NCBI GenBank assembly: GCA_043809315.1 | Contig: JAZDDX010000020.1 | Location: 32,001-96,000, forward strand | Length of the DNA: 64,000 nucleotides | Reading direction: 5' to 3' | Source of the DNA: Pseudomonadota bacterium | GTDB lineage: Bacteria > Bdellovibrionota_G > JALEGL01 > DATDPG01 | In this document: piece by piece, positions 1 through 64,000 of the stretch | Layout: the number at the start of each line of letters is the position of its first letter | Position numbering within the stretch: the first letter of the stretch is position 1 | The notes under the pieces: generated by a model | Told to the model about the DNA's origin: nothing | What the model saw: only the letters and a program-made list of their open reading frames with translations | Databases searched by the model: none | Position numbers and translations under genes: made by a program

Positions 1-525
1 GACCGTCTCGTAATAGTCGACGTCGTCCGACTTCCGCCAGACCGCCAGATCTTCTAGGAACAGCTGCTCCGCCGGACTCTTGGCCCCGAAGAAGAGCTTG
101 AACTCCTTGAACTGACTTCGCCGGTCCAAGACGTACTGGATCAGGCTCCGGGTCGGACACAACCCGATCCCCCCCGCGACGATCAGGATGGGGTGATGAT
201 GAAGTTTCGCGGTGTTGAACCCCCTCCCGAGCGGCCCCCGGACCGTCAGTCGATCCTGCTTCCCTTTGGAGTTGATCGCTTTCGAGACGCGGCCGACCGA
301 TCGTACCACGGCGTCGAACGTGTTCTTGCGCGTCGGCGAGGAAGCGAATCCGATCGGGATTTCGCCGTAGCCGTACACCCCGAGCTCCATGATCTGTCCC
401 GGCACGAACTTCATCCCCTTGCCATCCGCCATCTGGAGCGTGAAATGCTTTTCCGTCGGCGTGATCTGTTCCGCCCGGACGATTTCCGCTTCGCGCGGCA
501 GGAAGACGTTCTCGTGTTCGGTCAT
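1..525 (-). CDS. FAD/NAD(P)-binding subunit of a sulfhydrogenase-type NiFe hydrogenase (gamma, HydG/AsrB-like); runs off the window
   Basis: Not in the ORF track. Manual translation from ATG at 525 gives MTEHENVFLPREAEI...FVPGQIMELGVYGYGEIPIGFASSP...VRGPLGRGF...IVAGGIGLCPTRSLI (FNR-type motifs). ATGA overlap with the beta-subunit stop. Confidence 0.88.
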   Translation of the reverse strand, partial: MTEHENVFLPREAEIVRAEQITPTEKHFTLQMADGKGMKFVPGQIMELGVYGYGEIPIGFASSPTRKNTFDAVVRSVGRVSKAINSKGKQDRLTVRGPLGRGFNTAKLHHHPILIVAGGIGLCPTRSLIQYVLDRRSQFKEFKLFFGAKSPAEQLFLEDLAVWRKSDDVDYYETV

Positions 526-1556
526 TTCGAAACCTCCAGAAACCGTTCGATGATCTTCACGGGATCGGCGATATCGGGGACACACCCCGCCGAGCAGCGT
601 CCACATCCGACGCAGGCAGGTCCTCCGAGGGTCGTATTGAGATACGTCGACTTCCGCATCATCCGATGCCGGTACCGTTCGAAGATGTCGTGGCGGAAGT
701 TCTCCGAACTGCCGCCGCCGAGGGATACCTTCGCGAAATCGTGAAGCTGGCAGCCATCCCAGGTGCGGTACCGGTAGCCGCTCACTTGATCGAGATTCCA
801 GGTGTCTTCGACGTTGAAGCAATAGCAGGTCGGACAGACGATGTTGCAGGTCCCGCACGAAAAGCAGGTCTTCGAAAGATCGTTCCAGACCTCTTCCTTT
901 CCGAACGCCCCCCGCATCTTCTGGGCGATCGTCTCCGAATCCCATTTCAACTTTTCCGGGCACTTTTCCAGGACCGCGGCGTTGACCGCTGCGGCGTCCT
1001 TCCCCTGCCCTGCATCGGCCGGGGAAAACTTCCCGAAACGGACGATCTCTTCCCCCTTCTTCGTGAAGGTCTCAAAATGATATCCGCCATGGATTTTCGT
1101 GAGAAACGCGTCGTGCCCTTTCGGCTTCACGTTCTTCCCCACGCTCGCGAAGAAAGCGCGCTTCGACACCTTCTGGACGTTCGACGCGATGACCGTCGTC
1201 CCCTTCCGGTTCGCCAGGTAGTTGTGGTCCGGGTGATTCTGCTCGAAGAGGTGATCGAGTTGGTCGATCCCTTTGACGTCGTAAAAATGGACCCCGAGAA
1301 GGACCTGTTCCTTCGGAGCGATACAACTCCGTCCTCCCTTGTCGGTGAACTCCACCAGCTTCTGTTTCACCGGAAAGAACGCTTTTTTGGGTGGAAGAAT
1401 CGTGACGTCGTAGTCGAGACGGAGATCCGCCGGCGTCTCGAGAACGTCGAACACGAACTGCTGCTTCTTCCGGACCGGCCCGATCACCCTCCGGTCGGCC
1501 ATCAGGTGGGAGACAAACGTCTGAAAATCCGTTTCCTTAATAAAGAATTCGCTCAT
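522..1556 (-). CDS. 4Fe-4S dicluster subunit of a sulfhydrogenase-type hydrogenase (beta, HydB/AsrA-like)
   Basis: Motifs CFSCGTCNIVCPTCYC, RxWDGC and CVGCGRCSAGC; adjacent to hypAB. Start at 1556 (MSEFFIK) preferred over 1586. Confidence 0.88.
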   Translation of the reverse strand: MSEFFIKETDFQTFVSHLMADRRVIGPVRKKQQFVFDVLETPADLRLDYDVTILPPKKAFFPVKQKLVEFTDKGGRSCIAPKEQVLLGVHFYDVKGIDQLDHLFEQNHPDHNYLANRKGTTVIASNVQKVSKRAFFASVGKNVKPKGHDAFLTKIHGGYHFETFTKKGEEIVRFGKFSPADAGQGKDAAAVNAAVLEKCPEKLKWDSETIAQKMRGAFGKEEVWNDLSKTCFSCGTCNIVCPTCYCFNVEDTWNLDQVSGYRYRTWDGCQLHDFAKVSLGGGSSENFRHDIFERYRHRMMRKSTYLNTTLGGPACVGCGRCSAGCVPDIADPVKIIERFLEVSK

Positions 1557-1643
1557 CGGACCCCATTGAAAGCTACCCTCCTCCAATGAATATGACGCAG
1601 GTCATATTCCCCAACGACGCGAAGAGGTTTATCCTCCGCCACC

Positions 1644-1994
1644 GTGCACGAGATGGTAATCGCGCAGAATGTCGTCAAGATCGTCGAGGACGAGGTCGGG
1701 TCGAGGAAGCTCCGCGGCAAGGTGGAGAGGGTGTTGTTCCGGGCCGGGAAAATGAATGCGGTGATCCCCGAGATCCTCCGGTTCAACTTCGACGTCCTGA
1801 AGAAAGATCATCCGATCCTCTCCGAGGCGAATCTCGAGATCTCGGAGATCCCGATCCAGGTCCGGTGCGATGCATGCGGGAAAAAAGGGATTCTGGATGA
1901 ACCGTTCTTCCTTTGCCTCGAGTGCGGCTCCCCCGTGACCGTGGAAACGGGGCAGGAGATGTTCGTCGAACGGATCACGTTCAAGGAGGAGTGA
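1644..1994 (+). CDS. hypA: Hydrogenase nickel metallochaperone HypA
   Basis: N-terminal MHE and two CxxC motifs (CDAC, CLEC); directly upstream of hypB. Confidence 0.95.
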   Translation: MHEMVIAQNVVKIVEDEVGSRKLRGKVERVLFRAGKMNAVIPEILRFNFDVLKKDHPILSEANLEISEIPIQVRCDACGKKGILDEPFFLCLECGSPVTVETGQEMFVERITFKEE

Positions 1995-1995
1995 G

Positions 1996-2661
1996 ATGGA
2001 GATTCAGATCGTACGGAACGTTCTGGCGGAAAACGAGAACCTCGCGGCCGAGGTCCGAAAAGGGTTGCGGCAGAGGAATCAAACAATGCTCAACTTCATG
2101 AGCGCCCCTGGCGCGGGAAAGACGTTACTGCTGGAGAAACTGATCCCGGCGATCCAGAAGAAAGGGCTCACGGTCGGCGTCATCGAAGGGGACATCACGA
2201 CGCTTCGGGACGCGGAACGGATCCAGCCTCTCGGGGTTCCGGTCGCGCAGATCAACACCGAGTTCTGGGGAGGGGACTGCCATCTCGCCGCGAACGTGAT
2301 CCTGGGGGCGCTGGAGATCCTGAACCGTCAGAAGCTCGACATTATCTTGATCGAGAACGTCGGGAACCTCGTCTGCCCCGCTGAATTCGACACCGGCGCC
2401 GATGTGAACGTCGTGGTTTCGAGCGTGACCGAAGGGGAGGACAAGCCTCTCAAGTACCCGCTCATGTTCCGTAAATCGCACGTGGCGTTGATCAACAAGA
2501 TCGATCTGGCCAAGGCAGTCGAAGCCGACATCCCCCTGCTCGAAAAGAACATGAAGCAGGTGAATCCGACACTTCAGATACTCAAAACGTCGGGAAAGAC
2601 CGGCGAAGGGATCGACGCGCTGGCTGAGCTAATCGGGTCCAGGCGTGTGTCCCCGAATTAG
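1996..2661 (+). CDS. hypB: Hydrogenase nickel incorporation GTPase HypB (short form, no His-rich region)
   Basis: SAPGAGKT, CHL, ENVGNLVCP, EGEDKPLKYP and NKID motifs; GGAG upstream. Confidence 0.96.
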   Translation: MEIQIVRNVLAENENLAAEVRKGLRQRNQTMLNFMSAPGAGKTLLLEKLIPAIQKKGLTVGVIEGDITTLRDAERIQPLGVPVAQINTEFWGGDCHLAANVILGALEILNRQKLDIILIENVGNLVCPAEFDTGADVNVVVSSVTEGEDKPLKYPLMFRKSHVALINKIDLAKAVEADIPLLEKNMKQVNPTLQILKTSGKTGEGIDALAELIGSRRVSPN

Positions 2662-2954
2662 CAGCAGGCCTTGCCTTCTTCCTTGCCGCAGCAGCACTTC
2701 TTCACGACGCAATTGTAGAGCAACGCGAAAAGCGCTCCGCAGATCGCGCCGTCGGCCAGCGAGTATAGGACGCCGATGATCAGGTTCTTGAGTCCGTACG
2801 CCGCGATGAAGCCGGGATAGATCGACTGCAACGTCTTGAGGTACCACAAGCCGTAATCCGGGTGAAAACGGTTTACGAGGCCGACGATCAACGTCGCCCC
2901 TCCCCAGAGAATCGCCGCCGCCATCGCCATTCCGCAAACGCAGAGTTTGTTCAT
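2658..2954 (-). CDS. Small two-TM membrane protein with a Cys-rich tail (resembles a family often labelled holin-like)
   Basis: Two hydrophobic segments, IYPG...G...DG...G..FA.LYN pattern, tail CVVKKCCCGKEEGKACC; ATGA-coupled to the upstream oxidoreductase gene. Confidence 0.75.
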   Translation of the reverse strand: MNKLCVCGMAMAAAILWGGATLIVGLVNRFHPDYGLWYLKTLQSIYPGFIAAYGLKNLIIGVLYSLADGAICGALFALLYNCVVKKCCCGKEEGKACC

Positions 2955-4285
2955 TTGAGGTTCTCCTTTCCGAACACTTTCTCAAACACCCCTTCGGCGT
3001 CCTTCCGTGCCCCCTCCGGGAGCCTCGTGAACGCCGCGGTCCACGCTTCCTTCGACCACCACCCCTTCCGGCCGATCTCTTCGATCAACGCGCCGAGAGC
3101 CGCATTCTTCGGACCGAACCGTTTCCGGAACTCCTTCCTCGTTTCCGAAGCCGCCGTCAATGGCGGAAGAGAGGAGTCGACGACGAGTTCCTGAAAAGAG
3201 TTGCCGTCCTGGAAGAGACCGCGCGACCCCAGTTCCTTCAACCCTTCGGGAGCCACCGCCAAGACGAGATCGGGGTTTCGCGTCCCGAGATAGGCGATCG
3301 GCTCGGGAGCGATCGTGATCTCGGAGATGGAAAAACCGGTCCCCTGAGTCACCGGATTGTCCGCCCGGAGCGTTACGTAGAGCCCTGCCGCTGCGGCGGC
3401 CCATCCGACGATCGTTGCGGCGGTTTGCACATGCTCCCCCGCCTTCCCGGCGATGACGACCTGTGCCCGGCTCCCGAGATTCCCCCACGTCGGGTTCGGC
3501 GACATCCCTTTCTCCGGATTCACCCGGTACGGCTTCGTTTCCGGAGCCCTCCGATAGACGTCGAAAAAAACCGGGCGTGAGCGGTCGTTCTTCACGACGC
3601 CGTACGATTTCCCGGTCCGTTCCGGGAGACTCTTCAGATCGGCAACCGTCACCCCACCCCGTTTCGTCGCGAAAACCGGGCAGAGTTCGTGGATTTCGAC
3701 GCAGGCAAACCCCGGGTGGTTGATCGCTTCCACGATGAACCCCGAAACGTCGTTCCCGGGGACCATCGTCCGGGCGTAGTACCCGACGCCGGCGCCGATC
3801 ATGATTGCGCCGAGATCGAGAGGGGGGATTGGGCTCCCCTCCGGCGTCGTCGTGGTTTTGAGCCCCTCCGGCGTCAGGACGGAGTGCTGCCCGCCGGTCA
3901 TTCCGTAGACAAGATTGTTGTGGATCAGAACCGTCACGTCTGCGTTCATCTGAGCGGCGGCAACGAAATGGAGAAGCCCGATCCCAGCCCCGCCGTCCCC
4001 GACCAGAACGATCGTCTTGAGCGGCTTCTTCTTCGGAACCACCCGATCCCCAAGATACAGGCCCGCGGCGACGGCGACCGATCGACCGTGCAACGTGTGA
4101 ACGGTGTGCATCGTCGGGAAGAGCGCGTCGGCCAGACCGACGCACCCGATGTCGGTGACCAGCGAAACTTCGGTCGGATCGAGGGAGAGGGTTCGGAGCG
4201 CTTCATCGAGCGCGCGGAGAACGTGCGGGTGACCGCATCCGGGACAGTGAGGGAAGGCTTTCGTCGGATCGAGATACTCGGTCAA
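2951..4285 (-). CDS. 2-oxoacid:ferredoxin oxidoreductase beta subunit fused to a gamma-like domain
   Basis: CPGCG, IGC, HGR and GDGG..NN..YGMTGGQ (TPP-binding) motifs; C-terminal VVIAGKAGEHVQTAA...GFSISEITI resembles the gamma domain. Confidence 0.88.
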   Translation of the reverse strand: MTEYLDPTKAFPHCPGCGHPHVLRALDEALRTLSLDPTEVSLVTDIGCVGLADALFPTMHTVHTLHGRSVAVAAGLYLGDRVVPKKKPLKTIVLVGDGGAGIGLLHFVAAAQMNADVTVLIHNNLVYGMTGGQHSVLTPEGLKTTTTPEGSPIPPLDLGAIMIGAGVGYYARTMVPGNDVSGFIVEAINHPGFACVEIHELCPVFATKRGGVTVADLKSLPERTGKSYGVVKNDRSRPVFFDVYRRAPETKPYRVNPEKGMSPNPTWGNLGSRAQVVIAGKAGEHVQTAATIVGWAAAAAGLYVTLRADNPVTQGTGFSISEITIAPEPIAYLGTRNPDLVLAVAPEGLKELGSRGLFQDGNSFQELVVDSSLPPLTAASETRKEFRKRFGPKNAALGALIEEIGRKGWWSKEAWTAAFTRLPEGARKDAEGVFEKVFGKENLK

Positions 4286-5400
4286 GCAAGGACCGCCTTC
4301 CGGATCTCTTCCGGCGAGATCATCTCCCCGATCGTGTTCACACGGACCACATCGACCTTCCTAAGGAACGGTTCCAGCGCCTGGGCATACATCCCCTTGA
4401 GATTTTCCTCGACCACGACCACACGACGCACGCCGCTCAACGCAGATGCGAGGGCATTCACGGGAACCGGGAAGAGGGAGAGAACCTCCATCGAGTTGAG
4501 AGGTTTCCCTTCCCGACGCAGATCACGCACCACCTGCCGGCAGGTTCGCGCCGAAACGCCGAAACTCACGAGAAGTGTTTTCGCCCCCTCCCGTTTCTCC
4601 AACCGGACTCGCTCCAGCGACGGCACCGCCCCGACGATCTTCTGTTCGAGGTGTCTCAGTTGCCGGATCGTCTCGGGATCGTTCTTCCGAAGCTCGCCGG
4701 CTTGGTTGTGCGCCGATCCTGTGATGGTGGCCTTGAACTCCCCGCCGACCGGGGAAAAGAGCGGGACATCCTCCAACTTTCCGATTCCATACGGCAGGTA
4801 CTTCCCCTCTCCCGTGAACGATTTCCGGGGTGTGACCTCGATCGCCGGAAGAGCGTCGACGTCGATCGTTTCGACCGACATCCCGATCTCTTTGTCGGAG
4901 AGAACGACGACCGGAGTCCGGAGCTGCTCCGAAAGACGAAACGCCTCGGCCGTCAGTTCGTAACAATCCACCGCATCGACCGGCGCCAGAACCGGCACCG
5001 TGTATCCGCCCGACGTCGCGTGTTCGACGAGGAAGAGATCCCCCTGCCCTCCCTGCGTCGCCCCGCCCGTGGCCGGACCCAGCCGTTGCACCAATACGAC
5101 GACGAGGGGCGTTTCGGTCATGAGGGCGAACTGGAACGTCTCGATCATGAGGCACCAGCCGGGCCCCGACGTCGCCGTCATCGCCCGAGCTCCCGCCATC
5201 GACGCCCCCGCGACGTAATTGAGCGCGGTGATCTCGTCCGGCGTTCCAACCGCCACCCCTCCGTGTGCCGGAAGGAGCTTCATCATCTCCGAATAGATCT
5301 CCGAGGAGGGGGTGATCGGGTATCCCGCGAAGAAGCGACAGCCGGCGGCCATCGCACCCCAGGCGGCCATCCGGTTTCCCGAACAAAGCTCGAACTTCAC
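4282..5400 (-). CDS. 2-oxoacid:ferredoxin oxidoreductase alpha subunit
   Basis: FFAGYPITPSSEI, TATSGPG and QRLGPATG motifs. Confidence 0.93.
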   Translation of the reverse strand: MKFELCSGNRMAAWGAMAAGCRFFAGYPITPSSEIYSEMMKLLPAHGGVAVGTPDEITALNYVAGASMAGARAMTATSGPGWCLMIETFQFALMTETPLVVVLVQRLGPATGGATQGGQGDLFLVEHATSGGYTVPVLAPVDAVDCYELTAEAFRLSEQLRTPVVVLSDKEIGMSVETIDVDALPAIEVTPRKSFTGEGKYLPYGIGKLEDVPLFSPVGGEFKATITGSAHNQAGELRKNDPETIRQLRHLEQKIVGAVPSLERVRLEKREGAKTLLVSFGVSARTCRQVVRDLRREGKPLNSMEVLSLFPVPVNALASALSGVRRVVVVEENLKGMYAQALEPFLRKVDVVRVNTIGEMISPEEIRKAVLA

Positions 5401-5430
5401 GCAGCTAAACTACGCCGGTCGGAACGATTC

Positions 5431-5631
5431 TCAAAATTTCGGATCCGGAAGCGGAATCTCAACCGGATGCAGTCCGTCTGGAATCAGGGCTCTTCCCGCT
5501 CGGTCGATGGAGCGGAGGTCCTTGATCCGGCGTACACTCCGGAGCAAGGCTCCCGCTTCATTTCCCGGAGAGAACGGGTTTTCACGAAATCGTTCCATCA
5601 TCTCGAGATCGAAGTCGTACATGGCTTTCAT
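5431..5631 (-). CDS. Possible small hypothetical protein (66 aa)
   Basis: ATGA overlap with the nuclease stop and fills the gap; no recognisable motif. Confidence 0.35.
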   Translation of the reverse strand: MKAMYDFDLEMMERFRENPFSPGNEAGALLRSVRRIKDLRSIDRAGRALIPDGLHPVEIPLPDPKF

Positions 5632-6332
5632 AAGACCCCGCAGTTCATCCGCTGCGAATCAAAGGGGAGTCCGGCCCGGCAGAATTGGTACTCCAGGAGT
5701 CGTCCGGTGACGCATTCGTTTTCACTGAACTCTTCGAAGGAGACCCCGGACCCGACATTCACCGAACAATGCGAGGAGGTTCCACCGGAGGGACATCCCT
5801 GCGTGTCGATTTCGCATTTGGTCCGCTCCCACTCCTCTTGTCGTTCCGGATTACGGAAGATCCACGGCGGCTCCGGATCGGAGTCCTGCCAGATCCCGAT
5901 CCCGGCCTTCCTTGCCTCCGCTTCGTACCGCGCTGCCAGCGTCAGCGTCGGATAGTGCTCGGTGTACCACCAAGCCCATCCGTTCCGGATCATCTCTGCG
6001 TTGATGTTGGTGCCGTCCCGCAGGTAGATGATGCCGACCGTTCTCCCGTATTTATCGGTCGTCTCGATCTCGACGGTCACCCATTGTCGATCGATGAGGC
6101 CGATCAGGAACTGCTTCGCTTCCTCGCCGCCCGCCTGCCCCCCTTTTCCCGGATGATCGATCTCCGGGGCGTCGATTCCGCCGAAACGGACTTTGACCTG
6201 CTTTCCCGCGTTGGAAACCGCAATCGTATCCCCGTCGGAGATGCGCAAGACCGGGCCGGAAAAACTGACGGCGAACGCCGAAGACCAATGGAGCGTGCAG
6301 ACGCAGAGCGCCCCCCGAACGACTCGTTTCAT
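5628..6332 (-). CDS. Secreted thermonuclease (SNase) family protein with a Cys-rich C-terminal extension
   Basis: Signal peptide; ISDGDTI, VRFGGIDAPE, DKYGR, NAEMIRNGWAW and EAEARKAGIGIW motifs; GGAGG RBS. Confidence 0.92.
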   Translation of the reverse strand: MKRVVRGALCVCTLHWSSAFAVSFSGPVLRISDGDTIAVSNAGKQVKVRFGGIDAPEIDHPGKGGQAGGEEAKQFLIGLIDRQWVTVEIETTDKYGRTVGIIYLRDGTNINAEMIRNGWAWWYTEHYPTLTLAARYEAEARKAGIGIWQDSDPEPPWIFRNPERQEEWERTKCEIDTQGCPSGGTSSHCSVNVGSGVSFEEFSENECVTGRLLEYQFCRAGLPFDSQRMNCGVL

Positions 6333-6441
6333 GCCTCCCCCTCCTCCGAAGAAACTTGAACTGCCCCCCTCATATCAAGGAGGGGGTTCCTCCGAAAGGG
6401 GCACGTAGGGGGCGGCTACGAATCCGGAAAACGGTGCGGCG

Positions 6442-6780
6442 TCAGCTTCCCACGGGGCGTTTCCCCTTGATCATGACGAGAAGCATCTTGAAGGCGGTCT
6501 CCGCCTGAACCGCGTGGGGCACGTTCGCCGGCATGATGATCATCTGCCCGGCACTCAGGTGGTTTTCCACCCCCCCCACCATGATCATAGCGCGACCTTC
6601 CACTACCGCAACGAAGGCATCGTAGGGAGCGGAATGCGGGCTCAACACCTCTCCTTCCGCGAAGGCAAAGAAGGTGATGTTCCCCGCCTCCGATTGGATC
6701 ACCGACCGACTGACGATCGCTCCTTCCGAATAGTCGGACAATCCGGCGAGCGCGAGAGGGGTTGAATCGGGGACTTTCAT
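6442..6780 (-). CDS. Cupin domain protein
   Basis: GNITFFAFAEGEVLSPHSAPYDA..VVEG and MPANVPHAV motifs; start reassigned to ATG 6780. Confidence 0.9.
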   Translation of the reverse strand: MKVPDSTPLALAGLSDYSEGAIVSRSVIQSEAGNITFFAFAEGEVLSPHSAPYDAFVAVVEGRAMIMVGGVENHLSAGQMIIMPANVPHAVQAETAFKMLLVMIKGKRPVGS

Positions 6781-6842
6781 GGGAGTCTTTCCGCCGAAGC
6801 TTTCACTCGGACGAGGCGATGATTCTTCGGCTACGTCAGAAC

Positions 6843-7034
6843 TTACTTCGAAACTTTCTTTTCGATCGAATGCAGAAGCATGACGATCGTGATCAAAAAC
6901 CACGTATCAGCCGACTGCAAGAGCTTTGCCGGCGTGACGCCCCAGAAGTGCCATTCCAACGGAACCGAGATGGCCGCCAGGATCATGCAAAGAACGCCGA
7001 TGTAGAACGCGAGACGAGAACCGGTGAATTCCAT
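6843..7034 (-). CDS. Small two-TM membrane protein
   Basis: Two hydrophobic helices, basic tail, GGAGG upstream of ATG 7034. Confidence 0.7.
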   Translation of the reverse strand: MEFTGSRLAFYIGVLCMILAAISVPLEWHFWGVTPAKLLQSADTWFLITIVMLLHSIEKKVSK

Positions 7035-7129
7035 TTTCAAAACCCTCCAGACGAATGTAGATGCCCGTGGTACCGCTCGGTTTATTGTACGGACTTTTGA
7101 GGAGAATCGACAAGTTGGACCGGTTGCGC

Positions 7130-7870
7130 TTACGGGTCCTCGGGGAACGGCATCGGATGATAGCTGCCGGCGTACGGCCCGGCCTTCTTGAAATCCCGGA
7201 CCACGTTGTACAGTGTCGTAGAATCCTCTTTCTTCATACGTTCCAGAACCTCAAGGAAGAGAGTGCGGATCCCCGGCCCCGGGTTCCGAAGCGACGCGGC
7301 CAGCGAAGGATCCCGCAGCAGCGCTTTCTGCTTTACATAGTCGACCATGCTCGAGGTGTTGAGATAGATGTGGACCGGTTGAAACACCAGCACCTTGAGC
7401 CCCGGATTGTCGAGGCGAAGAACCGACAGATCGAAGTTTCGCTCGTAGCCGATCAGGTGAACGTCGTCCGACCAATAGATCGGGATCCGGACCAGCCCCG
7501 TCCAGTCGTAGAACGGTTCGAGGCTGTGCTGGAGAAAGAGCAGATCGTTCGAAAGATATTCCAACCCGGAGCGGTGGAAGAGCTCCAGAAGGCCGTGGTG
7601 ATAGTAGAGCCAGTGAACCCGGATCCCCTTCGATCCGGGAAAGAGCTTCAAAACCTCTTTGAGTCGTGATGCTTCGTCACTGAGCTTCAGGAGATTCGGA
7701 AGAATCGCGATTTCGGTTCCCGTTCTGCTTGCGAGTTTTCGGATCATCGAACTCTTGTGCGTTGAAAAGACTGTGACGGGAATGGTGACGTCTGCGAGAA
7801 GTCGATCGAGATCCTCCAGAACGAAATCCGGTGCCCAGTCGATATCGAACGTCAGATGAAGACGGCCCAT
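7130..7870 (-). CDS. WbmS-like polysaccharide deacetylase-fold protein
   Basis: LTFDIDWAPDF, RxH, PIYWSDD and GLKVLVFxPxHIYLN motifs. Confidence 0.75.
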   Translation of the reverse strand: MGRLHLTFDIDWAPDFVLEDLDRLLADVTIPVTVFSTHKSSMIRKLASRTGTEIAILPNLLKLSDEASRLKEVLKLFPGSKGIRVHWLYYHHGLLELFHRSGLEYLSNDLLFLQHSLEPFYDWTGLVRIPIYWSDDVHLIGYERNFDLSVLRLDNPGLKVLVFQPVHIYLNTSSMVDYVKQKALLRDPSLAASLRNPGPGIRTLFLEVLERMKKEDSTTLYNVVRDFKKAGPYAGSYHPMPFPEDP

Positions 7871-7901
7871 AGGTCGGGAAGGATACCCCCCGGACCCGAA
7901 T

Positions 7902-8504
7902 CTAACCAGATTTGCGGCGGGCGATCAGGCGGTAGGAAAACCCGAAGCTCTGCGACTTCCGACTCAGATCGAATCCGGCTGCATCGAGAAACGGTAACGG
8001 ATTCGCGGCAAAATCGCAGGAGTGGCGCGCCCCCCACGCCCGAAAGAGACGGTTCAGCCAGGCCGGGGCCGAACGGTTGAGCGTGAAATCGACGATGCCG
8101 ATCCGCCCTGCCGGCGACAGGGAGGCAAGTACGTTCTCGAGTGCCTTTCGGCGATCCGGAATCGCGGAGAACGAGTATGAAAAGAGAACCGCATCGAACG
8201 GACCTCCCTCCGGAATCCCGGCCGAAGCATCCCCCTGGATCAGTCGGACGTTCGGCGGGAATCTGCCTCGGGCGGCTTCGGCCAGCATCCCCCGACTTAA
8301 CTCCAACCCGACCACCACCCCACCGACTCCCACGGCATCCGCCATGAACGGCAGGTTCCAGCCGGTCCCGCAGCCGATCTCAAGCGCTTTCTCCCCCTCT
8401 TTCAGGGCCAATTCGGAAAGGAGCTTCCCTCTCCCCCGGAGGAAAGGGCGCCGACTCCACTCGTAGTTCCGGGCCTCTGCGTCATAAAAATGAGCCGAGA
8501 CCAT
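7902..8504 (-). CDS. Class I SAM-dependent methyltransferase (BtaB/PmtA-like)
   Basis: LEIGCGTGWNL, FDAVLFSYSFSAIPD and IGIVDF motifs; start uncertain (8504 chosen). Confidence 0.85.
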   Translation of the reverse strand: MVSAHFYDAEARNYEWSRRPFLRGRGKLLSELALKEGEKALEIGCGTGWNLPFMADAVGVGGVVVGLELSRGMLAEAARGRFPPNVRLIQGDASAGIPEGGPFDAVLFSYSFSAIPDRRKALENVLASLSPAGRIGIVDFTLNRSAPAWLNRLFRAWGARHSCDFAANPLPFLDAAGFDLSRKSQSFGFSYRLIARRKSG

Positions 8505-8591
8505 TTTCTTCCAACGATTTCGAATAGCTGGACCTCTTTTTTCCGCTGTGTATATTTCCCCTAATTCTAATCCCCGCACAAGGAGATGCTC

Positions 8592-10634
8592 ATGGAGAAT
8601 AAAGGGTTCAAGCCGTTCGTACCTTCTGATTCGAAGATGTCGGAATTCACGATCACCGCGCTGGTCCTCGGCTTGGTCATGACCGTGATCCTGGGCGCGG
8701 CCAACGCGTACCTAGGCCTGAAGGCCGGAATGACGATTGCAGCGACGTATCCAGCAGCCGTCATCAGCATGGCGGTGCTCCGCTTCTTTAAAGGGTCGAT
8801 CCTCGAGGAAAACTTCGCTCGAACCGTCGGTTCGATCGGGGAATCGGTGGCGGCCGGGGCGATCTTCACGATCCCCGCCTTCGCGATCCTCGGTCTCTGG
8901 AAATTCGACGGCGTAAAAGACTACCTCAGCGCCACGGCGCTCATGGTAGTCGGCAGCATCCTCGGAATCCTTTTCGTTACGATCCTCCGCCGCGTGATGG
9001 TGGAAGACCCGGATCTCAAATACCCGGAGTCGGTCGCAGCTTCCGAGATCCACAAGGCCGGGCAAAAAGGTGGGGCGGCGGCAAACCAGCTGTTCCAGGC
9101 AATGGGAGTGGGGGCATTCATCCAACTCCTGGCTCAGATGAACTTCTTCGTAGCCTCGAAGGACTTCCTCCTCCGTGTCGGTGAAATGGGCACAAGTTTC
9201 GTTCGCCTGGGAGCGAAGAAGACAGCGTTTCCGGTGGAAGCGGGGGGGGTCACGAGCTTCTCCGCCCCCGCCGTTTCGCCTGCCTATTTCGGCGTCGGTT
9301 ACATCATCGGCCCGGAACTGGGCTCCCTGAACTTCGCCGGCAGCCTTCTCGCATGGGGTCTTATGATCCCGATGTTGATCTTCTTCCTCGGGCCGAATGT
9401 CATTGACGGCTTCGCGAAGGCACAGGGGATGAATCCGGCCGATCTCGGAACGTGGGCGAGTCTCACAACCGCGGTCTGGAAGTTCATCGTCCGTCCGATC
9501 GCGGTGGGCGGAATGATGGTCGGTGCCTGCTACACCCTCTTCAAGATGAGAAAGAACCTCGGCGCGGGACTCAAACGAGCGGTCGGGGATCTCAAGAAAT
9601 CGGCGGAAGCGAAAGCGACCACCATCCGGATCGACCAAGACATCGATTTCAAAACGGTCATGTTCGCGATGATCGCGGTCTTCGCCGCGATGGTGGCGAT
9701 CTACTTTTACTTCGCCGGATCGATCGGAGGCGCTTTTGCGGCCGCGATCGTCATGTTGATCACCGGCTTCTTCTTCGCGGCGGTCTCGGGGACCCTGGTC
9801 GGCATGATCGGGTCGTCGAACAACCCGGTCTCGGGCTTAACGCTCTCGACGCTGATCATTGCGGCGGGGGTGATCGTCATGATCGGCCTGACGGGGGACC
9901 AAGGGATCCTGGCCGTACTCGGAGTCGCGAGCGTCGGCTGCGTCTCAGCCGCGGTGGCCGGCGAGATGCTTCAGGACTTGAAGGTCGGGCACATTCTGGG
10001 AGGAACTCCCAAGAAGATGCAGATCGGCGACCTGATCGGCGCCGTGGTGGCTTCCGCCGTCATGTTCTACCCGCTGATGATCCTCCACAAGTCGAACATC
10101 GCCATGGGCGGGATCGGCTTCGGCGACAAAGCGCTTCCGGCTCCTCAGGCCGGTCTGATGGCGACCCTTTCTTCGGGTATCGTCGGCGGTCAGATGGCTT
10201 GGCCGCTCGTCGTGGCCGGAATCGCGATGGGAATCGCGATGATCATGGTCAAGGTCCGAAGCCCGATGCTCTTTTCCGTCGGGATGTACCTGCCGGTCGA
10301 GACCACCTTCGCGATCTTCGTCGGCGGCCTGATCCGTTGGGGGACCGATTCCCTGGGGAAACGGCGGAAGTACAACGAAGCCCAGAGAACCCGCGTGGAG
10401 AACACCGGGATTCTCGTCGCCTCCGGTTTGATCGCTGGCGAGGCGTTGATGGGACTTCTGGTCGCCACGGTCGTCTTCTGGCGCGACAAACCGTTCTGGA
10501 CACAGGGGATCTACGAGCCATCCGGGATTCTGGCGATGCTCGTCGCCGCGGTTCTAGCGGCGTATTTGATCTTCCGTCCGCTCGGCAAGGCCGGCGCAGC
10601 GGATGAGCCGCCTCCGCCGCAGGCGATCATGTAG
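8592..10634 (+). CDS. OPT family oligopeptide transporter
   Basis: [42 protein letters not shown] and PAPQA motifs; many TMs; AGGAG RBS before ATG 8592. Confidence 0.95.
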
Positions 10635-10651
10635 CGCCGGAGTGGCGTTGC

Positions 10652-12265
10652 GTGGCTGAATTCATCTTCCGGGACCCGTTTCCGACGGGTCCCGGAACTA
10701 CACGGTACCGCCTCCTCACGAAGGATCATCTTTCGGTCGTAGTGTTTGAAGGGATGGAGATCCTCAGGGTCGAACCGGAGGGGTTGAGACTTCTCGCCCG
10801 GGAAGCGTTCCGGGACGTTTCGTTCCTCCTCCGCTCCTCTCACCTTCAACAGATCGCCGCCATCCTCGAAGACCCGGAAGCGTCGGACAACGACCGCGCC
10901 GTAGCGATGGTCATGCTCCGGAATGCGGAGGTCGCCTCCCAATTCGTCCTCCCGTTCTGTCAGGACACCGGCACCGCCACAGTGATCGCCAAGAAGGGGC
11001 AGCAGATCTGGACGAAAGGGAGCGACGAAGAGCCGATTTCGCAGGGGATCTTCGACACGTATCAGAACGAGAACCTCCGTTATTCCCAGACCGTGCCGCT
11101 CGACATGTACGAGGAGAAGAACTCCGGCACGAACCTCCCGGCCCAGATCGACCTCTTCGCGACCGGCGGGATGAAGTACGAATTCCTGTTCGTCGCAAAA
11201 GGGGGAGGATCGGCCAACAAGACCTCCCTCTTTCAGGAGACCAAGGCGGTCTTAACCCCCGAGAGTCTGGAGCGGTTCCTCACCGCCAAGATGAAGACGC
11301 TCGGCACGGCGGCCTGTCCTCCGTACCATCTCGCGTTCGCGATCGGCGGAACGTCGGCGGATCAGACGCTCAAAACCGTGAAGCTCGCGACGACCGGCTT
11401 CTACGATCATCTTCCGACGTCGGGGGATGATTTCGGTCACGCGTTTCGCGATCCGGAACTCGAGGCAAAACTACTGACCGCCGCACAGAAGAGCGGAATC
11501 GGCGCCCAATTCGGCGGGAAGTACTTCGTTCTCGACGTCCGCGTCATCCGCCTTCCCCGGCACGGCGCCTCCTGTCCGATCGGCATGGCGGTTTCCTGTG
11601 TCGCCGACCGGAACGTGAAGGGGAAGATTGACCGCGACGGAATCTGGCTCGAAGAGTTGGAACGAAACCCGGGGCGTTTGATTCCGGAGAAACTCCGGGG
11701 AAGACAGGGCCACACCGCCGTCAAGATCGACCTTGCGCGCCCGATGGATGAGATCCGGGCCGAGTTGACTCGACACCCGATCCGAACGCTTTTGTCCCTC
11801 ACCGGAACCCTGATCGTCGCACGCGACATCGCGCATGCGAAGATCAAGGAACGGCTCGATCAGGGGAAGGGGTTGCCCCCGTACTTCAAGAATCACCCGA
11901 TCTATTACGCGGGCCCGGCCAAAACTCCGAAAGGGATGCCATCCGGATCGTTCGGACCGACCACGGCGGGGCGGATGGATGCGTACGTCGATCTCTTCCA
12001 GTCCCACGGCGGATCGCTCGTCATGATCGCCAAAGGAAACCGGAGCCAGGCGGTGACCGACGCCTGCAAGAAACATGGGGGGTTCTATCTCGGTTCGATC
12101 GGGGGCCCCGCGGCTCTCTTAGCCCAAGAGCACATCAAAAAGGTCGAACTCCTGGAGTATCCCGAGCTGGGGATGGAGGCGATCTACAAGATTGAGGTCG
12201 TCGATTTTCCGACGTTCATCCTCGTCGACGACAAAGGGAACGATTTCTTCGCTTCCTACTTCTGA
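10652..12265 (+). CDS. fumA: Fumarate hydratase, class I (Fe-S)
   Basis: [28 protein letters not shown] and GPTTAGRM motifs. Confidence 0.96.
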
Positions 12266-13881
12266 CAGGCGACGCGAACCTGACCGATCTTCGAACTGTC
12301 GGCCTCGGACCAGGTGGCGCACAACTTTCCGCCGTACGAGAAGAGCGGTGAACCCCCCGAGTCGTGGGTCGGATCGGCGTTCAACCCGTTGCTCCCGCCA
12401 CCGTCCGCGTTGGACCAGAGAGGGGTGCCTCCGGTTCCGTTGAACAGCCGGACCCGCGTTTGCCAAAACCCCGCCGCGTTCTGCTCGAAAATTGACGCGT
12501 ACAACTTCGAGGCCACCACCGTCATCCGGGGGCCGATCGCCTTGGCCGAGGTGTCCTTGTTAATTCCCTTGTCGGCGTCGTTCCCGTCAACGAATGTCCA
12601 ACTCGGGGAGGCGTCGTTCCCGTTGTACGAAGCGATCCTCACCTGATCCGCTGGCGAAGTGGACACGAACGGCTCGGTCCACCCCGCATACATGACCCCG
12701 CCAAGGTCAACCAGGTCGACGAACCGCGCCGCACGCGTGCCGACGCGATTAAGACCGGTCGCCGACACATCTACCGAGGTCCAGGATGGGGCGCTGTCGT
12801 CGCCGCCATATTTTTTGACCCGGACATGGAACAATCCATCGGCTGCTTTCTCCTCCCACCCCACGTAGAGCTTGGAGTTTACGACGGCGATCGCCGGGAT
12901 CACTGCGACCTTGGTCACGTCGTAATTGATCCCAAGATTGTCTGGAGTCGTTTTCTCAATATACTTCCAACTAGTTCCGTTATAGACCGCCACGCGGATC
13001 TGCCAGACGTCGCCCGAACTCGAATGGTCATCAGTCTGGTTGTCGTCTTCCACCCAGGCCACGTACAATTTGTTGTTGAAGACGGTCATGACCGGGAGCT
13101 CGGCTCCGTCTGCGAGCGGGAACCAGTTCATCCCCACCCCACCGGAAGTCTGGGCTGCAGAAACGCTCGTCCAGGATGTTCCGTCGAACTTCTTCACATA
13201 GACCCAGCCCGAACGGTCTTTCGGCCCTTCCTCCCAAATGGCATAGAGGTTGGAGTTCCACGTCGCGAGCTTCGGGACGCGTGCATCGATGGTGAGCCCG
13301 ACGTTGATCCCGCCGCCGTCGACAAAAGTCCAACCTGGGTTGCTTGTATCGCCGTTAAATTGAGCGACACGGACCTGGTTATCGAGGACGCCCGGATCCG
13401 TTCCGGCATGTTCCATCCAGGCGACGTAAAGTTTGGTCCCGTTCACACCGGGGAACGGGAAGATGGCCCCATGAGAGCCGTCCTTGTTGAGGCCGGTGGC
13501 GGAACCGTCGATCAACTGCCACCCCCCGGAATAGGTGAAACCGCCGGTCAACTTCACCGACTGATTGTCCAGATTCGTGACCGCCACGTCGACCAGGGAA
13601 TCGTAGGGAACCGGATAGGCCGCTGTCGTGCAGCCGATTTCGGTCTCCGAGATGACGGTACGCGAACTGCACGGCACGCCCCCCAAGGTCACGGTCGCAC
13701 CACGCAGAAAACCGGTCCCGGTGATCGTCGTGGCAACCCCACCGACCGACGTTCCGAATGCCGGTGAAATCGCCGTGACCGTGAGCGACCCCGATGTTTT
13801 CGAGCAGGTCGACACCGCGACGGCGGAGAAGAGAACCAGGACGAGCAGGCATACGAGACCGCTGGCGGTAAGTCTTTTCAT
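12256..13881 (-). CDS. Exported IPT/TIG domain protein with a seven-repeat beta-propeller-like region
   Basis: Hydrophobic N-terminus; ISPAFG..GG...TITGTGF IPT motif; seven repeats of W..vd....G.N......P......kLYvaW.E....qvRV. Confidence 0.85.
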
Positions 13882-13934
13882 GAGGTGCGTTGGTTGATTG
13901 TAGCGCACCGCGTTCACTGTGGAAAGGGCCTTGC

Positions 13935-14543
13935 TTAGGAGCCTTCGAAGTGGACGATCAACCCGCTTCCGGAGGGAAGAGTGACCGGCTCGTCCCCGCG
14001 GAGCCAGACATTAGCGGCCGAAGAAGCTGCACCCACGGCCGCCCCCGCGACAGCACCGGCGGCGACACCGATCAGAGCCCCCTCCCATCCGTGAGAGAGA
14101 CCTCCGATGAGCCCGCCGCTCACCGCTCCGACTCCGGCGCCGATCGCGGCCCCCTTCCCCATCTCTTTCATGTACCGAGCCGTGGAAGGCGTCACAGCGA
14201 TCTGCCCCGTCTGATTCGAGTTGATCTTGACCGGCTGGACCCCTTTGTCCGTCTTGAGTTCCCCGAACGAAGGGGCGAAGAGGACTTTGTTCCCGTCGGT
14301 GATGAAGTATCCCCGGATCTTGCTGTCGATCAAAAGCTGTGTGCCGTCGGTCAGCGTGACCGGCCCGGCCAGCTTCACGACGACCGGACCTTCCGCGGCG
14401 GCGGTGTTGAGCGCTGAATCGAGGAAGACCGGGATCTGCTTCTCACGGAAGAACGGCCCGTCCGGGTTCTCCCGGATCAATTTTGGCCCGGAACAACCCA
14501 ACACAAGAAGACTGACCGCTAACCAGAGCCATTTCGTTCGCAT
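13935..14543 (-). CDS. Lipoprotein with glycine-zipper motif
   Basis: Lipobox LVLGC; GAAIGAGVGAVSGGLIGG...GALIGVAAGAVAGAAVG; GGAG RBS. Confidence 0.85.
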   Translation of the reverse strand: MRTKWLWLAVSLLVLGCSGPKLIRENPDGPFFREKQIPVFLDSALNTAAAEGPVVVKLAGPVTLTDGTQLLIDSKIRGYFITDGNKVLFAPSFGELKTDKGVQPVKINSNQTGQIAVTPSTARYMKEMGKGAAIGAGVGAVSGGLIGGLSHGWEGALIGVAAGAVAGAAVGAASSAANVWLRGDEPVTLPSGSGLIVHFEGS

Positions 14544-14552
14544 TCTCTCCCC

Positions 14553-15104
14553 CTACTTGTTCCGTTTTTCGTACGTTCCGATCATCTGGGTTTGGGCCAG
14601 GATCGATCCGGCCATCGCCTTCTCGAGATCTTTTTTCGTGGGAAGGCGGATGCCGGTCAGCCTCTTCGAGAGAGCGTACAGCTTGAAGTAGTACCGATGC
14701 CGGCCGATCGGCGGGCAGGGGCCCCCGTACCCGGTGTTCCCCCAGTCGTTGATCCCCTCCTCGGTTCCTTGGGGCAGTTCCTTCATCGCGACCCCCTCCT
14801 TCAGAGCCTGCGTACCGGTCGGAAGGTTGTAGAGAATCCAGTGGACCCAGGTCATCTTCGGAGCCCTTGGGTCGGGCGCGTCGGGATCGTCGACGATCAG
14901 CGCGTACGCCATCGTCCCCTTGGGCGGATCGTACCAGGAAAGGGCGGGAGAGAGATCCTCCCCTTCGCACGTGTACTTCGACGGGATTTCTTTCTCATGC
15001 GTGAATGCGGTCGATTTGATCGTAAAGGCCATGGCGGTTCCTCCGGTTGAGGCTCCAGGCAACCACCCCAAAATGAAAGTCACAACAAAAATCATCACAC
15101 CCAC
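14553..15104 (-). CDS. YbhB/YbcL (PEBP / Raf kinase inhibitor-like) protein
   Basis: DDPDAP, WVHW and YGGPCPP.G.HRYYF motifs; alternative start at 15032. Confidence 0.93.
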   Translation of the reverse strand: MGVMIFVVTFILGWLPGASTGGTAMAFTIKSTAFTHEKEIPSKYTCEGEDLSPALSWYDPPKGTMAYALIVDDPDAPDPRAPKMTWVHWILYNLPTGTQALKEGVAMKELPQGTEEGINDWGNTGYGGPCPPIGRHRYYFKLYALSKRLTGIRLPTKKDLEKAMAGSILAQTQMIGTYEKRNK

Positions 15105-15137
15105 AAGGCGGGAGAATCCCCCCCCGCAGGCTCGGCG

Positions 15138-17108
15138 TCAATTGGCCGACGCAAACTCGCCGGCTTCCGCGATCAGGTTGGTATAAAGACCGTCCGTCTC
15201 CTTCACCACCACGTATCCCCCATTGGTTCTCACGTTATCGAGAAGATAGAGGAACCAGGCAGCGCGTCGACCGTTGCCCGACTGTACCCACGCTGGGATG
15301 CGTCGCCGGAATTCCCACATAAATTTTTCCGGAGACATCACTTCGTTGAACTTCCGACGGATCGCCTCTTTGAGGACCGAAGCGAAGATCCCCTTCGGAG
15401 TCGTTCCTTTGCCGAAGCCGAGCTTTCTCAGGTAGTCGATGCAAGGATCGGGTCCCGGCAGCAACGCATCCACACTCCACATCTTTTCCCAACCGAACGT
15501 CGTCAATAGGTCGCGGGAATACATCCTCTGGCTGAACAGACAGGCGTTATAGAAGTCGGTGAAGTGGATCACGGCCTTCGGCATCGTTCCCACATCTTTT
15601 TCCAGAACGAGTCCGAGATCGCTCGCTTTCGGGTGAGCCGGATCGATTTCCGTCCCGTCCGGGCCCGTCGAAACGGAAGGGCTCTTCTTTCCGTTGTACG
15701 AAGGGTCGTCCCGGACCAACTCGAACGGCTCCAGCGTGATCATCGAATCGATGTAAAGGTACGAAAGGACCTGCCGGTCGTAATCCTTTCCTCGTTCGTC
15801 GCTGAGTTTCGGTTCCAGGACCGCCTTCTGATCGCTGGTGGGGCCGAGGTAGGAGTCGTACTCGCCCCCTCGGAAGTTATCGACCCCTCCCAACACGTGG
15901 AGAAGCTCGTGCAGGAACGTCCTTCGGATCCTCCGGATCAGGAGTTCCGACGGGTATTTCTTCTCGAACTCCGCTTTGTAGGCCGAGAAGAAAATCTCGA
16001 TGTCGGCGTCCTGGATCTCCCCCGTGGCCGGGTCGACGTACAGGTGAGTCTGCGCGTAGCCGTTGTTCCCTTCTTTCCGCTCGGAGAACCGGATCGTGTG
16101 CGTGGCGTACTCCGCCATCGGTGCGTCGCTGGTCGACCCGAAACGCATCAACGGGGTATCGGACGTGGTGATCTTTAGCTCGCTCGCCACTCGGTTCAGG
16201 TAGCCGATCACCTGCTTCATCATCTCCTGGTAGTCGGCCGGCAGATTCGAGTTCGGACGGAGAACGATCGGGAACTTTTCGCGATCCCACCGGGTGAGAA
16301 CGAATTTGCGGGTCCCCTCTCTTCCGATGTCGATGTACCCCGTTCCCAGCGTGTCGTCGGCAATCGGCGTGAAACTCTCGTTCGGAAAAAGCGGATGCTG
16401 ATTGAGATCTTCTTTGGATACAAAACGATCGCTCCCGGCCGGGGGCTCCGACGTACGAGGAATCATCATCCGCTCGACCTCCACGGGTGCTTGAAGAGGG
16501 GGCGGGGGTTCTTTGCGCGGAGGTTCACTCTTCGGCTTCGGAACTGGTTTCGTCCCTTTCCGGATTTCGAGATTGGGATCTTTTCTCGGTTTTGACGGTT
16601 CCGGCGCCTTCGGTTTCGTCGGACTCGGTTCTTTCTTCGGCTCTTCCTTTTTCGGAATCGTCACCTTGAACGGTTCGCTGGGCGGGCTCTCCTTTTTCTT
16701 CGAGTCGACCGCGACGACGTAGACGTAGAAAACGTCGGCCCCGTCCGGCGGAGAAACGATCGCTTCCGATTTCCCGTCGACCTGTCTTTGGGCATCGTGC
16801 AGGTCGAACTCCGTCACGTCGTCTCGAGTTTCGACAAAGATGTAGAAGGAGAGATCTTCGACTGCGACATCTGAATCGGACGGAAGCTCCCAGGTCACGC
16901 GGTACTCGTTGCCCGATTTCTCCACATCGGTGATGACCGGGGCCGGGGGAGTCGGCTTCTTGGGATTCTCCTCAATGACGATGACCGTCGGCGTGGCGGT
17001 GGGGATAGATTCCACCGCTGACTCGTTCGTCTTGGTTTGTGTGCAGGCGGCCATCGACAGCAGACCCGCCACAAGGAACCAAGTGAGCCGTTTTTCCGAA
17101 GACACCAT
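15138..17108 (-). CDS. Lipoprotein with FN3-like domain, Pro/Lys-rich linker and zincin metallopeptidase-like domain
   Basis: Lipobox-like SMAAC; VTW...Y.V.AVD...ES.PS FN3-like pattern; DADIEI and FLHELLHVLGGVD (HExxHxxGxxD). Confidence 0.78.
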   Translation of the reverse strand: MVSSEKRLTWFLVAGLLSMAACTQTKTNESAVESIPTATPTVIVIEENPKKPTPPAPVITDVEKSGNEYRVTWELPSDSDVAVEDLSFYIFVETRDDVTEFDLHDAQRQVDGKSEAIVSPPDGADVFYVYVVAVDSKKKESPPSEPFKVTIPKKEEPKKEPSPTKPKAPEPSKPRKDPNLEIRKGTKPVPKPKSEPPRKEPPPPLQAPVEVERMMIPRTSEPPAGSDRFVSKEDLNQHPLFPNESFTPIADDTLGTGYIDIGREGTRKFVLTRWDREKFPIVLRPNSNLPADYQEMMKQVIGYLNRVASELKITTSDTPLMRFGSTSDAPMAEYATHTIRFSERKEGNNGYAQTHLYVDPATGEIQDADIEIFFSAYKAEFEKKYPSELLIRRIRRTFLHELLHVLGGVDNFRGGEYDSYLGPTSDQKAVLEPKLSDERGKDYDRQVLSYLYIDSMITLEPFELVRDDPSYNGKKSPSVSTGPDGTEIDPAHPKASDLGLVLEKDVGTMPKAVIHFTDFYNACLFSQRMYSRDLLTTFGWEKMWSVDALLPGPDPCIDYLRKLGFGKGTTPKGIFASVLKEAIRRKFNEVMSPEKFMWEFRRRIPAWVQSGNGRRAAWFLYLLDNVRTNGGYVVVKETDGLYTNLIAEAGEFASAN

Positions 17109-17123
17109 CCCGGAAAGAATCAG

Positions 17124-17139
17124 AGCAAGAACGGTACCA
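17124..17139 (-). promoter_or_regulatory. Sigma54-type promoter for the metallopeptidase lipoprotein
   Basis: Minus strand TGGTAC-CGTTC-TTGCT (GG-N10-GC); a second overlapping near-match TGGCAC-GAATC-TTGGT at 17136-17151. Confidence 0.6.
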
Positions 17140-17216
17140 AGATTCGTGCCAGTAAATACGGGGAGTTAGGCGTTCTCGGGGTGCCGAACGGACGTCTCTG
17201 TGTTACAAAATCCCCC

Positions 17217-17780
17217 ATGAGAACTGCCGTACCGCTGGAAAAGAGCTACCTCCTGTTGAACCACGGCCCGACCGTCATGGTCTCGGCCCTGCATGCCGGA
17301 AAAGCGAACATCATGTCGGCAGCCTGGGTGATGCCGATCGATTTCGATCCCCCCAAGGTGGCGGTGGTCATTGGAGGAGACACGAAGACGAGAGGACTGA
17401 TCGGTGAATCGCGCGAATTCGTCCTGAACATCCCCTCATCCGAGCAGGCCGATCTGGCGTTCACGGTCGGTCGAACGAGCGGCGCGGAGGTCGATAAATT
17501 TACAAAATTCGGGATCAAGACCTTCGCCGGATCGAAGGTCGCCGCCCCTCTCGTCGAGGGGTGTCTCGGCTGGCTCGAGTGCCGTGTGATCCAAGAGCCC
17601 AGGATGGCGAAAGAGTACGACCTGATTCTCGGCGAGGTGCTGTCCGCATGGGTTGAGAAAGAGTTGTTCGGTGAAGACGGCTGGAAATTCGACCCGAAAC
17701 GGCCGGCGACACTCCATCATTTGGGAAGCGGCCGGTTCGCCGTCCCTTCCCGGACGCTGACCGCAACCAAGCTTCGCTAA
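17217..17780 (+). CDS. Flavin reductase family protein
   Basis: [31 protein letters not shown] and [15 protein letters not shown] motifs; start reassigned to ATG 17217. Confidence 0.92.
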
Positions 17781-19294
17781 CTCAGTTTTTTCCAACGACG
17801 TCCGTCACGAAAGAGAAGTTGCTCCGCTTCCGCCGGTCCGTCGCTTCCCGGTTCGTACTCGATCAACGGCGCTTTCGGATCCTTCTCCCAGGCATCGAGC
17901 ATCGGGGTCACGAAATCCCATGACGCCTCGACGCCGTCCCGACGCGAAAAGAGCGTCTGATCCCCTTTCATGCAATCGAGCAGAAGGCGCTCGTACGCCT
18001 CCGAGAGGGGACGTCCGAACGCCCGGGCGTAATCCATGCTCATCGAAACGGTCCCGACGGAAAGATGGTTTCCGGGGACCTTCGCCGCGAACGTCATGCT
18101 GATCCCCTCGTTCGGTTGGATCCGGAGGGTCAAGACGTTCGGCTCAACCAGCTGACAAGCCTCCTTCTCGCCAAAGAGACAAAGCGGGATCGGCTGAAAC
18201 TGAATCGACAGCTCGGTCGCGCGTTTTCCCAGATTCTTCCCGGACCGCAGATAGAACGGCACCCCCTGCCATCGCCAGTTGTCGATCATCACCTTCATCG
18301 CGGCGAACGTCGGCGTCCGCGAGTCACGGGAGACCCCCTCCTCTTCCCGATATCCGAGATACTGCCCGTGGACGATCTGTGAATTTGCTCCATCGTACGA
18401 CAGGGGGCGCAGAGACCGGAACAGTTGAACCTTCTCGTCCCGGATGGCGTCCGCATGAAACGAGACCGGTGGCTCCATGGCGGTCAGGGCGAGAAGCTCC
18501 AGAAGGTGGTTCTGCACCACGTCCCGGACGACCCCGGCCCGGTCATAGAACGACCCGCGGTGCTCCACGCCGATCGTTTCCGCCGCCGTGATCTGGACGT
18601 GGTCGACATATTTCCGGTTCCAGAGATGTTCGAAAATCGCGTTCCCGAAACGGAAGACCAAGATGTTCCGCACCGTCTCTTTCCCTAAGTAGTGATCGAT
18701 CCGAAACGTCTGACTCTCGTCGAGCCACCCTGCCGTCAAGCGGTTGAGTTCGCGAGCGGAGGTGAGGTCGTGCCCGAACGGTTTTTCGATGATCACGCGG
18801 GACCACGGCTCCCCCCCGGGAGGAACGATCAGGCGGTTGGCGACGAGATTCTTGAGGATGACCGGGAAGAGATCGGGGGGCGTAGCCAGATAAAAGATGC
18901 GGTTCCCTCCAGCCAAACGTTCGCCCAGCTTTCGGTAGAGATCGGCCACAGCATAATCCCCCTGGACATAGTCGAACTCGGAAGCGAGCGAATCCCAGGC
19001 TTTCCGATCGATCGGCTGCCGACGGGAATGCTGGCCGGCTGCACGGAGCAGCTCCTTCCGCCACTCTTGGACGGTCATTCGGGTGCGTCCCACCCCCGTG
19101 ACGTGGAACGGATCGGGGAGTGTCCCGTCCGCTTTCAAGTTGTAAAGCGCAGGGACCAGCTTTCGTCCGGTTAGATCCCCAGACGCCCCAAAGATCACCA
19201 GCGAGCAGGGCTCCGGATTCTTCTCCTTTAGAACAGGCACACCAGGAAGCTCCGAGGCGCGGACACCGAAATGAAGTCGATCGCGATCTTCCAT
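17777..19294 (-). CDS. zwf: Glucose-6-phosphate 1-dehydrogenase
   Basis: [25 protein letters not shown] and RWQGVPF motifs. Confidence 0.97.
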
Positions 19295-19297
19295 GGT

Positions 19298-20014
19298 TCA
19301 CCCTTTCGAACTTTTCTTGAGCAACCGTGCCGCCATCTGATCGAGGAACCAGACGGACTCGTCCGGTTCGATCTTGATCCGCCCGACCGGAAACGCGGCC
19401 GCTTCGACAGATCTTTCGAACAGCTTTGCAACGGTCTCCGCTTTGTCTTTCCCCGAGACGAGAAGGAAGACCTTCCGAGCTGAATTCAGGATCGGGAGGG
19501 TCATCGTGATCCGGACGGCCCCCGAAGGGGATTTGGCGGGTGCGACCCAACGCTTCGTTTCGGAAAGGAGATCGCTCCCCGGGAACAGGGAGGCGGTGTG
19601 TCCGTCGGCTCCCATCCCGAGGAGAACGAGATCGAATTGGGGTCTGGATCCGAGGGACCGGCGGATCTCCATTTCGTAGTCTCGAGCGACCTGATCCGGA
19701 TCCCCGTGCTCCGTCTTCATCCGGTGAATCCTGTCGTCGGGGATCCCCCCTTTTCCAAACCAGGCCTCCGACACCATCCGGAAGTTGGATTCGGGGTGAT
19801 CGGGTGGAACAAAGCGCTCGTCGCCGAAGAAAAAATCGACCCGATCCCACCCCGTACGTTCGGAAAGGAGTTCGTACAGGCGACGCGGCGTCGACCCCCC
19901 TGCCAGGACCAGAGAGGCTTTTCCCCGGAGACGGGCCCCCTCCAAACAAAACCGGGCGACCTCTTCCGAAGCCGCCCGGCTTAAACGTTCGAGATCCGGA
20001 AAGACCCGAATCAT
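19298..20014 (-). CDS. pgl: 6-phosphogluconolactonase
   Basis: LAGGSTP, GDERFVP..H..SN and LGMGADGHTASLFP motifs; ATG 20014 overlaps the pepD stop. Confidence 0.95.
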   Translation of the reverse strand: MIRVFPDLERLSRAASEEVARFCLEGARLRGKASLVLAGGSTPRRLYELLSERTGWDRVDFFFGDERFVPPDHPESNFRMVSEAWFGKGGIPDDRIHRMKTEHGDPDQVARDYEMEIRRSLGSRPQFDLVLLGMGADGHTASLFPGSDLLSETKRWVAPAKSPSGAVRITMTLPILNSARKVFLLVSGKDKAETVAKLFERSVEAAAFPVGRIKIEPDESVWFLDQMAARLLKKSSKG

Positions 20015-21471
20015 TTCTTCGGGATTTCCTTCAGGACCTCCGTTACGAACGTCCAGAACTTCTCGACCGACGGGATATTCAGCTGCTCGTCCGGCGAGTG
20101 CGGAAAACGGATCGTCGGCCCGAACGAGATCGCGTCCATCGTCGGGTATTTCGACCGGATAATGCCGCACTCGAGACCGCCGTGCGTCGCCGAGATCTTC
20201 GCCTCTTTCCCGAATTTTTTCTTGTAGACCTCCTTCAAGGCCGCAAGAACGGGCGACTCGAAGTACGGTTCCCACCCCGGATACCCGCTGGTGACCTCAA
20301 CCTCGGCTCCGGCCAACTCGAAGACGTTCCGGATCATCGCCGCGATGTTCGGCCTCATCGACTCGATCGAACTCCGCAGCATGCTGTGGATCTTGACCAC
20401 GCCGTTCTCGCTCTTAATGATCGCCAGATTGGTCGACGTCTCGGCCACGTTCGGCATCCCAGGCAGAAGCGCGAAAGCGCCGTGCGGGCAGGCGTACACG
20501 GAGCGGATCAGCCGTTCCGTCGCGCTCGCATCCATCACCTTCCCCGGAAGATCCGCCTTCTCCACCTTGATCGTCAGTTCCGGATCGACCCGCTTGAGCT
20601 CCCCTTTGAGCCATCCGGTGACGGTTGCCGCCTTCTTGGTGAAAAGCTCGGCCTTTCCCTTCGGTACCGTCACGACCGCCCACGCCCAGCGCGGGATGGC
20701 GTTCCGGAGGTCTCCCCCTTCGATCTTCGCGATCCGTAAGGCCGTTTCTTTCCAGGTTTCGTAGAGAATCCGGTTCAGGACCTTGTTGGCGTTCCCGCGG
20801 TTCAACTGGATATCGACCCCCGAGTGCCCCCCTTTGAGCCCCGTGATGTCCACTTTGTACGCCACGGAATCGGTCGGAACCGACTCCTCTTTGTACGTCA
20901 GCTTCGCGATCGCGTCGCACCCGCCGGCGCATCCGATGCAAAGTTCCCCTTCATCCTCGTTGTCGAGATTGATGAGAATGTCCCCCTTCAAGAGTCCCGG
21001 TTTCAGCTTCTCAGCCCCGGTCATCCCCTGCTCCTCGTCGATCGTGAAGAGGGCCTCGATCGGGCCGTGGGTCAGATCCTTCGCCTCGAGAACGGCAAGC
21101 ACCGTGGCTACGCCGATCCCGTTGTCTGCGCCGAGAGTCGTCCCCGTCGCCTTGACGAGGTCCCCCTCGATCCGCGGGCGGATCGGATCGGTCGGAAAGT
21201 CGTGTTTCACGTCCTGGTTCTTCTGGGGAACCATGTCCAGATGGGTCTGAAAAACGACCCCGCGCCGGTTCTCCATCCCTTTCGTGGCCGGCTTCCGGAT
21301 GATCACGTTTCCCGCTTCGTCGATCGTCGACTCCAACCCGCACGATTTGCCGAAATCGCGGACATACTCCGCGATCTTCTTCTCGTGCGTGGAGGGGTGA
21401 GGGATCGAACAGATCTTCTCGAAATGGTTCCAAATTGCGGTCGGTTTCAGATTTCCCAAAACGTTTCCCAT
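20011..21471 (-). CDS. pepD: Aminoacyl-histidine dipeptidase (M20)
   Basis: QTHLDMV, LGADNGIG, DEE.GM.GA, GGHSG, HGGLECG and HSPDE motifs. Confidence 0.95.
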   Translation of the reverse strand: MGNVLGNLKPTAIWNHFEKICSIPHPSTHEKKIAEYVRDFGKSCGLESTIDEAGNVIIRKPATKGMENRRGVVFQTHLDMVPQKNQDVKHDFPTDPIRPRIEGDLVKATGTTLGADNGIGVATVLAVLEAKDLTHGPIEALFTIDEEQGMTGAEKLKPGLLKGDILINLDNEDEGELCIGCAGGCDAIAKLTYKEESVPTDSVAYKVDITGLKGGHSGVDIQLNRGNANKVLNRILYETWKETALRIAKIEGGDLRNAIPRWAWAVVTVPKGKAELFTKKAATVTGWLKGELKRVDPELTIKVEKADLPGKVMDASATERLIRSVYACPHGAFALLPGMPNVAETSTNLAIIKSENGVVKIHSMLRSSIESMRPNIAAMIRNVFELAGAEVEVTSGYPGWEPYFESPVLAALKEVYKKKFGKEAKISATHGGLECGIIRSKYPTMDAISFGPTIRFPHSPDEQLNIPSVEKFWTFVTEVLKEIPKK

Positions 21472-21603
21472 GGTCCTATGCTCCCGGTTTAAGGTTAGTA
21501 CCGATCGTTTGCCACAAGCCCGGGCTGATTTCCAGTAAGAAAGCGGTCCTCCTTGCGATCCGGAGGGGCCGGGCCTAAAGTATGGCTTCGCCGGGAGAAT
21601 TCG

Positions 21604-23004
21604 TTGACCCCAAGATCCGAAGCCGACCGAGAAAAACGTGCCGTAGCCCTTTCATCAGTGGTGGCGGCGGTTTTTCTGACGGGGATGAAGCTTGCCGTCG
21701 GCCTCTGGACCGGAAGCTTGGGGCTCCTCTCGGAAGCCGCTCATTCGGGGCTCGATTTCGTCGCCGCCGCCATAACGTTCTTCGCGGTCCGGGCGGCGGG
21801 CAAACCGGCCGACCCCGAGCACACCTACGGTCACGGGAAGATCGAGAGCCTTTCGGCCCTCTTTGAGACGTTTCTGCTCCTGGTGACCTGCATCTGGATC
21901 ATCTACGAAGCATGTCGACGCCTCTTCTTTGACGAGGTGCACGTGGATGCCAACATCTACGGGTTCGTCGCAATCGCCCTTTCGATCGTCATCGACTTCT
22001 CGAGATCCCGGGCCTTGATGAAGACGGCCAAGAAATACCGGAGCCAGGCTTTGGAAGCGGATGCCCTTCACTTCTCGACCGACATCTGGTCGTCGCTCGT
22101 CGTTCTCTTCGGTCTCGGAATGGTCTGGCTGGCCCACCGTTTCGATTTCCCTCGCCTGGGGTACGCCGATTCCATCGCCGCGTTGATCGTCGCCGCCATC
22201 GTCATCTGGATCTGCTTCCGCCTGGGGAAACGGACGTTGGACGACCTTTTGGATGCCGTCCCCCCCGATCTCGTCGATCGCGTGCGGAACGCCTCCCGAG
22301 TCGCCGGAGTCGCCGAGGTCAAGCAGGCGCGTCTTCGGAGAAGCGGTCCCACTTTTTTCGCCGACATCACGCTCGCCGTCGGGCAGGATTCCCCGTTCTC
22401 GTTTGCACACCGGATCGCGCATGAGGCGGAGGAGGCGGTTCGAAAGATCCTCCCCGAAGCCGACGTGGTCGTTCATGTCGATCCCGCGGGAGAAGCACAC
22501 GACAACACCGTCGGCCGCATCCGTGAAATTGCTTCCAAACACGGACTTCAGGCACATGCGATCGCCGTATCGTCGGGAGAGAAATCGGGATCGATCGAGA
22601 TGCATCTTGAGATGGACGGAGGTCTTCGGGTGGCCGAGGCCCACGAGAAGGTCAGCGGCTTCGAAAAAGAGCTGCACGACACTCTCCCGAGATTCCCCGT
22701 CATCACCACGCACATCGAGCCGGTAACCGACGGGGTTCTGGACGACGCGGCCGCCAAGCCGGATGACGCCCAGCAGGTCCGGGACCTTCTGCGTGGGATG
22801 AGCCGCGAGAACCGGACGACCCTCGAAGCGCACGACCTCCAGGTCCGCCGGGAGGACGGAAAGCTCGTGATTGTTTTTCACCTGGTCTGTGACGGATCCG
22901 TGAGCCTCGCCGAGGCCCACACCCTGACGGCAAAGATCGAGGCGCGCTTACGCCAACAGATTCACGACGTTGGCCGCATCGTCATTCACACCGAACCGGC
23001 TTAG
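21604..23004 (+). CDS. Cation diffusion facilitator with three tandem C-terminal (ZT_dimer-like) domains
   Basis: [17 protein letters not shown] and ADALHFSTD motifs; repeats ending VVVHVDP, ITTHIEP and IVIHTEP. Start uncertain (TTG 21604 with GGGAG upstream). Confidence 0.92.
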
Positions 23005-24263
23005 CAACAACAGGAAGTCGGCATGTTGGCGACGATCGCCTTGCCGAACGCCGAGGTCTTGAGCTCAGTCGCCCCGTCGATCTGGCGCGCCAAATCGTAG
23101 GTGACCTTCTTCTCCGACACCGCCCGTTCGAGCCCCGCGAGAATCAAATCCGCGACCTCATTCCACCCCAGGTGTTGGAACATCATGACACCGGAGAGGA
23201 TGAGTGACGACGGGTTGACCTTGTCCTGCCCCGCATATTTCGGCGCGGTTCCGTGCGTTGCTTCGAAGAGCGCCACCTCGTCGCTCATGTTGGCGCCCGG
23301 TGCCATCCCTAAGCCCCCTACCTGGGCGGCCGCCGCATCCGACAGATAATCGCCGTTCAGATTCGGCGTCGCGGCGACGTGATACTCCTCGGGCCGCAAG
23401 AGGATCTGCTGGAAGAAGCTGTCGGCGATCCGGTCTTTAAGGACGATCTTCCCGGCCGGCACCTTCCCGTTGAACTTTTCCATCACCTCGTCCTCGGTGA
23501 CAACCCGGTCCACGAACTCCGCCTTCGCAAGCTCATACCCCCAGGTCCGGAAGTACCCTTCCGTGAACTTCATGATGTTCCCTTTGTGGACCAGCGTGAC
23601 CGTCGGCAACTTATGATCGATCGCGTACTGGATCGCCTTTCGGACCAGCCGCTGGCTGTTCGCCTTGCTCATCGGCTTGATGCCGATCGCCGATCCTTTG
23701 GCGACCTTCTTCTTCGATTCCTGGTTGATGACCTCGATGACCCGCTCCGCCGAGGCGCTCCCCGCCTCCCACTCGATCCCGGCGTACACGTCCTCGACGT
23801 TCTCGCGGAAGATCACGAGGTTCATTCGTTCCGGATGCTTGACCGGCGACGGAACACCGGGGATCCAGCGGACCGGCCGAACGCAGGCGAAGAGATCGAG
23901 GTTCTGTCGAAGCGACACGTTGATGCTCCGGATCCCCCCGCCGACCGGGGTGGTCAGGGGCCCCTTGATCGCGACTTTGTACTCCGCGATCGCCTGGAGC
24001 GTGTCGTCCGGAAGCCATGTGTTCGGCCCGTAGATCTCGTTCGCTTTTTCGCCGGCGTAGATCTCGAACCACTCGATCCGGCGGGTTCCCTTGTAGGCGC
24101 GCTCCACGGCGGCATCGAAGACTGCTACGGAAGCCCTCCAGATGTCGGGTCCGATCCCGTCCCCTTCGATGAACGGTATGATCGGATTCTGCCCGACAAT
24201 GAGTTTCCCTTTTTCCGCCCGGATCTTTTCCCCACGCTTCGGGGGGGTCAGTTTCGTAAACAT
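23001..24263 (-). CDS. icd: Isocitrate dehydrogenase (E. coli-type, probably NADP-dependent)
   Basis: [39 protein letters not shown] and [12 protein letters not shown] motifs. Confidence 0.97.
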
Positions 24264-24336
24264 GCGGGCACTTCTATAGAGATTCGGCGCACGAGACAAG
24301 ACGGAATGATGGCAGCCCGAGCATGGCGTGATCCCG

Positions 24337-27267
24337 TTATTCCCCCCCGCCGGTCACGTCTCCATGCGTCCCGACCTCGTCCAGGATGATTCTCAATCCC
24401 GTAACGGAGCGCTGAAAACGGAAGATAATCCGAAGCGCCTGTTTCCGGATTCCAAGCCTCGCCTTGTACGAACCTTTCTGGATCGTAAGCTCGTTGATCT
24501 GCAGTATCTTCCCGATCACCCGCTTCAACTGCGCATTCCCACGAATGTACCTGCTCAGGAGGATGAGGGCGCGGTTGATCCTCAACTTGTGATCCGGACT
24601 CAGCCCTTTGTAACCGTTTTCGAACCGATTGGTGACCTGAAGATCGTCCGGAAGATTTTCGGGCGAAACTTGCTCGGCTTGGGCGGTGATCGCATCCAGA
24701 TCTAGGCTCGCCGATTGCGCGATCTGTTGTTCGACTTCGAAGTCGTCCAGAGAGGTCGCATCCCCACTCTCCGCAGCTGCAGCCTGTTTCGGCTTGATCG
24801 AAATCCCCGTCTTCTTGAGATCGAGGTCGGGGGGGACCTCCTGACTCCCGAATCGATTCAACAGATCTTTCCGATTGGTGGCTTTGAGATCCTGGGCCAG
24901 GTTCGTCCGGAAGGTCCGAAGGCAATCCTCGAGCTGGATCGGGGTCAGGTCACGGATCGGTTTCAGGATGAGCTTTTCGATCTCCAGATAGATCGGCTCC
25001 AATTTCTCCCTGGAGTTCTCGGCGCGGTTCACTTTTTTGAGGAGCGAGATCCAACCGTTGAGACGAGGGATCAGTTCGGCCCGTTCCGAGATCCGCCGGA
25101 TCTCCTCTTCCGTGAACGTTCTCTGAGCTTTGACCGGCTCGGGGCGCCTTTCCGGTTTCGGCTTTCCGACTTGAAGCGCGCGCCGCTCCTCCGCCGCGCG
25201 TACCGCCCGGTCGGCCTCCTCCAATTCCCGGGAGGTCTTCTCCAGGTAGGGATCGGTTCGATCCGCCTCCTCCTGAACCTGATTCATGATTGTTTCGAGC
25301 TGGGCATCGGTCAACTCCACCGCCCCCACTTCGTCGTCCAGCCGGTGAATCCGGGCGTCCACCTCTTTCAGGAGGCCGCTTGCCCTGCTCGCCGTGAGGG
25401 GGCCGTCCTCCAGATTGAAGCTGCTGGCTGCCAGATCTGCGGGTAGAGGGGTCGAGTGAAGCAGACGGGCGATCTCGTACATCTTGTTATTCAGGAGTCC
25501 CAACCTTGCCTGGTGCTGATGCAGAAACCTCAGCAACCGAACGAGCTTCGGGCCGTCCGCGAGAGCGTTCTTTTTCACGGCCTCCCGGATCTGTCTTCTC
25601 AGAATGCCGTCCCGGAACTCGGTGACCCGTTGGGGAAAACCGAAGATCCCTTCCACGGTGCCCATGAAAAACCTCGCGACGATCCAGGCCCGAGTGTGAT
25701 CGCTCACGAGAGCGATCGCCCGGAGATCCTTTGAGCTCAACTCCCTGGTCGAACGGGTGCCCAAGATCATCCACAATCCAAATCGCCCTCCGAGCGGCAT
25801 TTTTTCCAACTCTCTCAGGCGGTCGAGCAGCCACCCCGGGAGATCGTCGGGAGGTTCATCCCGAAGGGCTTTCTCATACGTGTCTTTTGCGAAGTCAGAC
25901 CCTATCTTGAAAAAACTCGGTGGGTTGCCGGAAGACGACCGGCCAGTCCTTTTCTTCGAATTCTGAATATCGCGCGGATCCGGCTGCCGTTTCCGACCCT
26001 CTTGAATCCCCTGCTGCTGGAACCATTCGTACAACGACTCCTCTTCGGAAAGATCGGACTCCTCCAAGTCGGATCGCGCGTACCCTTTTTTCAACTCGCT
26101 CCGAATCGGTTCCATGACCTGGACGGCGCCGGAACCGACCGCCGAATTTTTCGGCAGGCCCGCCGGGTTTGAAAAGGGAACGGAAAGATTCGACGGCTGG
26201 AGGACTTGAAACGGCGCGACCGCCGGCCGGTTGGGCGGGGTCGTCGAAGCGGGGCTTCGGTACGAGGAAACCAGGCGCATGGTCGAACCGCCGCCGGATC
26301 CAACGCCGACCGGCTCGAAAACCGGTTCGAGCGGACCCGGCTCATACAATGGATACGATGAACCCTCCTCCGGCGGATTCGTCCGGAAACCGCGGATCAA
26401 CTCCTCCGCGGTGAGGTTGGACTTCGGGGGGTTCCCCGAACCTTTCGGCTCCACCGCATTCCGCAACCCCCCGATCAGGGTACCGAAACCGCGGATCGAA
26501 GCGAGAGCCGCACCGGCGCATCCTCCCGCAAAACCGAATGCGAAGTAGTTCACCTGGCGCGCGAGATGCGCACCGACCCCCTCGTAATCGTCGTCCAGGT
26601 AGAGCGTAAAGAATGTTCCGACGTTCCATGCGATCCAGAGGGAGAGCAAACCGATCACGATTCCGTCCACGACCAAGAGAATCGGCGCCCCCGGCGTGGC
26701 ATGCGCTGCCAAATACGCGTATCCGAAAACCGCCGCGCCGCTCATCGAGGCCACCCCGAGATCGATGAGAAGCGTTCTCACCGTCTCTTCCCCGTACATC
26801 CGCTCGAACTCGTCGATGAAACCGTTCCAGATCCGCGCCGCCGTCGAAAGATTCACCTGAACCTCTGTCTCCCGAAGGGTCTCGGGGTTGCGGATGACGA
26901 ACGTCGGTTCCACATTTTGGAGGGAGAGAGAGTTAATTCGCAAGAACTCGGGGGAAACCGAGATGCGACCGCTCGAGTCGATCTTGAAAATCTCCCCGGC
27001 GTACCGGATCGGCTTCTGTTCCCCGAACGAATAGCTGACGATCACCGGTGGCGAGGGACGGCTCGGGTCGATCGGGCAAACCGGCGGAAGCGGCTCGTTC
27101 TTCCCGGAGTGTACCTTCAGGTAGATCTTTTCCGGACGAAGTACGCGGACGCTCGCGCGTTCCGAACGATCGAGACTCTGCGCCATTGCGTAGTACGGCC
27201 CCATGCCGATCGAAACGATCAGCACCGCCGCCAGGCCGCTCACGATTTCCCGTTTCCAAAGCCTCAT
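24337..27267 (-). CDS. Large exported multidomain protein with a C-terminal RelE-like domain (candidate polymorphic toxin/effector)
   Basis: Long ORF filling the icd-aconitase gap; signal peptide ending AMA-QS; hydrophobic block; coiled coil; C-terminal [12 protein letters not shown]...YKARLG...LRIIF...[11 protein letters not shown]. Start 27267 or 27303. Confidence 0.7.
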
Positions 27268-27431
27268 GAAGTTCGACTCAAATCGAACCGGCACTCTTAT
27301 CAAACGTGACGCATAAAGTCAATTGGGCTGTCGCTTTTTGTTGTCTGTTTCCAATGGGTTATCTATCTCTGGTGCCGACCGCCGTTCCGTGATGTGACAC
27401 AAAGTTGAAGATCCGTATAATCCCCCCCGCC

Positions 27432-29651
27432 ATGGAACCGAGAAACGCCCTGACCCCAGCCACCACCCTCTACTCGACCTATACCGCCCGGGTGACCGCC
27501 GCCCGGAAGAGTCTCGGCCGACCGCTGACGCTGACCGAGAAGATCCTCTACAGCCATCTCTTGAACTCCGACAGCCGGCCGTTCGAGCGGGGGAAGAGCA
27601 TCCTCGAGATCCGCCCCGACCGTGTCGTCATGCAGGACGCCACCGCCCAAATGGCTCTCCTTCAGTTCATCTCCTCGGGCAAACAAACGGTGGACGTCGC
27701 CTCTTCGGTTCATTGCGATCACCTGATCGTCTTCGAAAAAGGGGCCGGGGAAGATCTCAAGGGGGCGCGGGTCTTGAACGGGGAGATCTACGACTTCCTC
27801 TCCACCGTCTGTAAGAAGTACGGGATCGATTTTTGGGGGCCGGGGAGCGGAATCATCCACCAGGTGTTCCTGGAGACATACGCCTTCCCCGGCGGCGTCG
27901 TGATCGGAACCGATTCCCACACCGTGAACGCCGGCGGTTTGACGATGGCGGCGATCGGCGTGGGGGGAGCGGACGCGGTCGACGCGATGGTCGGACTCCC
28001 GTGGGAAGTTCTCCATCCCAAGGTGATCGGCGTCCATCTCACCGGCAAACTTTCCGGTTGGACTTCCCCGAAAGACATCGTTCTCAAGGTTCTCGAGATC
28101 CTGACCTGTGCCGGAGGGACGAACCACGCGATCGAGTATTTCGGCGAGGGGGCCGAATCGATCAGCGCGACCGGAAAAGCGACGATCGCCAACATGTGCG
28201 CCGAGCTCGGCGGAACGATGTCGGTCTTTCCGTACGATTCGAAGATCGAGGCGTACCTGAAGCTCACGGGGCGCGATTCGATCGCAACGCTCGTCCGTCC
28301 GCTCGCCTGCGAATTGAGACCGGATCCGGAGATCTTCAAAACCCCCGCGAAATATTATGACCGGGTGATCGAGATCGATCTCGCAAAGCTCGAGCCGATG
28401 GTCGGCGGGCCCCACTCCCCTGACGTCGTCCACCCGATTTCGAAGCTGGCCGATCACATCCGGAAGAACAACTACCCGGCTGCGATCGATGTGGCTCTGA
28501 TCGGAAGTTGCACGAACTCTTCGTACGAGGATATCGGTCGCGCCGCTCACGTCGCGAAACAGGCGCTGGAAAAAGGGATCAGGCTCAAGACGAAATTGGT
28601 CGTCACCCCCGGATCGGAAACGGTCTACGCAACCGCGAAGCGGGACGGACTCTTCGAACCTCTGATGAAGCTCGGAGCGGAGATCGGTGCGAACGCCTGC
28701 GGCCCCTGCATCGGGCAATGGAAACGGGAAGGGGCCAAGAAAGAGGAGCCGAACTCGATCGTGACGTCGTTCAATCGGAACTTCACGGGACGGAATGACG
28801 GGAACCCGAACACCTGCGCCTTCATCGCGAGTCCGGAACTGGTGATGGCTCTCGCCTGTACCGGCACGCTTCTCACCGACCCGACGAAGGGGGAACTCGA
28901 CCCGCCCGTGGCGGAGGAACTCCCGCCGAAAGGGTTCTCCCAGGTGGCCCCCGAGCCGACTTCGCCGGACGCGAAGCTCGAGCTCCGCGTTCTTCCGCAG
29001 AGCGAACGCCTCCAACTTCTGACCCCGTTCTCGGCCCCCAAGGCGGGAGAGCTCAAGGAGATGCCGATCCTTCTCAAAGTTTCCGGGAAGTGTACGACGG
29101 ATCACATTTCTCCCGCAGGGCCATGGCTTCGATACCGAGGACACCTGGAAAAGATCAGCGACAACCTGTTCTTCGGGGCGATGAACGCCTTCAGCGGGAA
29201 GAAGGGGACGGTTGCGGACGGCCGCCCGCTTCAAGAGGCGGCGAAAGAGTGGAAGAAGCAGGGGAAGAAGTGGGTCGCGGTCGGTGACGTGAACTACGGC
29301 GAGGGGTCGAGCCGGGAGCATGCCGCCATGTCCCCCCGCTTTTTGAACTGCGGGGCGGTCATCGCGAAGAGTTTCGCCCGGATCCACGAAACGAACCTCA
29401 AGAAACAGGGGATCGTACCGCTCACGTTTGCCGATCCGAAGAGCTACGACCTTCTGGAGGCAAGCGATACGATTTCCCTTCCGGACGTGACGGAGATCAA
29501 GCCGGGATTACCTGTTTCTGCAACGCTTCGGAAAAAAGACGGGAGAGAGGTTCGTTTTGAGTGCAGAAGTTCGCTGACGACGGAACAGATCGATTGGCTG
29601 AAAGCCGGAAGCGCGCTCAATGCGATCCGGGCGAAGTTGAAACAGGGCTGA
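27432..29651 (+). CDS. Aconitate hydratase (mitochondrial-like type)
   Basis: DRVVMQDATAQMA, HCDH, GIIHQV, GTDSHT, IGSCTNSS, CGPCIG, TTDHISPAG and NYGEGSSREHAA motifs. Confidence 0.96.
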   Translation: MEPRNALTPATTLYSTYTARVTAARKSLGRPLTLTEKILYSHLLNSDSRPFERGKSILEIRPDRVVMQDATAQMALLQFISSGKQTVDVASSVHCDHLIVFEKGAGEDLKGARVLNGEIYDFLSTVCKKYGIDFWGPGSGIIHQVFLETYAFPGGVVIGTDSHTVNAGGLTMAAIGVGGADAVDAMVGLPWEVLHPKVIGVHLTGKLSGWTSPKDIVLKVLEILTCAGGTNHAIEYFGEGAESISATGKATIANMCAELGGTMSVFPYDSKIEAYLKLTGRDSIATLVRPLACELRPDPEIFKTPAKYYDRVIEIDLAKLEPMVGGPHSPDVVHPISKLADHIRKNNYPAAIDVALIGSCTNSSYEDIGRAAHVAKQALEKGIRLKTKLVVTPGSETVYATAKRDGLFEPLMKLGAEIGANACGPCIGQWKREGAKKEEPNSIVTSFNRNFTGRNDGNPNTCAFIASPELVMALACTGTLLTDPTKGELDPPVAEELPPKGFSQVAPEPTSPDAKLELRVLPQSERLQLLTPFSAPKAGELKEMPILLKVSGKCTTDHISPAGPWLRYRGHLEKISDNLFFGAMNAFSGKKGTVADGRPLQEAAKEWKKQGKKWVAVGDVNYGEGSSREHAAMSPRFLNCGAVIAKSFARIHETNLKKQGIVPLTFADPKSYDLLEASDTISLPDVTEIKPGLPVSATLRKKDGREVRFECRSSLTTEQIDWLKAGSALNAIRAKLKQG

Positions 29652-29657
29652 TCCGTT

Positions 29658-30230
29658 CTACTTCACTGTAGCGTCCCGGAAGGCCTTTAGGAGTTCGACG
29701 CTACAAACCAGTGCATTCCAAAGTTCCGGGTTCTTATCTTTGGAGTTCATGAACGTCCAGAGCACGGGAATCCCTTTTTGGTCCCCGCGTGGATCCAGTT
29801 CGCCCCATGCATTGATCTCACGCGCGAGGCTCACGCAATTTCCGGGGTTTCTGGAACAGTCTATCTTTGTCGTCTTGGCCCATCCCTCGTCATCAACGAC
29901 CCATTTCCAGACGATCTTCGGGTCGAAGCTGAAAGCGTAGGTCCGATGAACACATCGCTCTCGGTCTTCGTCCCATCGTTCGCAGAAGTCGAATCGGAAA
30001 ACGCCGTCCGCCGGATCGATCTCGACCGTATGAAGTTGTCGCTTTTCCTCGTGACGTGCAAACGTCAGTCGCTGATCAGCACCGATGATGACTTTTGCGG
30101 GAAAGGTGACTTTGACGTGATTTTCCCCGCATTCCGCGGGCTTCTCGAACGTTCGGTCGAAGACATCATGCGACCCCGCCGTTGCAACAGGAACCAGGAA
30201 AAGAACGGCACCTGCAAGAAGTCGTTTCAT
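29658..30230 (-). CDS. Secreted hypothetical protein with six Cys
   Basis: Signal peptide MKRLLAGAVLFLVPVATA; paralogous remnant directly upstream. Confidence 0.8.
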   Translation of the reverse strand: MKRLLAGAVLFLVPVATAGSHDVFDRTFEKPAECGENHVKVTFPAKVIIGADQRLTFARHEEKRQLHTVEIDPADGVFRFDFCERWDEDRERCVHRTYAFSFDPKIVWKWVVDDEGWAKTTKIDCSRNPGNCVSLAREINAWGELDPRGDQKGIPVLWTFMNSKDKNPELWNALVCSVELLKAFRDATVK

Positions 30231-30407
30231 TTCGCGCGGCCTCTCATGAAATTTTCAAACGCGTCCAGGAGGGTCACGGCGCAGACGAGCGTGTTCCAGG
30301 TACGGTCGGTCCGATCATCGGAATCCATATGGTCCCAAACACTCGGGAATTCCTTTCCCGGAACCGAGCAGAAGAGCCCCGACGATGATCCCACTCGCAA
30401 CTTTCAC
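30227..30407 (-). pseudogene. Internally deleted, out-of-frame paralog of 29658..30230
   Basis: Manual translation: GTG start with signal-like VKVASGIIVGALLLGS; another frame gives KEFPSVWDHMDSDDRTDRTWNTLVCAVTLLDAF, 16/33 identical to the neighbour's C-terminus, with its stop overlapping the neighbour's ATG. Confidence 0.72.
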
Positions 30408-30452
30408 AAACCCCCTAAACGGGCGGAGGGATACTCGAAATAACGCGCTATG

Positions 30453-30650
30453 TCAACGCGGGGTCTTAAACCCGGCCTGCTTGTGCGCCCCATCGCAATA
30501 CGGCTTCTTCGCGCTCGCCCCGCACCGGCAAAGTGCGGTCGGCGACTCTCCGCTGCCTCCGATCACTTTCCCGTCCGCCGCGAGCAGCGCAAAGTCCCCC
30601 GTCACGAGGATCGGTCCGTCATCCAACAGCTTGATTTCGGTCTTTTTCAT
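30453..30650 (-). CDS. CDGSH iron-sulfur domain protein
   Basis: DGPILV...ALCRCGASAKKPYCDGAH motif. Confidence 0.93.
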   Translation of the reverse strand: MKKTEIKLLDDGPILVTGDFALLAADGKVIGGSGESPTALCRCGASAKKPYCDGAHKQAGFKTPR

Positions 30651-30680
30651 AGCGGGCGGATCTTACCGGCCCTCGGATAC

Positions 30681-32189
30681 CTAAAACAAGTACCTCAGGT
30701 CCATTCCCAGGAAGATGTTGTACCCCTCCTGGTTCTGGACGTACCCCTTCCCGGTGGCCCGCTCCAAAGCTGCGGTCGGCGAAACTACGAGCCGGCCGTC
30801 CGCCAATAACCAGTCAGGCTGAATCTCCAGCCGCACCCTTTGATCGGGAACCTGATAGGCGGGGTAAATCGTCTGGATCGGACTCCGGTCGGGGGCTTTC
30901 GACAACCGCTCGCGAATCTCGTACCCGAGGGAGGTCTTGAAGATGAAGCGAGGGGAACGGAAATATCGGCCGATGAAATAAAATCCCAAGGCACCGGGGC
31001 CGAGGGGAGTGCCGAGCGAACGTCCCTTGAACGTGAGGCCATCCGAAAACGAGCTATGCGAGTAGGCGACCTGCGACGTGCGGACCCACTCGAACGCCAG
31101 ATCCAATTTCCCCGCGGGATCGACCCTCGGAATCAGAAGGCCGGCCAGCGTGGCGAAGTCGCGCGGGTTCACCAGAGCCTTGCTGCAGCAGTCCTCCATC
31201 ATCGCCTCGAAATACGGTTCGATCCCCAAGTTCGGAATCCGGTACCGGCCGGTTAAGAGAAAGTTCCGGTTCGCGGAGGAGTTCCCTCCCTTTCCGAAGT
31301 AGTCGGTGATGATCACGGCCGGGTTGTTCGTTGAAGCACCGGTGCCGCCGAAGACAACCGTTCCGCCGATTCCGAACTCGAGGTTCGGTGTCGGGCTGGA
31401 ATCGAAGAAGAAGCCGAAGAGACGCGCATTCGGGAAATTGTAATGATCCCCCAGAAACGCCAGGAACCCTTCGAACTGCGTCGGACCCAGGAATTTCAGG
31501 AATCCGGGAGGGACGACCGGCTGATCGGAACGGATCCGCCCCATCCAGAGCGGCCTCGTGTCCCCCGAGAAAAGAAGATGGGTTGCGCGACCGTTCCCCC
31601 ATTCGATGTTCCCGAGTCCTCCTTCGACGGCGAGATCCCGGATCCGGATCGAGCCGAACCCCTCGCCCAGGAAGAACTCGGAGGCGTCCCCGCCGAACTC
31701 ATCGCGCGACGAGTAGAGGAAGTTGGGACGGGCCGAAAAACCGAAATACGGGGTCAACGTCCCCTCGATCCGGGCACCGATCGATTGCATGAACCCGCCG
31801 CCGTTAAACATCCCGCCGTTCTGCGCAAGGGACGGGTTGCTGGTCGCGGCGATCCCGATCAGCTGGATCGGGTACGATTTCACGTATGAGGTACCGATCT
31901 GAGTCTCCATCCGGAGATGAAGCGGGCCCGCTTCGATCGACTCGCGCCGGAGCCGTTTGACCTCCAAAACTTGAGATTCTTTCTCCGAATCATCGGTCAG
32001 TTCGAACCCCGTTAAGAGGGTCGAGTAGTAGTTTCGCGAGAGAACGGAGCTTGCGGAAACCCATCCGGTCTTCGTCTGCGCATGGAGGAGATGATCGATC
32101 ACCGAGAAGTCATAATCGGAATGCGAGAGGGTGAGTGCGAACACCGAAACCGGGGCCAACAGAATGAAAAGAATGCCGAGTCTTTTCAT
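30681..32189 (-). CDS. Capsule assembly Wzi-like outer membrane beta-barrel
   Basis: Signal peptide from ATG 32189; WGNGR..HLLFS...P, FLG..QFE.F and G.SLG.PLG motifs; terminal DLRYLF. Confidence 0.78.
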   Translation of the reverse strand: MKRLGILFILLAPVSVFALTLSHSDYDFSVIDHLLHAQTKTGWVSASSVLSRNYYSTLLTGFELTDDSEKESQVLEVKRLRRESIEAGPLHLRMETQIGTSYVKSYPIQLIGIAATSNPSLAQNGGMFNGGGFMQSIGARIEGTLTPYFGFSARPNFLYSSRDEFGGDASEFFLGEGFGSIRIRDLAVEGGLGNIEWGNGRATHLLFSGDTRPLWMGRIRSDQPVVPPGFLKFLGPTQFEGFLAFLGDHYNFPNARLFGFFFDSSPTPNLEFGIGGTVVFGGTGASTNNPAVIITDYFGKGGNSSANRNFLLTGRYRIPNLGIEPYFEAMMEDCCSKALVNPRDFATLAGLLIPRVDPAGKLDLAFEWVRTSQVAYSHSSFSDGLTFKGRSLGTPLGPGALGFYFIGRYFRSPRFIFKTSLGYEIRERLSKAPDRSPIQTIYPAYQVPDQRVRLEIQPDWLLADGRLVVSPTAALERATGKGYVQNQEGYNIFLGMDLRYLF

Positions 32190-32452
32190 TTCGCCGGCTC
32201 CGGAGACTTGTTGGGAAGTTGCGGAAGCGCAGGAGCTTCCGGCCCGATGACCGCTTCGACAGGTAGAACTTTCGGTGGCGGCGCCACCGGTTTTTCCCGA
32301 AGGGCGGAGTAGACCAATGCGCCAAGAAGGGCGAACGCCGTCACCGATGCGCCCCCCATCAGTGTGTATCGGACTTTGTTCTCGATCGACGCTCGGGACG
32401 ATCCGGGGATCAGCAAGATCGCCGATACGAGAAGAGCGAAAAGCCTCGACAT
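32186..32452 (-). CDS. Small exported/membrane protein with Pro-rich tail
   Basis: Signal peptide, one TM and a Pro-rich tail; ATGA-coupled to the Wzi-like gene. Confidence 0.65.
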   Translation of the reverse strand: MSRLFALLVSAILLIPGSSRASIENKVRYTLMGGASVTAFALLGALVYSALREKPVAPPPKVLPVEAVIGPEAPALPQLPNKSPEPAK

Positions 32453-32546
32453 ATCGGGCTCTTGTATCATCGTTTTTCCGATCGGGCGAACGAAACAGTC
32501 CCCGTTCCCGTGGCGGTCTAAGGACCAACCGTGTAATCTTATACAG

Positions 32547-32933
32547 ATGGGACGGCATCCGAGGGTACAGGCGGTGATGACCGTCCTTTTTCTGTTTTTC
32601 GTTCTCCCTTCTGCGACGGCTGGAGGCGACTGTCCCCGGAACGTTGCCCCGGAGATTTGTGCGGCGGCGGCTCAATTCCTGGCCGGCGCTTCGCCGGCAA
32701 ATAGCCGGAGAATTCACATCGATGAGATCGGAATGATCCAGGTCTATTTACACGTGACGAAAGCGAGCTCGAAGCTCCAGAAGAATCTCTCCCGTCTTGG
32801 TTTCCGGACGGATCTGTTCAACGCGAAACAGAGGATTTTCCAAGGATGGGCTCCGTCCCGCGAGATTCAGAAGATCGCGACTCTCCGCGATGTCGTTCGG
32901 ATTACCCTTCCCCGCTATGCGGTGCTTCGATGA
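32547..32933 (+). CDS. Secreted stand-alone protease propeptide-like protein (putative inhibitor/chaperone)
   Basis: Signal peptide; last 75 aa align ungapped (29/75 identical by hand) to the prodomain of the downstream protease; ATGA overlap. Start could be 32574 or 32577. Confidence 0.8.
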   Translation: MGRHPRVQAVMTVLFLFFVLPSATAGGDCPRNVAPEICAAAAQFLAGASPANSRRIHIDEIGMIQVYLHVTKASSKLQKNLSRLGFRTDLFNAKQRIFQGWAPSREIQKIATLRDVVRITLPRYAVLR

Positions 32934-35053
32934 GCGGCCGTATTCTTGCTCTGGCTTTGGTGTTCTCCCTATCCCCCGCACTTCATGCGGGAGACGTGAG
33001 CGGTGCTTTCAACGCGATACGGACGCAGCTCCGCGCGCACGGCGTGACAAGAGCGAATCCACGGCCACGCCTCGCGGAGCAGCTGAGTACAAGGCGGGTG
33101 CATGTCAGCCCCGCCGGTGAGCTTCAGACGTACATCCAGGTTTCGCGTTGGAGTCGGGAGGATCAGGCGGCTCTGCGCGCGCGGCATGTCCGCGTCGATC
33201 TCTCGAACTTGAATCTCGGAATCGTTCAGGCTTGGATTCCCAACGAGGAGATCGATCGGGTCGCTTCTCTCTCGTTCGTTCGCAACATTCGACCGCCGAA
33301 ATACCCCGTACTTCGCACCGGGGGAACGATGACCGAGGGGGATGCGGTCGTTCGGGGGGATATCCTCCGGGCTTCCGGCTTCACCGGAAGTCACGCGAGG
33401 GTCGGGGTGATCTCGGACGGCGTCGACAACCTCGCCGAATCGGTCGCCTCCGGCGATCTCCCGTCCGGAATCACGACGCACGGCACATGCACCATGCCGA
33501 CCACTTGTAACGAGGGGACGGCGATCCTCGAAATCATTCACGACATCGCCCCCGGGGCAGCCCTTTCGTTCGGCGCGGTTGGAACCGACCTCGAATTCAT
33601 TCAACGCCTGGACGATCTCGAGGCGGACAACTGCCAGATCATCATCGACGACCTCGGCTTCTATGACGAACCGGTATTCGAAGACGGTCAGATCGCCCTG
33701 GCGGTGAAAGCCAAGACCGACAGCGGGATCATCTATGTTTCTTCGGCCGGAAACGACGGCGAGAGCTCGTATCAGGCCGATTTCAATAATAACGGTGGAT
33801 ATCACGACTTTGGCGTAACGGCTGGAGAGACATCCGATCTCGGGATGAAGGTGTTCCTCCCCGCCGGCGGATGGTTCGATGTTTATTTTCAGTGGAACGA
33901 CAAGTTCGGAACGGGGGTCGTGAACGACTACACACTGGAGTTTCGTATCAACGGAACCCCAATCCCAACGCCGACCCCGATCCCCACGACAACCACCACT
34001 CCTACCCCGACGCCGATCGAAAATCCCTTGAGAATCGTGACTTTTCCCTACAACACGACCTACCCATCGGTTCAACACGTGGAAGTCCGCGTGAAGAAAC
34101 TCTCCGGCGCCGACCGGCGGATCCAGCTCTTCTTCATGGGGTATGGATACCCCGAGGAATACGTCACACCGCAGGGAAGCATTTTCGGCCATCCTGCGAT
34201 CGCCGACGTTCTCGCCGTCGGAGCGATCCGCTACAGCACGCCGACACAGATCGAGTACTTCAGCTCTCTGGGCCCGAGCCTGATCTATTACGACAACACG
34301 GTCGCCCCCAGCGGGACGCCAACGCCGTTCCCGACGCCGACCATTCGCGCCAAGCCGGACGTCGCCGGAATCGATGGCGTCTCGGTTTCCGGTGCGGGCG
34401 AATTCCACACCCCGTTCTACGGAACTTCAGCCGCCGCCCCGCACGTCGCGGCGGTTGCCGCCCTCCTCTACGATCCGGACATTTCGACCGACAAGATAGC
34501 GATCCGGAACGCGATCCGACAGAGCGCCGTCGATCTTGGAACTGCCGGATTCGATAACACGTACGGATACGGCCGCGTCGATGCCGGGAGAGCTGCCGCG
34601 TATCTCCTCGGCGATCAAACGAATCCGGATTCCACGATCACATCACCGACCGGCGACGTCACGATCGCACAGCACGATTCCGTGACATTCGAAGGAAGCT
34701 GTACCGACGCGACCTCCACCGCACACATGACTTACGACTGGTCGTTCAGCGCAGGTTCCGGAATTCTCGCTTCGACGGCTGAGAGCCCGGGGGCCGTCAC
34801 GTTCGCTGCCGTCGGAACGTTCCCGGTCACGTTCACCTGCACCGACCAGGTCGGGAATGTCGACCCCACTCCTGCGACGGTTCACGTGACCGTGACGGGG
34901 GTCGGAACGCCGACCCCGACACCCACCCCCGCATCCTCGGGTGGATCCTCGGGCGGGTGTGCCGCAGGTGCCAAAGGATCCCAATTGACTTTTCTCGCTC
35001 TCGCGTTGGTGGGGCTGCTTTTGCTGCGGAAACGCCGGCTGTTCTCCCCCTGA
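32930..35053 (+). CDS. S8/S53-like serine peptidase with PKD-like domain and C-terminal sorting signal
   Basis: Signal peptide; GVISDG, NEGTAILEIIHDIAPGA, SAGND, KPDV, FYGTSAAAPHVA and GYGRVDA motifs; tail SSGGSSGGC-TM-RKRR. Confidence 0.92.
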   Translation: MSGRILALALVFSLSPALHAGDVSGAFNAIRTQLRAHGVTRANPRPRLAEQLSTRRVHVSPAGELQTYIQVSRWSREDQAALRARHVRVDLSNLNLGIVQAWIPNEEIDRVASLSFVRNIRPPKYPVLRTGGTMTEGDAVVRGDILRASGFTGSHARVGVISDGVDNLAESVASGDLPSGITTHGTCTMPTTCNEGTAILEIIHDIAPGAALSFGAVGTDLEFIQRLDDLEADNCQIIIDDLGFYDEPVFEDGQIALAVKAKTDSGIIYVSSAGNDGESSYQADFNNNGGYHDFGVTAGETSDLGMKVFLPAGGWFDVYFQWNDKFGTGVVNDYTLEFRINGTPIPTPTPIPTTTTTPTPTPIENPLRIVTFPYNTTYPSVQHVEVRVKKLSGADRRIQLFFMGYGYPEEYVTPQGSIFGHPAIADVLAVGAIRYSTPTQIEYFSSLGPSLIYYDNTVAPSGTPTPFPTPTIRAKPDVAGIDGVSVSGAGEFHTPFYGTSAAAPHVAAVAALLYDPDISTDKIAIRNAIRQSAVDLGTAGFDNTYGYGRVDAGRAAAYLLGDQTNPDSTITSPTGDVTIAQHDSVTFEGSCTDATSTAHMTYDWSFSAGSGILASTAESPGAVTFAAVGTFPVTFTCTDQVGNVDPTPATVHVTVTGVGTPTPTPTPASSGGSSGGCAAGAKGSQLTFLALALVGLLLLRKRRLFSP

Positions 35054-35059
35054 TTCGGA

Positions 35060-35350
35060 CTACCAACCGTACGAGAAACCGAAGTCGCCGTCCGAATCGA
35101 TCCGGATCCGCCATTCCGGTTCCTCGCGGCGATAGATTCGCTCGCGCACGACCGGGGCGTAGTAGTACGGCCGATAATGCGGTCGGTGCCAGTACGGGTT
35201 GACCACCACCGGACGGCTGTAGGGATCCCAGCCTCCGTGGCCGTACCTTCCGTGGCGCCGGCCATGATCGGCGAACGCCGATGGGACCGCGGCGCCAAAC
35301 ACAATCAGAAGTGTGAGAGCGAAAACGATTTTTCCGAATCTCGATTTCAT
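35060..35350 (-). CDS. Small secreted His/Tyr/Arg/Pro-rich protein
   Basis: Signal peptide ending AFA-D; low-complexity mature region; AAGGA RBS; shares a promoter motif with the 39460 operon. Confidence 0.8.
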   Translation of the reverse strand: MKSRFGKIVFALTLLIVFGAAVPSAFADHGRRHGRYGHGGWDPYSRPVVVNPYWHRPHYRPYYYAPVVRERIYRREEPEWRIRIDSDGDFGFSYGW

Positions 35351-35381
35351 GGGGACATTTCCTTTCTTCATGACGGCTCCC

Positions 35382-35414
35382 ACAATACGGCACCCCCCCT
35401 GAACGGAAGCTGAA
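35382..35414 (-). promoter_or_regulatory. OmpR/PhoP-type direct-repeat box with -10 element
   Basis: Minus strand TTCAG-N6-TTCAG-N11-TATTGT. Confidence 0.7.
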
Positions 35415-35483
35415 TGCCCGTTGGGGCATTGCCATCTCGGGTCGGGTACCGCCGCCCCATGGAACATTTTAAGATTCATATGA

Positions 35484-35515
35484 TATCAATAAGTTATGAT
35501 GGCATAGCCATTGCG
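35484..35515 (+). promoter_or_regulatory. IHF-consensus site followed by a sigma54 promoter
   Basis: TATCAA-TAAG-TTA (WATCAAnnnnTTR) at 35484-35496; TGGCAT-AGCCA-TTGCG at 35500-35515. Confidence 0.68.
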
Positions 35516-35527
35516 TTACTTGCACTC

Positions 35528-36154
35528 ATGTTCAAGAATATGATCTCCTTCGGAACCCTCCTTTTTGCGCTCTTCTTCGCGTTCCCCTCGTACGCCCAGC
35601 AGGCCAAACCGTCCGACGCGTACTGCATCGCCTTGGGGGTCTTCATCGAAGCCGCGCAGAGCAACAAGATCTTGCTCGACTATATGCTCGACAATCCTCC
35701 GAAACCGTTTCAAGCCGACTCCACGCGTGCTGGCCTGGGAGTCCTTACGGCGGTCTGGCACAAAAGGCTCGAGGCCGCCGAGGACCTTTGGCAGGGCGAA
35801 GATCAATGCCCGAAAGCGAATGGACAGAAGGGCTCACTCCTTTTCAACACCCTGCGGTCGTTCATCATCAACTCCCACGCGATCGTCGAGAACGACTTAA
35901 GCGCCGAGGATAGATGCCTCGCCGCTTCATTCATGCACTACTTGTTCGAAAACGATCGGTGGATCAGCAAGAGCCGATCCTACTTTGAGAACTTCAACAT
36001 TGAGGCCTATCGGGCACCGACCAAACTGAAGGACATTATCGTCTACCTGAATCAAACCGTGAAGACCTGCCCGGCTTCCACGCGGCAGATCGGATCGGAT
36101 ATCGCACAGGAGTTATTGAAGCTTCGGGCTGAAAACTGGCAGTCGAGCGAATGA
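35528..36154 (+). CDS. Secreted hypothetical protein
   Basis: Signal peptide ending SYA-QQ; four Cys; start 35528 or 35540. Confidence 0.78.
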   Translation: MFKNMISFGTLLFALFFAFPSYAQQAKPSDAYCIALGVFIEAAQSNKILLDYMLDNPPKPFQADSTRAGLGVLTAVWHKRLEAAEDLWQGEDQCPKANGQKGSLLFNTLRSFIINSHAIVENDLSAEDRCLAASFMHYLFENDRWISKSRSYFENFNIEAYRAPTKLKDIIVYLNQTVKTCPASTRQIGSDIAQELLKLRAENWQSSE

Positions 36155-36648
36155 GAACGATCCTGACCGCCCTCTTTCTTCTCGCCTCTCTCTCGCTCGG
36201 GTGGAGTCCGGGAGCTTCGGCGCAGGATACCGTCCCACCCAGCAAGGTATTCGAATTTCTCCTCAAGGGGCTTAAGGCGGTCCGGGACAACGCCGGAAAA
36301 CCGGGAGTGCAGGTTTTCGCTCTGACCCTGAGCGAACGGGAAGATTCTGCTGCTGCTTCCAAGATCGTAAACAAACTCGAAGAAGCCAAGGTGAGCGTCG
36401 GCCAGCGACCTCTGACCTTCCTGATGTCGTACAAAACCCCTCTCCCGAAACCGAAATCGGAGCTTTTCATCCCCCTCGAAGACTCGTTGAAGAAGGCCGG
36501 CATCGACGATTATTCGATCTGGAGTGTCTTCGGATGCGTTGCAAACTGCACGCGAGGCAATTCGCTCGACTCGTCTGAAGTGATTGCGTTACGCCACGAG
36601 CTCTTGATGAAGGCGCGGGAAGAGCTCAAGGCCAAGAAGCCGAATTAG
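36151..36648 (+). CDS. Secreted hypothetical protein
   Basis: Signal peptide ending ASA-QD; ATGA-coupled to the previous gene. Confidence 0.78.
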   Translation: MRTILTALFLLASLSLGWSPGASAQDTVPPSKVFEFLLKGLKAVRDNAGKPGVQVFALTLSEREDSAAASKIVNKLEEAKVSVGQRPLTFLMSYKTPLPKPKSELFIPLEDSLKKAGIDDYSIWSVFGCVANCTRGNSLDSSEVIALRHELLMKAREELKAKKPN

Positions 36649-37943
36649 ATCGGAATCGAGAGGGAGACCTTTCCCCCTCCAGAGCCGCTCTCACCCAACT
36701 CGAGTTCCCCTTCGTAGAGATGCACGATCTCCGCGACGACCGCCAAGCCGATCCCCTCCCCCGCCACACGCCGATCGGCCCGCACACCGCGCCTCAAAAG
36801 CTCCCCGCGGTTCTCTTTCGGGAACCCGGGGCCGTCATCCTCGACCGTGATCCTCATCCGACCGATATCGACGGTCCCCGAGATCGCAACTCGCCCCTTG
36901 CACCACTTGGCCGCGTTGTCGAGCAGGTTCCCGAAGATCTCCATCAAATCCCCTTCGTCGACCGGCACCGCGACGGTCTCTTCAACCCGGTTCTCGAACT
37001 CGACCCCCTTTTCCCGGTAGACCTTCGAAAGCGCCGAGATCAACTTCCCCGCCACCCCCTTCGCCTCGATCCGTTGCGTGAACGCCGTCCTCCCGACCGT
37101 CGACGCCTTGCGGACCTGATAATCCAGGATCGTCGAGATCTGTTCGATCGGCCCCGCTTGACGCTCATCCCCCGCCGCCCGGAGCGCCGCTAGAGGCGTT
37201 TTCAAACTATGGGCCAGATCGTCGAGCGCGTGGCGGAACCTTTTCTGCTGTCCCCGCTCGTGTCGGAGAAGAGAGTTCAACCCCTCGGCCAGCGGATGAA
37301 GCTCGTGCGGCAGTCCGGTCCCGACCCCTTCCCGGTTTCCGGCACGGATTTCGTCGAGTTCATTCACGACTCTCTTCAACGGCCTCAGAACCCAATTCAA
37401 GAGAGCAAGCAACGTGATCAGAAGCAGGACGAAGGCACCGATCAACCAGTGAACGAGGGTTCCGTGAAAAATTCGGAGCTGATGAGAGTACTGCGCCCCA
37501 TTCTCGCGGACGTAGATCGTGAACTTCCGGCTCTTCTCCGGTTCCGTCGCCCACGACACTCCGAATCCGAGCAGAAATTCCGGTGATGGGGAGAAAGTCC
37601 ACTGCCCCGTTTCGACCGGTCCAGCGGGGAACGCTTGCCGGTTCTCCATCGACGGGGAGTTCCAGATCACCGCGCCATCCTCGCCAACGACGAGCGCTTC
37701 CAGCCCCGACCCTTTCGAGAAGAACCGTTGTTCCTGCACCGTCATCTCGTTTAAGACGAGCGGGCCGTCCGGCTTGGCGTCGATCGAACCGAGAAGGGCA
37801 TAGACCAGCCCCTTCATCTTCTCTTCCTGGGCCGAAACGGCGCTGGCGTGGAACGACCGGTTCAGCGCGACAAAGACCGAGAACCCGAAGACGGTGAGGA
37901 TCACGGTACCGGCGACGATCAGGCGGGAGCGAAGCGACTTCAT
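36645..37943 (-). CDS. PhoQ-like sensor histidine kinase
   Basis: Two TMs and HAMP; DLAHSLKTPL, GNLLDNAAKW, VEDDGPG and GIGLA motifs. Confidence 0.95.
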   Translation of the reverse strand: MKSLRSRLIVAGTVILTVFGFSVFVALNRSFHASAVSAQEEKMKGLVYALLGSIDAKPDGPLVLNEMTVQEQRFFSKGSGLEALVVGEDGAVIWNSPSMENRQAFPAGPVETGQWTFSPSPEFLLGFGVSWATEPEKSRKFTIYVRENGAQYSHQLRIFHGTLVHWLIGAFVLLLITLLALLNWVLRPLKRVVNELDEIRAGNREGVGTGLPHELHPLAEGLNSLLRHERGQQKRFRHALDDLAHSLKTPLAALRAAGDERQAGPIEQISTILDYQVRKASTVGRTAFTQRIEAKGVAGKLISALSKVYREKGVEFENRVEETVAVPVDEGDLMEIFGNLLDNAAKWCKGRVAISGTVDIGRMRITVEDDGPGFPKENRGELLRRGVRADRRVAGEGIGLAVVAEIVHLYEGELELGESGSGGGKVSLSIPI

Positions 37944-37946
37944 GAC

Positions 37947-38639
37947 TTAGGGCGCCGGCGTGCGCTCCAGCGTAAAGCGATAACCCCGCCCCCGCAGCGT
38001 TTCGATCGGATGGATTTTTTCGTCGGGATCGAGCTTCTTCCGCAGGCGCCCGATCAGAACCTCGAGAACGTTGCTGTCCCGCTCGGAATCCTCCGAATAG
38101 ATGTGTTCGGTGAGGTCCGTCTTCGAGACCACCCGGCCGGCGTGAAGCATCAGGTACTCGAGAACTTTGTACTCGAACGCAGTCAGCTCGATCGATTTTC
38201 CGCGGACCGTGACCGCCTGTCCGGCCGGATCGAGGGAAACCGGTCCGCAGGTCAGAATCCCCTGCGCCCAGCCGGCAGAGCGCCGGAGGAGCGCCCGCAT
38301 CCGAGCGAACAGCTCCTCCATCTGGAACGGCTTCACGACGTAGTCGTCCGCTCCCGCTTCCAACCCTTCTACTTTTTCCTGCCACCGGTTGTGGGCGGTC
38401 AGGATCAGGATCGGAAACTTCTTCCCTTGCGAGCGGGTCTTCCGGATCACCTCGAGCCCAGAAAGCTTCGGCAGACCGAGATCGACGATCGCGAGGTCGA
38501 GCGGATACTCCGTGGCGTAGTGAAGCCCCTCCTCACCGTCGGCGGCGACATCGACCGCGTACCCTTCCTTTTTCAGGCGCGTGGCTACTTCCGATAGAAG
38601 CGTCGGGTCATCCTCGATGAATAGGATCCGCATCTTCAC
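37947..38639 (-). CDS. PhoP-like OmpR-family response regulator
   Basis: IEDD, DLGLP, WQEKVEGLEAGADDYVVKPF, DSNVLEV.I.RLRKK and ETLRGRGY motifs. Confidence 0.96.
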   Translation of the reverse strand: MKMRILFIEDDPTLLSEVATRLKKEGYAVDVAADGEEGLHYATEYPLDLAIVDLGLPKLSGLEVIRKTRSQGKKFPILILTAHNRWQEKVEGLEAGADDYVVKPFQMEELFARMRALLRRSAGWAQGILTCGPVSLDPAGQAVTVRGKSIELTAFEYKVLEYLMLHAGRVVSKTDLTEHIYSEDSERDSNVLEVLIGRLRKKLDPDEKIHPIETLRGRGYRFTLERTPAP

Positions 38640-38905
38640 TCACCAGCGGAGGCGTCGACGTTCACGATCCGGACCTTCCCGTTCTGAAGCATCTTGATCC
38701 GGTAGTGGGCTCTCCCTCCTCCGTCCTGGATGAGATCGACGGAGAGAACTCTGCCTTCATTCTGACGCCGGGCTTCTTGCGCCGCCTGTCCGGGGGAGAC
38801 GAATCTTCTTCCTTTCCCGTGGATCGAGTGCCAACCCTGTGCGGAAGCGCTTCCGAAAGCCCCCAGGAGGACCAACAGCGGGACGATCGTGCGCCAACGG
38901 TTCAT
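38636..38905 (-). CDS. Small secreted PepSY-like protein
   Basis: Signal peptide; S..QAA......GRVLSV......YRIKML..GKV..V.VDA pattern. Confidence 0.82.
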   Translation of the reverse strand: MNRWRTIVPLLVLLGAFGSASAQGWHSIHGKGRRFVSPGQAAQEARRQNEGRVLSVDLIQDGGGRAHYRIKMLQNGKVRIVNVDASAGE

Positions 38906-38911
38906 ACCCTC

Positions 38912-39460
38912 CTATGGTGCCATGGGATCGACGGTGACGCGAACCCTAATTCGGTTGTCGGGACGATACGGCAGATGCGCGTGGTAGATCTCCCCGCGGT
39001 ATTCGTAGTCGACGTAATACCCGTCAATTCGCTCCTCGGTCCGAGAATGATTGATGGTCCGGCACTCCCGGACGTTGCGGACCTCCTCGTTCGAGCTGCG
39101 CCGGTTTGCACGGTCTGCAGACGACCCGCCGATGAAGGCTCCCAACGCCGCCCCCCCGACCGTAGTTGCGGGGCGGGCGTGTCCTCGTCCGAGGAGCGCC
39201 CCGAAAGCCCCTCCGATCAGACCGCCGGCGATCGCCGACCCTGCGACGGAGCGACCCCCTCCTTCGTGGATCACCTGGACCTCCCGGTCCCGGCACTCTT
39301 CTTCCGGCGACCAGAGATCGACCTGACGGATCAACGGCTCGACGCGGATGACGCGCGCCCAGTCGTAGGAGGATTCCCGAAGTTCAAACGGATCGGCATA
39401 GGCCGGAAACGGAAGCCCTGCCATTCCGATGACGAGGAACATCGCGATCGTTCTTTTCAT
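38912..39460 (-). CDS. Glycine-zipper 2TM protein (YcfJ-like)
   Basis: ARV..VEP, EC, glycine zipper and GYYVDYEY.G motifs. Confidence 0.88.
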   Translation of the reverse strand: MKRTIAMFLVIGMAGLPFPAYADPFELRESSYDWARVIRVEPLIRQVDLWSPEEECRDREVQVIHEGGGRSVAGSAIAGGLIGGAFGALLGRGHARPATTVGGAALGAFIGGSSADRANRRSSNEEVRNVRECRTINHSRTEERIDGYYVDYEYRGEIYHAHLPYRPDNRIRVRVTVDPMAP

Positions 39461-39466
39461 GAGTCC

Positions 39467-39499
39467 ACTCTACGAAACGATGGCTGAATGAAAGCTGAA
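39467..39499 (-). promoter_or_regulatory. OmpR/PhoP-type direct-repeat box with -10 element (likely autoregulatory)
   Basis: Minus strand TTCAG-N6-TTCAG-N11-TAGAGT, 6 nt before the ATG at 39460. Confidence 0.72.
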
Positions 39500-39536
39500 C
39501 GGTTGACAGCCTCGCCGGGATCGGCTGTATTTCGCT

Positions 39537-39632
39537 TCATCCAGCCGGGGAGCTGCCGAAAAGGCGGCTGAGAGGTCCGTGACCGGGCGACCCTACGAAC
39601 TTGATCCAGATAATGCTGGCGAAAGGAGATTC
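39537..39632 (+). ncRNA. TPP riboswitch
   Basis: GGGGAGC...CTGAGA...ACCC..GAAC-TTGATC-CAGATAATGCTG-GCG-AAAGGAG core; upstream of thiamine genes; TTGACA at 39503. Confidence 0.93.
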
Positions 39633-39637
39633 ACGGA

Positions 39638-40258
39638 ATGCCCAAACGCGCTCTCGTCGTCTTGAACGGCGAGCCTCCTTCGAAGCCGCTGCTCCGTCAC
39701 CTCTGCTCGGACGCGGACCTTGTTGTCGCCGCCGATGGAGGAGCGAACGTTCTTCATCGATACCGACTCTCCCCCGATGTCGTGATCGGCGACCTCGATT
39801 CGATCCGTCCGGTCACGCGAAAACGATTCGCGAGTGCCGCGTTTTTTCACGTCCCCGATCAGAACTCGACCGACTTCGAGAAAGCCCTCGAATTTCTGAA
39901 ACGGATTCAGATTCGTGACGTCGTCGTCGCCGGCGCGACCGGCCGCCGGATCGATTTCACTCTGGGAAACTTCGTTTCGCTCTGGAAATACCTGCCTCGA
40001 CTCCGGCCGACGCTGGTCGGCGACGGATGGGAAGGGATGCCGGTCGTGCGACGGCTCGATCTCTCCCCGCCGGTCGGAACAACCGTCAGCCTGATCCCGT
40101 TCTCCCGCTGTACCGGCGTCACGCTCCGCGGCTTCCGATACCCGCTTCGGGGCGCGACCTTGAGCTACGGGTCGCTCGCCGTTAGTAACATGAGCGAATC
40201 GAGACGCTGCTCCATCTCCCTCCGCTCCGGAAAACTCCTCGCGATCGTCCTCCGATGA
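39638..40258 (+). CDS. thiN: Thiamine diphosphokinase
   Basis: AADGGAN, IGDLDS, DQNSTDFEKAL, GATGRR.D, GFRYPL and VSN motifs. Confidence 0.93.
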   Translation: MPKRALVVLNGEPPSKPLLRHLCSDADLVVAADGGANVLHRYRLSPDVVIGDLDSIRPVTRKRFASAAFFHVPDQNSTDFEKALEFLKRIQIRDVVVAGATGRRIDFTLGNFVSLWKYLPRLRPTLVGDGWEGMPVVRRLDLSPPVGTTVSLIPFSRCTGVTLRGFRYPLRGATLSYGSLAVSNMSESRRCSISLRSGKLLAIVLR

Positions 40259-41631
40259 CGATCTCCCTGTCCTCCGCCGATCTCGCGATCATCGCGGGGT
40301 ATTTCGTCGCCGTTCTCGTCATCGGCTTCGTCTCGAGCCGCCGCCGCCCCGACGCGGTGGAATTTTTATTGGCCGGACGGTCGCTGACCCTCCCGATCTT
40401 CGTCATGACGCTCGTGTCGTCCTTCTATGGCGGAATCCTCGGCGTCGGCGAGTATTCGTACCTCTACGGGATCTCGAACTGGGTGACGCAGGGGATGCCG
40501 TACTACTTCTTCGCGGCCCTCTTCGCCTTCCTCCTGGCCGACCGCGTGCGGCGGACGAACCTCATGACGATCCCGGACAAGCTCGAGCAGTCGTACGACA
40601 AGAAGACCGCCGTCTTGGGATCGTTCCTGACGTTCATCCTGATGACCCCGGCCCCCTACATTCTGATGCTGGCGGTCCTGATGCAGCTGTTCACCGGATG
40701 GAGTCTCTCCTTCTGCCTCATCGCCGGGACCGTCGCGACCACCGCCTACCTCTTCACCGGAGGGTTCCGATCGGACGTGAACACGAACGTCTTGGAATTC
40801 ATCCTGATGTTCGGCGGTTTTTCTCTGATTCTGCCGTTCGCGCACGCGAAGTTCGGGGGACTCTCGTTTCTGACGAGCCACGTCCCGGCAGAGCACCTGA
40901 CCTGGACCGGCGGGAATTCGATCCAGTTCGTGATCGTCTGGTTCTTCATTGCGCTCTGGACGTTCGTCGACCCGAGCTTCCACCAACGCTGCTACGCCGC
41001 GCGCTCCGGCTCCGTCGCTCGTAACGGAATCCTGATCTCGATCCTCTTCTGGTTCGTTTTCGACGGCATGACCTCGATCGCAGGCCTTTACGCCCGCGCG
41101 GCGCTTCCGAACCTCAGGGAGCCGATGATGTCGTATCCGTTGCTCGCCGAGCTGACGCTTCCGTCGGTGGCAAAGGGGTTCTTCTATGTGGGGATGCTGG
41201 CGACGATCATGTCGACGCTCAACACGCAGGCGTTCCTGGCGGCGCAAACCCTGGGCCGGGACGTCTATTGGAGGATCCGGAAGAAGGACGAGAGGTGCGT
41301 GACTCGGTACACGCGCTGGGGTCTACTGATCACCGGCGTCCTCTCGATCTCGATCTCCTGGTGGATCCCTTCGGTCGTCCGGATCTGGTACACGATCGGA
41401 ACCGTCATCATCCCGGGCCTCCTCGTGCCGCTCGTGACGAGTTACTTCGATCCGCTCAAGATTCCGGCCTCCTACGCCTTCGCGACGATGCTCTCGGGAT
41501 GGTTGGTCTCCTTAGGATGGTTCCTCGCGCGACAGTTCTACCCTCTCCCGATCGAGCCGATGTATCCGGGATTGGCCGTTAGTTTATTGATCTGGTTCGT
41601 CGGTTGGCTGCGTCACCACCGGTTCCGGTGA
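40255..41631 (+). CDS. Sodium:solute symporter, probable thiamine(-precursor) transporter
   Basis: FLLAGR.L, GG.RS...T, QR.YAA and ATIMST motifs; many TMs; in a TPP riboswitch operon. Confidence 0.88.
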   Translation: MTISLSSADLAIIAGYFVAVLVIGFVSSRRRPDAVEFLLAGRSLTLPIFVMTLVSSFYGGILGVGEYSYLYGISNWVTQGMPYYFFAALFAFLLADRVRRTNLMTIPDKLEQSYDKKTAVLGSFLTFILMTPAPYILMLAVLMQLFTGWSLSFCLIAGTVATTAYLFTGGFRSDVNTNVLEFILMFGGFSLILPFAHAKFGGLSFLTSHVPAEHLTWTGGNSIQFVIVWFFIALWTFVDPSFHQRCYAARSGSVARNGILISILFWFVFDGMTSIAGLYARAALPNLREPMMSYPLLAELTLPSVAKGFFYVGMLATIMSTLNTQAFLAAQTLGRDVYWRIRKKDERCVTRYTRWGLLITGVLSISISWWIPSVVRIWYTIGTVIIPGLLVPLVTSYFDPLKIPASYAFATMLSGWLVSLGWFLARQFYPLPIEPMYPGLAVSLLIWFVGWLRHHRFR

Positions 41632-42122
41632 ACGCGGGTTGCGTCGTATCGATCGAGTCGCTGCGCCGGTTCGGCGGGATGACCGACCGCCACCAGCGCG
41701 AACGGAACGATCCCCTCCGGAACCCTGACCAGCTCCCGCATCTTCTGAATCCGTTCCGCCTTCGGATAGATCCCGAGCCAAACGGCGCCGAGCCCTTTCC
41801 CATGCGCCGCCAGGAGAAGGTTCTGAACGGCAGCGGAGCAGTCGAGAGGAAAATATCCCGGTCCCCGCTGCAGGTTTTCGTCCCCGCAAACAAGAATCGC
41901 CAGCGAAGCTTCGTGCAGCATCAGAGAGTATGGATGGAACTTGGGGACTTCTTCTAAAACCGACCGATCGTCGATCACCACGAAATGCCATGGCTGCTTG
42001 TTCCCTGCGGAGGGGGCGGTCATCGCAGCATGTAAGAGATCTTCGATGAAATTTTCGGGGACAATCCCCGGCCGATACTTGCGAATGCTTCGTCGAGTAA
42101 AGATTGCGTCAAACAGCTCCAT
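41613..42122 (-). CDS. Nitroreductase family protein
   Basis: RRSIRKY, APSAGNKQPWHF and QNLLLAAH..GLGAVW motifs. Confidence 0.93.
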   Translation of the reverse strand: MELFDAIFTRRSIRKYRPGIVPENFIEDLLHAAMTAPSAGNKQPWHFVVIDDRSVLEEVPKFHPYSLMLHEASLAILVCGDENLQRGPGYFPLDCSAAVQNLLLAAHGKGLGAVWLGIYPKAERIQKMRELVRVPEGIVPFALVAVGHPAEPAQRLDRYDATRVHRNRW

Positions 42123-42167
42123 GAACGGATCTTGGCAGGTCGAACGCCACCTGGCATCTTCTTCCGG

Positions 42168-43307
42168 ATGCCCCGCGCTTATCATTACGTCATCTGGTTG
42201 AGCGTCATCGCGGCGATCACAGCCGGGATGCACGTCTATATCCGCTGGCGACTCGTCGTCGCGACCGACATGGCCCGTCCGTGGCGATCCATTTTCACGA
42301 TCCTCTTGATCGTCCTCGCAGCCTCGTTCCCGCTTACATTCTTCGCCAACCGGGTCTTCCCGCCGTTTTGGCGCGAGATCGTTCTGGCGATCGGCTTCAC
42401 CTGGCTGGGAATCTCGTTTCTCCTCTTCGCGGGGCATCTCGCGGTTGAGCTTCCCCGCCTCTTCTTTGGGCCTGCCGGTTCTACGGTTTCGCGGTCGATC
42501 ACCTGGAGCACGACCGGAGCCGTTTTCATCCTCTCCGTTTTCAGTGTTTGGAACGCCATTCGCGAACCGGCGATGACTCATCTCCGAATCACGCTCCCGT
42601 ACCTTCCGAAGAGCCTCTCGGGGACGACGATCTTACAAATCAGCGACATTCATGCGGGAGGACTGATCCCGAAATACCGGATCCGAGAAATCCTCCGAAA
42701 TGCGAAAGAACTGAAACCGGATCTCGTCGCGATCACCGGAGATCTCGTGGATGGCAGCGCCGCCTACCATGCCGAAACCCTCTCCATGATCGGTGAACTC
42801 AAGGCGAAGTACGGCGTCTACTTCGTGACGGGGAACCACGAATACTACTCCGGGGTCGAGGAGTGGTTGTCGTTCTTGAAGAACCTCGGCGTCCGGGTTC
42901 TTCGAAACGAGCGGGTCGCCATCGGGACGAAAGAAGCGAGCTTCGACCTCGCCGGCGTTGACGACCCGACCGGCCGGATGGCGCCGGGGCACGGGACCGA
43001 CATCCCGAAAGCAATGCAGGGAAGAGATCCCGGCCGTGCCGTCGTTCTCCTGTCGCACAATCCGATCCAGGTTTTCGAAGCGGCGAAATACGACGTCGGG
43101 CTGGTTCTTTCCGGCCATACACACAACGGCCAGATCTGGCCGTTCAACTATCTCGTCAAGATTCATCACCCGCATATCACGGGGGTACATCACGTCGGGA
43201 ACACAGAACTCTACATCAGCCAGGGAACCGGTTTCTGGGGTCCCCCGATGAGGTTTCTAACTCGCGGCGAGATGACGCTAGTCGAGTTGGTTTCGCCAAC
43301 TATATAA
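42168..43307 (+). CDS. Membrane-anchored metallophosphoesterase
   Basis: N-terminal TMs; SDIH, GDLVD, GNHE, SHNP and SGHTH.GQ motifs. Confidence 0.93.
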   Translation: MPRAYHYVIWLSVIAAITAGMHVYIRWRLVVATDMARPWRSIFTILLIVLAASFPLTFFANRVFPPFWREIVLAIGFTWLGISFLLFAGHLAVELPRLFFGPAGSTVSRSITWSTTGAVFILSVFSVWNAIREPAMTHLRITLPYLPKSLSGTTILQISDIHAGGLIPKYRIREILRNAKELKPDLVAITGDLVDGSAAYHAETLSMIGELKAKYGVYFVTGNHEYYSGVEEWLSFLKNLGVRVLRNERVAIGTKEASFDLAGVDDPTGRMAPGHGTDIPKAMQGRDPGRAVVLLSHNPIQVFEAAKYDVGLVLSGHTHNGQIWPFNYLVKIHHPHITGVHHVGNTELYISQGTGFWGPPMRFLTRGEMTLVELVSPTI

Positions 43308-43340
43308 AAAACAAGGGCGGGGCCGTTTCCGACCCCGCCC
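43306..43340 (-). terminator. Rho-independent terminator after the RRM gene
   Basis: Minus strand GGGCGGGGTCG-GAAA-CGGCCCCGCCC followed by TTGTTTTT. Confidence 0.85.
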
Positions 43341-43364
43341 CGTCTTTAAGACTACTAGCGAAGA

Positions 43365-43715
43365 CTAGCGATTGTAACGATAGTCGCCGCGGTCGCTGCC
43401 GCCACGCCCACCGCGTTCGCCGCCCCGGCCACCGCCGAAGCCACCACGGCTTCCGCCGTCGCGGGTCTGCTCGCGAGCTTCATTCACAACGATCGCGCGC
43501 CCATTGACTTCTTTGCCGTTGAGCTCGTTGATCGCCGCCGTGGCATCCTGCTCGGACTCGAACTCCACGAAGCCGAAACCCCGGGAACGCCCGGTGTCAC
43601 GATCCGTGATGATCTGCGTGCGCGCAACTGTGCGCCCGTTGGCCCCGAACAGCTCCTGAAGCGTTGACTCCTGAGCGTCAAAGGAAAGATTACCTACATA
43701 CAGTCTCTTTTTCAC
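43365..43715 (-). CDS. RRM RNA-binding protein with RGG tail
   Basis: LYVGNL (RNP2) and RGFGFVEF (RNP1) motifs; Gly/Arg-rich tail. Confidence 0.96.
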   Translation of the reverse strand: MKKRLYVGNLSFDAQESTLQELFGANGRTVARTQIITDRDTGRSRGFGFVEFESEQDATAAINELNGKEVNGRAIVVNEAREQTRDGGSRGGFGGGRGGERGGRGGSDRGDYRYNR

Positions 43716-43893
43716 AAACTATCCCTATACCCCCGGTTTATTGGTTTTTGACTAGTTTCACTGTTTTGGGAGCGCGAAAAACGTAACGATCAACCGGGCA
43801 AAGAATCGATAGACGCGAACCAACAAAACATACTGACGCGGGGAACCTAGCCTATCCTGCCTCTCAAAGTAAAGGAGTATTTCGCAAACGCGT

Positions 43894-44844
43894 CTAAGAT
43901 ACCCGTAATACTATCTTTCCCCGCGTGTGAAGCGTTTCCAGGGCTGCGTGAGCTTTGGCCGCTTCCTCGAGACGATACTCCTGCAAGGCAGGGGATCGAA
44001 TCGCCCCCTTTTGGATCAGGTCCGCGATTTCTTTGAGTTGAGACCCATTCGGTCGGACGAAAGTATAGGTGCCGGTGACGCCGTACTTCTTGTCCAACTC
44101 CGGATCGAGCTGGGTGGCGATCGTGTTGATCCTTCCCCCCTTCTTGAGACAGGGGTAGCTCTTCGAAAATACGTCCCCCCCGACACAGTCGTACACCGCA
44201 TCGACACCGTCCGGGTAGATCTCCCGAAGGGGGGTGGCAAAGTCGCCTTTGGTGTAGTCGATCGCATGTTCCGCCCCGAGTTCCCTCACATACCCGTGGT
44301 TTTTCGAGCTTGCGGTGGTCACGACCTGGGCCCCGGCCCAGCGGGCGAACTGGATCGCGAAGCTCCCGACCCCCCCCGCCCCGGCATGGATCAGAATCGA
44401 TTCCCGTTTCTTCAGGTGAATCGCCTCGAATAGGGACTGCCATGCGGTCAACGCCGCCAAGGGAACCGCCGCCGCATCCCGGAAGCTCAGGTTCTTCGGC
44501 TTGCGGGCCGGAAAATCGTGTGGGACGGCTACATATTCCGCATACGTCCCCCACTGAATCGTCGGCTTCCGGCAGTACGAGTAGACTTCGTCCCCCTCCC
44601 GCCATTTGGTGACGTTCTTCCCGCACTTCGCGATCGTTCCCGCGGCGTCCCAACCCGGGATCAACGGAAACTCGCAGGGAAGACGCTTCGCCAGCATCCC
44701 GACACGGATCTTCCAGTCGACCGGGTTCACCCCGGCGTAGGCGACCTTGATCAGGACCTCGTCGTCCCCCGGGACCGGCGTCGGGACCTCTTTGAGTTTC
44801 AGGACATCCCCTTTTCCGAACTTGTCGATGGCAATCGCTCGCAT
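43894..44844 (-). CDS. NADP-dependent quinone oxidoreductase-like (MDR) protein
   Basis: GVNPVDWK, PGWDAAG, HAGAGGVG and GKIVL motifs. Confidence 0.92.
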   Translation of the reverse strand: MRAIAIDKFGKGDVLKLKEVPTPVPGDDEVLIKVAYAGVNPVDWKIRVGMLAKRLPCEFPLIPGWDAAGTIAKCGKNVTKWREGDEVYSYCRKPTIQWGTYAEYVAVPHDFPARKPKNLSFRDAAAVPLAALTAWQSLFEAIHLKKRESILIHAGAGGVGSFAIQFARWAGAQVVTTASSKNHGYVRELGAEHAIDYTKGDFATPLREIYPDGVDAVYDCVGGDVFSKSYPCLKKGGRINTIATQLDPELDKKYGVTGTYTFVRPNGSQLKEIADLIQKGAIRSPALQEYRLEEAAKAHAALETLHTRGKIVLRVS

Positions 44845-44898
44845 GGGGGAGGCGTTACCACAACTCAAACGGGAAAACCAAGGGGTGGCGAACGGCTG

Positions 44899-45837
44899 TC
44901 ACCCCTTTCGAGTTTGGATGATCTCGGCGGCGATGCTAACGGCGATCTCCCCCGGTGTCTGGCTTCCGATCGGAAGACCGATCGGCATCCGGACGCGATC
45001 GATCAACGCTCTCGGATATCCTTCGGAGAGCAGATTCTTCGAAACTTCGAAAACCTTCCGACGGCTCCCCATCAACCCAAGGTACCGGAACTTTTTCCGG
45101 ATCAGTTGCCGCAGGACCGTTTCGTCCGCCGCATGCCCCGGCGTCATGATCGCAACGTAGTGGCGATCCCCCGAAGGAATCTCTTTCCCGATCTTTCGAA
45201 ACGAAACGATCCGCTTCTCGTGCGCGCAGTCGTTTTCGATCAACGTTCCAACCGTCGGCCTCTCGTCGAGGACGACGACGTGAAACCCGAGTGTCGCCAT
45301 CACCTTGGAAAGCGCAAGCCCCACATGCCCGCCCCCCACGATGAAGATCTTTTCCGGAGCCGGAATCCGCTCTTCGTACGACCACTTCGTCCCGCGAGAG
45401 GTGAAGCGGCGACGTTCTTGACCCCCTCCCGATCGCCGGAACGAAATCCGATCGGCCGAGAGCCGGAGCGTTCCCCCCGTTCCGTTCTGCGCGCTTTTAG
45501 CAAGCGACTTCAAAGCCGTTCGGTCGGCGGCACGGATCGGACAGATCGCCATCGTCTGCTCGCCACCGCAGATCATCCCGGACTTCTGGTCACTCTCCAG
45601 GCGATGGACTTTGCGTCGGACCACGGACCGGGGCGTGCGGCTCCGAAGAAGAGCCCGCGCCTCCTCCACCAGATCATGCTCGACTTTTCCCCCGCCGATC
45701 GTCCCGAAAAGCGAACCGTCCGAGGAAACCGCCATCTTGAAGCCGGTCCGCCCCGGCGTCTCGCCACGCGCATCGACCACCGTCAGCAGCGCGACGCGCT
45801 TCCGGGGGAGGAGGAAGCTCCAGATCTCTTTCTTCAT
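44899..45837 (-). CDS. xdhC: XdhC-family molybdenum hydroxylase accessory protein
   Basis: GTIGGG, MICGG, GGGHVG, YLGLMGS and PIGL.I...TP.EIAVSI motifs. Confidence 0.92.
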   Translation of the reverse strand: MKKEIWSFLLPRKRVALLTVVDARGETPGRTGFKMAVSSDGSLFGTIGGGKVEHDLVEEARALLRSRTPRSVVRRKVHRLESDQKSGMICGGEQTMAICPIRAADRTALKSLAKSAQNGTGGTLRLSADRISFRRSGGGQERRRFTSRGTKWSYEERIPAPEKIFIVGGGHVGLALSKVMATLGFHVVVLDERPTVGTLIENDCAHEKRIVSFRKIGKEIPSGDRHYVAIMTPGHAADETVLRQLIRKKFRYLGLMGSRRKVFEVSKNLLSEGYPRALIDRVRMPIGLPIGSQTPGEIAVSIAAEIIQTRKG

Positions 45838-48086
45838 CGCCCGGTCGCCGTTAACGTCATGAGGATCCGCTCCGACGTGAGCGGCGCGTGAAAGAACGGT
45901 TCGAGACCGGGCCGGAACGCTCGCAGGGCGTTCAACGCCGCGAAATAGGTTCCGATCCCGTACATGAACGGCGGCTCCCCGATCGCCTTCGCCCCGACCA
46001 CGCCGACCGGAGCATGCGGCCCCTCGGCGAAGCGGAATTCGACGTCGGCTGGAGCGGCGTACAGATCGGGGACTTTGTACGTCGTCAGCGTGTCGGTCAC
46101 GATTTTCCCGGTCGGATCGTGCAGGATCTCCTCCATCGTCATCCACCCGATCCCTTGGATCAGCGCCCCTTCCGCCTGCCCCCGGTCGATCGTTCGATCG
46201 AGGCTCTTTCCCACGTCATGAATTGCCCGGACGGCATCGACCCGGAGCGTCCCGCGGAGACCGTCGATCGTCACCTCGGTCACCGCCGTGCCGGTCGCGT
46301 GGTAGGCGAACGGTTCCCCCTTCTCGGTTTTCTTATCGAAATGGATATCCGGGGTGACGTAATGGGCCTGCGCGGAAAGGCTGACCCTGCTTGCGTAGGC
46401 GGATCCGACCAGCTTTTTCCAGTCCCACTCCGTCTTGCGCCCGTTCGCACAGACCCAACCGTCGCGGACGAGCACATCGCCGGAACCGGTCACCTTCGCG
46501 GCGACCTCCTTCAGTCGCCCGAGAACCTGCAAACAGGCGAGGCGCGTGGCGTTCCCGTTCAGATCGGCGCTACTGCTCGCGGCGGTCGGGGAGGTGTTGG
46601 CGACCCGGGCGGTGCTGGTGCTCTCGATGCGGACCAGCTCCGGATCGATCGACAGCGTTTCCGCCGCGACGAGCTGGATCTTCGCATTGACCCCCTGCCC
46701 CATCTCGACCGCCCCGGTCGAAACGCCGACGCTCCCGTCGGCATAGACGTGAACCAAGGAACTCGCCTGATTCAGCATCGTGTTGGTAAAAGAGATCCCG
46801 AAGCAGACCGGCTGGAGCGCCAGCCCCTTCTTTTCCATCCGGTGGCTCGCGTTGAACTCCGCGATCCGCGCCCGCCAGGCCTCGATGTCGAACAGCCGCT
46901 CCGCCTCTTCGTAGCTCTTGAGAAGCGGCCGGCTCTGGAACCGCTGGCCGTACGGGAACGAATCCCCCTCCTTGAGGAGGTTCTTTTTCTGGATCACCGA
47001 GGGATCGACCTGGAGTTCCCGCGCCGCTTGAAAGATCGCGGACTCCAGGACAAACATCGCTTGAGGTCCTCCGAACCCCCGGAACGCCGTGTTCGGAGGA
47101 AGATTCGTCCGGCAGCTCGCGGCGGTGGCTTTGACGTTCGGGATGAAATAACTGTTCGTGCAATGGAACAGGGTCCGCTCCAGGATCGCGGTCGAGAGAT
47201 CGGCGGCGGCCCCGGCGTTCTGATAGAAGAATGGCTCGTACGCCACGATCGTTCCGTCCGCTTTAAGACCGATCCGGAAATCGGATGAGTACGGATGGCG
47301 TTTCCCGGTCCAGCGAACATCCTCGCTCCGGCGGAGAACCAATTTGACCGGCCGGTCGAGTTTCCGGGCCGCCAACGCAGCGAGAGCCGCCCAAGCGGTC
47401 GCCTGATCTTCTTTGCCTCCAAAGCCACCGCCGAGGCGTCGAACATCGACCTCCACTTTGTGCATCGGGAGGCCCATCACCTTCGAAACCGTTCGCTGAA
47501 CGGTGGTCGGTGACTGCGTAGCGGACAAGATCCGCAATCCGCCCCCCTCCACCGGAATCGCCATCGCACCCTGAGTTTCCAGGTAGATATGCTCCTGAGC
47601 CCCGGAATCGGCCCGGCCGGTGATCACGACGTCGCACGTGTCCCAAGCCTTCCCGATGTCGCCGAGCTCGAACGTTCTCTGCGGCGCGATCAACTCCCCC
47701 TTTGCATACGCCTCCCGCGGATCGAAAACGGCCGGGAGCGGATCGATCTTCATCTTGACGGTGCGGGCCGCTCTTCGGGCCACCGAATCCTCCCGGGCCA
47801 CGACCAGAGCCACCGGCTGCCCCACGTAATCGACGATGGCGTCGGCCAAGAGAGGTTCATCCTGGATGATTCCGCCGATCTGGTTTTCCCCCGGGATCTC
47901 TTTCGACGTGAAGACCGCCACGACGCCGTCGGCCTTTTTTGCGGCTGAGGTGTCGATCGAGCGAAGGTGTCCGTGCGCGACCGGCGAAGGGACGACCGCC
48001 GCATAGAGAAGACCGGATGGGAGCGGTTCGTCGTCGACGAAACGGGATTCGCCCCGAACGTGAAGGATGGTGTCGCGGTTCTTCAC
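45834..48086 (-). CDS. xdhB: Xanthine dehydrogenase molybdopterin-binding subunit
   Basis: QEH.YLE, GGGFGGKE, AFRGFGGPQ, EMGQG, TAAS and KAIGEPP motifs. Confidence 0.95.
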   Translation of the reverse strand: MKNRDTILHVRGESRFVDDEPLPSGLLYAAVVPSPVAHGHLRSIDTSAAKKADGVVAVFTSKEIPGENQIGGIIQDEPLLADAIVDYVGQPVALVVAREDSVARRAARTVKMKIDPLPAVFDPREAYAKGELIAPQRTFELGDIGKAWDTCDVVITGRADSGAQEHIYLETQGAMAIPVEGGGLRILSATQSPTTVQRTVSKVMGLPMHKVEVDVRRLGGGFGGKEDQATAWAALAALAARKLDRPVKLVLRRSEDVRWTGKRHPYSSDFRIGLKADGTIVAYEPFFYQNAGAAADLSTAILERTLFHCTNSYFIPNVKATAASCRTNLPPNTAFRGFGGPQAMFVLESAIFQAARELQVDPSVIQKKNLLKEGDSFPYGQRFQSRPLLKSYEEAERLFDIEAWRARIAEFNASHRMEKKGLALQPVCFGISFTNTMLNQASSLVHVYADGSVGVSTGAVEMGQGVNAKIQLVAAETLSIDPELVRIESTSTARVANTSPTAASSSADLNGNATRLACLQVLGRLKEVAAKVTGSGDVLVRDGWVCANGRKTEWDWKKLVGSAYASRVSLSAQAHYVTPDIHFDKKTEKGEPFAYHATGTAVTEVTIDGLRGTLRVDAVRAIHDVGKSLDRTIDRGQAEGALIQGIGWMTMEEILHDPTGKIVTDTLTTYKVPDLYAAPADVEFRFAEGPHAPVGVVGAKAIGEPPFMYGIGTYFAALNALRAFRPGLEPFFHAPLTSERILMTLTATGR

Positions 48087-49495
48087 GTCGTCAGTTCCTC
48101 GCCAAGCTCCGGCGCCAGTTTGAAGAAGTGGGCGGTCAGAAGTCTTCGCAACAAGGTCCGCTTGTAGTTCGCCGAGCCACGGACATCGCTGATCGGGGAG
48201 ATCTCCTTTTCAGCCTGATCCAGAGCCTTCCGGAACGCGGTCGCGGTCAGCCTCTCCCCGCACAGCGCCTCGGAGGCGGTTCGGAGATAGAGCGGGATCG
48301 GCGCCACCCCGCCGGCGGAGAGGTGGATCGAGTCGATCCTCCCCTCCCAGACGACGGCCGACATCGCCGAGTTGACGCTGGCGATGTCGAGGTTGGCGCG
48401 ACGGCAGACTTTTTCAAAACTGAACCGAGCCCCTTTCACCGACCTTTCAAACGAAACCTCTTTTACGATCTCGTCCGGCTTCTTCCTCAACTTTTTGTAT
48501 CCGACGTAGAGATCCCGGAGTTTCATCCGGCGCTGCGCCTTCCCCCGGATCAGCGTCAGGTCGGCATCGAGAGCGAGAAGAAGGATCGTCACGTCGGCGA
48601 TCGGCGATGCGTTCACGATGTTCCCCCCGACCGTCGCCCGGTTCCGGATCGGGCGCGACGCCATCCGCTGGAACCAGTTGGAGGATTCCGGAAAGATCTT
48701 GCGAAAGATCGGAGAATCTTCGAGATCGGCCCACGGCGTCCCTCCGCCGATCACGACACGGTTGCGGACGAGGCGGATCCCTTGGAGGTCTTTCCTGCGA
48801 CTCAGGAAATTCAGACGAGCGTTCAACAACGCCTCTGGTCGTTGAACGTAGACATCGGTACCGCCGCCGATTTGTTGGACACCACGGCCGGAGGATGCAC
48901 GAGCCGGCGCGGTTGGAAGCGAGCTTAGGCGCGTGGGGATTTTACTGATGTACTTAGGTATCAAGCCGGCGGAGATGAGAAGGCGGAGACGTTCGGGGGT
49001 CCCTGCTTTGGGAGGCGTTCCCAGCCCTTTGCAGATCTTCCCGACGGCCCGGCGGATCGAGACGTGACCGGTGCAGCGGCAGATGTTCCCGGCGACGGAG
49101 TCCAATCCCGACTCCGTGCTCCAATCGGGGGAGGAAAGGAGAAAACCGGCCAACGAAACGATGAAGCCGGGAGTACAGAACCCGCATTGGGTCGCCCCCT
49201 CCTCGACGAACGCCTGCTGGACCAGCGAGAGGGATTCGGAGTTCAACCCTTCGATCGTGACGACATGCCGATGTTCCACGTCCCCGAGAGGGAAAAGGCA
49301 GGAGTTGACGGCGCGATAGGAAATCCCCCCCTTGTCCGGCTCTCCGACGAGGACCATGCAGGCGCCGCAGTCCCCTTCTCGGCACCCCTCTTTCACACCG
49401 ACCAGCCGTTTCTCCTGGCGCAGAAAATCGAGCAGGACCATGCCTGGCGGGAGTTCGGTCGAGATCGTCTCGTCGTTTAGGAGAAACCGAATCAT
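48083..49495 (-). CDS. xdhA: Xanthine dehydrogenase 2Fe-2S/FAD subunit
   Basis: GCREGDCGAC, QCGFCTPG, NICRCTG, GGTD and IRNRATVGGNI..ASP motifs. Confidence 0.94.
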   Translation of the reverse strand: MIRFLLNDETISTELPPGMVLLDFLRQEKRLVGVKEGCREGDCGACMVLVGEPDKGGISYRAVNSCLFPLGDVEHRHVVTIEGLNSESLSLVQQAFVEEGATQCGFCTPGFIVSLAGFLLSSPDWSTESGLDSVAGNICRCTGHVSIRRAVGKICKGLGTPPKAGTPERLRLLISAGLIPKYISKIPTRLSSLPTAPARASSGRGVQQIGGGTDVYVQRPEALLNARLNFLSRRKDLQGIRLVRNRVVIGGGTPWADLEDSPIFRKIFPESSNWFQRMASRPIRNRATVGGNIVNASPIADVTILLLALDADLTLIRGKAQRRMKLRDLYVGYKKLRKKPDEIVKEVSFERSVKGARFSFEKVCRRANLDIASVNSAMSAVVWEGRIDSIHLSAGGVAPIPLYLRTASEALCGERLTATAFRKALDQAEKEISPISDVRGSANYKRTLLRRLLTAHFFKLAPELGEELTT

Positions 49496-49528
49496 TGAAT
49501 TTTTGCGCGGCAAAGGATAGTACGCGCC

Positions 49529-50752
49529 ATGGCCTCACAGAACAAGATCACCCCGGAGTTCATCCGCCGGATCCCAAAGACCGACCTTCACCTCCACCTC
49601 GACGGCTCTCTTCGTCTGGGAACCCTGATCGACCTCGCGAAGAAGGAGAAGCTGGAGCTCCCCTCGTACGAGGAACAGGGGCTCCGGGATCTGGTCTTCA
49701 AGCCGCGATACGCGAGCCTCGCGGAGTACCTGCGGGGGTTCAAGTACACCTGCGCCGTCCTTCGGGAGGCGGAGAACATCGAACGGGTGAGCTACGAGCT
49801 GGCGGAGGACAACATTGCCGAGGGGGTCCGGTACATCGAGATCCGTCTGGCACCGCAGCTCCTGATGCACGAGAATCTGACGGCGGAGGACGTGGTTCGC
49901 GCCGTTTCCGACGGGGCCCGGCGCGCAAGGAACCGCCATAACGAGACCGACGTGGTCAAGAAGGGGAAAGACCTCCCGTTCGATTTCGGCGTGATCGTCT
50001 GCGGGATGCGGGCTTTCAATTCGAAGATGGGGAGCTACTATAAGAATCTGCTGAGCGTCGCCTCCCGAGCTCCGAAGAAGGAGGTCTTCTCCATCGCATC
50101 GCTCGAGATGGCGCGCGAAGCAGTCGCGCTGCGCGACGAACAGGGGTTACCGGTCGTCGGGTTCGACCTGGCCGGCGAGGAGGCCGGGTATCCGTCAGCC
50201 TACCACGTTCAGGCGTATGAGTATGCGCACAAGAACTTTCTCAAAAAGACCGTGCACGCCGGGGAGGCATACGGCCCGGAGTCGATCTTCCAGGCGATCA
50301 CGGAGTGCCACGCGAACCGGATCGGGCACGGGACGTTCCTCTTCGCGAAGGAGATGATCCAGGACGCCTCGATCGAGGACAAGGCCGGGTACATCAACGA
50401 TCTCGCGGAGTACATCGCCAGCCGCCGAATCAACATGGAGGTCTGCATCACGAGCAATCTGCAGACCTGCCCGCAGATCACGAAACCGGAGGACCATCCT
50501 CTTTCGCAGATGTTGAAGCATTACCTGTCGATCTCGATCTGCACCGACAACCGACTGCATTCGAACACGACGGTCTGCAAGGAGCTGGAACAGGTGGCGA
50601 AACATTTCCCGATCACGCACGAGCAGTTCCGCAGCGTCGTCATCGCCGGGTTCAAGGGGAGTTTCTACGGCGGGAGCTACACCGAGAAGCGCGCGTACGT
50701 CCGCCAGGCGATTGATCTCTACGACGCCGTCGCGGCGGAGATGTTGAAGTAG
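49529..50752 (+). CDS. Adenosine/adenine deaminase family protein
   Basis: DLHLHLDGS, FDLAG.E, HAGE, RIGHG and CTDN motifs. Confidence 0.92.
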   Translation: MASQNKITPEFIRRIPKTDLHLHLDGSLRLGTLIDLAKKEKLELPSYEEQGLRDLVFKPRYASLAEYLRGFKYTCAVLREAENIERVSYELAEDNIAEGVRYIEIRLAPQLLMHENLTAEDVVRAVSDGARRARNRHNETDVVKKGKDLPFDFGVIVCGMRAFNSKMGSYYKNLLSVASRAPKKEVFSIASLEMAREAVALRDEQGLPVVGFDLAGEEAGYPSAYHVQAYEYAHKNFLKKTVHAGEAYGPESIFQAITECHANRIGHGTFLFAKEMIQDASIEDKAGYINDLAEYIASRRINMEVCITSNLQTCPQITKPEDHPLSQMLKHYLSISICTDNRLHSNTTVCKELEQVAKHFPITHEQFRSVVIAGFKGSFYGGSYTEKRAYVRQAIDLYDAVAAEMLK

Positions 50753-50760
50753 GGACCGAC

Positions 50761-51573
50761 ATGCAACCCTCCATCCTCGGCCTCGGCACCTGGGGAATGG
50801 AGTGGGACGACCGCGCCGAGGTGACACGCGCGATTCACAAGGCGATCGACCTCGGGATGACCCACATCGACACCGCCGAAATGTACGGATCGGGGAAGGT
50901 CGAAGAGATTCTCGGGACAGTGCTCGAAGGAAAAAGGGATCAGGTCTTTCTTGTCTCAAAGGTCCTGCCGTCCAACGCGACGTACGACGGAACGATCCGA
51001 GCGTGCGAACGTTCGCTTCGCCGTCTCAAGACCGATCATCTCGATTGCTATCTACTTCACTATCTGGGGGACCATCCGCTCGAAGAGACGATCCGGGCGT
51101 TCGAGACCCTCCAACAGACCGGGAAGATCCAATCGTACGGCGTCAGCAACTTCAATTTGGACCAAGTTCGGAACGCAACGCGAATCTCAAACAACAAGAT
51201 CGCCTGCAATCAGGTTCTCTATCACTTGGAGGAGCGCGGGATCGAACACTACGTCATCCCCGGCTGCCGCGAGCTCGGGATCTCTGTCGTCGCCTACTCC
51301 CCTCTCGCGCAAGGGAAGTTCCCGCCGAAAGATCCCATGAAAAGCGCGGTGCTGACGGAGATTGCGCGTGCCCACAACGTGACGCCAGCTCAAGTAGCAC
51401 TCGCTTTCGTGATCCGAGATCCGAACCTTTTGGCGATCCCGAAGAGCGGGAGTGTCCGGCACGTCGTCGAGAACGCCGGGGTGACCTCCGTACACCTCAC
51501 GGAAGACGAGATCGCCAAGCTGGATCTGGCTTTTCCGAAGGGACCAGTGCGAAACGATGTGCCGATGCTTTAG
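50761..51573 (+). CDS. Aldo/keto reductase
   Basis: DTAEMYG, SK, GVSNF, AYSPL and IPKS motifs. Confidence 0.94.
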   Translation: MQPSILGLGTWGMEWDDRAEVTRAIHKAIDLGMTHIDTAEMYGSGKVEEILGTVLEGKRDQVFLVSKVLPSNATYDGTIRACERSLRRLKTDHLDCYLLHYLGDHPLEETIRAFETLQQTGKIQSYGVSNFNLDQVRNATRISNNKIACNQVLYHLEERGIEHYVIPGCRELGISVVAYSPLAQGKFPPKDPMKSAVLTEIARAHNVTPAQVALAFVIRDPNLLAIPKSGSVRHVVENAGVTSVHLTEDEIAKLDLAFPKGPVRNDVPML

Positions 51574-51574
51574 G

Positions 51575-52039
51575 CTAGGCGGCATTTCGGAATCGGATTT
51601 CGAGCGGCAAACCCAATACGCCGGCGATCTTATACAGTTGCTCGAGGTTCTTGTTCAGGATTGCTGGACTCAAAAGGCGGTGGACTTGATTGCTGGAGGT
51701 ACCCAACCTCTCCGCGAGATATCGCTTCGAAATGTTCCGCTTTTTCAGCGTTCCCTTGATTGTCGCCGTCAGCACTTCGATATGGGTCTGAAGGAGAAAC
51801 TCAGGATCTTTGGCAAGAGCTAATGGCTGGTCGAACGGCATGAAATCGGTCCGCCCATCCGAGAATTCAAACCCGATAGACCTCCCCCGCGTCTCATGAT
51901 CGATCCATGCCTTCCGGATCCTCCCCTTGATCCCCACCTGTCCAAAATGAAACGTGATTTTCTTCTTCGAGCCATAGACGACCGAGATCTGCTTCTTTCG
52001 GTTGTTGACCGACACGGATTTTAGTTTGTCTTGTCTCAT
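51575..52039 (-). CDS. Putative antitoxin with C-terminal Cro/C1-type HTH
   Basis: ISKRYLAERLGTSSNQVHRLL HTH; ATGA-coupled to the toxin-like gene. Confidence 0.78.
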   Translation of the reverse strand: MRQDKLKSVSVNNRKKQISVVYGSKKKITFHFGQVGIKGRIRKAWIDHETRGRSIGFEFSDGRTDFMPFDQPLALAKDPEFLLQTHIEVLTATIKGTLKKRNISKRYLAERLGTSSNQVHRLLSPAILNKNLEQLYKIAGVLGLPLEIRFRNAA

Positions 52040-52230
52040 AATTCTCCTTGTCGAATCAGATCAGCAAAGATCCTCCTCAGCTTCTTATTCAGCCGCCCCT
52101 TGAGCACGAGGAGTTGCGGCACCTGCACCTTCGCCACCTCTTTTCCATCTTTGTACACGTGGGCATGTTTTGGCATGTGATCTCCCATCCACCATTCGAT
52201 CAGATACCCCGCACGTTGGATCCGTCCCAT
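52036..52230 (-). CDS. DUF4160-like (HicA-fold) putative toxin
   Basis: 64 aa, basic, DH.P.H.HV motif. Confidence 0.78.
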   Translation of the reverse strand: MGRIQRAGYLIEWWMGDHMPKHAHVYKDGKEVAKVQVPQLLVLKGRLNKKLRRIFADLIRQGEL

Positions 52231-52239
52231 TCCAGCATC

Positions 52240-52263
52240 TACTAAAGTATACTATATTTAGTA
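52240..52263. promoter_or_regulatory. Inverted-repeat operator over the -10 of the TA promoter
   Basis: TACTAAA-N10-TTTAGTA in an AT-rich patch; contains minus-strand TATACT. Confidence 0.7.
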
Positions 52264-52403
52264 AATGTTATGAAGCGCCGGCAGGCCGGGCTCCCCTGCC
52301 TCGGATGGCAAGAGTCATGCCCGAAGTTAACTGGATGAAAGAACTGAGAATCGATGGATCGGGAAAACGGCGGGAGACCGGAAATCGGACGGTCGCAGCG
52401 CTA

Positions 52404-53192
52404 TTATCGAAGCGCCTGGTCGAGCAGTTCCTTGAGCTTTTCCTTCGTCAACGCTCCGCCCTTGCAGTAGGAGATCGGTCGGTCTTTCTTCACGATGCAC
52501 GTCGCAGGAACCCTGTGGATCGTGTAATCCATCGCCACGTCATTGTTCGAGTCGAACAGAACCGGCCACTTCATGCCGTACCTCTTCGCAAACGAGGCCG
52601 TCTTTGCGGCACTTTCCTCCAACGTCGTGCTGATCGATACGAACTCGACCCCTTTTTCTTTGTACTCTGAGCGAACTTCCACGAGATCCGGTGTTTCCTT
52701 CTGACAGGGCTTACACCAGGTGTTGAAGATGTTCACCAGGACGACCTTGTTGTCTTTGAGGAGATCCATCAGACGGACCATCTTCTTGTCGGACACGTCC
52801 TGAATCTTGAAATCAGGTGCGTACTGGGTGCAGTGCGTTTCTTCCTCCGTAAGCGTCTGCTCTTCAGAGTCTCCCCATGAAACGGTCCAGAGATCCTCTT
52901 GTCCCTGCAACGTGTAGTTGGAGTTCGGATAGGAAAGGGGGATCTGCTTGATCTCCGGCTTCCGCCAAATTTCAACGTAATCATCATAAGAGTACGTGGT
53001 TGATCGGACCTTCTTCTTCCCCGGAATCGCCTCCTCCACAATCAGCTCGCGGTAATCCGCCTTGTCCAAGCCCTTGAAGACCGAGACTTGAAGCGTCCGC
53101 TTCTCCAGCTTCGGGGCACAGGAAAGAAGAAGCTCCTTCGCGGAGGCGCTGGAGACGAAAAGAAGGGCGGCAATGGCGGCCAGGGGTTTCAA
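52404..53192 (-). CDS. Exported TlpA-like thioredoxin fused to an unknown N-terminal domain
   Basis: Signal peptide; APDF, WCKPC..E.P and VP.T motifs in the C-terminal half. Confidence 0.87.
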   Translation of the reverse strand: MKPLAAIAALLFVSSASAKELLLSCAPKLEKRTLQVSVFKGLDKADYRELIVEEAIPGKKKVRSTTYSYDDYVEIWRKPEIKQIPLSYPNSNYTLQGQEDLWTVSWGDSEEQTLTEEETHCTQYAPDFKIQDVSDKKMVRLMDLLKDNKVVLVNIFNTWCKPCQKETPDLVEVRSEYKEKGVEFVSISTTLEESAAKTASFAKRYGMKWPVLFDSNNDVAMDYTIHRVPATCIVKKDRPISYCKGGALTKEKLKELLDQALR

Positions 53193-53236
53193 CGCAGCGC
53201 ATTATATTGAATCCTACACCCCTGCGCAAGGGGGGG

Positions 53237-54262
53237 TCAGACGTGCAGCTCGACGACGTCCTTGTCGACCAACCGGTGCTCCGGCCCGACCGGCTGCCCG
53301 TCGAACCGCCCACTCCCCCAAAGCTTCGCGAACTTGAGCATCGAGGCGATCTCTTTGTGAACCAGGACCGCCAGGTCGTGGACTGTTCCTCCGTGGCGGA
53401 GGGTGTACGGCTTCGTCAGCTCCGGCGGCTTCCCCGGCGGCTTCGTGTAGGCCCGAATCAGTCCTAGCTTCTTGAACAGAAACGGCCCCAACTCGGATAA
53501 CCCCTCCCTCGTCTCCGCCGAAACCGTAAACGCCGGGAACTTCACCCCGACCAGCTCTTCTAAGACCTTTACCTCCTCCGGATCGGGGTCGAGATCCCGC
53601 TTGTTCGCGACGAGGATCGTCGGAAGATGGAGACGGAACGGATCGGGGGTCTCGTCACGACCCACCGGAACCGCACTCTCCGGATCGAGAGGCCACCGCT
53701 CCGTCAGCGTCACCTTCTTCTCGTGCAGGCGCGAAAGAATCGCCGGCAGATCGTCTGTCGCCGCCGGATCGGTGACATCGACGACCAACATCGCCGCATC
53801 GGCCGTCTGGAGAGCGTTCGCGTACCACCCCTCCATGAACTCCTTCGATATCGGTGGAAGATCGATCAGCTGGAGGTGAACATCCTCGTATTTGAGCATC
53901 CCGGGGAACGGGGTCTTCGTCGTGAACGGGTACGGACCGACCTCGGCATGTGCGCCGGTCAAGCGGTTCAAGAGCAACGACTTCCCGGCGTTCGGAGGAC
54001 CGATCAAAACGATCTGCGCCGCCCCCTCGGAGCGGACCGCCTGGATTACGCCGCCGCCCCCCCCTTTTTTTTCCCGGATCGCGGTCTCTTCCGTTAGATC
54101 CTTGATCCGGGTCTTGATGTCCGCCTGAAGATGATCCGTCCCTTTGTGCTTCGGAACCGTCCGGAGCATCTCCCGCAACCACTTGAGCTTCTCATGCGGA
54201 TCGCGCGCCTTCTTGTATTCCGCTTCCGACCGCTTGTACTCGGGTGTCGTGTTCGTCGGCAT
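53237..54262 (-). CDS. DRG/Obg-like GTP-binding protein with TGS domain
   Basis: PKHKGT, GPPNAGKS, YPFTT, DLPP, NKRD and VSA motifs; TGS domain AKLWG..FDGQ.VG..H.L.D.DVVE. Confidence 0.92.
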   Translation of the reverse strand: MPTNTTPEYKRSEAEYKKARDPHEKLKWLREMLRTVPKHKGTDHLQADIKTRIKDLTEETAIREKKGGGGGVIQAVRSEGAAQIVLIGPPNAGKSLLLNRLTGAHAEVGPYPFTTKTPFPGMLKYEDVHLQLIDLPPISKEFMEGWYANALQTADAAMLVVDVTDPAATDDLPAILSRLHEKKVTLTERWPLDPESAVPVGRDETPDPFRLHLPTILVANKRDLDPDPEEVKVLEELVGVKFPAFTVSAETREGLSELGPFLFKKLGLIRAYTKPPGKPPELTKPYTLRHGGTVHDLAVLVHKEIASMLKFAKLWGSGRFDGQPVGPEHRLVDKDVVELHV

Positions 54263-54264
54263 CG

Positions 54265-54879
54265 TTACTCCGCGGCAAGCCGCGCCATCTCCGCCGGGGT
54301 GTTGGCATTCCAAAGGATCCGCGGGTCGTCGACTGGAACCCGGACCCTCTGGTCCTCCTGCAGCCTTCGGATCTGTTCGTCGAGCCTCGCTTCGGACGAC
54401 CCGAACGGCACTTGAGCGAGTTGTTTTAGGAACGTCGCGGCGAGCAAGACCGGATGTCCCCCCTTCTTCTTGAAAACGGGGACACACGACTGGACCCGAA
54501 TTGAAAATGCACCCGTAAGAGCCTTGCACACCTCCGCACTCGGAACCGGAACATCGATCGGAAGGAGAAACGCGGCCGGTTCGGTCAGAATCCGTCCGGC
54601 ACTTACGATCGACGAGAAGGGGCCGTGTTCGGGGGCATCGTTGATGACAAACGTATGGGGAGAGTCTTGCCGGAGCCACGGGAGCGCTTCGAAATACCGG
54701 TCTGCATCGTACCCGAGGACAACGATCACTCGACTTCCGCTGATCTTCGAGAACAGCGCCAGCTGCCGTTCGATCCAGTACTCCCCGTCGGTCCGGACCA
54801 ATCCTTTCGGGACCCCCATCCGTCCCGATTTTCCGCCGCACAGAACGATCAGCGGGAATCTTCCGACGTCACCCGCCAT
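54265..54879 (-). CDS. Moco nucleotidyltransferase (MocA-like)
   Basis: LCGGKSGRMG.PK, GPFSSI, PID.P, GGHPVL and N.NTP motifs. Confidence 0.82.
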   Translation of the reverse strand: MAGDVGRFPLIVLCGGKSGRMGVPKGLVRTDGEYWIERQLALFSKISGSRVIVVLGYDADRYFEALPWLRQDSPHTFVINDAPEHGPFSSIVSAGRILTEPAAFLLPIDVPVPSAEVCKALTGAFSIRVQSCVPVFKKKGGHPVLLAATFLKQLAQVPFGSSEARLDEQIRRLQEDQRVRVPVDDPRILWNANTPAEMARLAAE

Positions 54880-55294
54880 TCAACCACTCGCTGGTACCGT
54901 CCCGATACGTCTGTTTCTTCCAGATCGGCGTCCGGCGCTTCAGCTCCCCGACGATATATTCACAGGCACGAAATGCTTCCGATCGATGCTCGGCGGAGAC
55001 CGCAACGACGACCGAAACCTCCCCCGGCTCCAAAACTCCGGCCCGGTGGAGGATCGAGCAAGCCGCAACACCGAACTTCTTCTCCGCCTCGTTCCCGATC
55101 TCACCGAAGACCTTTTCCGCCATCGGGACGTACGCCTCGTACTCGAGACGAACCACATCCCGATCCCGGTCACGACCTCGAACGGTCCCGACAAAGACGA
55201 CCTGGCCGCCGTTGACACCGGAAGGTGGGAACAAAGAGGGGTCGATCGGCTTCCGGGTGATTTCGAAGCGGGAGCTCACAATCTCAACCTCCAC
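54869..55294 (-). CDS. moaE: Molybdopterin synthase catalytic subunit
   Basis: F.G.VR, LEYEAY.PMA, HR.G.L and PIWKK motifs. Confidence 0.95.
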   Translation of the reverse strand: MEVEIVSSRFEITRKPIDPSLFPPSGVNGGQVVFVGTVRGRDRDRDVVRLEYEAYVPMAEKVFGEIGNEAEKKFGVAACSILHRAGVLEPGEVSVVVAVSAEHRSEAFRACEYIVGELKRRTPIWKKQTYRDGTSEWLNGG

Positions 55295-55508
55295 TCATCG
55301 GGGGGAGAAAGGCGACCTCGTCCCCCTCTTGAAGCTTCCGATCGCCGGTCACAACCGTTCGATTGACGGCAACGGCAACCCCCTTTCCAAGGTTCGGGAG
55401 TCGTTTCAGGAGGTCGGCCGTCGACGCCCCTTCGTTCAAATCGAGCGCTTCTTTCTCCTTGCCTAGAAGCTCTCTATGTCCTGCAAAATAAAATACTTGA
55501 ATCTTCAT
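55284..55508 (-). CDS. moaD: Molybdopterin synthase sulfur carrier
   Basis: YFA..RE, AVN and GDEVAFLPPMSGG motifs. Confidence 0.95.
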   Translation of the reverse strand: MKIQVFYFAGHRELLGKEKEALDLNEGASTADLLKRLPNLGKGVAVAVNRTVVTGDRKLQEGDEVAFLPPMSGG

Positions 55509-55515
55509 ATCTAAT

Positions 55516-56748
55516 CTAATTCTTCACTACTGAAGTTCGTATACCCGGACATCTTCCCCCTTCGCGAATCGGTTGATCCCCTTCCGGAATGAAGATTAAA
55601 ACCTCGGCCTCTTTGAGCGAGCTCAAAAGGTGTGAATCCTGATGAGTCAGGGGCACGGCACCCCACCGCTCCCCCTCGCGAACGAGCTTCCCTTTCAACC
55701 ACTGGGCCCTGGAATCGCTCCGGGGTGTCTCGCTCAGCAGGGGAACCGTCCGGCATCGAAGATCGACGTCTGTCGCCCCCATGAGGGTCAGAATCGCAGG
55801 ACGGGCATACATGTAGAAACAGGTGAAAACGGCGAACGGGTTCCCCGGAAGGGCCAAGATCAGCCGTTTCCCCTGGAAGCCGGCATAAATCGGTTTTCCC
55901 GGCTTCTGAGCTACGCGCCAGAACAGCTCCTCCACGCCGAGACGCGCGAGTGCCTCCCTCGTCACGTCGTGCTCTCCGACCGAGACCCCTCCGGTCACGA
56001 GAAGGAGATCGGACTCTTCCAAGGCCTGCCCGATTTTCTCGATCGTCTCGTCGAGATCATCGCCGACCCGTTCGAGGCGTTGGACCGGGCATCCGATCTC
56101 CCGGAGCGCCTGTCCGAGGATTACCGAGTTCGATTCGAACGTCTTCCCCTCTCGGAGATCTTTTGGATCCATCACCAACTCGCGGCCCGTCACGATGACC
56201 GAGACTTTCGGAAGCTTTGCTACCTGAACCTTCCGGATCCCTATCGAAGCGAGGATCCCGGCCAAACCGACCGTGACGCGTGCCCCGATCGAAGCGACGA
56301 TCTCCCCTTCGCGAACGTCCCCGCCCCTCGGCCGAATGAATCGGCCGGTCGCAACCGGATCGGAAAGCTCGATCCAGCCCGTCCCCTCCCGAACCACCTC
56401 CTTGGGAACGACGGCGTCCGCTCCTTTCGGGATCGGGGCGCCGGTCATGATCTGGATGGAGGTCCGGGGAGAGCTGAGCGTCAGCGACAAATCTCCGGCC
56501 TGCGTCGTCCCCGCTAGGTCGAGTCGGACCGGATTCGCCTTCGAAGCGGTCGTCGTCTCGGAGGCGCGGACGGCGAACCCATCCATCGCCGAGTTATCAA
56601 AGTGAGGAACGTCGATCGGCGCTCGGACACTCTCCGCGACGATCCTCCCACCTGCCTCCGAGAGAGAGACGGTCTCCGAAGGCCAGGCGTTCGACCAGGA
56701 TCGTACTCGGGTCAGGAGCCGCTCGCGGGCCTCGCCGACCGTGATCAT
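55516..56748 (-). CDS. moeA: Molybdopterin molybdotransferase
   Basis: PHFDNSAMDGFA, IMTGAP.P.GAD.VV, TGGVSVG..D, KPGKP and LPGNP motifs. Confidence 0.95.
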   Translation of the reverse strand: MITVGEARERLLTRVRSWSNAWPSETVSLSEAGGRIVAESVRAPIDVPHFDNSAMDGFAVRASETTTASKANPVRLDLAGTTQAGDLSLTLSSPRTSIQIMTGAPIPKGADAVVPKEVVREGTGWIELSDPVATGRFIRPRGGDVREGEIVASIGARVTVGLAGILASIGIRKVQVAKLPKVSVIVTGRELVMDPKDLREGKTFESNSVILGQALREIGCPVQRLERVGDDLDETIEKIGQALEESDLLLVTGGVSVGEHDVTREALARLGVEELFWRVAQKPGKPIYAGFQGKRLILALPGNPFAVFTCFYMYARPAILTLMGATDVDLRCRTVPLLSETPRSDSRAQWLKGKLVREGERWGAVPLTHQDSHLLSSLKEAEVLIFIPEGDQPIREGGRCPGIRTSVVKN

Positions 56749-57497
56749 CCGAGGGTCCAGAAAAGCCTCCCGGCCACAAAAAGGATCAGGCACGCGGTCG
56801 TACGCTGGATCGCAACCAAGGGGAGTCGTCCGACGCTCAGGCGGCTTCCGATCTGGCCTCCCAGGAAAACCGCTGCTGCCAGCGGAACGATCGTTGCCAG
56901 ATCGTACGCGTACGCCGATTTCTGAAACTGCCCCGCTAGGCCGGAAAGTGAGTTGACCAGGATAAAGAAACTGGAAGCTGCGGCGATCTGCCGGGCGTTC
57001 CCCCAACGGAGAAAATAGAGGAGCGGCGCAAGAAAGATCCCGCCGCCGATCCCGACCACCCCTCCCAAGAATCCCAGGATCGCGCCGGCCACCAATCCGA
57101 TGGGGACTTCCCGAACAAAGCGCTTGGAGATTCTCTCTTCCATGCCTCGACCGGAGAAGAAGAGAGCCAGGCCGGCAACAGCCAGGGAAAATGCCGCCAG
57201 GATTAGGAACGTCTCTTTCGCGATCGGATACCGCCCGCCGAAATAGGCGGCCGGAACCGATCCGACGACGAACGGCAAAACGCGCCGGAACGGGAGCCAT
57301 CCCCCTTTTACGTAATGAATAACCCCACCCGAAACGACGACAAGGTTACAAAGAAGCGCGATCTTCGGAGCGACCGTGTGCGGAAGACTGAACAACAGAA
57401 GGAGAGCCACATACGTCGAACCGCCGCCGAAACCGGCTGCCGAGTAGACCAGAGCAGTGAGAAAAAAAAGAGGGACCAAGGCGAGAACCGCCGTCAC
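56745..57497 (-). CDS. TauE/SafE (TSUP) family membrane transporter
   Basis: YS..GFGGGS.Y and GIGGGIFL.P motifs; multiple TMs. Confidence 0.9.
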   Translation of the reverse strand: MTAVLALVPLFFLTALVYSAAGFGGGSTYVALLLLFSLPHTVAPKIALLCNLVVVSGGVIHYVKGGWLPFRRVLPFVVGSVPAAYFGGRYPIAKETFLILAAFSLAVAGLALFFSGRGMEERISKRFVREVPIGLVAGAILGFLGGVVGIGGGIFLAPLLYFLRWGNARQIAAASSFFILVNSLSGLAGQFQKSAYAYDLATIVPLAAAVFLGGQIGSRLSVGRLPLVAIQRTTACLILFVAGRLFWTLG

Positions 57498-58405
57498 GAC
57501 CCGTGCCCCCCGCCTTCGAGCACGTGGTAGACGTGAAAGAGGACCGGGAAGATCGCGTCGATCGACTCCTCGGCCGCCGTTGCCGACCCGGGGAGGTTCA
57601 CCAAGACCGTAGCCCCTCGGACGCCGGCCGTCCCGCGGGAGAGAACCGCCCTTGGGTTCCTCCTCCGCCCGTGGCTTCGCATCGCTTCAGACAGACCGGG
57701 GATCTTCCGTTCGATCACTTCTTCCGTCGCCTCGACGGTCACATCCCGCGGTCCGAGCCCGGTCCCGCCGGTCGTCACGATCAGGGAGACCCCCTCTTCG
57801 CAGAACTGGAGAAGTTTCCTTTTGATCACTTCCTGATCATCCGGAACGATGGCCCGCTCCACGTTCCGGATCCCGAGCCCCTTGAGCCTCTCGACAATCC
57901 GAACTCCCGACTCGTCCTTCCGTTTTCCTTCGAATACCCCGTCCGACGTCACGACGACGGCGGCGCGAAAACCGTTCGGAACCTTCTCGATGAAATCGGA
58001 TTTTCCGCCTTTCTTCGAGGAAACCTCGATCCCGCCGATCTCCATCTTCGGATCGATCCCTTTGAGCATGTCGAAGATGGTGAGAAGCGCAACGGCGACG
58101 GCGGTGAGCGCCTCCATCTCGACCCCCGTCTTCCAGACCGCCTTCACGGTCGATTCCACCCGGATTCCCCCCTCCTCGAGCTTGAACCCGATCGAGATCC
58201 CGTCGAGGGGGATCGGATGACAGTACGGGAGGATCTCCCAGGTCTTCTTTGCCGCAAGGATCCCGGCCGTCCGCGCAGCCTCCAGAACATCCCCTTTCGG
58301 AACCTTCTTCTCTTTCACCATCCCCAGCACGTCCGGCGACACCGTGATCCGGCCGGAAGCGGTCGCAGTACGAAGTGTGTCGATCTTGGAATCGGTAAAG
58401 ATCAT
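57494..58405 (-). CDS. moaCB: Bifunctional MoaC/MoaB (MogA-like) protein
   Basis: KGDV, AAKKT...P.CHP and TGVEMEAL, followed by D.SG, TTGGTG..PRDVT.EA and NLPGS. Confidence 0.93.
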   Translation of the reverse strand: MIFTDSKIDTLRTATASGRITVSPDVLGMVKEKKVPKGDVLEAARTAGILAAKKTWEILPYCHPIPLDGISIGFKLEEGGIRVESTVKAVWKTGVEMEALTAVAVALLTIFDMLKGIDPKMEIGGIEVSSKKGGKSDFIEKVPNGFRAAVVVTSDGVFEGKRKDESGVRIVERLKGLGIRNVERAIVPDDQEVIKRKLLQFCEEGVSLIVTTGGTGLGPRDVTVEATEEVIERKIPGLSEAMRSHGRRRNPRAVLSRGTAGVRGATVLVNLPGSATAAEESIDAIFPVLFHVYHVLEGGGHGS

Positions 58406-59392
58406 CTATCCTCCCAAAACCCGGATTCGCGGCAACGGGTCCTGCCCCTTCTTCCACTCCGAGAAGGCGCTTCGCTCTCTCGGTTTTTGGAGAACCGCTC
58501 GGCGGATCTGGCTCTCGATCTCCTCGTCCCCGGATCCGTCACGAACCGCCGCACGCAGATCGAACTCCAGGGGGGAGAAAAGGCAGAGATGAACTCTTCC
58601 CGTCGCCGTGAGGCGCAGGCGGTTGCATGCCTCGCAGAACGGTTCGGTCAAAGAGGCGATGAAGCCGACCGTGCCGCGGGCCCCATCGATCGCGAACGTT
58701 TCGGCCGCGTGCGGTCCGCGATGCTGACGGCGCAGGGGATATTCATTGGAAATCCATCGTCGGACCGTCCCGATCGGAAGCATCCGGTCCGGGGTCCACC
58801 CCTCCCCGCAGAGAGGCATGAATTCCAGGAACCGGACCGATATCGGCCGCTCGAACGCCATCCGGCAGAACTCCAGGACCTCCTCCCGACTCAGGTCCAT
58901 GAGCGCCATGACGTTGATCTTCACCCGGAGCGACATTGCGACGGCCCGATCGATCCCTGCCATCACCTCTTTCAACCGGTCCCGCCCCGTGATCCGCGCG
59001 AACCGCTCCCGGTTCAGGGAGTCGAGGCTGACGTTGACGGCGGAAAGTCCGGCCCGCTCCAGCGGTTCCGCAAGAGAGGCGAGGAATGAACCGTTCGTCG
59101 TCAGGGCGATGTCTTCGAACTTCGAGAACCCGCGAAGCGTCCGAACCAGGGAGACGATGTCACGCCGCAAGAGAGGTTCCCCTCCCGTCAGCCGGACCCG
59201 CCGGATCCCGAGACGGGCGAAAATCCGGAGGAGGCGGATCAACTCATCGGACGCAAGGAGTTCTCTCGGCGGGGCAAGCGTCACCTTTTCCGTGGGGGCG
59301 CAATAAACGCAATGGAAATTGCAGCTTTCCGTGAGCGAAACCCGCAGATAGTCGATCTTGCGCCCGAAGGAGTCGAGTAGCGGCTGTTCCAT
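58406..59392 (-). CDS. moaA: GTP 3',8-cyclase
   Basis: D.FGR...YLR.S, CNFHCVYC, TGGEP and FCEACNRLRL..G..CL motifs; terminal GG. Confidence 0.96.
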   Translation of the reverse strand: MEQPLLDSFGRKIDYLRVSLTESCNFHCVYCAPTEKVTLAPPRELLASDELIRLLRIFARLGIRRVRLTGGEPLLRRDIVSLVRTLRGFSKFEDIALTTNGSFLASLAEPLERAGLSAVNVSLDSLNRERFARITGRDRLKEVMAGIDRAVAMSLRVKINVMALMDLSREEVLEFCRMAFERPISVRFLEFMPLCGEGWTPDRMLPIGTVRRWISNEYPLRRQHRGPHAAETFAIDGARGTVGFIASLTEPFCEACNRLRLTATGRVHLCLFSPLEFDLRAAVRDGSGDEEIESQIRRAVLQKPRERSAFSEWKKGQDPLPRIRVLGG

Positions 59393-59512
59393 CGATTCAG
59401 CGGTAGTCAGTACTATGCGCCCCGCCCCAAGGCAAGCGCGCGCGGCGGCAAAGGGGTGACAGAAAAACGAACCGTTGATATGAAGGCGATCCCACGGGGA
59501 AAAGGAGAAAAC

Positions 59513-61015
59513 ATGGCTAAATTGGGGCTCGAAACTCACATCGTCGATCCGACCGTCTACGACCGGGTGATCCAGCGGTTCCGCGAGGCAAAAATCGCTC
59601 TTCCAACCTTCGCACAGCTGGCCGATCCAAAGACGATCCCGTCGAAGGTCCGCTCCGCTCTCGCGAACGTCGACCCGAACTCCCCGAACTCCTTGAACCT
59701 CTTCCGGGTTCATTGGTTCAACTCGGCGAATCAGAAAGAGATCGTCGACGTTCCGGAACATATCGTTCTCCCCCCCTCTTTGACGGGGGTCAAAGCCCAG
59801 ATCGTCGTCATGATCGGCGCCCACTTCCCGATGATCTCAGCCCACAAAGTGTTGGCCGCATACGGATGCCTCGTTCCCCGTCTCGTGACGGGGCAATTCG
59901 ACCCGGTCGCACACAAGGCGATCTGGCCCTCAACCGGAAACTACTGCCGGGGCGGCGTGGCGATCTCCCGCATCACCGGATGCCGGGGGGTAGCGATCCT
60001 GCCGGAGGGGATGAGCCAGGAGCGGTTCAACTGGCTCGACAAGTGGGTCTCCCATCCCGACGACGTGATCAAGACGTACGGAACCGAGAGCAACGTCAAG
60101 GAGATCTACGACAAGTGCAACGAGCTCGATCGGGATCCGAAGAACGTCATCTTCAACCAGTTCTGCGAATTCGGAAACCACCTGGTCCACTACCTCTGCA
60201 CCGGCAAAGCAGCCGAGACCGTCTTCAAGGCACAGCAAGCGAAGAATAGGGACTCCAGGCTTCGAGCCTTCGTCTCCTGTTCCGGCTCGGCCGGCACGAT
60301 CGCCGCGGGGGATTACCTAAAAGAGAAATTTGGGTCGCTGATCGTCGGCTCGGAAGCGGTGGAGTGCCCGACCATGCTCTACAACGGGTTCGGCGAGCAC
60401 AACATCCAGGGGATCGGGGACAAGCACATCCCGTACATCCACAACGTGATGAACATGGACGTGGCGGTCGGAATCACCGACAAGGCGACCGACACGCTCG
60501 ACGTCCTCTTCAACACGGAGGCCGGGCGGGAGTACCTCACCCAGCGGAAAGGAGTTCCGGCGGAGATCGTGAACCGCCTCTCCCTCCTCGGATTCTCCTC
60601 GATCTGCAACATCTTAAGCGCGATCAAGACGGCAAAGTACTACCAGATGAATGCACGCGACGTGGTCGTGACGGTCGCAACCGACAGCGCGGCGATGTAC
60701 GGAACCGAGCGTGAGAAAGCGCTCAAAAAGTATTTCCCGAAGGGATTCGACACCGTCGAGGCGGCCGAAACGTACGGACGACACATGGCGGGGACCCAAA
60801 TCGACCACCTCCGTGAGCTCTCGTTCCACGAACGGCACCGGATCTTCAACCTCGGCTACTACACCTGGGTCGAGCAACAGGGGGTGACGGTCGAAGAGTT
60901 CAACGCCCGGCGGAAGCCGGAGTTCTGGACGGAGCTTCAGACCCGGATCGCGGCGTGGGATAAGATGACGGAAGAGTTCAACAAGAAGACGGGCGCCCTG
61001 GATCGGATCGGATGA
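59513..61015 (+). CDS. Fold-type II PLP-dependent enzyme of unknown substrate
   Basis: AHKV (PLP Lys), PSTGNY, GSAGT and IQGIG motifs; AAGGAG RBS. Confidence 0.88.
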   Translation: MAKLGLETHIVDPTVYDRVIQRFREAKIALPTFAQLADPKTIPSKVRSALANVDPNSPNSLNLFRVHWFNSANQKEIVDVPEHIVLPPSLTGVKAQIVVMIGAHFPMISAHKVLAAYGCLVPRLVTGQFDPVAHKAIWPSTGNYCRGGVAISRITGCRGVAILPEGMSQERFNWLDKWVSHPDDVIKTYGTESNVKEIYDKCNELDRDPKNVIFNQFCEFGNHLVHYLCTGKAAETVFKAQQAKNRDSRLRAFVSCSGSAGTIAAGDYLKEKFGSLIVGSEAVECPTMLYNGFGEHNIQGIGDKHIPYIHNVMNMDVAVGITDKATDTLDVLFNTEAGREYLTQRKGVPAEIVNRLSLLGFSSICNILSAIKTAKYYQMNARDVVVTVATDSAAMYGTEREKALKKYFPKGFDTVEAAETYGRHMAGTQIDHLRELSFHERHRIFNLGYYTWVEQQGVTVEEFNARRKPEFWTELQTRIAAWDKMTEEFNKKTGALDRIG

Positions 61016-62409
61016 CGGCGGCGGGCCCGACCTTCACCTGCAGCGGTTGCGAGTATGTCGTTCCGAAAACGGAACGGTATCCGTTCCGCTGCCCCAAGCA
61101 GAAGACCGGCGACAACATCGACCATGTCTTGCGGGAGGAACTTCCGGCCAAAGATCCGACCCTTGTGGCCCTTTTCGACTCGACGGAACCGAATCCGTTT
61201 CTGAAGTATCGAACCCTCTTTCACTCCTATCGTGCCGCCCGGTCCTGGGGGCTTTCGGATGCCGACTATATCGGGATCGTGCAACGCCTCGACGAAGCAG
61301 TCGCGAAGATCGACGGGCGCGGGTTCGTGGAGACCCCTTTCGCTTCGATCTCGAAACTCGGTGACGCACTTGGCTTCAAAGAACTGTGGGTAAAAGATGA
61401 AACCGGAAACGTCTCCGGTTCGCACAAAGCCCGTCACACCATGGGGATCATGATCTGGATGGAGATGGTCCGGAAGGCGTTCCCGAACGGATCCAATGAA
61501 CCATCTTTGGCGATCTCGAGCTGTGGAAACGCCGCACTCGCGGCAGCGGTCGTCGCGAAGGCGGCCGGCCGGACACTCGACGTCTTCGTCCCCCCCGACG
61601 CCCACCCGAACGTCGTCCACCGGTTGCAGGAACTCGGGGCCCGCCTCGTCACCTGTCGTCGCGAGGGGAATCAACCCGGCGACCCCTGTTATCTCCGCTT
61701 CAAAGAGGGGATCGCAAAAGGCTCCCTCCCGTTTACAGTTCAGGGGAACGAGAACGGGTTGACGATCTCCGGAGGGAAGACACTGGCCTATGAGATGGTC
61801 TCCCGATGGCGAAGCGGACGTCCGGTCGATCGTCTCTTCGTCCATGTCGGCGGTGGAGCGCTGGCGAGCGCGATCATTCAGGGGATGGAGGATGCGAAAG
61901 CGATCGGTCTCATCGATCGACTTCCCCGAATTCATACGGTTCAGACCGAAGGGGCTTATCCACTCGCGAGGGCGTACCAGAAAGTGGCCGAGCGAGTGGC
62001 GTTCCGAAATTTGTGCGCCGAAAAAGAAGTCGAGAAACGATCCATGTTCTTATCCACCGACAAATCGAGACAGATCGTGAACGAAGAGCTTTGGTTCGCG
62101 GCGAACCACCGTTCGACCTTCATGTGGCCGTGGGAGAGCGAGCCGAAGTCGATCGCGCACGGGATTCTGGATGACGAAACGTATGACTGGCACGCGGTCG
62201 TGGGCGGGATGCTCCGGAGCGGTGGATATCCCGTCGTTGTTTCGGAAGAGAATCTGAAAGAAGCCCACCGTCTCTGCCACGAGCATACGAAGATCCGCGC
62301 CGACCACACGGGAACCGCAGGCTTGGCCGGTGCCCTGAAGCTCCGTCAGGACGGAGTGATCCTTCCGAACGAGACGGTCGCCGTCCTCTTCACCGGCGTG
62401 GAACGCTGA
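61012..62409 (+). CDS. Threonine synthase-like fold-type II PLP enzyme
   Basis: N-terminal CxxC...CP; TP, VKDE..N.SGSHKAR, SSCGNAA, VGGG.L and VLFTG motifs; ATGA-coupled. Confidence 0.88.
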   Translation: MTAAGPTFTCSGCEYVVPKTERYPFRCPKQKTGDNIDHVLREELPAKDPTLVALFDSTEPNPFLKYRTLFHSYRAARSWGLSDADYIGIVQRLDEAVAKIDGRGFVETPFASISKLGDALGFKELWVKDETGNVSGSHKARHTMGIMIWMEMVRKAFPNGSNEPSLAISSCGNAALAAAVVAKAAGRTLDVFVPPDAHPNVVHRLQELGARLVTCRREGNQPGDPCYLRFKEGIAKGSLPFTVQGNENGLTISGGKTLAYEMVSRWRSGRPVDRLFVHVGGGALASAIIQGMEDAKAIGLIDRLPRIHTVQTEGAYPLARAYQKVAERVAFRNLCAEKEVEKRSMFLSTDKSRQIVNEELWFAANHRSTFMWPWESEPKSIAHGILDDETYDWHAVVGGMLRSGGYPVVVSEENLKEAHRLCHEHTKIRADHTGTAGLAGALKLRQDGVILPNETVAVLFTGVER

Positions 62410-62413
62410 CCGT

Positions 62414-62644
62414 TTGACCGACAAAGAAGCGAAAGAGTTGTTGATCCGCCGCTATCGGCGCCGAGGCTTCCTTGTGAAGCAGGTGCGGAGGTTCGAGCAT
62501 TCGTACATCGTTGTCTTCGGCCAGGACGAGAAAGGGAGCGGGCTCGGTCCTCGGGGCTTGAGCTTCGCTCGGTGCAATCCTCCGACCCTGGATTCGGGTG
62601 CACAGCTCGAGCTGCCGGTGAAAAGAAAAAAACGCCGTCCGTAA
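62414..62644 (+). CDS. Possible small basic hypothetical protein
   Basis: 76-aa ORF with TTG start 4 nt after the previous stop; no known motif. Confidence 0.4.
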   Translation: MTDKEAKELLIRRYRRRGFLVKQVRRFEHSYIVVFGQDEKGSGLGPRGLSFARCNPPTLDSGAQLELPVKRKKRRP

Positions 62645-62754
62645 CTCCGAAATAAAACTGAATTTCGGTCCATTTCCGACCGGTTTCCGGACCCATCCAA
62701 CAAGCTCGACTGCTCAACCTCCCGTAACCACAATAAGTTCTTCGAAATCCCGGT

Positions 62755-62770
62755 TGGCACACCCCCTGCT
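62755..62770 (+). promoter_or_regulatory. Sigma54-like promoter
   Basis: TGGCAC-ACCCC-CTGCT (GG-N10-GC); inverted repeat CCGAAAT-N8-ATTTCGG at 62647-62668. Confidence 0.5.
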
Positions 62771-62788
62771 CCGCTCTTTGGAGCCTGA

Positions 62789-62818
62789 TTGACGATTGTA
62801 TACTACTTTGTGTACACT
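62789..62818 (+). promoter_or_regulatory. Sigma70-type hicAB promoter with palindromic operators
   Basis: TTGACG-N18-TACACT; palindromes GTATAC (62798-62803) and GTGTACAC (62810-62817). Confidence 0.65.
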
Positions 62819-62834
62819 TATGGGGTGTTGAGTC

Positions 62835-63017
62835 TTGAAAAAACGCGATCTCGAACGAATTCTCAGAGGTTTGGGTTGGCGTCTCCTGCGCCAGGGTGGA
62901 AGCCACGAAATCTGGACCAACGGAACCGAAACGGAATCAATTCCACGGCATGTGGAAGTGAACGAGATGGTCGCAAGAGCCATTCTTAAACGGGTGAGGA
63001 AACATCATGAATCTTGA
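62835..63017 (+). CDS. hicA: HicA family toxin
   Basis: GW...RQGGSHEIW...IPRH.E....A..ILK pattern. Confidence 0.93.
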   Translation: MKKRDLERILRGLGWRLLRQGGSHEIWTNGTETESIPRHVEVNEMVARAILKRVRKHHES

Positions 63018-63429
63018 AGGAAGAGTCATTCCCCCCAAGGGGCGAAGAAACCCGCACTGGTCGGTGGAAATCCCCCTGCTGGAGATCTACACACAAGGAA
63101 GATCCCGGAACGATGCCTACCGGATGGCCAGGGATGCGGTCGAAAGCCTCGTCAATCGGAAGGGATTCCACGTGACCGTAACGCCGGGGAAAGGGAACGC
63201 GTTCGACGTCTCGGCAAACGATTTCCCGATCTTCCTGGCCTTTGTCTTGGCCCGTCTTCGAACCGGTCATCGCCTCTCCACGCGGCAGGTGGCCGAACGC
63301 CTTTCGTCCACTTCGCCCAATGCTTACGCCCGGTACGAGCGGGGACGCGCCATGCCGAAATTGGATACACTCTTGACCCTCCTACGTGCCATCAATCCTC
63401 GACTGTCTCTCGTGCTACGGACAGCCTGA
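63007..63429 (+). CDS. hicB: HicB family antitoxin with C-terminal HTH
   Basis: W.VEIP.L...TQG....A..MA.DA, followed by an XRE-like HTH (VAERL...NAYARYERG..P). Confidence 0.9.
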   Translation: MNLEGRVIPPKGRRNPHWSVEIPLLEIYTQGRSRNDAYRMARDAVESLVNRKGFHVTVTPGKGNAFDVSANDFPIFLAFVLARLRTGHRLSTRQVAERLSSTSPNAYARYERGRAMPKLDTLLTLLRAINPRLSLVLRTA

Positions 63430-64000
63430 TCGCGAACCGAACCGGACATACAACCGAGCCCCGCCGACCTCCCGAACGGGCCGGTAGCGTCCCTTGAGCA
63501 GAGGTTCAAATCCCGCGGGGGTATCGAGGCCGGTCACCACGAGTGCGGGCCGGCCGTTCTCGATCCACCGAACGATCTGGGGCACGGTCGCGATCCGGTA
63601 CCGCGCAACCTGCTCCGGCGTCAGCTTCTCCTCCATCTTCGTCACGACAAACCCTTGATTCATCCCCGGTAGAAACCTTCGTCCAGACTCCACGAGGTAC
63701 CCGTTCCACCACGACAGAACCTCGTCATCGGGACAGGTGAGTTCCTGGATCGCCTCCCCAACGGCATGGACCTCCCGGCGATCATTCACAGACGACGTTC
63801 CGTCTCCGCCGGCGATCCATTTCAGATCTTCGACAACCGGGAAGAGGCTCCAAACCGCGGCACAGATGCCGACGAGACTCAGAATCTTCCTGCCACGGGA
63901 ATCGGCGCCAATCCGCGCGACGACCGCCACGAGCGTAAACACCCAAACCGGAAGCACGTATTCGGGATAGAAGGGAACCAAGCGGATCGAACCGATCGCC
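63415..64000 (-). CDS. C-terminal part of a membrane protein, possibly GT-C (ArnT-like) glycosyltransferase; starts beyond the window
   Basis: Frame open to the window edge; TMs followed by a soluble domain with I...T.PDD.V..W. Confidence 0.6.
   Translation of the reverse strand, partial: AIGSIRLVPFYPEYVLPVWVFTLVAVVARIGADSRGRKILSLVGICAAVWSLFPVVEDLKWIAGGDGTSSVNDRREVHAVGEAIQELTCPDDEVLSWWNGYLVESGRRFLPGMNQGFVVTKMEEKLTPEQVARYRIATVPQIVRWIENGRPALVVTGLDTPAGFEPLLKGRYRPVREVGGARLYVRFGSRSGCP

Follow-up and report, generated by a model that had tools for sequence, protein, structure and literature searches.

A divergent RelE/ParE-like fold is predicted at the C terminus of a Sec-targeted membrane protein from an uncultured Bdellovibrio-like bacterium

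Structure prediction gives, with good confidence, a RelE/ParE fold for the terminal ~100 amino acids of P0001, a protein encoded in the 64,000-nucleotide stretch of DNA under analysis (the window). Toxins with a RelE fold have almost always been understood either as small, antitoxin-paired proteins or as the tips of polymorphic toxins that come with an immunity gene. P0001 is a Sec-targeted membrane protein of ~1000 amino acids that ends in this fold and has neither an antitoxin nor an immunity partner. The explanation that we prefer, at a probability of roughly 0.4, is that P0001 is an inner-membrane protein, targeted by Sec, whose divergent RelE-type domain would lie in the cytoplasm and be restrained within the same polypeptide until an envelope signal arrives. 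P0001 is a variation on multidomain RelE-fold toxins and has been found in just a small set of uncultured, Bdellovibrio-like bacteria. An active domain would imply either a RelE-type RNase silenced inside one membrane-tethered polypeptide or a route by which a Bdellovibrio-like cell delivers a RelE effector. Gerdes 2025 (mBio; PMC11980606) describes BECR toxins that are multidomain or membrane associated but leaves aside those multidomain BECR proteins that lack an identifiable antitoxin, so that this class is acknowledged yet unexplored.

The gene runs from an ATG at position 27267 to a stop codon at 24337-24339 and encodes 976 amino acids, with a longer form starting from a TTG at 27303 also possible. 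Its G+C contents by codon position (0.61/0.44/0.73) form a coding pattern resembling that of the neighboring genes (third-position values of 0.75-0.83 in icd, acnA, CDF, and M20 peptidase), and the G+C content shows no sign of a foreign origin. P0001 is encoded upstream of icd on the same strand, and the aconitase gene is divergent from it; Pfam identifies the two flanking genes as those for isocitrate dehydrogenase and aconitase. A preliminary description of this DNA had proposed an open reading frame at 24337-27267, situated between two TCA genes, 73 bp before icd, and lacking an adjacent antitoxin, and the coding pattern, the Pfam assignments, and the coordinates agree with it on each count. 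There is no small open reading frame in the gaps that separate the gene from icd or from the aconitase gene, and the adjacent, cotranscribed antitoxin gene that characterizes type II toxin-antitoxin (TA) loci is thus absent. No terminator-like site was found in the 73-bp spacer. The surroundings consist of housekeeping genes, with no defense island, and both the P0001 gene and acnA are absent from the icd neighborhood in 4 of 4 genomes of the same family.

Table 1. Positions in the window of the P0001 gene, its encoded segments, and the spacer to icd
Feature	Position	Strand	Basis
Whole CDS of P0001, 976 aa plus stop	24337..27267	(-)	ORF list; coding GC3 pattern
Sec-type signal peptide, residues 1-29, A-x-A site before Q30	27181..27267	(-)	Read by eye; similar homologue N termini
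Residues 30-140: Pro/Ser-rich N-terminal region, little conserved, predicted periplasmic	26848..27180	(-)	Low-confidence model
Residues 141-272: conserved lineage-specific membrane domain	26452..26847	(-)	Homologues in 5/17 genomes
Residues 273-470: Pro/Ser/Gly-rich linker, predicted disordered	25858..26451	(-)	Composition and model
Residues 471-805: charged helical region, no relatives detected	24853..25857	(-)	Sequence searches and low-confidence model
Residues 806-875: acidic segment, 15 D+E vs 4 K+R	24643..24852	(-)	Composition and model
Residues 876-976: predicted divergent RelE/ParE-fold (BECR) domain, basic, ends [11 protein letters not shown]	24340..24642	(-)	AF2, Foldseek, profiles
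Spacer from P0001 stop to icd, 73 bp	24264..24336	(-)	icd = 23001-24263, minus strand, ATG at 24263

The anatomy claimed for the protein, namely, a signal, a Gly/Ala hydrophobic block, a Pro/Ser linker, a charged region, an acidic segment, and a basic end of ~100 amino acids, was recovered (Table 1). As judged by eye, the first 29 residues have the basic n-region and hydrophobic core of a signal peptide, with A-M-A preceding Q30, and homologues of P0001 have a similar N terminus with a common G-P-[YF] motif. The membrane domain (14.6% Gly and 14.6% Ala over residues 141-270) consists of an amphipathic helix (W-N-G-F ... Y-G-E), two hydrophobic helices with a tight, uncharged turn between them, an acidic loop, a Gly-rich third segment, and a K/R cluster. 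The linker that follows contains 12% Pro, 13% Ser, and 9.5% Gly (residues 271-470), and residues ~471-805 are predicted, at low confidence only, to form long helices. A further helix is predicted at residues 842-866 of the acidic segment, immediately N-terminal to the RelE-like domain, in which K+R outnumber D+E by 19 to 7. With a mean pLDDT of 46.5, the full-length AF2 model from which the long helices are taken is too poor for topology or domain packing.

The terminal domain is better defined. Residues 860-976, modeled by AF2 from an alignment of 3 rows, form a strand, helices, and three strands (pLDDT, 83.3; pTM, 0.78), and the same region has a pLDDT of 81 to 91 within the full-length model. 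In a Foldseek comparison to the PDB, TA toxins account for 29 of the 29 matches listed from rank 1 to rank 39, the types among them being HigB/HigB2, YoeB/ParE, YafQ, RelE, and HP0894. These matches have probabilities of 0.96 to 1.00 and target-normalized TM-scores of up to 0.73, with E values of only ~1e-3 (best, 1.2e-3). The RelE fold proposed earlier for this domain stands as a prediction.

Sequence comparison gives the RelE-like assignment little support. Curated Pfam and NCBIfam models of the RelE/ParE superfamily all fail to match P0001 even at an E value of ≤10, and the HMM for the YafQ family (PF15738) has no match at the locus. The sole library model directly touching the domain is CARF7--CARF_RelE of PADLOC, matched in its RelE part (profile positions 271-357 of 359) at an E value of 0.05, far below the significance expected for membership. 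Profile searching with the C terminus recovered two relatives alone among 2158 candidates; these proteins, P0002 and P0003, are stand-alone (134 and 187 amino acids), and P0002 matches PHROG 1213, "RelE-like toxin," at an E value of 0.01 (positions 6-86 of 88). When the alignment of these three members was compared by hhalign to 8 YafQ-family sequences, the probability was 47% (E = 2e-4, 84 columns); against 16 PF05016 sequences, it was 0.5%, which is not significant, and against single toxins of its own genome, the domain gave no significant alignment. The three members, recovered from among 1.84 billion representative proteins, are 28 to 33% identical and end in E-V-G-x-H-x-x-V-T-G-G. Scans of metagenome contigs with the alignment and with P0003, and of viral contigs with the alignment, produced no match, and a PDB sequence search with the profile returned DAF and CpxP at chance level (E = 0.14 to 0.24).

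The possibility that the domain is a ParE-like gyrase poison instead of a RelE-like mRNase, in a protein otherwise either tethered in its producer or exported, derives from the presence of ParE and YoeB/ParE structures among the Foldseek matches (6n90 at rank 2; 5cw7 and 6xrw at ranks 45 to 47) and from the statement, in the relevant part of Gerdes 2025 (PMC11980606), that sequence families do not divide RelE from ParE cleanly. We regard it as improbable, in that the best TM-scores go to YafQ and RelE-type RNases, with the ParE entries lower (probability, 0.87 to 0.89), of the profile matches, only that with YafQ-family sequences is meaningful, and the weak PADLOC and PHROG matches are both to RelE models.

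An arginine in strand 2, an arginine in strand 3, and the C-terminal histidine, to which the preliminary description had drawn attention, are invariant in all three known members. According to the part of Zhang et al. 2012 (PMC3482391) that treats Tox-RelE, its signature is [KR] and R, matching R61 and R81 of RelE, and, as far as the alignments can indicate, the two invariant arginines may be the equivalents of these residues. Among the four invariant columns of YafQ, only the C-terminal His is retained, and the internal His, Leu, and Asp are not, so that catalysis by the domain is putative. In addition, the tail of the domain reads T-G-G at the place where RelE has what we take to be residue Y87.

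The loss of three of four YafQ columns and the altered tail, together with the failure of every curated RelE/ParE model to match, would fit a nontoxic derivative of the fold, serving as a basic RNA-, ribosome-, or protein-binding module on a fast-evolving, lineage-specific membrane protein. Such a domain would be harmless, making an antitoxin unnecessary, in line with the absence of an adjacent antitoxin gene; the housekeeping neighborhood and the unrelated, unrecognizable C termini of the other family members would also be accommodated. Nevertheless, the invariance of both arginines and the C-terminal histidine across relatives of such low identity suggests a conserved rather than a decayed site, and the stand-alone relatives are near toxin size, leaving a nontoxic role unlikely, though less so than a ParE-like activity.

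The membrane domain occurs in 5 of the 17 genomes of the phylum, with one copy in each (G000, the source of P0001, and G006, G008, G009, and G015). It is the only region common to P0001 and its four homologues, whose C-terminal regions are mutually unrelated, and a recognizable toxin fold terminates the G000 protein alone. None of the five contains a Pfam domain, and PADLOC has no effector or defense-system model for any of them beyond the weak RelE match. The genes downstream are icd in G000, a convergent DnaK gene in G006, a convergent FixG gene in G009, and an IS91 transposase gene in G015, such that no immunity or antitoxin candidate follows at any of the four readable loci; the G008 locus ends with its contig. 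Paralogs or cassettes with a common N terminus and different C termini, which had been anticipated within the same genome, were searched for in G000, and none was found; the unrelated C termini of orthologue-level relatives in other genomes still allow an effector-like reading. Word-indexed searches returned P0001 itself alone, both with the whole protein (1 of 7998 candidates) and with residues 135-300 (1 of 1714). When P0001 and three of its homologues were compared with PDB sequences, the outcome was either no match or a chance match to LSm7 (E = 0.6). In the ESM Atlas, the leads for residues 130-300 all fell below 0.9, one of them being a PT-TG cluster (0.85), and residues 471-860 gave no usable lead; a PT-TG identity of the membrane domain was rejected, since Pfam PF14449 has no match to the family in the five genomes.

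In Sec/SRP insertion, helices of high hydrophobicity that follow a Sec signal normally act as stop-transfer segments in the membrane of the producer. Helix 2 of the membrane domain is of this strongly hydrophobic kind in all five homologues, and its position behind the signal argues for anchoring of P0001 in the producer's inner membrane by the hydrophobic block. The distribution of charges is also consistent across the family: in each of the five proteins, K and R are missing from the turn that joins helices 1 and 2 and number 4 to 9 in the tail of the third segment plus its flank, and the N-flank has a net acidic charge in 4 of 5, as does the loop behind helix 2. A cytoplasmic C terminus is favored, though not decisively, by the positive cluster that follows the third segment, the charge reading being heuristic because the third segment is only marginally hydrophobic (in G000, G015, and G006) or falls below the cutoff (in G009 and G008). 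Since the full-length AF2 model also splits this segment into two helices, a hairpin with a periplasmic C terminus is an alternative arrangement. The preliminary description had called the protein "self-translocating" and "made safe by export," and these claims found no support, the hydrophobic block being a conserved membrane domain; its own counterargument, a C terminus residing in the producer's cytoplasm, is what the charge pattern favors, with the reservation just given.

The principal competitor is an exported effector, in which the conserved hairpin would insert in the membrane of prey, host, or competitor and present a C-terminal RelE-type RNase to the target cytoplasm; the producer would need no immunity, its own ribosomes never being exposed to the toxin. 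The Sec-type signal of P0001 and its homologues, the conserved N-terminal module with unrelated C termini in five genomes (a pattern known from polymorphic toxins and from families of effectors), the toxin fold at the extreme C terminus, and the lack of immunity candidates all suit this proposal. RelE needs ribosomes, so the periplasm is sensible solely as a way station, and the weakness of the third segment in two or three of the five homologues would permit a hairpin with both ends outside. Moreover, the relatives are placed in the Oligoflexia/Bdellovibrionales, which include predators. Against these points stand the stop-transfer expectation and the positive-inside pattern in all five homologues, as well as the absence of paralogous cassettes from the G000 genome and of any secretion or translocation machinery linked to the gene. 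The variable part spans 500 to 700 amino acids, as opposed to a sharp toxin swap of ~100 to 150, and a predatory lifestyle is not established for the lineage. On balance, export is possible but doubtful, ranking behind tethering and ahead of a nontoxic role.

Chlamydial Inc proteins have two close hydrophobic helices, a very short turn, and a variable, helix-rich C-terminal region, and are united by the hydrophobic module only. The P0001 family likewise has a hydrophobic helix pair with a short turn followed by a variable C-terminal region, and by analogy the five proteins could be membrane-inserting effectors, each a Sec-exported hairpin that would sit in a prey or host membrane with a fast-evolving effector (here, the RelE-type RNase) in the victim's cytoplasm and without immunity. 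We consider this specific form quite unlikely. Export of Inc proteins depends on a type III signal, in place of the Sec signal of the P0001 family, and the sequence of the Inc hydrophobic lobes is not conserved; no secretion-system link or host is known for the P0001 family.

Among polymorphic toxins, Tox-RelE domains are, in the portion of PMC3482391 devoted to them, known from large proteins with a Sec signal, where a basic RelE-fold module with the [KR], R signature occupies the extreme C terminus, an arrangement that favors export. P0001 similarly combines a secretion signal (by eye) with a toxin-fold domain in its last 101 residues. Those toxins, however, are described there as carrying RHS repeats or HINT together with an Imm54 immunity gene, whereas P0001 has no RHS or filamentous repeats, HINT, or pre-toxin domain (Pfam/NCBIfam, with PT-TG likewise unmatched), no releasing peptidase, no downstream immunity gene (0 of 4 loci), and no cassettes, and its N-terminal module is a hydrophobic membrane domain.

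Under the preferred reading of a tethered, silenced domain, P0001 would be targeted by Sec and held in the producer's own inner membrane by the conserved hydrophobic domain, with the N-terminal ~110 amino acids in the periplasm and the linker, helical region, and RelE/ParE-fold domain most likely in the cytoplasm. The terminal domain would be a very divergent BECR module, putatively a RelE/YafQ-type mRNase dependent on the ribosome. Its inactivation, in the absence of a separate antitoxin, would have to come from its own polypeptide; the membrane tether, and possibly also the acidic segment just upstream of the domain, might provide it, and release would come only upon an envelope signal, such as stress, phage attack, or proteolysis. 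We infer the topology, the RNase activity, the control in cis, and the trigger. Counting against this reading, unrelated homologue C termini without a PADLOC effector match are unexpected for a family of defense sensor-effectors, an unneutralized cytoplasmic RelE should be harmful and no inhibitor is identified, and the neighborhood is one of housekeeping genes instead of a defense island.

In concept, tethering in cis resembles both the CARF-RelE sensor fusions and Gerdes's ToxM, except that P0001 has the domain order of ToxM inverted and no antitoxin gene. In CARF-RelE (PADLOC CARF7--CARF_RelE), a larger sensor protein likewise ends in a RelE effector and has no antitoxin of its own, but P0001 has no CARF domain or CRISPR context and is probably membrane anchored, as opposed to soluble. 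ToxM, as outlined in the corresponding passages of PMC11980606, is a proposed envelope-coupled toxin that similarly joins a BECR domain to a transmembrane region and to a part outside the cytoplasm; its BECR domain is N-terminal and cytoplasmic, its transmembrane region is central, its structured C terminus is periplasmic, and an RHH/HTH antitoxin gene, toxR, is cotranscribed upstream. Unlike ToxM/ToxR, P0001 has a C-terminal BECR domain behind an N-terminal signal peptide, extends to about 1000 amino acids, and lacks an upstream antitoxin gene.

P0001 recalls the YafQ-DinJ family in its predicted fold and in a G-T-H motif close to the C terminus. Canonical YafQ-DinJ and RelE/ParE pairs, by contrast, comprise stand-alone toxins of ~90 amino acids that have an antitoxin encoded upstream and are clearly matched by Pfam models, and the P0001 domain has no such match. 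Scans with PF15738 and PF05016 did not recover the P0001 locus in G000 but did locate two canonical toxin loci (C20:131198-131458 and C16:104519-104761). The analysis defines two small, new sequence families: the membrane domain, found in 5 of the 17 genomes of the phylum, and the RelE-like subfamily, with its three members.

P0001, the 976-residue protein under study, is encoded by a real gene, because its codon-position G+C content (0.61/0.44/0.73) follows the same coding pattern as neighboring genes, other genomes conserve a portion of it, and its last domain has relatives. An alternative TTG start lies 36 nt upstream of the ATG and would add 12 residues. The anatomy listed in the preliminary description is borne out, from the signal through the hydrophobic block, linker, charged helical part, and acidic segment to the basic end, as is the position between two TCA genes (Pfam identifies the downstream gene as isocitrate dehydrogenase and the divergent upstream one as aconitase), with 73 bp, containing no terminator-like site, between the stop codon and the icd ATG.

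Features of P0001, its homologues, and other genes noted (aa, amino acids)
Feature	Location	Strand	Details
P0001 ORF	window 24337-27267	minus	976 codons; start ATG
Signal peptide	residues 1-29		basic start, hydrophobic core, A-M-A before Q30; read by eye
Gly/Ala-rich hydrophobic block	residues 141-270		Gly 14.6%, Ala 14.6%
Membrane domain, first part			amphipathic helix with W-N-G-F and Y-G-E, then two hydrophobic helices with tight uncharged turn
Membrane domain, after helix 2			acidic loop, then Gly-rich third segment
Pro/Ser/Gly linker	residues 271-470
Charged helical region	residues 471-805		helices predicted with low confidence only
Acidic segment	residues 806-875		D+E 15 vs K+R 4
Basic terminal domain	residues 876-976		K+R 19 vs D+E 7
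Homologue in G006			flanked by PhyH oxygenase and DnaK
Homologue in G009			flanked by Usp gene and cbb3 oxidase/FixG genes
Homologue in G015			precedes IS91 transposase
Oxygenase genes upstream of homologues	L005:3691-4557; L012:3905-4525
Canonical YafQ-family toxin	G000:C20:131198-131458 (L013:1492-2066)		94 aa; Pfam E = 7.5e-26; contig of the window, outside it
Canonical RelE/ParE toxin	G000:C16:104519-104761 (L015:1258-1761)		90 aa; PF05016, E = 1.2e-11
PT-TG pre-toxin domain protein	G015:C29:1179-1340 (L017)		PF14449, E = 2.4e-7; 601-aa frame; contig other than the homologue's
190-aa ORF	window 29658-30230	minus	immediately after aconitase; N-terminal signal-like sequence
65-aa ORF	window 30453-30650	minus	Cys-x-Cys ... 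Cys-Asp-Gly-Ala-His

The terminal domain is predicted, with high probability, to adopt the RelE/ParE fold. AlphaFold2 modeled it from a three-row alignment as a strand, then three helices, then three further strands (pLDDT 83.3, pTM 0.78; 81-91 for this region in the full-length model). The Foldseek check suggested for the supposed RelE-like domain agreed with that assignment: all 29 matches listed within ranks 1-39 of the PDB search were toxins of toxin-antitoxin systems, including HigB2, YoeB/ParE, YafQ, RelE, and HP0894 (probability, 0.96-1.00; target-normalized TM, up to 0.73; best E-value, only 1.2e-3).

No Pfam or NCBIfam model matched this domain even at E <= 10, and phmmer, run exhaustively over 1.84 billion representative proteins, yielded only two relatives besides P0001 itself, P0002 (134 aa, E = 1.9e-6) and P0003 (187 aa, E = 2e-4). 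All three have the second-strand Arg, the third-strand Arg, the C-terminal His, and the ending E-V-G-x-H-x-x-V-T-G-G, with one or two residues following V-T-G-G. The C-terminal tail of P0001 (window 24340-24375), with its G-G-G-E, resembles the Pup modifier, which ends in Gly-Gly-Glu, probably by coincidence. Three weak sequence links agree in direction: the RelE part of the PADLOC profile CARF7--CARF_RelE matched the domain at E = 0.05, PHROG 1213 ("RelE-like toxin") matched P0002 at E = 0.01, and hhalign against eight YafQ-family sequences from related genomes gave a probability of 47% (E = 2e-4) over 84 columns spanning the whole domain. Three results count against such a link: hhalign gave a probability of 0.5% against 16 PF05016 sequences and no significance against the genome's own two toxins aligned singly, and of the four invariant YafQ columns only one, the C-terminal His, is kept. 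The domain, a putative toxin, falls in no described family of the RelE/ParE superfamily. That it is a nontoxic remnant of the RelE fold seems improbable; ParE-like rather than RelE-like activity is a further option.

The hydrophobic block is a conserved domain, not generic hydrophobic sequence. Its profile occurs in 5 of the 17 genomes of the phylum in the collection, one copy each (4 of 13 when restricted to high-quality genomes), and the profile search found it in none of the 4 genomes of the family of G000, the window's genome. Across all species genomes, 2 of 154 candidate stretches were confirmed, one in a record titled uncultured Oligoflexia and one in a record titled uncultured Bdellovibrionales. 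When the five proteins are compared pairwise by BLAST, similarity is confined to the N-terminal and membrane part, with none between any pair in the 500 to 700 residues past the linker, and Pfam, PADLOC, and PDB sequence searches of the homologues returned nothing significant. The proposed paralogs did not materialize: in G000, the membrane domain and the RelE-like domain occur only once each. Gene order around family members differs between genomes, without synteny. A 2-oxoglutarate/Fe(II) oxygenase gene, absent from the window, lies just upstream of the member in G006 (PhyH) and G009 (2OG-FeII_Oxy_5). In G015, an IS91-family transposase (Y2_Tnp, E = 4e-26; L004:2459-3352) follows the homologue on its own strand after 37 bp, a possible hint that this copy is mobile.

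The location of the C-terminus decides how P0001 is interpreted. Helix 2 reaches Kyte-Doolittle values over 19 residues of 2.0 to 2.7 in four of the five homologues and 1.87 in that of G009; transfer is expected to stop at a helix this hydrophobic behind a Sec signal, and P0001 is therefore expected to be anchored in the producer's inner membrane. With the N-terminus outside, three spans would leave the C-terminus cytoplasmic, and two or four would leave it periplasmic. The turn between helices 1 and 2 has no K or R in any of the five homologues, the N-flank and the loop past helix 2 are each net acidic in four, and the tail and flank of segment 3 carry 4 to 9 K+R in all five, a distribution that favors three spans. 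On a biological hydrophobicity scale, segment 3 scores as marginal in G000, G015, and G006 and under the cutoff in G009 and G008, and AlphaFold2, with low confidence, splits it into two helices, which weakens the three-span case. A cytoplasmic C-terminus is thus slightly favored. The preliminary description had held that a toxin domain left in the producer's cytoplasm would refute its exported effector; the charges favor that location, a case that the weak third segment tempers. The family looks effector-like in that its members have a module in common, end in unrelated sequences, and lack immunity genes. It has none of the remaining hallmarks of polymorphic toxin systems, and there is no sign of export past the inner membrane. 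An exported effector is nevertheless a serious alternative, somewhat less probable than the reading preferred below.

We tentatively prefer (probability, roughly 0.4) a P0001 anchored in the membrane whose cytoplasmic end, a putative RelE-type RNase, would be kept silent within the same polypeptide until an envelope signal sets it free. The acidic helix directly N-terminal of the basic domain is an obvious candidate for a built-in inhibitor, through putative binding. CARF-RelE fusions and ToxM, a membrane toxin of the BECR fold class (PMC11980606), are precedents for such a mechanism, but P0001 has no CARF domain, inverts the domain order of ToxM, and comes without an antitoxin gene. Published work already covers polymorphic toxins that have a Sec signal and a RelE-fold tip (Tox-RelE; PMC3482391), as well as BECR toxins that are multidomain or membrane-bound (PMC11980606, whose analysis excluded multidomain BECR proteins without identifiable antitoxin). 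The PT-TG/BECR/RelE polymorphic toxin literature consulted showed neither this architecture nor a Bdellovibrionota case, Table S2 of PMC11980606 may list similar architectures, and the word "Bdellovibrio" is absent from the accessible text of PMC3482391 and PMC13483458.

The YafQ-family toxin on C20 is directly preceded, with a one-base overlap, by a 96-aa ORF, presumably a DinJ-like antitoxin, and the RelE/ParE toxin on C16 has a 72-aa ORF upstream; G000 therefore has ordinary type II pairs beside the fused domain. The PT-TG protein of G015 is genuine, and classical polymorphic toxins therefore exist in this phylum. Within the window, the 190-aa ORF has no Pfam match, and the pattern in the 65-aa ORF is that of a possible CDGSH iron-sulfur domain. 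In two related genomes, G001 (L019) and G003 (L021), the icd match is reported with a single in-frame stop (TGA and TAG) inside the open frame, which may reflect nothing more than a frame extending past the gene start.
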